Origin: Candidatus Methanoperedens sp.
Lineage (GTDB): Archaea; Halobacteriota; Methanosarcinia; Methanosarcinales; Methanoperedenaceae
Reading direction: 5' to 3'
Length of the DNA: 32,000 nt
NCBI GenBank assembly: GCA_027460535.1
Contig: JAPZAR010000006.1
Location: 79,981 to 111,980, forward strand
Shown piece by piece: positions 1 to 32,000 of the stretch (its first letter is position 1; the number at the start of each line of letters is the position of its first letter). The notes under the pieces are model-generated. The model worked only from the letters and a program-made list of their open reading frames with translations. It did no database searches and was not told the DNA's origin. The translations under genes were made by a program, and so were the position numbers.

Positions 1-515
1 AGATCTGATTTGGTGAGAATACTTACAAAAGGAATGTTAAATCTGACCTGGACAGAGGCTCCTTGAAGCATCAATGAGATAAAACCGGATGGATTTCTTG
101 AAATGACGGGATCATAGAGAAAACCGATGATAGACTGCTGGGCCCCAAAAGATTCAATCAAGTATTTTCCAGATTGCCGCAGGACAAATAATTCCATCTG
201 GCCCGGGGTATCAAAAATAGCGTATTCTGCTTCAAAACTTTCAATTATTTCTTTCATTTCATTGATATTCATTGCAAGCATATCAGCAGCTATGATCTGT
301 GCCCCGTTAGGTCCGACGCCATGCTCTTTCATGATATCACGCAACTTTACCCACTCCCTGATATCCACATCAGGAACGTAAGGCGCGTTTTCAATACCAG
401 GGTCAAGGTTAATTGTTACCGCATCATACCCCTTGCTCTCCATCCAGCCAGCATAGGCACCTGTGAGGGATGACTTGCCGCTTCCTGCCGAACCGATAAA
501 ATAAAGGTTAATCAT
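1..515 (-). CDS. GPN-loop GTPase (PAB0955/XAB1-type ATP/GTP-binding protein); 3' end cut by the window edge
   Basis: My own minus-strand translation from the ATG at 515-513 gives MINLYFIGSAGSGKSSLTGAYAGWMESKGYDAVTINLDPG...HGVGPNGAQIIAADM...FDTPGQMELF. It has a P-loop (GSAGSGKS), the diagnostic GPN motif and DTPGQ. The ORF runs off the window, so it is missing from the ORF track. Confidence 0.8.
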   Translation of the reverse strand, partial: MINLYFIGSAGSGKSSLTGAYAGWMESKGYDAVTINLDPGIENAPYVPDVDIREWVKLRDIMKEHGVGPNGAQIIAADMLAMNINEMKEIIESFEAEYAIFDTPGQMELFVLRQSGKYLIESFGAQQSIIGFLYDPVISRNPSGFISLMLQGASVQVRFNIPFVSILTKSD

Positions 516-559
516 TTGTATCAGGGGGATAATATCGGTGATAAGAGAAAAGATTTGTG

Positions 560-1435
560 ATGCTCGCTAAACTGAAGTTATATGCGGATTTTGTAGTCAT
601 CAAGCATACCCTCTTCGCGATTCCTTTTGCTTACCTTGGCGCATTCCTTGCAAGCAGGGGAATTCCGGAGCTTCGAATCCTTTTCTGGGTAGGGCTTGCG
701 TTTCTCGGAGCACGCAGCGCGGCAATGGCACTGAACAATCTTATCGATAAGGATATCGATGCAAAAAATCCCAGGACCGCCAGCCGGGAGTTGCCTTCAG
801 GAAAGATAAAATTATACGAAGTATGGGGAATCATTCTGGTTTCTTATGGGCTGCTATTCTATTCTGCTTACAGATTGAACCCTCTATGCCTTCTATTGGC
901 ACCCATTATCCCTGTTACTTCGATCATATATCCATATCTGAAGCGGTTCAGTCCAGTGACGCATTTTGTATTGGGGCTCAACCTTGCATATGCACCCGTA
1001 GGGGGCTGGCTTGCAGTCACGGGCGAGTTTGCAATTCCTTTCGGCGCTGCGGAGCTTGGAATGCTGCTGCTGCTGTTCGCGGTCACTTTCTGGGTGGCCG
1101 GGTTTGATATGATCTATTCGCTGCAGGACATTGATTTTGATGAAAAGAACAGGCTTTATTCCATACCTTCTGTTTTCGGGGTGAAAGCGGCGCTTGGGTT
1201 GTCGTTCGCGGCGCATGTTCTGATGGTGGCGTTGCTTGTCGGGCTTATGTATGTGCTGAAACTCGGGGTGGTTTTTAAGGCAGGGCTTGTGATCATCGCT
1301 GCGCTGATATGGTATGAGCATACGCTGGTAAAGGTTGATAATTTTAACAATGTCCCTGTGGCGTTCTTTAATGTGAATGCGGCGGTGAGTCTGTGCTTGC
1401 TGTCTTTTACGGCGGCGGATGTGCTTGTGAAATAG
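560..1435 (+). CDS. UbiA-family aromatic prenyltransferase (4-hydroxybenzoate polyprenyltransferase-like; possibly quinone or methanophenazine biosynthesis)
   Basis: Track ORF 557..1435; the ATG at 560 follows directly after the GTG. The protein is polytopic and hydrophobic. It carries two Asp-rich motifs, NNLIDKDIDAKNPRT and DMIYSLQDIDFDEKN, which are typical of the UbiA superfamily. Confidence 0.85.
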   Translation: MLAKLKLYADFVVIKHTLFAIPFAYLGAFLASRGIPELRILFWVGLAFLGARSAAMALNNLIDKDIDAKNPRTASRELPSGKIKLYEVWGIILVSYGLLFYSAYRLNPLCLLLAPIIPVTSIIYPYLKRFSPVTHFVLGLNLAYAPVGGWLAVTGEFAIPFGAAELGMLLLLFAVTFWVAGFDMIYSLQDIDFDEKNRLYSIPSVFGVKAALGLSFAAHVLMVALLVGLMYVLKLGVVFKAGLVIIAALIWYEHTLVKVDNFNNVPVAFFNVNAAVSLCLLSFTAADVLVK

Positions 1436-1437
1436 CG

Positions 1438-2421
1438 CATCTTTTTAATACCAGTAATCAGTATTCAACTTCTTCAGCAATTTCCGTAAATGTCTCTATT
1501 CTTGCAGCAAGGGCTGCCAGATCTTCGGGATGGATCAGAGGACCTCCAAGGATTTCTCGCAAGCCAGCCTTCTCAAAATTCTTGTTCATGCCAGTATTAC
1601 TTCTTTTTTCTGTGATTGCGTCGTTATTGTTCCATTCCTTACTCTGAGACGTTCTTGTCTCTGAACTCGCCTCTTTATATGTAATTATTCCGGAAACCCC
1701 AAATTCTATTCGAATTCGAGCTTCCTTATAAGATTCTTGATCAGTAACACCTGATGCATCAAAATTTGTATCAAACGTGGAAAGGGTCCCCTTCTGTACA
1801 TATGCACCAATTTCCCAATCTTTATAAAATCCCTTTGTCGTCTCAGCCATCAGATGTGTTCCACGTATAACAGCTGCCTCACCAAATATGCCTTCGAAGG
1901 TCAAATCCTTTATATTTTTCTTCTTGACCATTTCCTTAACACCTGATAAAGCCCCAAAGAAAGCGGCAAAATCTTTCGGACCAAATGACGAAACATCAAG
2001 TTTAGCGCCGCATTCCTTCATGGCTCCAAGAGGGTTCTCAAGGGCAAACAAGAAAAATTCATCACTTTTAATTGCCTTTTCAACAAAACGCTTCAATCCA
2101 ATAGATCGCACAGGGATGGTTATGCAGATCCTTTTTTGTTTATTCATACTTATCACTCCACTCTCATCGGGATTCTTTCACCCTGCCGCTGGTGATTATT
2201 CTTGACATTACCACCACATAATGGATTTTCAATCCCGCTCAAATACAAATTGTCATGAGCATGTAAATATCTTTCGGTATTATAATTGTAAAATAGAACT
2301 TGTTATTTCACCGTTGTTACCCAGAATCCAAAAATCCCTTCTACTTCAATCTCAATAAATTCGACCCGATGAAAATTTGTGGCATCTAAGATCTTAATTT
2401 CACCCTGCATCTATTCCACTC
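1438..2421. repeat. Segmental duplication, copy A (~0.98 kb; paralog A gene plus ~270 nt of its upstream region)
   Basis: I aligned 1438-2421 against 3920-4860 by eye. The two are near-identical except for a replaced central block (1663-1800 versus 4145-4230). Confidence 0.9.
1458..2147 (-). CDS. Hypothetical protein, paralog A: NHLP/Nif11-leader-like N-terminus, variable polar middle, GG motif plus conserved acidic 27 aa tail (candidate RiPP-type precursor or rSAM substrate)
   Basis: Track ORF 1458..2156. I prefer the ATG at 2147 because a GGAGTGAT Shine-Dalgarno-like site lies 4 nt upstream. The segment GLKRFVEKAIKSDEFFLFALENPLGAMKECGAKLD fits the NHLP/Nif11 leader helix pattern. The C-terminus reads ...LREILGG-PLIHPEDLAALAARIETFTEIAEEVEY. 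A paralog lies at 3944..4577. Confidence 0.6.
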   Translation of the reverse strand: MNKQKRICITIPVRSIGLKRFVEKAIKSDEFFLFALENPLGAMKECGAKLDVSSFGPKDFAAFFGALSGVKEMVKKKNIKDLTFEGIFGEAAVIRGTHLMAETTKGFYKDWEIGAYVQKGTLSTFDTNFDASGVTDQESYKEARIRIEFGVSGIITYKEASSETRTSQSKEWNNNDAITEKRSNTGMNKNFEKAGLREILGGPLIHPEDLAALAARIETFTEIAEEVEY

Positions 2422-2510
2422 GCCCGGCGCATCCTCTCCACCGCATCCGCCGAGCCATCTTCACCCAGCCTGAGCGCCGGGAGTAATGCGCCGCCCAGAA
2501 AGACTTTATA

Positions 2511-2540
2511 TATCTGCGTTCATCTGCGTTTATCTGCGGT
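2511..2540. repeat. Imperfect 3 x 10 bp tandem repeat (tatctgcgtt / catctgcgtt / tatctgcggt)
   Basis: Read directly in the sequence. It lies inside a non-coding spacer. Confidence 0.8.
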
Positions 2541-2844
2541 TCGTATGTCCACAGGAGGTTGCTTCGGTAACATATCGGCGCCGCTCTGTCTGAATTATTA
2601 TCAAAACTTCCAAATCCTGCTTCATCTGCGCCAGCCCATGCGCCTCCTCCCCACCGGTATCTTCCTCACCTCAAATTCATTGCGCCTCTCCCTCAACCAC
2701 CACTTGCGCACACTCTCTTTTAAAAACGTTGGGGTCTATGCCTTATGTAAAGATATCGTACAACCATAAGATACAACTACGTCAGTAACAAAATGATGTC
2801 GATGAATATATTAAAAAAGAGCGGGAGAGTTGGCAGGGCTGGTA

Positions 2845-3915
2845 CTATGTAAGCGCTGTTTCCGCCTTAAGAGCCTTAATTTCTTCCGAGGTTCGCATAT
2901 GATCGTAAAGGCATCTTTCCAAAGAGATTTCTATGGCTTTTTCATGACCAAATTCTGAAAGCACTGCCCTGCAATCTTCTCTCGTAAGGATTTCGCTGCA
3001 TAAATGGCAATTGTTAACATACTGTTTTCGAAAAGGGATATCGGGGTTCTTCTTGAGAATAAACTTCATGAGCCCATAAGGCCCCTCAAGCGCAAGCCAG
3101 TTAACGATGAGGTCTTTATGCGCCATGATTATCAGTTCTTCTAATTTATATTCATCAAGGGTGCCAAAAACAATCTCCTCAACCTTTCTCGGGACCATTC
3201 CACAACAAATAGAAAGTTCTTTGCGCGGAGTTATTACAATTCGTTTAAGGATGGACGAACACGGAGCTTTCCAGTGATTCTCGCATGGAGGATAGAGTAT
3301 TTCCTCGTCGGGAATCAGGTGCATGTTCTCCGCTATAGGTACCGTGTATCCTGTATCGACCAGATTGTTGTCTGGATTTTTCTTCTTTGGATCGAAACGA
3401 GAAAGCTTGTATCCCAAAAATTTTTCGAGGTGATCCAGCGAAATAGTGCAGTTTTTCATAATTTTATGCCCGATAAGACAGGGAAGCCCAACTTCTATGC
3501 AAGCATCATTTGCGTATTTTATCCTTTCAAGGGGTATGAACTCCTGATGATAATCGTCGCAGCTGAGGTTTATTTCCTTTAACCCTGCTTCTTTGTATGA
3601 CTTCATGGTGTCTCTTGCCACTTCAGGCGTTCTTGCCCAAAACGCATTTGTAACTATTCTTGTTAAGAGTCCCTTTTTGGCACAATATTTTACACTATCG
3701 AGGAGATCATCCCCAAGAAGAAAAGGCTCGCCTCCCGTAAAGACTACCAGTTCCAGTTTTCCAAAAGAATATACCTCATCCACTATTTCGATCATATCCT
3801 TTAGAGAAAGACGTTCTGTATGCTCTGGACCGCACTCTGCCCCGCAGTACCTGCAGCTTATCGGGCACTGGTATGTGGTGGAAAAGACAAGGCTGGAAAG
3901 CATATCATCTCTCAC
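2845..3915 (-). CDS. Radical SAM enzyme with an extra C-terminal Cys-rich (SPASM/twitch-like) region; candidate peptide/protein maturase
   Basis: Track ORF of 356 aa. The canonical Cx3Cx2C motif CPISCRYC is at 3844-3867, followed by GGEPFL. Further cysteines occur at PPCENHWKAPC, SICCGM and NNCHLC. The start is a GTG at 3915, or an ATG 12 nt downstream at 3903. It lies 28 nt downstream of paralog B. Confidence 0.85.
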   Translation of the reverse strand: MRDDMLSSLVFSTTYQCPISCRYCGAECGPEHTERLSLKDMIEIVDEVYSFGKLELVVFTGGEPFLLGDDLLDSVKYCAKKGLLTRIVTNAFWARTPEVARDTMKSYKEAGLKEINLSCDDYHQEFIPLERIKYANDACIEVGLPCLIGHKIMKNCTISLDHLEKFLGYKLSRFDPKKKNPDNNLVDTGYTVPIAENMHLIPDEEILYPPCENHWKAPCSSILKRIVITPRKELSICCGMVPRKVEEIVFGTLDEYKLEELIIMAHKDLIVNWLALEGPYGLMKFILKKNPDIPFRKQYVNNCHLCSEILTREDCRAVLSEFGHEKAIEISLERCLYDHMRTSEEIKALKAETALT

Positions 3916-3919
3916 TGAA

Positions 3920-4860
3920 CATCTTTTTAATGCTAGTTATCATTATTCAACTTCTTCGGCAATTTCCGTAAAAGTCTCTATTCTTGCAGCAAGGGCTGCC
4001 AGGTCTTCGGGATAGATCAGAGGACCTCCAAAAATATCTCCCAAGCCAGCTTTGTCAAAATTCTTGTTCCAGCCATTAGTACTTTCTCTGTTTCTGATAG
4101 CATCCTGTTTGTCCCATTGCTTATCCGAACCCGAACTTGTCTCTTTACTGGGATCTGCAAATGTATTTCCTATAATTTCCTATCGACCTCGAAATATTTA
4201 TCACTCGTTGAAAGAACCTGTTTTTGGGAATATGCGCCTATTTCCCAATCTTTATAAAATCCCTTTGTCGTCTCAGCCATCAGATGTGTCCCACGTATAA
4301 CAGCTGCCTGACCGAATATGCCTTCGAATGTTAAGTTCTTTATATTTTTCTTCCTGACCATTTCCTTAACACCTGATAAAGCCCCAAAGAAAGCGGCAAA
4401 ATCTTTCGGATGGAATGATGATGCATCAAGTTTAACGCCACATTCCTTCATGGCTCCAAGAGGGTTCTCAAGGGCAAACAAGAAAAATTCATCATTTTTA
4501 ATTGCCTTTTCAACAAAACGCTTCAGTCCAATAGATCGCACAGGGATGGTTATACTGATCCTTTTTTGTTTATCCATACTTATCACTCCACTCTCATCGG
4601 GATTCTTTCACCTTGCCGTTGGTGATTATTCTTGAAATTACCACCACATAATGGATTCTAGATCCCGCTCAAATACAAATTGTCATGAGCATGTAAATAT
4701 CTTTCGGTATTATAATTGTAAAACAGAACCTATTATTTCACCGATGTTACCCAAAATCCAAAAGTCCCTTCTACTTCAATCTCAATAAATTCGACCGATG
4801 AAAATTTGTGGCATCTGAAGACCTTAATTTCACCCCGCATCTATTTGTAATTCCACACTC
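3920..4860. repeat. Segmental duplication, copy B (~0.94 kb)
   Basis: Same by-eye alignment as copy A. The duplicated block ends immediately upstream of the rnp4 start. Confidence 0.9.
3944..4577 (-). pseudogene. Paralog B of the NHLP-leader-like protein, frame-disrupted. The N-terminal 135 aa ORF ends at a TAG at 4170-4172, and the homologous C-terminal part continues in another frame down to a TAA at 3944-3946.
   Basis: Track ORF 4170..4586 differs from paralog A at 9 of the first 119 residues. My translation of 3947-4180 in the other frame gives EIIGNTFADPSKETSSGSDKQWDKQDAIRNRESTNGWNKNFDKAGLGDIFGGPLIYPEDLAALAARIETFTEIAEEVE*. That frame has no ATG. Confidence 0.65.
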
Positions 4861-4870
4861 ATTAAACCTC

Positions 4871-5176
4871 ATGCGCAAAAAACAGAAAGATTGGGCAAAG
4901 GACATGGCGCACCAGCGAATCGTCAGGCTTTTTGAGCTTGCTGGCCAGGAATTCAGAACGCATCCCGAGCGCAGCGACAGGTATGTGAGGCTGGCAAGGC
5001 GCATAGGGATGAGATACCGCGTCAGAATCCCGGAAGGGCTGAAACCGCGAATTTGCAAACACTGCCATGCTTATCTGGTCCAGGGGGTAACTGCACGCAC
5101 AAGACTCCAGGGAACCCATATTGCAACGACCTGTACAGCCTGTGGAAAGCAGATGAGACGCCCTTATCATGCTTGA
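4871..5176 (+). CDS. rnp4: Ribonuclease P protein component 4 (Rpp21/Rpr2 family, zinc ribbon)
   Basis: Track ORF 4808..5176. I chose the internal ATG at 4871, giving MRKKQKDWAKDMAHQRIVRLFELAGQEF...RYVRLARRIGMRYRVRIP...ICKHCHAYLVQG...CTACGKQMRRPY. It has the typical Rpp21 helical N-terminus and a CxxC...CxxC zinc ribbon. Confidence 0.85.
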   Translation: MRKKQKDWAKDMAHQRIVRLFELAGQEFRTHPERSDRYVRLARRIGMRYRVRIPEGLKPRICKHCHAYLVQGVTARTRLQGTHIATTCTACGKQMRRPYHA

Positions 5177-5191
5177 AGGAAAGGCATCAAT

Positions 5192-5632
5192 TTACGGTTT
5201 TTTGAATGTTATCTGGGAAAATCCTATCTTTTCATTGAACATCCTTTCTGCCTGGATATCCAATTCCATAATAAAAACCTCAAGCACCATGAACGCCTCT
5301 GCCTTTTTTCTGATACAGCCCATTGTCAGTCCTTTGCTGCTGCCTGCCGTTGCATGAAGGTGTATTTTAGGGGAGCCGTTTTCCATGGATATATTGCCAG
5401 CTCCGATGATCTCTCTCACGTCACTAAATTCAGACCAGACTATGTCTGGCGGAACAGATTTCTCACGTGGTCCTGTAACCAGCTTTGCCTCTCCCATTGC
5501 CCCGATCACCATGAAGAAAGCTAATGTTATATCTTCCTTGAGCGCCAGACCCGTTAACTCATTTAGCAAATCTTCGCCATGGTCAACCCTGACCATAAAT
5601 ACCCTGCCAATTGAACCCTTTCGATAATCCAT
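5192..5632 (-). CDS. PPC/DUF296-domain protein (predicted DNA-binding protein family)
   Basis: 146 aa. MDYRKGSIGRVFMVRVDHGEDLLNELTGLALKEDITLAFFMVIGAMGEAKL matches the pattern typical of archaeal DUF296 proteins. Confidence 0.7.
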   Translation of the reverse strand: MDYRKGSIGRVFMVRVDHGEDLLNELTGLALKEDITLAFFMVIGAMGEAKLVTGPREKSVPPDIVWSEFSDVREIIGAGNISMENGSPKIHLHATAGSSKGLTMGCIRKKAEAFMVLEVFIMELDIQAERMFNEKIGFSQITFKKP

Positions 5633-5691
5633 GCACTGATTTACATCTGGTTTATTTTAAACCTTGTGATTTTTGCAAGTCGCAACTAATA

Positions 5692-5703
5692 AAAACTATA
5701 TAC
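5692..5703 (+). promoter_or_regulatory. Archaeal TATA-box candidate for tRNA-Val
   Basis: The sequence aaaactatatac is centred about 29 nt upstream of the tRNA 5' end. Confidence 0.45.
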
Positions 5704-5726
5704 TCCAAAGAACATGTAAGCCCGGA

Positions 5727-5800
5727 GGGCCCGTGGTCTAGTCGGTTATGACATCGCCTTTACATGGCGGGGATCCGGAGTTCGAATCTCCGCGGGCCCA
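5727..5800 (+). tRNA. tRNA-Val (anticodon UAC), no intron, CCA not encoded
   Basis: I folded the cloverleaf by hand. The acceptor stem is GGGCCCG/CGGGCCC. The anticodon stem is TCGCC/GGCGG with loop TTTACAT. The T arm is CGGAG-TTCGAAT-CTCCG. Total length is 74 nt. Confidence 0.9.
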
Positions 5801-5964
5801 TTTGCCAGTTCTACTTGTTCAAGCATTGTAATTAAGGTACAAATAGGTACTTCCTTCGAAAATGATAAGATTTATGTATTATTAATGAGAAACAAATATC
5901 AAGGGTAATGCATAAGTTATTACTTTTGCATAAAGTCTAATTTAAAGAGAGTGGAGGAAATTTC

Positions 5965-7353
5965 ATGAGAAATAAAAAGGTTACTTATGTTTTAGTGTCG
6001 CTGCTAATCATTGCCGGGTTGATCGCGGCTGGTTGCGTGGGCCCAAATCAATCCGCTGCGCCCAAACCAACAGTAAACGAAACAATTGCTGTCCAGCAGT
6101 CCACTGAAAACGATCGCATGATAGATCAAAATGCCAAAACGATGATGGAACAGGGCAGGCAAATCTTTCGTTTTGACACTTTCGGCGATGAAGCCTTCTG
6201 GGGCGATTCTCTTAAGCTGCATCAGGCCATCGCAGGCACGGCTAATGGTGGCGTGGGACCGGGCGTGAGCCCGAAAACAGCTTTAGCTGTAGGTTTAAAA
6301 GTCGATATGGATGCGCTTCCGAAAGAACTGGTTGATAATCTGAAAGCTGGCAAAGTCAATCTGGATGACCCGGCCACTACGCTTGCGCTTCTTAAGCTGA
6401 ACGCTGTTGTTGGAGTTAATGGTTCATTTGATAATTCTGGAAAACTCAGTTCAATTGGAATTACATGTGCTCTTTGCCACTCAACAGTAGATGATTCGTT
6501 CTCTCCGGGCATTGGCCACCGCCTGGATGGCTGGGCAAACCGCGATCTTAACGTTGGAGCAGTTGTAAATCTTTCCCCCGATCTTACATCTGTAGCCAAA
6601 ATTCTGGGCGTTCCTGAAGCTACAGTGCGAAAAGTACTCAACAGTTGGGGTCCAGGGAAATTCGATGCAGAGCTTTTCATGGATGGTCCCGCCAAAGCTT
6701 TCCGTCCGGATGGAAAGTCAGGAGCCACACTGATCCCGCCAGCGTTCGGTCTTGCAGGCGTGAACCTTCATACCTGGACAGGATGGGGTTCCGTACCACA
6801 CTGGAATGCATTCGTCGCCAATCTGGAGATGCACGGTAAGGGGAATTTCTTTGACCCTCGATTGGATAATGCATCTCAGTTCCCGATAGCTGCTGCTAAT
6901 AGGTTTGGTCATGTGACTATCGATCCTGACCAGGATATGATTACTTCAAAGCTTCCTGCCCTTCAGTTCTACCAGCTTTCCATTCCCGCTCCCAAGCCAC
7001 CTTCAGGCAGTTTCAACGAGGAGGCAGCTAAGCGGGGGGACGAACTCTTTGGAGGGAAGGCCGGTTGCGGCAAGTGCCACATCGAGCCTCTGTGGACGGA
7101 GCCAGGCTGGAATATGCACAAGCCCAGTGAAATCGGTATCGACGATTTCCAGGCTAATAGAGCGCCTGATCGAAGTTATCGCACATCTCCGCTAGCGGGA
7201 CTCTGGACTCATCAGAAAGGTGGCTTCTACCATGATGGTCGCTTTGCCACTCTTAGGGATGTGGTAGATCACTACAACAGCTTCTTTAAACTGAACCTGA
7301 CCTCACAGGAAGAGAATGACATTGTCGAGTATCTGAAGTCAGTCCCGGACTGA
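5965..7353 (+). CDS. Di-haem c-type cytochrome, cytochrome c peroxidase/MauG-like, probable lipoprotein
   Basis: A GGAGG site lies upstream of the ATG. The N-terminus has a signal sequence plus a lipobox-like AAGC. Two CxxCH motifs are present: CALCH at 6466-6480 and CGKCH at 7066-7080. The C-terminal segment GGFYHDGRFATLRDVVDHYN...EENDIVEYLKSV resembles the CCP/MauG family C-terminus. Confidence 0.75.
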   Translation: MRNKKVTYVLVSLLIIAGLIAAGCVGPNQSAAPKPTVNETIAVQQSTENDRMIDQNAKTMMEQGRQIFRFDTFGDEAFWGDSLKLHQAIAGTANGGVGPGVSPKTALAVGLKVDMDALPKELVDNLKAGKVNLDDPATTLALLKLNAVVGVNGSFDNSGKLSSIGITCALCHSTVDDSFSPGIGHRLDGWANRDLNVGAVVNLSPDLTSVAKILGVPEATVRKVLNSWGPGKFDAELFMDGPAKAFRPDGKSGATLIPPAFGLAGVNLHTWTGWGSVPHWNAFVANLEMHGKGNFFDPRLDNASQFPIAAANRFGHVTIDPDQDMITSKLPALQFYQLSIPAPKPPSGSFNEEAAKRGDELFGGKAGCGKCHIEPLWTEPGWNMHKPSEIGIDDFQANRAPDRSYRTSPLAGLWTHQKGGFYHDGRFATLRDVVDHYNSFFKLNLTSQEENDIVEYLKSVPD

Positions 7354-7485
7354 GTCACTTGGGCCGCTGGAGTTGAGAAGAAAATCGAGAAATATCATTA
7401 ACGCACTCAAAGGCAGAAACGCTGTCAGTCGAACAACCTCAAAAAAGTGATTCGATAATATGTGATGAAGCTTCCCAGCGGGCTC

Positions 7486-7492
7486 TTTTTTT
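7486..7492 (+). terminator. Oligo-T (T7) archaeal termination signal candidate downstream of the di-haem cytochrome gene
   Basis: A run of seven T residues, located in the 3' intergenic region. Confidence 0.35.
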
Positions 7493-7566
7493 AAGGATTA
7501 AACAGCTGTTTCTTTACAGGTTGAATCCACAGTATTTAAATATTTCTCTGACGCAAAAGGTAACCA

Positions 7567-8505
7567 ATGAAGAACCAGAAAGTGTTGATTACCGGGGGTG
7601 CAGGTTTCATAGGGAGCAATCTGGCAGAGGAACTGGCCTTGGAAAACGAGGTTGTTGTCCTGGATGACCTCTCCACGGGAAAGGGTGAAAACATTAAAAA
7701 GCTTACCGGGAAAGACAATTTCAAGTTCATCCGGGGAAGCATTACCGACCTCGAATTGCTGCAAAAAATATCGGAGGGCATTGACTATGTCTTTCATCTC
7801 GCAGCCAAACCAAGCGTTCCAGAGAGCATAAAAGACCCCATATCAAGCAATGAAGTCAATATTAACGGGACTCTGAACCTGCTGATCGCTGCCAGGGACC
7901 ATGATGTCAGGAAGGTGGTCTACTCATCCTCCTGTGCAGTTTATGGAGATGCAAATGCTATGCCGGTTAGTGAAATGGCGGCGGTATGCCCTAAATCCCC
8001 CTACGCAGTAGCCAAGCTCACAGGCGAATATTATGGGAGGGTTTTTACCGAGATATATGACATACCAGTGGCATCTCTTCGATATTTCAATGTTTATGGG
8101 CCGCGCCAGGATCCGAATTCCGAGTACGCCGCAGTCGTACCGAAGTTCATAAGCAAAGTAATGGGCGATACACCGCCGGTGATATATGGGGATGGGCTCC
8201 AGACAAGGGATTTCGTTTTCGTCAGGGATGTGGTAAGGGCGAATATCCTGGCATCAAAAACCGGGGTTACCGGGGAGTTCAATATAGGGGGAGGGAATGG
8301 GATAACGATACTCGAACTGGCTGATAAAATAAATGATCTATGGGGGAAAGATATCAAGCCCTTCCACGAAGGGCAAAGAGAAGGGGAAATAAAACACAGC
8401 TGGGCCGATATATCAAAAGCCAGGTCTTTCGGCTACGAACCCGCGTATTCGCTGAAAGATGGGTTAAGGGAAACAATAAGATGGTACAGTAATGAAACCA
8501 TCTGA
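7567..8505 (+). CDS. NAD-dependent nucleotide-sugar epimerase/dehydratase (extended SDR, GalE/WbpP-like)
   Basis: 312 aa. The N-terminus has the Rossmann motif VLITGGAGFIGSNL. The catalytic YxxxK is at YAVAKLTGEYY. The overall pattern fits UDP-sugar 4-epimerases. Confidence 0.85.
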   Translation: MKNQKVLITGGAGFIGSNLAEELALENEVVVLDDLSTGKGENIKKLTGKDNFKFIRGSITDLELLQKISEGIDYVFHLAAKPSVPESIKDPISSNEVNINGTLNLLIAARDHDVRKVVYSSSCAVYGDANAMPVSEMAAVCPKSPYAVAKLTGEYYGRVFTEIYDIPVASLRYFNVYGPRQDPNSEYAAVVPKFISKVMGDTPPVIYGDGLQTRDFVFVRDVVRANILASKTGVTGEFNIGGGNGITILELADKINDLWGKDIKPFHEGQREGEIKHSWADISKARSFGYEPAYSLKDGLRETIRWYSNETI

Positions 8506-8656
8506 AATATTCTGAACGGGAAAACATATTCGGGGGTCTCAAGTGAGGAATGCGATCAAAGATTTGATCAGCAGGCGGCCCCCAATATCCGGCGCATATA
8601 TGGTGTCTGGATATTAAGACCACTTTACTACCCGGAAAGCTTATTGAGATATTAAT

Positions 8657-9328
8657 TTACTTTTTTTTAACTTCCACAACATCAGACGCGGTGAATGGGG
8701 TGCCTGCAGGACTATTCTTTGCTTCAAGGAGCCATGTATATTTGCCAGCGACTCTGGGGCTGGTGAGCGTGCCTTTAGACAACTCTACTTTTACCATTTC
8801 GTGACTCAATATGGGACCTGCTATTCCACCGAGAGAAAGGTTGAGGTAACCAGGGGTGCCAGAAGTTGGCTTGGTAAATTTGAGAGAAGTAGTACCGATG
8901 ACCATGTTCGTCATAAGTAGACCTCTCTTGGTTCTATAAGTATGACCGGAATCCGTTGAAAATCTTACATCAACGGTTTCATTTGCTGTGTTGTTTGAAA
9001 TTATATAGATTATTACTTTAGATTTATTCATCTTATTGAACCAGGTGTATTTGATGACTGTTTTGCCCGGCGAGGGAAGACCGAACGAATAACCCTTTGG
9101 AATTGTTGCATTAAGGAAAAAAAATCCGCCAGGAGGGGCGCTTTCTGCTTGCATGTTGGCTTGATATTCATGATCAGAAGAACTAACGACGGTAACATGC
9201 GGCTCTATGCTCAGTTTTATACCTTGATCAGGAGCCTGCGCAGGCACCAACATTACCATTATTAAAATCGGAGATAAAACCAAAAATGTTAAAACAGACC
9301 GCGATAAATTGTTATACTTTTTATACAT
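8657..9328 (-). CDS. Hypothetical secreted protein
   Basis: 223 aa. The N-terminus has a hydrophobic signal or anchor (LTFLVLSPILIMVMLVPAQA). The rest is beta-rich. I recognise no family. Confidence 0.55.
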   Translation of the reverse strand: MYKKYNNLSRSVLTFLVLSPILIMVMLVPAQAPDQGIKLSIEPHVTVVSSSDHEYQANMQAESAPPGGFFFLNATIPKGYSFGLPSPGKTVIKYTWFNKMNKSKVIIYIISNNTANETVDVRFSTDSGHTYRTKRGLLMTNMVIGTTSLKFTKPTSGTPGYLNLSLGGIAGPILSHEMVKVELSKGTLTSPRVAGKYTWLLEAKNSPAGTPFTASDVVEVKKK

Positions 9329-9521
9329 ATTAATCTCCTTTTACTTCGAAAATATGAAAGCTCCACCTTAATCCACTAAAATCAAATACAGCTCTTTACT
9401 ATTTATACTCATCGGTATAACTATTATAAATATTATATTAATTATAATGATAATCCCCATGTATCGAGACGATAGTTTTATCACATATGTAAAAGAATGT
9501 GATTCCCGGGAGGCTCTAAAA

Positions 9522-10349
9522 ATGTGGTTCTTTAATAACAAGCCGCTGGGCATCGCAATATTTTCCATGACCCTTGCAATTCTTTTTTTCTCCATCATCC
9601 CGGCATCTGCAACCACAGTAATCTCTCTTGACAATACCGTTGATACTCCTGACAGGACAGTGACATATCAAGATAAGAACTATGAACTACAAGATGTGGG
9701 CGCGTATCTTATCGGTGAGCCTGTTAACATAAGTGTTAATGTCACGGATATAAATAGCTTCCAGCTCTCGCTTCTGGATATGAAAGAAGATTTCCTCTGG
9801 AACAACATGGTTTATTATACCGGGGGAAAGGCTGAAATGATCATGCCTGCATATGTGGTTACCATCCCTGGCACCTACATCTATGCAGTATTCTATCAGG
9901 GAGACATGGTGGCCTTCAAACCCGTGGTTTTCTCTCAAAATAAAATTACTATTTCACCGGACAGGACTACAGTCGCTCCCGGAGGCTCGCTGCATATCAA
10001 AGTCAAAGTTATCCCGGATACCAGCATGCCCGTTAAGGTAGTGCTTGCAAAAGATAGCAGTAGCCTTGAATATCCCGTTAACCGCACCCATGAAGGGTCA
10101 TATGAAACTGAAATAAAGTTACCTATGAGCGCCTACGGCAGATTTTCTTTATATGGCGCTATAGTATCGGAGAATAAGGTCATGGGAACTGATGAATTCA
10201 TGGGGATTTCTAATGCAGGTACTATAAATATAACCGACATTCCCCAGTCTGGGCTTCCCTCAAAATCTGGTGACTACTCTTTATTGACAATTCTCTTCGT
10301 ATTTCTTGCCGGACTTCTTCTTCTGGTATTCAGAAAAGGAAAGAGTTGA
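9522..10349 (+). CDS. Hypothetical secreted/surface protein with a C-terminal transmembrane anchor
   Basis: Track ORF 9447..10349. I prefer the ATG at 9522 (MWFFNNKPLGIAIFSMTLAILFFSIIPASA looks like a signal peptide). The body is Ig-like and beta-rich with N-x-S/T sequons. The C-terminus LLTILFVFLAGLLLLVFRKGKS looks like an anchor. Confidence 0.6.
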   Translation: MWFFNNKPLGIAIFSMTLAILFFSIIPASATTVISLDNTVDTPDRTVTYQDKNYELQDVGAYLIGEPVNISVNVTDINSFQLSLLDMKEDFLWNNMVYYTGGKAEMIMPAYVVTIPGTYIYAVFYQGDMVAFKPVVFSQNKITISPDRTTVAPGGSLHIKVKVIPDTSMPVKVVLAKDSSSLEYPVNRTHEGSYETEIKLPMSAYGRFSLYGAIVSENKVMGTDEFMGISNAGTINITDIPQSGLPSKSGDYSLLTILFVFLAGLLLLVFRKGKS

Positions 10350-10410
10350 CAAACATAATACTCTTGATTTCCGGATTGAAGAGGTTATCTTTTTTTTATT
10401 TTGCTTTTTC

Positions 10411-10786
10411 CGTAAATATGGGGATGAAGCTTTTGATAGAGCGATGGAAATGCTAAAACACATTGACGTAAGAATCGATAGAGTGAGGCTTGATAAAAAT
10501 TACAGCCTACCATCTTATGTTGATAGATTCGGGAATGCCAGGGTCTATGTCATTCCAAGGAAAAATGCGACATTGAGAGGAAATGGAAGGATACGATGAA
10601 GGAGTTTGTGGATAATACAATTCCATACCTTGAACAATATTATTTGAGAAATAATTCTGAATCTGGATTTTCGGCGGATAAGAGATGGTTCGGGTGGAAA
10701 GTGGGACAAAAAGGGATGATCGGATTGGTACTGCTTTAACCTGCACTGGCATCTGGCATAATTTGTTAAATCTGTACCCTGCTTAA
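10411..10786 (+). mobile_element. Decayed IS4-family DDE transposase gene fragment (C-terminal region, frameshifted)
   Basis: Frame 1 reads ...RVRLDKNYSLPSYVD...VIPRKNA. Frame 0 (10596-10739) reads MKEFVDNTIPYLEQYYLRNNSESGFSADKRWFGWKV and contains an exact Y-x2-R-x3-E-x6-K (YREK) signature at 10638-10682. A further frame reads ...LTCTGIWHNLLNLYPA*. I found no intact ORF and no terminal inverted repeats. Confidence 0.6.
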
Positions 10787-10883
10787 TTCTATCCCACAGC
10801 CGTGGTTACCCTAAGATATTAGTAATACTGAAAATCATATACTATTAAGGCTTCAAAAAATATATTGCGTGGAGGTTAGAAAG

Positions 10884-11387
10884 ATGGCAAGTATCGAAGA
10901 TATTCCTTTAGAGAAAAGATGGGAGATCGCGGCAAAATCAGCAAGTGCCATGCCGCTTATGTATGACATGCACTTTCGGAAAGTTCTTGGTGAAAAGTAT
11001 GATGAGATCGAGCAACCGCTATGGATCGAATTGGGCAAGGAATTGAAGAACTTTGCAACAGCAATGGGTCTGCCCTCAAGGAATGCAAAAGAGGTCAGCG
11101 ATATTTTCAGGATTGCAGGAATGACCCTGTACGGACCTGAATTCAGATTCGAGATGTTAGAGGAGTCAAAAGAAAGGGTCGTGGGAAGGGTAGTTGAGTG
11201 TCCTATGCTCAACAGGGCAAGGGAAATGGGTTTAGATCCGGAAACAGTTGCCCTGAGAGCATGTGTGACATTTAATAGATCAGCTGTTGAGAACCTGAAT
11301 CCCAAATACACCCACAAATTAAACGCTAACATGTGCAGCGGAGACAGGTCATGTGAGATGGTCATCGAACGCCAGAATAATGTCTGA
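10884..11387 (+). CDS. Hypothetical protein (possibly L-2-amino-thiazoline-4-carboxylic acid hydrolase-like fold; uncertain)
   Basis: Track ORF 10869..11387. The ATG at 10884 is preceded by GGAGGT. The Cys pattern ECPML...RACVTF...NMCSGDRSCEMVI is reminiscent of ATC-hydrolase-like small proteins. I judged this from memory only. Confidence 0.5.
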   Translation: MASIEDIPLEKRWEIAAKSASAMPLMYDMHFRKVLGEKYDEIEQPLWIELGKELKNFATAMGLPSRNAKEVSDIFRIAGMTLYGPEFRFEMLEESKERVVGRVVECPMLNRAREMGLDPETVALRACVTFNRSAVENLNPKYTHKLNANMCSGDRSCEMVIERQNNV

Positions 11388-11739
11388 CTCCTGGAGAAGC
11401 AACTTTAGGGCATTTTACTCCCCAGTTTTAATATTAGTCTTGGTCGTATAAAATTTGGCTTTTTGATATGGATTTTAGTATTCAAATGAGTTATCGGTTC
11501 TGATAACCAAAATCTATTAATATCATTAATGTGAAAATGTAATATTGGAGAGCAAACCGGGTTGATCATGTCTGGACTTACTATGGCCTGTAAGCCCGGA
11601 ATGATATAGAAATGCCAAACATGGGTAAAGCCATGTGCGGATTAACTATGGATTTGGTTCCCGCCCGGGCTTGAATCCATTCATGAACTATTTTTGTCAA
11701 GGCATCTGTCCCTGGCGAACCGCGGGACAGCGAATCAAT

Positions 11740-11970
11740 TCACTTCTTGAATTCATAGATGTCTGGCCATTTCTCCGGAGGCGTAAGTGGTGGGGGATAT
11801 TCTGGAAATGGATGAACACCTGTCTTTAATTCTTTCTTTTTCAATGCCATCATGCCGGCTCTTATCAAGGCGATAATGGCGTCTTCCTTTTCCTTGTAGA
11901 TCCCCCGTGATACCAAATTCTCTATGCCTTCCTCTAAATCTTGAGGCAGATGGATAGTGATTTCTTCCAT
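11740..11970 (-). CDS. Ribbon-helix-helix (CopG-family) DNA-binding protein with a Pro-rich C-terminal tail
   Basis: 76 aa. It has a beta strand (EITIHLPQDL) and two helices (EEGIENLVSRGIY and KEDAIIALIRAGMMAL), then HPFPEYPPPLTPPEKWP. Confidence 0.65.
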   Translation of the reverse strand: MEEITIHLPQDLEEGIENLVSRGIYKEKEDAIIALIRAGMMALKKKELKTGVHPFPEYPPPLTPPEKWPDIYEFKK

Positions 11971-12258
11971 GAATCTAATTCAGCCTGTCTTGCCAAATAG
12001 GTTTCCAAAATTGGTTACATTGATTACTATAGATTGGACAAAAGCAGTAAATTGATGTTGATGCTCAGGAACTAACCGTGTACAACAGGTGGATGTGCGA
12101 GAATGGGTGAACCATTTTATAGAGAAATCCTGCGCGCGGATAATAGGGAATTCGGGCTAAAAAATTTGAAGGATACGATTATTAGATTGGCTGATGCCGA
12201 TGGAGGTCATGTTGCTTCCAGAGAAAAAAGATCCGGTTAAAGCGTGGAAAGGAAGCGA

Positions 12259-13014
12259 TTATTTTATCGTCCATCCTCCATCAACGACAAGCGAGGCCCC
12301 GGTGATGAAATCTGCATCATGGGACGCAAGAAATACCGCTGCACCCGCAATTTCCTCTGGTCTTCCAGCTCTTCCCGCCGGAGTAGCAGACATGAGATCC
12401 TTTCTGGTCGCCTCGTCTTTGAGAAGATCCGAGGTCATAGTGGTCTCGATCACTCCAGGACAGATGGCATTGATATTGATATGGGGCGAATAATCCAGTG
12501 CCATCTCTTTTGTCAATAATATTAATCCTCCTTTTGATGCGCAGTATGCAGGACTTGCAGGAAAGCCTACTATCCCGGCGACAGAGGCTATATTGATGAT
12601 CCTGCCCTTGATTCCATCATTTTCATTTCTTAGCATTTCGGGTATTGCACGTTTTGAGCAAAGAAAAGCCCCCTTCAGATTAACATCTATTACCGAGTCC
12701 CATTCTTCTTCGCTCGTCTCATGGGCAAGATGTAATCTGAAAATTCCCGCGTTGTTAACAAGTATGTCGAGTCTGCCGAATTTTTCAACTGTCTTACCGA
12801 TCAGTCGATCAACCTCATTGGCATTTGAGACATCAGCCTGCACTACGGTATACTTCCCTCCCACCTTCTTTATTCTGTCCACTGTCTCCTGAGCCTTCCG
12901 CTCATGGCAATTGACCGTGACGGAGGCACCTTCTGCCGCAAAATATGCGGCAATCGCCTGGCCAATCCCTGTCCCAGAGCCTGTAACCACTGCAACCATG
13001 CCTTTCAGCTTCAT
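12259..13014 (-). CDS. Short-chain dehydrogenase/reductase (FabG / glucose 1-dehydrogenase-like)
   Basis: 251 aa. Motifs present: TGSGTGIGQAIA (TGxxxGIG), NNAGI, and the catalytic YCASKGG (YxxxK). Confidence 0.9.
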   Translation of the reverse strand: MKLKGMVAVVTGSGTGIGQAIAAYFAAEGASVTVNCHERKAQETVDRIKKVGGKYTVVQADVSNANEVDRLIGKTVEKFGRLDILVNNAGIFRLHLAHETSEEEWDSVIDVNLKGAFLCSKRAIPEMLRNENDGIKGRIINIASVAGIVGFPASPAYCASKGGLILLTKEMALDYSPHININAICPGVIETTMTSDLLKDEATRKDLMSATPAGRAGRPEEIAGAAVFLASHDADFITGASLVVDGGWTIK

Positions 13015-13338
13015 GAACTACCTCCACGAATAATATTCATTTCTATCAAATCTTTTGTGATTAAATCAGATTTCATATCGAACCCCCAATAAGAATTCTA
13101 TATTATATCATATAAAAGTTTGCTGGAGTCTCGCTTTAGAAAAGAATGCTTATATGGCCCCTGAAACTTCGATTGGTGAGCAAGAGTTGGACAAAAAGAA
13201 AAAAAGATGGTTCGAGTGGGTTCCAGAAAATGGAGGATATGCTGTTGGAAGACAGACTTCTTAGCCATAGAAAACTTTAAGTGTATTCACTTTCATAAGA
13301 TTTTATTGTTGCCAATTGAAGTCAAAGGGGGTGACAAA

Positions 13339-13503
13339 ATGGCCAAGGAAGTTGATTGCAAATCAGCAGGGATAGACTGCCCTTTCATGCTTCGCACGGA
13401 GAGTGACGATGAGCTCGTTTCGGTCACCCAGCAGCATGTTAAGAAAATACATAAAAAAGATGTCTCCAGGCAAGACATCCTCAAAATGGCAAGGAAGGTG
13501 TAG
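13339..13503 (+). CDS. DUF1059-family small protein
   Basis: An internal ATG of track ORF 13207..13503 is preceded by GGGGGTGA. The product is MAKEVDCKSAGIDCPFMLRTESDDELVSVTQQHVKKIHKKD..., the typical DUF1059 pattern. Confidence 0.7.
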   Translation: MAKEVDCKSAGIDCPFMLRTESDDELVSVTQQHVKKIHKKDVSRQDILKMARKV

Positions 13504-13528
13504 GCAGGTGTTGCCTACCCATATTTTT
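13500..13528 (+). terminator. Hairpin (gtaggca-ggtgt-tgcctac) plus a T-run, terminator candidate after the DUF1059 gene
   Basis: A 7 bp stem overlaps the stop codon and is followed by atttttat. Confidence 0.45.
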
Positions 13529-13681
13529 ATATCGGCGTGTTGGGGTTGGAGGCTGGCAATATCTTTGTGGGGGCTTCCGGTGCTTTCAATTGCAATAAAG
13601 TTTATAAACTAAAAAGTCATGTGGAACTGAAATCGCATAAAGCATTTCTAACATGCATTCCAATTATTGGAGGATTATTCA

Positions 13682-14203
13682 ATGGCAAGAAAACCAGGAA
13701 GAATGTACAGGAACATAACCCAGAGGTCTTACACAAGAAGAGAATATATGGGGGGTGTCCCGGGCAGCAAGATCGTGACCTACGATATGGGGAATTTGAA
13801 GGACGAGTTCCCGGTGGAGATATCAATTGTAGCAAAAGAAGCGTGCCAGATCCGGCACAGTGCTCTTGAAGCTGCACGCATTGCGGCTAACAGAATCTTG
13901 ATTGAGGATATTGGACCGACAAATTATCATTTGAAAATAAGAGTATTCCCTCATGAAGTCCTGCGCGAGAATAAACAGGCAACAGGGGCGGGCGCTGACC
14001 GTGTTTCTCAGGGAATGCGTAATGCATTTGGAAAAGCGATTGGCACTGCAGCCAGGGTCAGGGCGGGACAGAAGCTAATGACCTTGTTCGTGAACCCGGC
14101 CAGTTTCAAACAGGCCAAGAGATCACTTGTGTCGGCAGGGCATAAACTCCCGACGCCGATCAGTCTGATCGTTGGAAAAGGGCAAGAATTGATCTTAACG
14201 TAA
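13682..14203 (+). CDS. rpl10e: 50S ribosomal protein L10e (uL16)
   Basis: The ATG at 13682 is preceded by [44 protein letters not shown] is the canonical archaeal L10e N-terminus. Confidence 0.93.
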
Positions 14204-14207
14204 ACGC

Positions 14208-14828
14208 ATGAACGATTATCTGGCAAATCTGGACAGGGCCTTAAGTCAGGTACCTGCAATCAAGGGAACGGGAGAACGTTTCGTAGTCCCCGAGCCCAAA
14301 ATGCTTACCGAGGGCAAAACCTCAGTTCTAGAGAATTTTGCGGCAATAGCAGATAAATTGAACCGCGAACCGGAACATATATTCAAATTCCTATTACGGG
14401 AATTGGGCACGGCTGGCAAGATGGAAGGCCAGAGGGCAATATTCCAGGGGAGATTTACCTCGATGGTTATCGGGGAACTTATTAATGCCTATATTACCGA
14501 ATACGTTACTTGTTCTGAATGTGGGCGTCCCGATACGCATCTGATGAAAAGTGACAGGGTTCTTACATTGCGCTGCGATGCTTGCGGCGCTCACAGGCCG
14601 GTCACGAAACGCCAGGCACCCAGTTTAGTAAAAGAAGAGGCTATTGTAGAGGGTCAAACCTATGAAGTCATGATCGCAGCGGTGGGGAGCAAAGGGGACG
14701 GGATCGCCAAGAAGGACAAATATACTATTTATGTACCGGGTGCAAGCAAAGGGGAAATCGTCATGATAAAGATAAAAAAGATCACTGGAAACCTGGCCTT
14801 TGCCGAATTTATAGAAAAGAAAGGATAA
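14208..14828 (+). CDS. eif2b: Translation initiation factor aIF2 beta subunit with a C-terminal TRAM domain
   Basis: 206 aa. It has the eIF2-beta core with a zinc ribbon (CSECGRPDT...CDACG). The C-terminal ~65 aa ([45 protein letters not shown]) is TRAM-like. Confidence 0.88.
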
Positions 14829-14837
14829 CACTGAGTA

Positions 14838-15437
14838 TTATTTCAATTCTTCTTTTTTATGTGACCATTGAGGGTAGTGCTTCCTGGCCCATTCTTCTTC
14901 TACGGATCCAAAAATAATGCCATGCAGCGACTGGCTTTGATAAAAACTATAGAGTATATGGCCAGAAAATACCATGATCGCTACAACCGCTAAAGTGTCA
15001 TGGATCATAAAGTTCAGTTCTACAAAGTTAATACTGAACATAGATTTCATCCACACTACAAAACCTGAAAACGCAAGCCCGGTGATGAGCGTTAGCGAAA
15101 ACAGAAAGTTGGCTTTCTGTCCTCCATTGAATTTGCCTTTCACATAGGTTTTTTTCATTTCCAGGAACCCGATGAACCATTTTAGATCCCCATTTGTCAA
15201 AGAAGCCAGTTCTTTCATATCCTGGCGAAGCAATGGACCGGCGGAAACATAGATCAATGCGGGCAGTAAGACAAAAGGCAAAGACGCGTATAAATGGATC
15301 TTTCTTATTAAGGGATCTGCGAGAAGGGAACTTGAGGTAAGGAAAAGCTGAACCCCGGTTATAAGCAGCCAGATAAAAATCATTGCATGAGTAAAGTGCA
15401 ATGCCCTGGTGGACGCATCGAACCTGGGTATTCTCAC
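14838..15437 (-). CDS. Membrane di-haem cytochrome b-type subunit (Ni/Fe-hydrogenase/FdnI/PhsC-like cytochrome b family)
   Basis: 199 aa with a GTG start that overlaps the upstream gene's stop (GTGA). The N-terminus RFDASTRALHFTHAMIFIWLLITG and conserved His residues in predicted TM helices fit this family. Confidence 0.7.
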   Translation of the reverse strand: MRIPRFDASTRALHFTHAMIFIWLLITGVQLFLTSSSLLADPLIRKIHLYASLPFVLLPALIYVSAGPLLRQDMKELASLTNGDLKWFIGFLEMKKTYVKGKFNGGQKANFLFSLTLITGLAFSGFVVWMKSMFSINFVELNFMIHDTLAVVAIMVFSGHILYSFYQSQSLHGIIFGSVEEEWARKHYPQWSHKKEELK

Positions 15438-16177
15438 GGGTAAGACACTCCGTCTATTTTATAGCCATAATTTTCCCAGTAACCTGTTTCCTGTGTTGCG
15501 GTCAGTGTTATCTTATTGACCCATTTCACGTTCTTGTAACCGAACATCCTTGGCATCACGAGGCGCATGGGTTTTCCCTGTTCATCTGACAGGGCCTCAT
15601 CGTTCATCATATAGGCCAGCATGACATATGGTTCAAGGGCTTCTTTTATGGAGAGGCTGTCGCTATACAAACCGCTTGCTGAATGGAATGTGGCAAATGC
15701 CGCTTCCGGCCGGAGACCAGCTCTATCAAAAAGGACTTTCAGCCTGACACCTTTCCATTTTACTTTATCGACCGACCAACCTTCAACACAGTGAAAATCA
15801 GTCATCTGTTCTTCATTTTCAAGTCCAAGGAGTTCATTATAGCTGATCGCAAGTGGCGTATTTACAAGCCCTTCGACAATGAGCTCCCATTTATCGGGAT
15901 CGAACGATGGTGTTTGTTCTATGCTTCTGATGCGGAATTTGTTAATGGTTTTTATACCGGCTTCTTTTATTATGCTAAAACCAGCGATTATTATTCCTAA
16001 AAAGATGCCGAGGAATATCAGTAATTTTCTGCGGGTCATGGCATAGTTGGATTCAGGCGCTGATTCTGGCTCTTTTTCTTGAGACATAAAAGATTCCCCC
16101 ATAGTCCGGCGGTTCTTTTCATATACCTGTATATTTTTTCCGTAACTTAAAACCCGTGCACAACCCCTATATTCCAT
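15434..16177 (-). CDS. Molybdopterin-dependent oxidoreductase, sulfite-oxidase/YedY (MsrP)-like catalytic subunit
   Basis: The segment TDFHCVEGWSVDKVKWKGVRLKVL...GKPMRLVMPRMFGYKNVKWVNKITL matches the oxidoreductase Mo-binding domain. The start is uncertain: internal ATGs occur downstream, for example at 16039, which gives a twin-arginine-like MTRRKLLIFLG N-terminus. Confidence 0.8.
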   Translation of the reverse strand: MEYRGCARVLSYGKNIQVYEKNRRTMGESFMSQEKEPESAPESNYAMTRRKLLIFLGIFLGIIIAGFSIIKEAGIKTINKFRIRSIEQTPSFDPDKWELIVEGLVNTPLAISYNELLGLENEEQMTDFHCVEGWSVDKVKWKGVRLKVLFDRAGLRPEAAFATFHSASGLYSDSLSIKEALEPYVMLAYMMNDEALSDEQGKPMRLVMPRMFGYKNVKWVNKITLTATQETGYWENYGYKIDGVSYP

Positions 16178-16196
16178 CGTGTTAATTTAAGCCCTC

Positions 16197-17417
16197 ATGC
16201 ATGTTAATGCAGATCTTCACATTCACTCAAAATACAGCATGGCAACATCCCCTAAAATGGACCTGCCCACGCTTGCCGCAGAATCAAGAAAGAAGGGGAT
16301 CCAGCTTGTGGCCACAGGGGATTGCCTTCATTCAAAATGGCTCGATGAGATAAAAAAGTTAGATGAAGAAAACGGGATTTTCAAATTGAAGACCCAGGGG
16401 ATGGATGCAAATTTTGTGCTGACTGTAGAAGTTGAAGACATAAACCAGGTACATCATCTCCTGATCGTTCCTTCTGTATCAAAAGCCGAAGAACTTCGCG
16501 AGATACTGAAACCCCATTCCAGGGATATCGACTCGGACGGAAGGCCCAATGTAAGACTTAACGGTGAAGAGATCGCCGAAGCTGCGAGGTCGGCAGAATC
16601 GCTTATAGGTCCTGCCCATGCTTTCACGCCGTGGACTGCCATGTATGCGTACCACAATTCTCTGAAGGATTGCTACGGTGATATGGCCGATCATATATAT
16701 TTCATCGAACTGGGACTGAGCGCAGACACCTCTTACGCGGACAGGATTTCAGAACTTAGCTGCCTTACCTTCCTTTCAAATTCGGATGCGCATTCCCCTT
16801 ATGTGAATAAGCTTGCGCGGGAATTCAACCGCTTTGAGATGAGTGACATTAGTTTTGATGAGCTTAAGATGGCGATAATTAGGGAGAAGGGGAGGAAGCC
16901 GGTTCTCAATGTGGGTATGTATCCCGAGGAAGGGAAATATAATGAAAGTGCCTGCATCCGGTGCTTTAAACATTACTCTTTTCGCGAGAGCATCATAAAA
17001 AGCTGGACATGCTCATGCGGCGGAATGATCAAAAAAGGCGTGAAGGACAGGGTAAATGAACTGGCTGCATATGATAAACCCAGGCATCCGCCCCACAGGC
17101 CCCCTTACCTTCACCTGGTACCGCTGTCAGAGCTCATCGCCATGGCATTGGGAATAGGTACCAATACAAAAGGTGTTAACGGGGTATGGAATACGCTAAT
17201 AGAGCGGTACGGTTCAGAGGTTGCGGTCCTGGTAGATTCCGATATTGGTGGATCAGGGGTGGATGAGCGCGTCATGAATGCGATAATGGCGTTCAGGAAA
17301 GGAAAAGTTAAAGTCCATCCGGGGGGAGGAGGGCAGTACGGGCGAGTCGAGATATCGGATAAGAACTGCATGAATAACGAAGGATGTGAACCTCAGAGAT
17401 CATTGTTTGACTTTTGA
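16197..17417 (+). CDS. Endonuclease Q (EndoQ; PHP-domain plus zinc-finger nuclease acting at deaminated bases)
   Basis: 406 aa. It is collinear with my memory of Pyrococcus EndoQ: ADLHIHSKYS..., VHHLLI, GRPN, IGPAHAFTPWT, ELGLSAD, SNSDAHSP, REFNRF, CxxC...CxCGG, IKKGVKDRV, GGGGQYG. Confidence 0.8.
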   Translation: MHVNADLHIHSKYSMATSPKMDLPTLAAESRKKGIQLVATGDCLHSKWLDEIKKLDEENGIFKLKTQGMDANFVLTVEVEDINQVHHLLIVPSVSKAEELREILKPHSRDIDSDGRPNVRLNGEEIAEAARSAESLIGPAHAFTPWTAMYAYHNSLKDCYGDMADHIYFIELGLSADTSYADRISELSCLTFLSNSDAHSPYVNKLAREFNRFEMSDISFDELKMAIIREKGRKPVLNVGMYPEEGKYNESACIRCFKHYSFRESIIKSWTCSCGGMIKKGVKDRVNELAAYDKPRHPPHRPPYLHLVPLSELIAMALGIGTNTKGVNGVWNTLIERYGSEVAVLVDSDIGGSGVDERVMNAIMAFRKGKVKVHPGGGGQYGRVEISDKNCMNNEGCEPQRSLFDF

Positions 17418-17851
17418 TAAAGTTTAAAACAATGAATCTGCGTAAATACCGGTGCGCCAACATTGGGCGCATCGCCTTTATGCCTCCAGCTTTCCGGCGC
17501 GTTCGGGCCTCCGCGCAATATAAGCGCTGGCAATCTATATAGGGAGCCCCAGGGCTTCCCTCTTGGCCCTGATATGAGCCGGCGGCCTCCCCGCCTTGAT
17601 CGGATGGTGCTGATAATAATTATCTTATAATATCATGCAAGAATTAATCGGAAGTATTATATAGTCTCCTGAAGGATAAACGGCGGAAATGGTGGCTTCT
17701 CTTGAAATGCATCAAGAGGAGGTCCCTTCAGATATCTGGTTGCAGGTGGGAAAAGGGATTGAATAACTTTCGTAAGGATCGCATAATTTATGAAAATGAA
17801 TTAGGTGCACGTGACATCAGTTGGATAATCGTATAAATCGGGGAAATTCGT

Positions 17852-18925
17852 ATGAAAAAACAGAAAATCATGATTTTCATTTTTGCTACAATGATCGTGT
17901 TAATGTTCATTACCTTCGCCTCCTTGCAGAGCAGCGATTCGAAGATCGCCCCTCTTGTTTATGCGTTAGAGGGATCGGATGAGAGCGTACCCGTTATTAT
18001 TGTTTTAAAAGAAGAACCCCAGCAATCGCAAACATCGAAGCTGTCAAAGATAGAATCGGTCAACAGCATCAAATCACGGGCAGCCGAAAGCCAGATTAAG
18101 GTCATGAGTTCCATCCATCAGGAAGCATTAGGAGGTGATGCCGATGCTTTAGTATACTCATCTGGTGTAATTAAAGCCACAAATATAGGGAAGGGTTCTG
18201 CTGGGGTAATCCATTTCAGCACATTTTCTTTGGCCGGTGCCAAGGCTACCCCCTCGCAGCACACTGGTTTTCCCGAAAGCTGTTGTGGAACCGGTGGTGT
18301 GGTAACAACGTTAGAGCCTTATGAAAACATAGCTAAGGCTGAAAGTTATGAAAAGGGCCTTATCGCTAACTTACCTGTAACATACACATTCACGGCGCCT
18401 GAGCTTGGTATATATGAGATAGCTGTTACGGGCAGGGACAGCGAAAATGACATAGCTCTGAGGGTAGAAGCCTTGAAAAGTACATCAAAACGTGTCTCTG
18501 CCGAAGCTCCCGGAATTGTTTATAGATACCTTAACATATGGGCAGGTACCAGGGAGATCAAAGAAGCAGCAATAAGGTTCAAGGTCAATAATTCCTGGCT
18601 TGCCATCAACAATCTTGAAGGCAGCGATGTCAAGATGGTCAATTGGGACGGCCGCAAATGGGCACAACTTGAAACCATAGAGATCTCCGTAGACCCATCT
18701 TACAGATATTATGAAGCAAGGACCGATACGTTCTCTCATTTTGCTATAAGTGGACTGAAAGGCGTAGCAGTTCCAACAATCACGCCATCAGAGACAGCTC
18801 AGGCTATGACAGATGCTCCGGGAGTTACCAAAAAAGCGTCTGCTGAGCCGGTAAATCTGGTGGTTATAGTAGCTGTGATCCCTTTGATCGCTATCCTTGC
18901 AGGTATGTATCTCAGGAGGAAATAG
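17852..18925 (+). CDS. Secreted surface protein, PGF-pre-PGF-like domain, C-terminal transmembrane anchor
   Basis: 357 aa with an N-terminal signal or anchor. The segment GIVYRYLNIWAGTREIKEAAIRFKVNNSWL...VKMVNWDGRKWAQLET...YYEARTDTFSHFAISG resembles the archaeal PGF-pre-PGF domain. The C-terminus is VIVAVIPLIAILAGMYLRRK. Confidence 0.6.
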   Translation: MKKQKIMIFIFATMIVLMFITFASLQSSDSKIAPLVYALEGSDESVPVIIVLKEEPQQSQTSKLSKIESVNSIKSRAAESQIKVMSSIHQEALGGDADALVYSSGVIKATNIGKGSAGVIHFSTFSLAGAKATPSQHTGFPESCCGTGGVVTTLEPYENIAKAESYEKGLIANLPVTYTFTAPELGIYEIAVTGRDSENDIALRVEALKSTSKRVSAEAPGIVYRYLNIWAGTREIKEAAIRFKVNNSWLAINNLEGSDVKMVNWDGRKWAQLETIEISVDPSYRYYEARTDTFSHFAISGLKGVAVPTITPSETAQAMTDAPGVTKKASAEPVNLVVIVAVIPLIAILAGMYLRRK

Positions 18926-19264
18926 AAACTCTGGAATCAATTCCTCTTGTCCTTTGAATGCCTATCATGTTGGACAGCGGACACTCCACAAAACGAGAGT
19001 GGATTACTTTCAGTTCGTAAGGCAAAATAACGCCAGGCACAAGGTCGCAGCCATTTGAAACATTGAAAAAAGAGTATATCCAGAGTTTTTCTTTGACTAT
19101 TCACATAACGGCTCTTTCATAAGAGATCATGCATTCAACAATACGGGGTAAGTTCTGGAGAATTAAGGTTTCAATCCAGGTTTGCCTGAACCAAAACACG
19201 AATACAAATGAACCTGGATCAGCGAAGGAGGATGCTTTCTTTACCACGCTCAGGGTGGCAACCA

Positions 19265-19322
19265 TCGAAAATAAATAAGGGTCAAATAAAGAGGTTCGTG
19301 TGACCCTAGGGATCGCACGAAC
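19265..19322 (-). terminator. Hairpin (gttcgtg...cacgaac, with an inner ccctaggg palindrome) followed by T-rich tracts, downstream of hppA
   Basis: A 7 bp stem at 19294-19300 / 19316-19322 lies 14 nt after the hppA stop. The minus strand then reads ctctttatttgacccttatttattttcg. Confidence 0.5.
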
Positions 19323-19335
19323 TCATATTTTCAGA

Positions 19336-21441
19336 TTATCCCATCAGGCTATATTTAAGGATAAGCGCCCCGAATAAAATTGCCACGATATTCATCACTT
19401 TTATCAAGGGATTGATCGCAGGACCTGCGGTATCCTTTGTGGGGTCGCCCACCGTGTCTCCCACGACTGCCGCGGCATGTGTCGGATTCTTGCTACCATC
19501 TGGCAATCTCTTCCCGCCCAGGTTCCCGGACTCGATATATTTCTTTGCATTATCCCATGCAGCACCGCCTGTGGTCATCATAAGGGCAAGCAGTAATCCT
19601 GAGATTATTACGCCGATAAGGAGACCTCCGAGCGCCACCGGACCGAAAATAAAGCCCACAATGAGAGGTGACAGCACAGCAAGAAGCCCCGGGATGATCA
19701 TTTCTTTCTGCGCGGCTATGGTAACAATATCCACACAGCGCCCATAATCGGGTTTTGCCGTTCCTTCCATTATCCCTGCGATCTCCCTGAACTGCCGCCT
19801 TATCTCGGTCACAATTGTGGTGGCGGCTCTGCCCACAGCCCCCATGAGAAAGCTTGCGAACAGGAACGGGATCATTCCACCAATGAGCAAACCAACAAGG
19901 ACCATCGGGTCAGAGAGTTTGAGCATCAATTCTGGTTTGCCTTGAACAAGAATCACGGGTAAGTTACGGATCAATTCAGGATTTTTCTCAAGTAATTTAT
20001 TGATTTCACTGCTGTATGCTGCATATAATGCAAGAGCGCCAAGAGCTGCCGAACCAATGGCATAACCTTTTGTAACGGCTTTTGTTGTGTTACCGACTGC
20101 ATCGAGAGGGTCTGTGATATCCCTCACTTCTTTTGAAAGCTCGGCCATCTCTGCTATTCCACCTGCGTTGTCCGTGATCGGACCGTAAGAGTCAATTGAA
20201 ATTATAATACCTGTAACCGAAAGCATCGCTGCTGCAGCTATCGCAATTCCGTATAGGCCCATAACCGGATTGGAATTTCCGCCCATAACAAAAAATGAGA
20301 TCAATATGCCGGAGGAAATTACTATCACCGGTAAGGCTGTGCTTTGAAGCCCGACAGCAAGTCCTGTTATGACATTCGTTCCCGGCCCGGTCACTGAAGC
20401 ATTGGCAATATCCTTCACCGGTTTATGGGTCGTAGCTGTGTAGTACTCTGTTATTATTATCATTGCCGCCGTGACGCCAAGGCCGACAAGCGCGCTTATG
20501 AAGAGTCGTATATCTCCGTTCATTATCTGCTGGGTAATTATATAAAATAGAACCAAGGAAATTATTCCTGCCACGATTGCCCCGTTATACATGGCTCCCA
20601 TAATGTTGCCCGATTTCCCGAGTTTCACAAAGAATATACCGATTATTGAAGCGATTATGGCTGCTGCCCCAAGCATAAGAGGATAGATGACAGCGTTTGG
20701 ATATGTGTTTATGACTGTTACCCCGATTAGCATTGCGCCAAGAGCTGTTACTGCATAGGTCTCGAAAAGGTCGGCCGCCATTCCTGCGCAGTCGCCCACA
20801 TTATCACCCACGTTATCCGCAATGACACCCGGATTGCGCGGGTCGTCCTCAGGTATCCCGGCTTCCACTTTTCCTACAAGGTCAGTGCCAACGTCTGCGG
20901 CTTTTGTGTATATCCCGCCTCCGATCCTGGCAAAAAGGCTAATGAGAGAAGCGCCAAACCCGAACCCAACAATTTTATCAACCGCATCGATATTTCCACC
21001 GAAAGCGATATACAATCCACTCACGCCCAAGAGCGCGAGACTTGCAACAGATATTCCTGTGACCGCGCCGCCTTTGAAAGCCACATCAAGAGCTTTCTTC
21101 ATGCCATCCTTTGCAGCATTGGCGCAGCGCACGTTGCTTCGAACGGATATGTTCATGCCCAGATATCCGGCAGCGGCAGACATAACTGCACCAAGAACAA
21201 ATCCCACAGCGGTCTCTTTATTAATGACGATCGCGATCAAAATAGCAAGAAATACTGCAATAACTGCAACTGTTCTATACTGCCTGTTCAAATAAGCCAT
21301 AGCACCTTCCTGGATAGCTGATGCGATGGCTTTCATCCTGTCGCTCCCGGCATCGAGTTTCAGTATATATAAAACTAGATAAACCGCGAATATCAATCCA
21401 ATAATGGCCGCGAGCGGGGCCGAATACAATAACGGATCCAT
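19336..21441 (-). CDS. hppA: Membrane-bound proton-translocating pyrophosphatase (K+-independent type)
   Basis: 701 aa and polytopic. Signature segments: [55 protein letters not shown] carries Lys in the GNTT(A/K)A position, which indicates K+ independence. Confidence 0.95.
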
Positions 21442-21542
21442 AATTTCCTCCTTTAATTATTTCCGCCAACTAGGTCTTAACTGTATATATTATTTACCTT
21501 GGAAATTGATTTCTGCAAGAAAAATCAGTCAGGAAGAAAATC

Positions 21543-22022
21543 TCACAGATATGGTCTTCTGAGGCGGTCTTTATGCTCTGTGTATTTTTTCCGGAATACC
21601 GGGTCATCCATCATCTTATGGACCTGGCACTTGAGTTTGTGCTCAAGCGCTGCCTGGTTGCCCGATAGATAATCCTTGCATAACATATTTGAGGAATCAG
21701 AGGAAAAGGTCTGCACTCCTGCCATCATGATAGAGAGTTTTCTATTCTGCGGGGTCATTATCCCGAATGGCACTGGCGAACCAGTTCTCATTATTTTCTC
21801 GATGTCATCATCCGGGCGTGATAATCTCGTACCAACGGCTACCATCTCACCCATCCCGACTTCTTCAGATTTTATCTGCCACAGTTTTTTATCGCCAGCT
21901 ATGAAAGTATCATAACATTCGCGCTTTGCGCCCTGAAGTACCTTCCAGCTTGACCTGTCTTTGCTTTTGTCGTATGATTCTTTCAGATCAGCCATGAGGG
22001 TGCTGATACTCTTAATTGCCAT
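21543..22022 (-). CDS. Hypothetical protein (159 aa), translationally coupled to the upstream AAA ATPase
   Basis: Its start ATG overlaps the AAA gene's stop (TAATG at 22020-24). I recognise no family. Confidence 0.55.
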   Translation of the reverse strand: MAIKSISTLMADLKESYDKSKDRSSWKVLQGAKRECYDTFIAGDKKLWQIKSEEVGMGEMVAVGTRLSRPDDDIEKIMRTGSPVPFGIMTPQNRKLSIMMAGVQTFSSDSSNMLCKDYLSGNQAALEHKLKCQVHKMMDDPVFRKKYTEHKDRLRRPYL

Positions 22023-23131
22023 TATGCGAACATTCCTTTTGGAGGCTCTGATTTCTTTCCTATCGCTTCCACCAATGCCTCATCGAAATGAGACCGGGTT
22101 ACTTTGCCGCCGGAGAGTATTGATTTATGGAGGGCATTCTTGAGTAATTTTTCTACAAGGTCGCGTCCGGAGAATCCTGGTGTCTGCCTGGCTATGGCTT
22201 CAAGGTTGACATCCTTTGCAAGTTTCTTCGGGAATGTGCGTGAATTGACCTTCAATATCTCGAGGCGCTCATTCAAACCCGGGAGAGTAAATTCGATCTC
22301 TTCCTCAAAACGGCTGCGCACCGCAGAATCCAGTGACTGGATCATATTTGTTGCAGCAATGGTGCAAACCCCGTTATGTTCCTCCAATCCATCCATTTCT
22401 GTCAGAAGCGCATTAACGATCTCTGCTACGTCTCCCCTTATTTCCTGGAAGCTGCGGTTAAGTGCGATTGCATCGAACTCATCAATGAAAACGATGCAGG
22501 GTGATAGCTCTTCTGCCTTTTCATATAGCTGGTGTATCTGGCGGGCTCCGTCACCCACGAATTCTCCTATGAGTTTTGTTGCTTTGACGGGCAAGAACGG
22601 TACTTTGGAGGCATTTGCCAGGGCCTTTGCCATCATTGTTTTCCCTGTACCTGCGGGCCCATGGAAAAGGATATTCTTGGGGGTCCATTTCCCGAATTTC
22701 AGGGGATTGGAAAGAAATTGCTTAATGAGTTTACATTTAAGTTTTGCTCTCTCCTGCCCGATTATGTCCTTAAATCCGACCATTGTTCTTATCTCGGTAG
22801 TAAAGAAATCGGAATCGTAATCCTCAACCGTGAATTTCGTATCCTTGCCTATTTCCGACTCATCAGGTTCGACTTCTATCACTTTAAAAGCAAAATCCGG
22901 GAACATCCGCCTGTCGAAAAGATAATCGCCTTTTTTCACTATGAACCCGTTCCACTGTTCCCGTGCATAGAACTCAAAGACATCCAGTTCTGAGGGCTCC
23001 GGATATTCATGGAACATGCCTTTTAATGGATAGCCAGCTGGTTTCACTATCACAGTTTTTGCCCCGGCTCCTTTTAGAACATGAGAGTATTCTTTGTTCT
23101 TATTATTATTAACCCGCTGTTTTTGTCGCAT
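22022..23131 (-). CDS. AAA-family ATPase with a CDC48-N-like N-terminal domain and a single AAA module
   Basis: Walker A is FHGPAGTGKTMMAKALA and Walker B is CIVFIDEFDAI. The second region of homology reads ATNMIQSLDSAVRSRF. Confidence 0.85.
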   Translation of the reverse strand: MRQKQRVNNNKNKEYSHVLKGAGAKTVIVKPAGYPLKGMFHEYPEPSELDVFEFYAREQWNGFIVKKGDYLFDRRMFPDFAFKVIEVEPDESEIGKDTKFTVEDYDSDFFTTEIRTMVGFKDIIGQERAKLKCKLIKQFLSNPLKFGKWTPKNILFHGPAGTGKTMMAKALANASKVPFLPVKATKLIGEFVGDGARQIHQLYEKAEELSPCIVFIDEFDAIALNRSFQEIRGDVAEIVNALLTEMDGLEEHNGVCTIAATNMIQSLDSAVRSRFEEEIEFTLPGLNERLEILKVNSRTFPKKLAKDVNLEAIARQTPGFSGRDLVEKLLKNALHKSILSGGKVTRSHFDEALVEAIGKKSEPPKGMFA

Positions 23132-23148
23132 GAAATCAATTATGTCGA

Positions 23149-24195
23149 TTAGGTATTAAATGGTTGCCCCAATTTTCCCCTCTTTATAAATTGTTTTATC
23201 CCCAGACCTGTATTTTTCAAATGATCGAATGCCATTTTCTGCGAAGGCCAGGAACCAAGTCCACAATCAGGTCCTGCGTATTGTATCCTGTCACCAAAAA
23301 TCGCATACGCTTTTTCAAGTCTTTTTTCAATGATCTCAGGGGTTTCCATTTTCGTGGTGATCTCTTCGAGCTTCGCCGGCTCTTTCCATACGTTCATGCC
23401 GTATTTTTCGTTCAATCCTGCTGCCATATTGAAGATATCGGTTCTTGAAACGCCTATCCTCAGGAATTTATCGTTATCCACAAGATCTTTTTTATCAATG
23501 AGGTCAAGATACGATGGGTTGGCCGCAGATTCCACACCGATCACGCTGATGTGGGGTACTCTGCATACGAGCTTATAATGAAGCGGGGAATGAAGATGTA
23601 TCTCCGTATCAATTTTGTGTGAAAATGCGGTCTTTGTAGCTTTTTCCAGGGCCACCGCCAGGTCGCTTTCACTGAACATGACCTGCGGGTTTATGCCTAT
23701 ACTGGGTTCATCTATTGAGATCGTGGATATGTTGAACTGTTTTGCGTTGTCTATCGAATTACTGATGAATCTGTCGATGCTCGTCGCGAAAGCATTGAGA
23801 ACATCGGTATACGCTGTCCCTCCGAACTGTTTCAGGTAAAGTTCCAAAGGACCGGTGACGCATACGCGTATGTTCAATTTCCTGGCATTTTTCCTGTAAT
23901 ATTCGGCTCCAACTTCTTCGATAGCATCGAGTTCCAATATTCTGGCTTTTTCATTTCTTACAATGAGCGGTTCTTCTGTAAAGGCCTCATCATTGATTAT
24001 GTCCAGGAACTGCTGGTTCATGTCCTGGAACTGGGGGTATGTGGGGGTATCAACTCCGGCTTCTATTTTCTGCCTCATCGCATCCCTGACACAGGTCTGG
24101 AATTTCGGGTCTTTTCTTTTTATTGCATCAGCTACCCAGGTTTTTGGTATGTCTTTTGGCAGGGGGTAACTCCCGATATCATCGAATAATATCAT
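23149..24195 (-). CDS. MetE-like (cobalamin-independent methionine synthase C-terminal / UROD-fold) family protein
   Basis: Track ORF 23149..24258. I prefer the internal ATG at 24195 (MILFDDIGSYPLP...), which has a TATA-like ttataaac and an AGGA upstream. The C-terminal YAGPDCGLGSW resembles the MetE PDCGL zinc-ligand motif. The central segment is HLHS rather than HxC. Confidence 0.6.
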   Translation of the reverse strand: MILFDDIGSYPLPKDIPKTWVADAIKRKDPKFQTCVRDAMRQKIEAGVDTPTYPQFQDMNQQFLDIINDEAFTEEPLIVRNEKARILELDAIEEVGAEYYRKNARKLNIRVCVTGPLELYLKQFGGTAYTDVLNAFATSIDRFISNSIDNAKQFNISTISIDEPSIGINPQVMFSESDLAVALEKATKTAFSHKIDTEIHLHSPLHYKLVCRVPHISVIGVESAANPSYLDLIDKKDLVDNDKFLRIGVSRTDIFNMAAGLNEKYGMNVWKEPAKLEEITTKMETPEIIEKRLEKAYAIFGDRIQYAGPDCGLGSWPSQKMAFDHLKNTGLGIKQFIKRGKLGQPFNT

Positions 24196-24310
24196 ATTGT
24201 TCCTGATTGTCATGGAGAGGTTTATAACTATAGTCTGATTAACGCAGGAATCGTTCATTTTGACTCAGAAGATTATATGTATTCAATGAATCATTTTCTT
24301 TAGTGGTATT

Positions 24311-24652
24311 ATGGTGACATTAGACCCATGTGATCGGCTGAAGATTATTGAGAAACAGCTTGTACCTGCCATCATTAACAGTGCCAGGTTTGAAATAGAT
24401 ACTCTTGATATCAAATCTGCCATTGAGAAGAATCTACCCGATCTTGAAAAAAATTGCTATTCACTCGCAGACAGGTGCGAGAAAAAATGGCCGGAATGCG
24501 GAACGGAGATTGGTCTGTGTGACAGAGAAAAGATAAAAGAATTGTTCCAGGAAGCCAGGGATGAACTTAAAAAGATATGGGAAGAAAAAGACAAAAAGAA
24601 AATAGAACAGGAGGCTGAAACCGAAGAAAAGGTTATGGAAGAGATCGCTTGA
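24311..24652 (+). CDS. Hypothetical protein with an acidic/basic coiled-coil tail
   Basis: 113 aa ORF in a gap with no competing gene. Four Cys are present. The C-terminus is KKIWEEKDKKKIEQEAETEEKVMEEIA. I recognise no family. Confidence 0.45.
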   Translation: MVTLDPCDRLKIIEKQLVPAIINSARFEIDTLDIKSAIEKNLPDLEKNCYSLADRCEKKWPECGTEIGLCDREKIKELFQEARDELKKIWEEKDKKKIEQEAETEEKVMEEIA

Positions 24653-24717
24653 AAAGTATAGTAATGCCCTGGCGTATGGGCACTTATTATTAAAATTCTA
24701 ACCAGAAAATTTCATGG

Positions 24718-25899
24718 TCATTCGATCAACACAACATCCACTTCTTCTCCAGCGGCCAGTCCTTCGATATTCGGAGGTATGATCACAAAACCATCGGCTT
24801 TTGACACCGAGCTCAGTACCCCCGCGCCTGATACTGCAACAGGGATAGCTTTTCCGTTATTTAACTTGACACGTGCAAACGTCTTGAAGCCCGTCCTTGA
24901 CGGTATTTTTTCAACCAGCACAGCACGGGCAGTCCTTTCCGGCTCTTTTGGGATTTGCCCGAGCTTTTGCAGCGCCGGGCGGGCAAAAAAGTAGAGGGCT
25001 ACAAATCCTGCAACGGGATATCCGGGCATGCACACAACGGGCTTGTCCTTGACGATGCCCAGCGCAGTGGGCTTTCCCGGGCTGATTCCAATGCCATGGG
25101 CGATCAACTTTCCCAGGGAATCTACGACAGCAGGAACATGATCCCTTCTGCCAACCGAGGTCCCGCCGCTGACCAGGATCATATCCGAATCAAGATTTGA
25201 AATGATAGCTTCTCTTATCTTTTCAGGTTCATCGGTCACGATTTCATGGAGCTTCGGGATCCCTCCCCATTTTCTAATATAGAGGGATGCCATCAATCCG
25301 TTGGACTCATAAACCTCGCCTGGTTTTAGTTCTCTTTCTCCCCTCCGGACAAGCTCTTCGCCTGTCGGGATTATAGCCACATATGGTTTTCTCTGGACAC
25401 TTATAGATTCAATTCCCATCGAAGCGAGAACCGCGATATCGCAGGGACGAAGCTTCTGCCCTTCATTTAGAATAACCTCTCCCTTACTGATATCTTCCCC
25501 GATTTCCCCTACGTTCTTGAAAGGATGAACCTGGGTAAATATCTCAATATCATCCCCTCGGGAAACCGTATCCTCCAGCATTACCACAGCGTCTCCCCCC
25601 TCAGGCACGGGCGAGCCCGTATGTACTCGCACGCAGGTTCCTTTTTCAATGCTTTGCCCCAATTTCAAAACAACAGGGGAACCGCCGCCAGCACCAAGGG
25701 TGTCTGAAGCCTTCACGGCGAAACCATCCATGGCGGCGCGCCGGAAATGAGGCACATCGACACTGGAAATAATATCCAGGGAGTTGACCCTCCCGTCACA
25801 CTCCTCGACCGGGATAATCTCGGAAGCTGTAATGGGATTTATCGCATTCAAGAACAGCTTTTTAGCATCATCGGCATTCATCCTTTTCTTGAACATCAT
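24718..25899 (-). CDS. moeA: Molybdopterin molybdenumtransferase MoeA
   Basis: 393 aa. It has the [10 protein letters not shown] motif and the [11 protein letters not shown] and MPGYPVAG motifs of the MoeA/gephyrin E domain. Confidence 0.9.
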
Positions 25900-26168
25900 C
25901 CTCCTGAAACTGGAGGAAAAATGGCAATTTCGTCATTTTGCACAAGAGGCGTTTTCAATCCTTCCTTTTCAAGAATATTCCTCCCGTTCAGAAATACATT
26001 GATATAGCCATGCAAATTTTCGTCTTTAAAGACCATGGCTTCCAATCCGGGGAACATTCTGCAAAGATCCACAAGAACATCATTAACAGTATCGCCTTCC
26101 ATATCAAGCTCTTTGGTTTTTGTATATTCGCGAAGATTTGCGAACAACTTTACCCTGATCTTTGGCAT
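25896..26168 (-). CDS. moaD: MoaD/ThiS-family sulfur-carrier protein (C-terminal Gly-Gly)
   Basis: 90 aa ending in ...[10 protein letters not shown]. Its stop overlaps the moeA start (ATGA). Confidence 0.85.
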   Translation of the reverse strand: MPKIRVKLFANLREYTKTKELDMEGDTVNDVLVDLCRMFPGLEAMVFKDENLHGYINVFLNGRNILEKEGLKTPLVQNDEIAIFPPVSGG

Positions 26169-26231
26169 TGAACTATCATCCCCCCATCAAACCATAAATG
26201 CTATGAATATGTTTTAACTATTTTTGAGGTA

Positions 26232-28025
26232 ATGGAAAAAAAGGATTTTGGTCTTTACTCTGTTTTTATTCTGATAATTGCTTCGGCGTTTTTCCTGCGC
26301 CTCTACCATCTGGATGAAAGGGTTTTCCATCACGATGAAGCCGCTGTAGGTTATTTCACGTACAAATTGTTCAATGACAATGTTTATTCATACGACCCCG
26401 CGTTCCACGGGCCATTCATTTACTATGCGACGGCGGAGATGTTCAGGCGTTTGGGTGATACCATATATTCAGCGCGCCTGCTTCCCGCGCTTCTTGGCGC
26501 TTCGATAATATTTTTTCTTATCCCTCTTCGGAAATACATAGGAAAAACAGGGCTGGTTATTTCGGCTTTCTTTTTTGCTTTTTCCCCTTCGTTCCTGTAT
26601 TACTCGCGGTTCTATAGAGAGGACATTTTCATCTCATTCTTTACTTTGCTAATGCTGGTATGCGTGATAAAGTATGCAGAGAAATATATAGATGTCAGAC
26701 GATCAATTATCAAGGTTTCTCATCTGCTTTTAGGGACCCTTTTGCTCATTTCGGCCGTGGTATTTTATACTATTTTGCCTGCATCATCTGCGGCAATTAA
26801 AGAGAATGCAATTAATGCAATTTTTTTGGCATTGATTATATTACTGCTCTTACTGCTGGCTACATTAATATTAATAAAGTATGGAGAAAAACATATCGAA
26901 TATGGTTATTCCATTTTTCGTCCTTTCTATTTGTTCTTAGCAGGTGTGTCGCTTGCATCTATGGCAGCGCTTAAAGAAAATGCTTATATAGCTATGGGAT
27001 TGATCCTCCTTTTCCTTTTCCTGTTCTTTATCCGTGAAAGGTGGTATTCAGGTCTTTTTTCGAAAATAAGAAAGCTTGACAAAAAAGTCTTGATTGTTGC
27101 TGGCGAGGGAGTATTTTTCATTATTGTTGTGCTTGTCGTTTATTCTCTGTTTTATACCGGCAAGGTTTTTGATCTCTATGGCATGAAGGTAGCTTTCATA
27201 AAAGCGGTATCCCACTGGGTTGAGATGCACAGGATAGAGCGCATCGGCGGTCCGATGTATTTTTATCTCCCCATAATGGCGCTTTATGAACTTCCAGTGT
27301 TCGTCTTCGGATTTGCCGGTATTATCCATTATTATAAAAAAAATGATATTCTCATGACCTTCCTTGGTTACTGGACGATCACCAACCTGATAATCTATTC
27401 ATATTTACAGGAGAAAGTACCGTGGCTCATCCTTAACCCGCTGCTGCCGCTTGTTATAATTGCAGGAGCATACCTGGGTGAACTATTGCCCCGACTGAGG
27501 TTTGACACTCGCGTGGGTGCTTTTGTGATTATTTTTCTCGTAGCGAGTTCCTCTTATTCAGTCTATTCAAGCATGTTCTTGAACTATTATGATTACACCA
27601 ACCCGGCAGAGCCATTAATACAGGCGGCGCAGCCCCCGCAGAAGTATTCTCTTTTCATAAGCAAGATATCCGAAATATCAAGACAATACAGCAACCAGTC
27701 AACCGAAATCCAGGTAACGGACCCTGAGATGGAAACACAGTTCCTGTGGTATTTGCGCCACTACGGCAATGTCAGGTGGAAGGTGAGCATTAACTCGGAA
27801 CTCAATGCTCCACTTATCGTTGTGCATGATTCCGACGGGAACGAATCGGATGCGACTGTAGTGAAGCGCCACCTGCGTACTGATTATGAGAGGCTTGACA
27901 GTGCGAAGATGTCTTGGTACTGGTTCCAGCCTTCGGATGTTACTCCGGGTTACCTGCTAACCAGGAAGATGGACAGGGCGCCGGGGGAGTACAGGATCGT
28001 GCTGTTCTATAAACCGAAAAAATGA
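26232..28025 (+). CDS. GT-C-fold (ArnT/PMT-like) integral membrane protein, TIGR03663/Agl23-like
   Basis: 597 aa and polytopic. The N-terminal region LRLYHLDERVFHHDEAAVGYF...YDPAFHGPFIYY...LLPALLG...SRFYREDIF is typical of the archaeal Agl23-like family. Confidence 0.7.
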   Translation: MEKKDFGLYSVFILIIASAFFLRLYHLDERVFHHDEAAVGYFTYKLFNDNVYSYDPAFHGPFIYYATAEMFRRLGDTIYSARLLPALLGASIIFFLIPLRKYIGKTGLVISAFFFAFSPSFLYYSRFYREDIFISFFTLLMLVCVIKYAEKYIDVRRSIIKVSHLLLGTLLLISAVVFYTILPASSAAIKENAINAIFLALIILLLLLLATLILIKYGEKHIEYGYSIFRPFYLFLAGVSLASMAALKENAYIAMGLILLFLFLFFIRERWYSGLFSKIRKLDKKVLIVAGEGVFFIIVVLVVYSLFYTGKVFDLYGMKVAFIKAVSHWVEMHRIERIGGPMYFYLPIMALYELPVFVFGFAGIIHYYKKNDILMTFLGYWTITNLIIYSYLQEKVPWLILNPLLPLVIIAGAYLGELLPRLRFDTRVGAFVIIFLVASSSYSVYSSMFLNYYDYTNPAEPLIQAAQPPQKYSLFISKISEISRQYSNQSTEIQVTDPEMETQFLWYLRHYGNVRWKVSINSELNAPLIVVHDSDGNESDATVVKRHLRTDYERLDSAKMSWYWFQPSDVTPGYLLTRKMDRAPGEYRIVLFYKPKK

Positions 28026-28026
28026 T

Positions 28027-28824
28027 CTACAGTACCTCGTCCATGCTCCCGCTCCTGAAACCCATCAGATCAAGGGTGATATAGGCAAACCCGAGCTTTT
28101 TGAACTCATTCACGACAGCCTCGCGCATTCCCAGAAACCGCGCCATCTCATCTGGCATGAGTTCGATTCGTGCAATTCCCGCATGGTCACGTACCCTCAC
28201 GACATTGAACCCCGTATTCCGGAGATATTCCTCCGCTTTACCCACTCGACTGAGGGCTTCATGCGTTATAGCCTGTCCGTAGGGGAAACGAGAGGAAAGA
28301 CACGCCATCGAGGGTTTTTCTGCAACCGATAGATTTAATCTGCGAGCCATTTCGCGTATTTCCTCCTTTGTAACATTGAATTCAACATATGGATTATAGA
28401 TTCCCTCCTCCATTATCGCCCTGTGACCCGGCCTGTGGCCTTTAAGTTCTGAGATATTCGTCCCCTCAACAATTGTCTCAATGCCATATTCTGCGGCAAT
28501 CTTTTTTAACTCCCGCATTAACCCTTTTTTGCAGTAATAGCATCTATCCACAGGGTTTCTTGAAAATCCCGGCTCGTCGAGCTCATCATAAGATATCACA
28601 ACATGCCTTATCCCGATCTCCTCTGCAACCTTTTTTGCACACTCAAGCTCACCCGGCGCGAGCGTGAAAGAGTCAGCTGTGACCGCAATAGCATTATCCC
28701 CCAGCGCCCTGTACGCAAGCGCCGAAAGAACCGAGCTGTCCACGCCGCCAGAAAAAGCTACGAGAACGCCGCCTCTCTGCAAGAGCGCATCCAATATTGC
28801 GTGCATCTTTTCATCGATAGACAT
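28027..28824 (-). CDS. larE: PP-loop ATP-utilising enzyme, LarE-like sulfur transferase family (TIGR00268-like)
   Basis: The PP-loop is AFSGGVDSSV. The conserved SMACLSSRFPYG segment carries the candidate sulfur-donor Cys. Confidence 0.75.
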   Translation of the reverse strand: MSIDEKMHAILDALLQRGGVLVAFSGGVDSSVLSALAYRALGDNAIAVTADSFTLAPGELECAKKVAEEIGIRHVVISYDELDEPGFSRNPVDRCYYCKKGLMRELKKIAAEYGIETIVEGTNISELKGHRPGHRAIMEEGIYNPYVEFNVTKEEIREMARRLNLSVAEKPSMACLSSRFPYGQAITHEALSRVGKAEEYLRNTGFNVVRVRDHAGIARIELMPDEMARFLGMREAVVNEFKKLGFAYITLDLMGFRSGSMDEVL

Positions 28825-28993
28825 GGAGGCTACAATGCCGCAAAAAGATGTAAGGATTTCTATAAACCTTCAGCTTTTTCGCCCTTCGCGTTCTATGCAT
28901 CAACATATCAAAAATGCATAGAGTCATTTTAGACTTCAAATTGATTTGAAGTCATAGAAATCTCTTTTAATATCCTTGACAATTAATAATAAA

Positions 28994-29689
28994 ATGCCAG
29001 AAAACGTTACCAGCCCTCCCGAGGAGAAGCTCCTCATACTACCTCTGGGAGATGAATCCAAGAAGATAACCCAGGTAATATCCAACGACACTGCCCGCCA
29101 GATAATTGAGATGCTGGCTGACGTGCCTCTTTCTGCCTCGGATATTGGAGGGCGTTTGAATGCTCCCATCTCCACCATTATGTACAACCTTGAGAATCTG
29201 GAAAGCGTGGGGCTTATCAAAGTGGAAAAGATAAAATACAGCGAGAAGGGCCGCGAAGTAAAGATTTACGGGCCGGTGAGAAAACTCATTGTGGTGGTAC
29301 CTGAGAAAACCGATAAAAAATCAGTGGCAGATATACTCAGGAAGTATCTCGGCGTGATGCTCGCGGCTTTTTTTGCTTCAGGTCTTATCGAGTTCTTCAC
29401 AAGAAGGGTCGGTCCTATTCCCACTGTATCGATAAAGGAATCAGAGGTTAACACGACGGCTGTGATGAACGAAACTGTAAGGGGAATGACGCAGAGCGCA
29501 GCCATCTCGGGCAAGGCCGTGGCGCCGGGCGCTCCCGTCCTTAATGCAACGCCAATAGCAGAGACGGATACTCTTACGAGAATCGAAGATATGATATATG
29601 CCCATCCGGGCATTTTGTTTTTCATCGGATGCCTGTTCGTGGTGGTGCTGCTAGTTGCCATGGATTACAGGAGAAATGGTCACAGGTAG
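28994..29689 (+). CDS. Membrane-tethered ArsR-type winged-helix transcription regulator (wHTH plus 2 predicted TM helices flanking an extracytoplasmic loop)
   Basis: Track ORF 28976..29689 (TTG); the ATG is at 28994. The wHTH segment is ARQIIEMLADVPLSASDIGGRLNAPISTIMYNLENLESVGLIKVEK. Hydrophobic segments are GVMLAAFFASGLIEFF and GILFFIGCLFVVVLLVAM. Confidence 0.7.
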   Translation: MPENVTSPPEEKLLILPLGDESKKITQVISNDTARQIIEMLADVPLSASDIGGRLNAPISTIMYNLENLESVGLIKVEKIKYSEKGREVKIYGPVRKLIVVVPEKTDKKSVADILRKYLGVMLAAFFASGLIEFFTRRVGPIPTVSIKESEVNTTAVMNETVRGMTQSAAISGKAVAPGAPVLNATPIAETDTLTRIEDMIYAHPGILFFIGCLFVVVLLVAMDYRRNGHR

Positions 29690-30085
29690 TTTTTACTCTC
29701 CGGATATGAAGTTGAATTGAGCCATCATGCAATTCAGGATGAGTTAGGCATCCGCGGTCAGCCGTGAATCGGCGGGCATCCACGGCGATGATTCTCTCTC
29801 ACACGCTCACATCATATGTTCTATTTTGTCATGGCATACAGATCGAATCTCTACAATACAATTAAGGCAAATCTTTAAATCTTCATATATCTTTCAGTTA
29901 TTCAATCTTTGAAATATAATCAAATTTTAATGGTCTGCCCTTGCCATTTATGGAAAAGCATCAAAAACGCAAGCTTAAATAGAAAAGTTTCTTAACTAAT
30001 TATACACAAAATTGGTTTCATTCCAGTAAAATAGGATACGTCGCGATCAAAAAGTTGCAGTTAATGAAGGATAGGAGTTATAGGA

Positions 30086-32000
30086 ATGGTAAATAACAGA
30101 AGGTTGATAGTGATTTTTACTATTTTGCTGATGAATCTCGCATTTATCCAACACACTTTAGCGTATCCTTCTTATAATACAGAACAAGATTGTAGAGGTT
30201 GCCATGGTAGCGATTTGGCAAACAGACACCATCTTTTGGTGGCAAAAGGCACATTTCAATGTACAAACTGCCATCCCATGAAATATGATAATCAAAGTCA
30301 AATTTATTATCCTGAAGTAATAAGAAATTGTCTAATATGCCACGTCGGTGAAAATCATGAGGACTGTGTGCGATGCCATGTAGATAGTGCACCTGGCGAT
30401 GTCAACAGAACCGCTTTTGGCCAGGGTGTCCATGTTAATATTAATACAACCGAGGGAAATAATTCACTAAACAACAGCGATTGCTGGACATGCCATTTTA
30501 ACAGGGATATGAACAGGAGCAATATCCGGCAGTGCGCTGACTGCCACACAGGGAGCGGTCAGCCCGATGCCCCGCAGGCGCCGAAGGTTCGCACGCACCT
30601 GCCTGCTGTAACAAATTATTCCTGCCTGGATTGTCACAGCAAAGTCACAGTAAATCCAGGAGCAGGAATCCCCAACGTAACTTCTCACTATGCACAAAGA
30701 CCCGCAGTTCCAACATCGAAATATTGTGATTATTGCCATGGACCGAATGCAAGCTCTCCATTCCCGGCCTTGAACAAGACAATTCCCCGGTTCAATCATG
30801 ATGACCCGGGCTGGAATGGAAATGCCACATGCAGGACATGCCACACAAATTCCAGTGTATCAGCGGATCCCCGGGCAAATGATACTTCGTCTTTCCATGA
30901 ACTCACAACAGAATTAGGAGATGCGTTTGATGGAACTGCAAAAGCCGATTGCGTTCTCTGCCATGTCCAGAAAGCTCCTCAATTTGTATCAGCTCCAAAT
31001 CCTCCACATGATACCACAGGCATGGTCACTGCGGACTGCTCTGGCTGCCACGGAGTCAATGTCCCGGGTACACAGCCGCAGAAACTTCATGATCCCACGC
31101 CCACAACGACCGGTGGATGCATAGGATGTCATTCAAATAACGCAACACGGTATTATACGAATACAAGCCTATTCGGATTGCATGCAAACGTAAATACCTC
31201 GGATGACACGGGTAATGTCACGGATGCTGATTGTAAAACATGCCACTATGGTGCGGCCAACGGAACAATGAGCATGGTACTGGGAGCAGCAAATCAAAGC
31301 AACACCTATTTCTGCCAGGATTGCCATACGAGTTCAGGAACCGGGCCAGTTCATCCCACCAACCCTAATCTGATCAAAAATGGATTAAGTCACGGGAAAA
31401 CAGATTGCAAATGGTGCCATATTGCAGGCGACTCTCAGCCAAGACCATTAAATGTGACCCCTCCGCCATTAATCGTTAATTTAAGATACCATCCAAATGG
31501 GCCCAAAGGAACTGCTGCTGGAAAGAATTGTTTGACCTGCCATTATTCAGCCAATCTCCCGGATTTACCATTCCATGCACCCGGGGAAGCCCATGAGAAC
31601 GATCTGAATATTTGCGGGGAATGCCATAACAACGCAGATAATCATGCAGTTACTCCAGACCCGTTCCCGAGTAACCCGCCGGGAGTTTCCGGGTTATCAG
31701 TAACCACGCCTGTAAACATGGGAAGTCCGGCACAGGTTCAGGCTACAGTTTTTGACGAAAATATGCAGATAGCAGCGGCTCAGTATCAGGTCACCAATAA
31801 TTCCGGTATAGTAATTGATTGGACAAATATGTCACCGGGCAATGGAAGGTTCAGTTTACAGAACCAACCTGTTTACGCCAGCATAAATACTTCAAACCTC
31901 AATGGTACATATACGGTTAATGTCAAAGGCATGGCTTCAGCACCGAGGACTGATCCATCCAAACCATACTATCCGCTGAACGGCCGGTGGAGCAGTGTTG
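30086..32000 (+). CDS. Large extracellular multihaem c-type cytochrome (at least 17 CxxCH motifs in the visible 638 codons); 3' end beyond the window
   Basis: My own translation from the ATG at 30086 finds no stop before the window end, so the ORF is missing from the track. The signal peptide is MVNNRRLIVIFTILLMNLAFIQHTLA. The haem motifs are CRGCH, CTNCH, CLICH, CVRCH, CWTCH, CADCH, CLDCH, CDYCH, CRTCH, CVLCH, CSGCH, CIGCH, CKTCH, CQDCH, CKWCH, CLTCH and CGECH. There are about 20 N-x-S/T sequons. A beta-rich domain begins near 31680. Confidence 0.9.
   Translation, partial: MVNNRRLIVIFTILLMNLAFIQHTLAYPSYNTEQDCRGCHGSDLANRHHLLVAKGTFQCTNCHPMKYDNQSQIYYPEVIRNCLICHVGENHEDCVRCHVDSAPGDVNRTAFGQGVHVNINTTEGNNSLNNSDCWTCHFNRDMNRSNIRQCADCHTGSGQPDAPQAPKVRTHLPAVTNYSCLDCHSKVTVNPGAGIPNVTSHYAQRPAVPTSKYCDYCHGPNASSPFPALNKTIPRFNHDDPGWNGNATCRTCHTNSSVSADPRANDTSSFHELTTELGDAFDGTAKADCVLCHVQKAPQFVSAPNPPHDTTGMVTADCSGCHGVNVPGTQPQKLHDPTPTTTGGCIGCHSNNATRYYTNTSLFGLHANVNTSDDTGNVTDADCKTCHYGAANGTMSMVLGAANQSNTYFCQDCHTSSGTGPVHPTNPNLIKNGLSHGKTDCKWCHIAGDSQPRPLNVTPPPLIVNLRYHPNGPKGTAAGKNCLTCHYSANLPDLPFHAPGEAHENDLNICGECHNNADNHAVTPDPFPSNPPGVSGLSVTTPVNMGSPAQVQATVFDENMQIAAAQYQVTNNSGIVIDWTNMSPGNGRFSLQNQPVYASINTSNLNGTYTVNVKGMASAPRTDPSKPYYPLNGRWSSV

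Follow-up and report, generated by a model that had tools for sequence, protein, structure and literature searches.

A radical-SAM gene flanked by two long, related proteins in a Methanoperedens genome raises the question of whether the enzyme modifies its neighbours, as proposed when the locus was initially annotated as a candidate RiPP-like system. In the window (the whole 32,000-nt stretch of DNA analysed), all three genes were found as open reading frames on the minus strand at the positions first reported. The peptide strings quoted for them were also found (the NHLP-like stretch, LREILGG/LGDIFGG, the tail, CPISCRYC, KAPC, SICCG and NNCHLC). We call the long protein family X. The locus is laid out as follows.

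1458..2147, minus strand: paralog A, an intact 229-aa X protein and putative substrate or precursor (ORF and homologues)
2148..2410, minus strand: duplicated upstream region (promoter/5' UTR) of paralog A, ~95% identical to 4578-4830
2845..3915, minus strand: EpeE/YydG-type radical-SAM enzyme (PF04055, E 8e-15; TIGR04078; predicted fold)
3944..4577, minus strand: paralog B, an X pseudogene, N-terminal 138 aa in frame and tail in another frame
4578..4830, minus strand: duplicated upstream region of paralog B, in the ancestral position by synteny with locus L042

The paralog A ORF spans 1458..2156 on the minus strand, and its ATG at 2147 (MNKQKR...) agrees with the starts of homologues. Paralog B is disrupted and ends 28 nt upstream of the radical-SAM gene (stop at 3944, GTG at 3915), both as originally described. 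Its reading frame stays open from 4577 as far as a TAG at 4170, and its C-terminal 77 residues continue in a shifted frame to the stop at 3944. Compared with an intact, 94% identical orthologue (P0004, at L042 in Methanoperedens GCA_027460525.1), 55 nt are missing from paralog B between GATAGAAA direct repeats, a deletion that shifts the frame and has its junction between nt 4180 and 4179. The region upstream of paralog A had been recognised as duplicated, and the duplicated unit proves larger than the coding sequence (copy A ~1438-2410, copy B ~3920-4830), including ~20 nt of the X-to-rSAM junction. The copies are ~95% identical over 260 nt upstream, ~93% in the N-terminal half and ~88% in the tail, and the middle is unalignable. 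An Rfam search of 2148..2410 returned no family match. Region 4578..4830 lies directly upstream of the X-rSAM operon. Paralog A is the sole intact X copy in the window: the ancestral upstream copy B is dead, and the duplicate, which has a copied promoter region of its own, would supply the only intact substrate. The window flanks are housekeeping genes (UbiA/MqnP-like, RNase P Rpr2, tRNA-Val).

The initial annotation suggested checking whether the pair is conserved elsewhere. We found the two families strictly co-located in archaea and in bacteria spanning at least a dozen phylum-level groups, with a patchy distribution. Across reference genomes, an X-like ORF touches the radical-SAM gene in ~34 of 36 loci. 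An X homologue was detected by HMM in 27 of the 36 (GTDB species genomes; 24 immediately upstream on the same strand, 3 immediately downstream), and seven further loci have an adjacent ORF judged by eye to have the same layout. The two genes also touch in each of the five neighbourhoods, from metagenomes or genomes, that we inspected. Since more than 36 independent loci conserve the pair, the observation is not due to chance. Both families are rare (227 matches for the enzyme and 21 for X, these being the close homologues; 49 X cluster representatives among 1.84 billion). The expectation that the system is archaeal, and new for that reason, was misleading: most carriers of the module are bacteria, and the nearest relatives of the Methanoperedens copy are in anammox Brocadia (77-79% aa).

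Flanking genes differ at every locus while the pair persists, and all-versus-all clustering of neighbours revealed no third recurrent gene. As first noted, no protease or exporter lies near the pair in the window; neither these nor an immunity gene is conserved among the clustered neighbours, so nothing here points to a secreted natural product. Cassettes often adjoin mobile elements and HEPN/NTase pairs. At the syntenic L042 locus, a papain/Peptidase_C39_2-like gene adjoins the cassette. The enzyme family also turns up, in one distant branch (L037), within a proteusin-like cluster that includes a gene resembling B12-rSAM and a short, somewhat NHLP-like peptide whose core is hydrophobic (V/A/G). 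The best explanation is that X and the enzyme form a self-contained, horizontally spread two-gene module.

What kind of enzyme does the module encode? The gene specifies 356 aa from the GTG at 3915 or 352 aa from an ATG at 3903 (MLSSLVFS), and the latter is likely the true start, being common to all homologues. Its best NCBIfam match is TIGR04078 (YydG), at 74 bits and thus far under the 300-bit cut-off, and its best PDB sequence match is also YydG (E 4.6e-8 with a single sequence, 7e-20 with a profile). Foldseek matched the AlphaFold2 model (pLDDT 89.3) best, and along its full length, to EpeE (YydG), a peptide epimerase of Bacillus (8ai1-8ai6; E 1.8e-17, TM 0.71/0.78 over 337 columns), followed by BlsE (TM 0.49). 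Sequence identity to EpeE is only 18%. This kinship in sequence and fold supports the proposal that the enzyme belongs among peptide-modifying maturases and not among housekeeping proteins. Like EpeE, which lacks an N-terminal RRE, the enzyme has no RRE domain. It also shares with EpeE a CX3CX2C cluster and a second set of conserved cysteines. Three segments stand out as conserved among the homologues aligned.

3844..3867, minus strand: segment of the radical-SAM enzyme, near-invariant in 23 homologues
3199..3207, minus strand: CCG (C237, C238), invariant in 23 homologues
2998..3009, minus strand: CHLC (C303, C306), invariant and aligned to EpeE 'CGVC'

The CC pair and the C-terminal CxxC are both shared with EpeE. 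The alignment of 'siCCG' to EpeE 'YPCCS', and so to C222/C223, comes from a second, weak HMM domain (3.6 bits). This mapping presumes a 25-residue N-terminal tag on the 344-aa PDB chain, along with what we take to be the native CX3CX2C cysteine numbering and 319-aa native length of EpeE. From the same weak alignment, there tentatively seems to be no conserved Asp at the position of EpeE D210. C219 of our enzyme (nt 3259-3261) is likewise invariant, and it probably joins C303 and C306 in ligating an auxiliary Fe-S cluster. In EpeE, which has two [4Fe-4S] clusters, C223 is the established hydrogen-atom donor (PMC13012085, PMC8326336). Every other sequence of the family that was read has the CC pair, except one L037 paralog that lacks the second Cys. 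The Cys of 'PPC' is not conserved in the family.

The extra C-terminal cysteines had been taken as SPASM/twitch-like. The cysteines are present, but their pattern is that of EpeE, and Pfam detected no SPASM/twitch domain in the C-terminal half even at E<=10. SPASM/twitch maturases (AlbA, CteB, SuiB, PqqE), which act on ribosomal peptides, share the radical-SAM core and additional C-terminal cysteines. However, the window enzyme has neither a PF13186 match nor the 7-Cys SPASM motif, and it resembles them structurally (TM <=0.53) far less than it does EpeE.

X proteins are 160-270 aa long and have four parts, with coordinates here from paralog A.

1863..2141, minus strand: N-domain, residues 3-95 (mean pairwise identity 0.67; AF2 pLDDT 74-92)
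1680..1862, minus strand: variable middle, residues 96-156 (identity 0.34, 18% gaps; pLDDT <50)
1563..1679, minus strand: Ser/Thr/Glu-rich block, residues 157-195, YKEASSETRTSQSKEWNNNDAITEKRSNTGMNKNFEKAG (family-wide alignment; identity 0.37 among close homologues)
1461..1547, minus strand: C-terminal tail, residues 201-229, GGPLIHPEDLAALAARIETFTEIAEEVEY (P-L-(I/L/V) and amphipathic helix; identity 0.63)

A 'KRI' strand is conserved in the N-domain, which also contains an NHLP-like helical core (residues 17-51, nt 1995-2099) and the motif 'FEGIFG' (nt 1881-1901); helices are modelled at 16-27, 29-37, 39-45 and 57-77. The middle is polar, varies in length and is predicted to be disordered; the linker from G89 to G202 ranges from 55 to 145 aa across homologues. 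In the Ser/Thr/Glu-rich block, a candidate for the modified region, the pattern 'SE(S/T).RG..T(D/E)W....(S/T)..F' is discernible even in distant members. The tail, a candidate recognition or modification site, carries an invariant P-L-(I/L/V) (nt 1533-1541) that leads into an amphipathic helix (207-227, pLDDT 70-86), and a beta-bridge is predicted between residues 204-205 and 12-13. A1 and A3 keep G202, P203 and L204 without variation, and 'PL', but not the preceding G, is kept in nearly all of 35 aligned family members. Foldseek found no structural neighbour for the X model (best E 2), whose middle is of low confidence. In the window and at locus L001, X is present in tandem or duplicated copies, the paralogs diverging in the middle and staying conserved at the ends. 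A strongly conserved tail and a size of 230 aa are unusual for RiPP precursors.

By analogy with EpeE, we consider it somewhat probable that the module is RiPP-like and that its enzyme abstracts Cα hydrogens from X, probably epimerising it. As a two-cluster enzyme of the EpeE/YydG type, it would reductively cleave SAM, and the resulting 5'-deoxyadenosyl radical would remove the Cα hydrogen from one or more X residues. The likeliest sites would lie in the conserved C-terminal third, either within the Ser/Thr/Glu-rich block or at the PL(I/L/V) motif. Cys238, which is invariant and the counterpart of EpeE Cys223, would then deliver a hydrogen back to the opposite face, yielding D-residues, and X might later be cleaved.

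The same pairing could serve another chemistry, in which the EpeE-like enzyme would crosslink X or modify it in some other way instead of epimerising it. Examples would be a C-C or C-O link to a conserved Trp or Phe of the Ser/Thr/Glu-rich block, or backbone cleavage or splicing. An identity of 18% to EpeE would allow for a different reaction, aromatic residues are conserved inside polar motifs ('NF(D/E)', '(D/E)W', 'KNF'), and one L037 paralog lacks the second Cys of the CC pair. Foldseek also matches the crosslinking maturases CteB, SuiB and SkfB, although much more weakly, EpeE (TM 0.71-0.78) standing far ahead of the rest (<=0.53) in structural similarity. The cysteine equivalent to the hydrogen donor is invariant in 23/23 aligned homologues, and the family-wide alignment shows no conserved Cys in the C-terminal half of X, making thioether chemistry unlikely. 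We regard a different reaction as unlikely.

X could also be a partner or chaperone rather than a substrate, either presenting a substrate or regulating the enzyme, or the pair could be a toxin-antitoxin or defence-type module with another target. The folded N-domain, the predicted docking of the tail onto it, the missing RRE and the frequent proximity of mobile elements and HEPN/NTase pairs would all suit such a role. However, PADLOC lacks a model for X, its only matches to the enzyme are generic viperin-core ones, and multiplied paralogs with a hypervariable middle are typical of substrates, not chaperones. The N-domain, too, points toward precursors. Its only recurrent profile matches are NF038399 ('Os1348 family NHLP clan protein'), TIGR03793, TIGR04509 ('NHLP-related RiPP peptide') and PF14407 (Frankia_peptide), with a best E of 1.3e-5 and sub-threshold NHLP-clan matches in 13/16, 5/16 and 3/16 members. 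Residues ~17-55 share with NF038399, TIGR04509 and PF14407 the pattern (K)A..D..F...L.(N/S)P..A(L/M)...G(V/I).L, but X is two to three times longer and scores 13-27 bits against cut-offs of 34-40. The NHLP/Nif11-type leader described earlier therefore stands only in part: NHLP-clan models alone match recurrently, every match is below its curated cut-off, and the X N-terminus appears to be a distant relative of the clan. Taken together, a non-substrate role for X appears improbable.

Slightly more doubtful is a classical double-glycine RiPP, in which residues 1-202 would be a giant leader and the 27-aa acidic tail a core that is modified by the enzyme and released by a C39-type peptidase. A GG does precede the tail in both window paralogs, and L042 has its adjoining peptidase gene. 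However, that peptidase is absent from the window and the other 40 loci, and no ABC/C39 exporter was seen at any locus. Among close homologues, the position of the first Gly is taken by G, V, T, S, R, N, A or M, and the second Gly (in GPL) is conserved only in the close family and replaced in distant members. The tail and the N-domain are on par as the two best-conserved parts, and the tail's mean pairwise identity of 63% against 34% for the middle is the reverse of what a RiPP core would show. The leader-GG-core geometry originally proposed thus fails. Finally, despite the housekeeping flanks of the window, coincidental adjacency of a housekeeping radical-SAM enzyme (cofactor, tRNA or lipid) and an unrelated hypothetical gene is effectively refuted by the neighbourhood analysis, in which two rare, patchily distributed families co-travel between always different flanks.

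The favoured reading, an EpeE-type enzyme acting on X, places the module near known systems without matching any of them. As in Bacillus subtilis EpeX/EpeE (YydF/YydG), the substrate gene lies immediately upstream of the enzyme gene. In contrast, EpeX is a 49-aa peptide without the folded NHLP-like domain seen here, and the EpeP protease and EpeAB transporter are missing. Epipeptides have been described as restricted to Bacillota (PMC13012085), whereas this module occurs in archaea and many Gram-negative phyla. Proteusins (PoyA, with PoyD-type radical-SAM epimerases) similarly combine a long, structured N-terminal region resembling nitrile hydratase alpha with a radical-SAM partner, often with no dedicated protease in the cluster, and the L037 branch resembles a genuine small proteusin-type cluster. 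However, PoyD-type epimerases have a single cluster together with a C-terminal RRE, unlike the EpeE-like enzyme here, and X has no conserved GG and bears a conserved C-terminal helix that is missing from proteusin cores. X and its enzyme therefore probably represent a new type of system in which a peptide or protein is modified by an enzyme.

An ORF check found three minus-strand ORFs within 1458-4586, as described in the initial annotation: a gene for a radical-SAM (rSAM) enzyme lies between two copies, paralogs A and B, of a gene for a protein family of ~230 aa (here X), the putative substrate. Housekeeping genes flank them on both sides.

1458-2147, minus strand: paralog A (X), ATG at 2147, stop codon at 1458-1460, 229 aa, intact
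2845-3915, minus strand: rSAM gene, GTG 3915 in the ORF call, ATG 3903 likelier (352 aa)
3944-4577, minus strand: paralog B (X), in frame from 4577 to a TAG at 4170, last 77 residues in another frame, to 3944
557-1435: UbiA/MqnP-like prenyltransferase, flank
4808-5176: RNase P Rpr2, flank
5727-5800: tRNA-Val, from the tRNA scan
Flank: PCC-domain protein
More distant flank: H+-pyrophosphatase, MoeA and others

Since all homologues of the enzyme start with MLSSLVFS, ATG 3903 is favored over GTG 3915, which lies 28 nt from the end of paralog B. Paralog A is 100% identical to a homologue labelled Candidatus Methanoperedens (P0001). Paralog B was aligned to its intact orthologue, P0004, from a syntenic locus (L042) in Methanoperedens assembly GCA_027460525.1. 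The two share 94% DNA identity, and paralog B carries a clean 55-nt deletion (window junction 4180|4179); it is therefore a pseudogene, or codes for the N-domain at best. The deletion falls exactly between two GATAGAAA direct repeats (window 4170-4200 vs L042 6398-6452) and resembles a loss by slippage or through microhomology; it may also be an assembly artefact. The N-terminal fragment of paralog B is matched by a protein of 135 aa (P0009) in the annotation of another Methanoperedens MAG.

The duplication is larger than the coding sequence, with copy A spanning ~1438-2410 and copy B ~3920-4830. The copies are ~95% identical over ~260 nt upstream, ~93% identical in the N-terminal half of the coding sequence, unalignable in its middle and ~88% identical in the tail. 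In addition, ~20 nt of the X-to-rSAM junction recur behind copy A. At L042 the gene order is Rpr2, a papain/C39_2-like peptidase, X, rSAM, a HEPN/nucleotidyltransferase pair and UbiA, which indicates that the ancestral operon consisted of X followed by rSAM. The HEPN/nucleotidyltransferase toxin-antitoxin pair lies between rSAM and UbiA in this sister genome (L042 7790-8990 vs window 1438-2845), and its place in the window is filled by paralog A and a non-coding spacer of 430 nt (2410-2845), which contains short 'ACGCAGAT'-type repeats and matches no Rfam family. Rfam and tRNA scans had the tRNA-Val at 5727-5800 as their sole match; the spacer and both duplicated upstream regions gave none.

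The L042 peptidase is a cysteine protease encoded on the minus strand (4521-5306) adjoining the X-rSAM operon; it matches papain-family Peptidase_C1 (E 6e-19) and, at E 7.5e-6, a Peptidase_C39_2-like model. It is absent from the window and from all other loci. As a single case, it could be an occasional processing protease.

Elsewhere in the window, a plus-strand ORF (5965-7353) encodes 462 aa that begin with a hydrophobic segment at the N-terminus and include two haem-binding CxxCH motifs (CALCH and CGKCH). Its Pfam cytochrome c matches are weak. The product is probably a di-haem protein of a kind typical for Methanoperedens, either secreted or anchored in the membrane. Four further ORFs of 223-406 aa (8657-9328, minus; 9447-10349, 16197-17417 and 17852-18925, plus) encode uncharacterised proteins with no Pfam match at E<=1e-3.

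Searches returned 227 rSAM homologues at E<=1e-5. For X, a word-indexed search gave 21 homologues and a full profile search gave 49 cluster representatives among 1.84 billion proteins. When the contexts of five homologues were fetched by exact protein (Brocadiia, an unnamed metagenome contig, Sedimenticolaceae, Acidobacteriota and Zixibacteria), all five had a Pfam-less ORF of ~180-245 aa directly upstream of rSAM on the same strand, and nothing beyond these two genes was common to them. A scan of GTDB with one genome per species yielded 36 rSAM loci. These come from Planctomycetota (Brocadia, Phycisphaerales), several Proteobacteria and Desulfobacterota lineages, Acidobacteriota, Nitrospirota, Chlorobiota, Sericytochromatia, Armatimonadota, Chloroflexota and Bdellovibrionota-type lineages, as well as two Bathyarchaeota and one Methanotrichaceae archaeon. 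An X HMM match touched the rSAM gene at 27 of the 36 loci (24 upstream, 3 downstream). Seven more had an adjacent ORF with an X-like layout, too divergent for the HMM to reach, and the rest were masked or truncated.

All-versus-all clustering of every neighbor ORF revealed no third recurrent family, whether protease, exporter or immunity gene. The other clusters common to at least 4 loci were antisense shadow ORFs, and nothing else occurred in more than 3. Across 41 loci there was no conserved protease or transporter, and the clustering likewise gave no conserved C39 peptidase or ABC exporter. PADLOC made no defence-system assignment, with no match for X and generic viperin-core matches for rSAM at residues 11-124.

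The cassettes often adjoin integrases, transposases or HEPN/nucleotidyltransferase pairs. The closest relatives of the Methanoperedens rSAM are two Brocadia enzymes (L006 and L007; 77-79% amino acid identity), with other archaea at 43-45%. The closest X homologues are likewise from anammox Planctomycetota, among them P0010, labelled Brocadiaceae. The mobile-element neighbors and the Brocadia-closest enzyme indicate horizontal spread of the cassette, and sequence similarity suggests a recent transfer between Methanoperedens and Brocadia, partners in common nitrate/methane-fed habitats.

The rSAM enzyme matches the Radical_SAM core and no other Pfam model. Its best NCBIfam model is TIGR04078 (YydG peptide epimerase), at 73.9 bits over the N-terminal part only (residues 8-133, 126 residues), short of the equivalog cut-off of 300 bits. 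The sole strong sequence match in the PDB is the same protein, the Bacillus epipeptide epimerase YydG/EpeE (E 4.6e-8 with the single sequence, 7e-20 with the family profile). An AlphaFold2 model built on 23 homologues (pLDDT 89.3, pTM 0.86) was aligned by Foldseek to EpeE along the whole of its length (E 1.8e-17, TMq 0.71, TMt 0.78, 337 columns). The runner-up was BlsE (TM 0.49), and the SPASM maturases CteB, SuiB and SkfB were weaker still. In its predicted structure, the enzyme thus has the overall fold of EpeE.

Cysteines that are invariant or nearly so across the family are C17/C21/C24, C119 (in SCDDxHQE), C219, C237-C238 (CCG) and C303/C306 (CHLC); the 'PPC' cysteine pointed out in the initial annotation varies among homologues. 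Profile alignment places CCG on the PCCS of EpeE and CHLC on its CGVC, with a weak score for this domain (3.6 bits). The CX3CX2C cysteines of the EpeE chain in the PDB are at 39, 43 and 46, positions that we take to be 14, 18 and 21 of a native protein presumably 319 aa long. From this numbering and the resulting 25-residue tag offset, we infer that C237/C238 correspond to EpeE C222/C223. In EpeE, which holds two [4Fe-4S] clusters, Cys223 donates the hydrogen atom in the last step of epimerisation (PMC13012085; PMC8326336). As judged by alignment, the rSAM appears to keep a hydrogen-donor-type cysteine beside a cluster-ligand cysteine, together with putative second-cluster cysteines (C219, C303/C306).

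The SPASM/twitch-like domain (PF13186, TIGR04085) originally proposed for the enzyme was not recovered. Its C-terminal 157 residues match no Pfam model even at E<=10, so membership is unsupported, and the CX2CX5CX3C motif is absent. Among homologues, SPASM matches were sub-threshold or isolated (17.6 bits for the enzyme of L037, a Blastocatellia locus, and a precomputed match for the homologue P0108).

Alignments of close (A1, A3) and distant members divide X into four parts, for which mean pairwise identities are given.

N-domain, ~95 residues: a 'KRI' strand, the motif LK.F.EKA..D..FF..ALENP..AM.E.G..L, a long helix and 'FE.IFG'; identity 0.67
Polar middle: identity 0.34, 18% gaps
Ser/Thr/Glu-rich block: conserved aromatic positions, a pattern still visible in distant members; identity 0.37
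Tail: 'xPL(I/L/V)xPxDL' followed by an amphipathic helix; identity 0.63

Total length ranges from 160 to 270 aa, and the linker G89-G202, which includes the Ser/Thr/Glu block, from 55 to 145 residues. The AlphaFold2 model of X (built on 20 sequences) has a helical N-domain (pLDDT 74-92), a disordered middle (<50) and a C-terminal helix (70-86). The predicted helices span 16-27, 29-37 and 39-45, followed by a long helix at 57-77. Judging by a predicted beta-bridge of 12-13 with 204-205, the tail may dock on the N-domain. No Foldseek match of the model to the PDB was significant (best E 2; thiocyanate hydrolase gamma over 33 columns at E 8.6), and the full-length X profile matched no PDB sequence. 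The N-domain profile reached the 6lk7 nitrile hydratase alpha chain at E 0.086. The N-domain profile A4 also weakly matched uteroglobin (secretoglobin) fusion constructs in the PDB over residues 12-69, at an E of 3e-4, a value that two copies inflate; the helical 'F..P...M.EAG..L' motif that they have in common with X probably arose by convergence.

The N-terminus of X had been described as NHLP/Nif11-type. Neither paralog has a significant Pfam match. Against curated NHLP/Nif11 models, paralog A had no match and paralog B scored 15.1 bits with NF038399, for which the cut-off is 40. Across 16 X members the similarity recurs: NF038399 matched 13 (best E 1.3e-5, for a member whose bit score was not given), TIGR03793 matched 5, TIGR04509 matched 3 (plus two divergent members at 7e-4 and 9e-4) and PF14407 matched 2 (3e-4). 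These matches always fell at residues ~17-80. Apart from IniB_NTERM, a weak match in four divergent members, NHLP-clan models were the only families matching more than one member. All displayed scores were below the respective cut-offs, and Nif11 (PF07862) was never matched. Searching 5.8 billion proteins with the N-domain-only profile A4 returned two X family members and no annotated NHLP proteins. The leader structures of DprE2/MprE are a three-helix bundle followed by a beta-hairpin (PMC12537861). The recurrent, specific resemblance to the NHLP clan stands. Judging from these profile matches, we conclude that the N-domain is a distant relative of NHLP-type leaders that lies outside every curated model.

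The remainder of the proposed leader-GG-core geometry did not survive comparison. The GG before the tail is a local feature: its first glycine already differs between close homologues and its second is missing from distant ones, while P-L is kept. The tail, which would be the core in that geometry, is among the most conserved segments of X and not variable. A conserved Gly-Gly or Gly-Ala cleavage motif with a short, variable core behind it is thus absent, and X is 160-270 aa long.

We propose that rSAM removes a Cα hydrogen from X, with epimerisation of that residue as the most probable outcome. The proposal draws on the strict pairing of the genes, the substrate-like behavior of X (paralog multiplication, a divergent center and conserved ends) and an EpeE-type enzyme with its hydrogen-donor cysteine retained. 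Candidate modification sites would lie in the conserved C-terminal third of X. The PL(I/L/V) motif may offer aliphatic residues of the type that EpeE epimerises (Val, Ile), and the repeated polar-aromatic motifs of the Ser/Thr/Glu block are also candidates.

Two other chemistries were considered and rejected. In the first, X would be a glycyl-radical 'spare part', with the glycine before PL as the radical site and rSAM as its activase; distant members have V, T, A, E, S, Q or R in place of this glycine and keep PL. The second, thioether formation as in sactipeptides and ranthipeptides, fails for lack of a conserved cysteine in the C-terminal half of X.

A proteusin-like cluster was found in a distant rSAM branch, at L037 158-4186 (Blastocatellia, contig DATBMY010000113.1). 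Its order is a B12-binding rSAM-like gene (best matches ApyD and the MCR Gln C-methyltransferase), an EpeE-like rSAM, a peptide of 118-152 aa and a second EpeE-like rSAM in which the CC pair is replaced by C-V. The peptide combines an N-terminal part somewhat like NHLP with a hydrophobic V/A/G/C core, 'AAIAVCFVATNVGVAGVVVCGVALY'. This branch supports a RiPP role of the rSAM family.

In the literature, rSAM peptide epimerases form two unrelated lineages, of which the PoyD type, single-cluster enzymes with a C-terminal RRE and a Cys372-type donor, acts on proteusins with NHLP leaders. The EpeE type acts on short epipeptides and is stated to be confined to Bacillota (PMC13012085). Whereas epeXEPAB comprises a precursor of ~50 aa, the EpeP protease and the EpeAB ABC transporter, the cassette studied here has a putative precursor of 229 aa and conserves neither protease nor transporter. 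Its two genes pair an enzyme of the EpeE type with a protein-sized, NHLP-like partner, a minimal module that occurs in archaea and in a dozen or more phylum-level groups of bacteria. Literature searches turned up no paper on the X/rSAM family. The module is not categorically new, and its chemistry is one that we infer.

It is conceivable, although we consider it rather unlikely, that the cassette represents a new class of ribosomal product, in which an EpeE-type enzyme puts D-amino acids or another Cα-radical change into an NHLP-like, protein-sized precursor that is not necessarily cleaved or exported. Such a class would span archaea (Methanoperedens, Bathyarchaeota, Methanotrichaceae) and many anaerobic bacterial phyla, with exchange between Methanoperedens and Brocadia. 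If so, the backbone that the enzyme edits would belong to a protein and not to a small secreted peptide.

The system is of interest to RiPP and radical-SAM specialists, and it is directly testable because co-expression needs just two genes. If rSAM modifies X, EpeE-type chemistry would reach far past Firmicutes, and the cassette would provide a minimal two-gene system for studying recognition of a large structured substrate. It would also become conceivable that archaeal proteins contain D-residues or other backbone edits made by radical chemistry.
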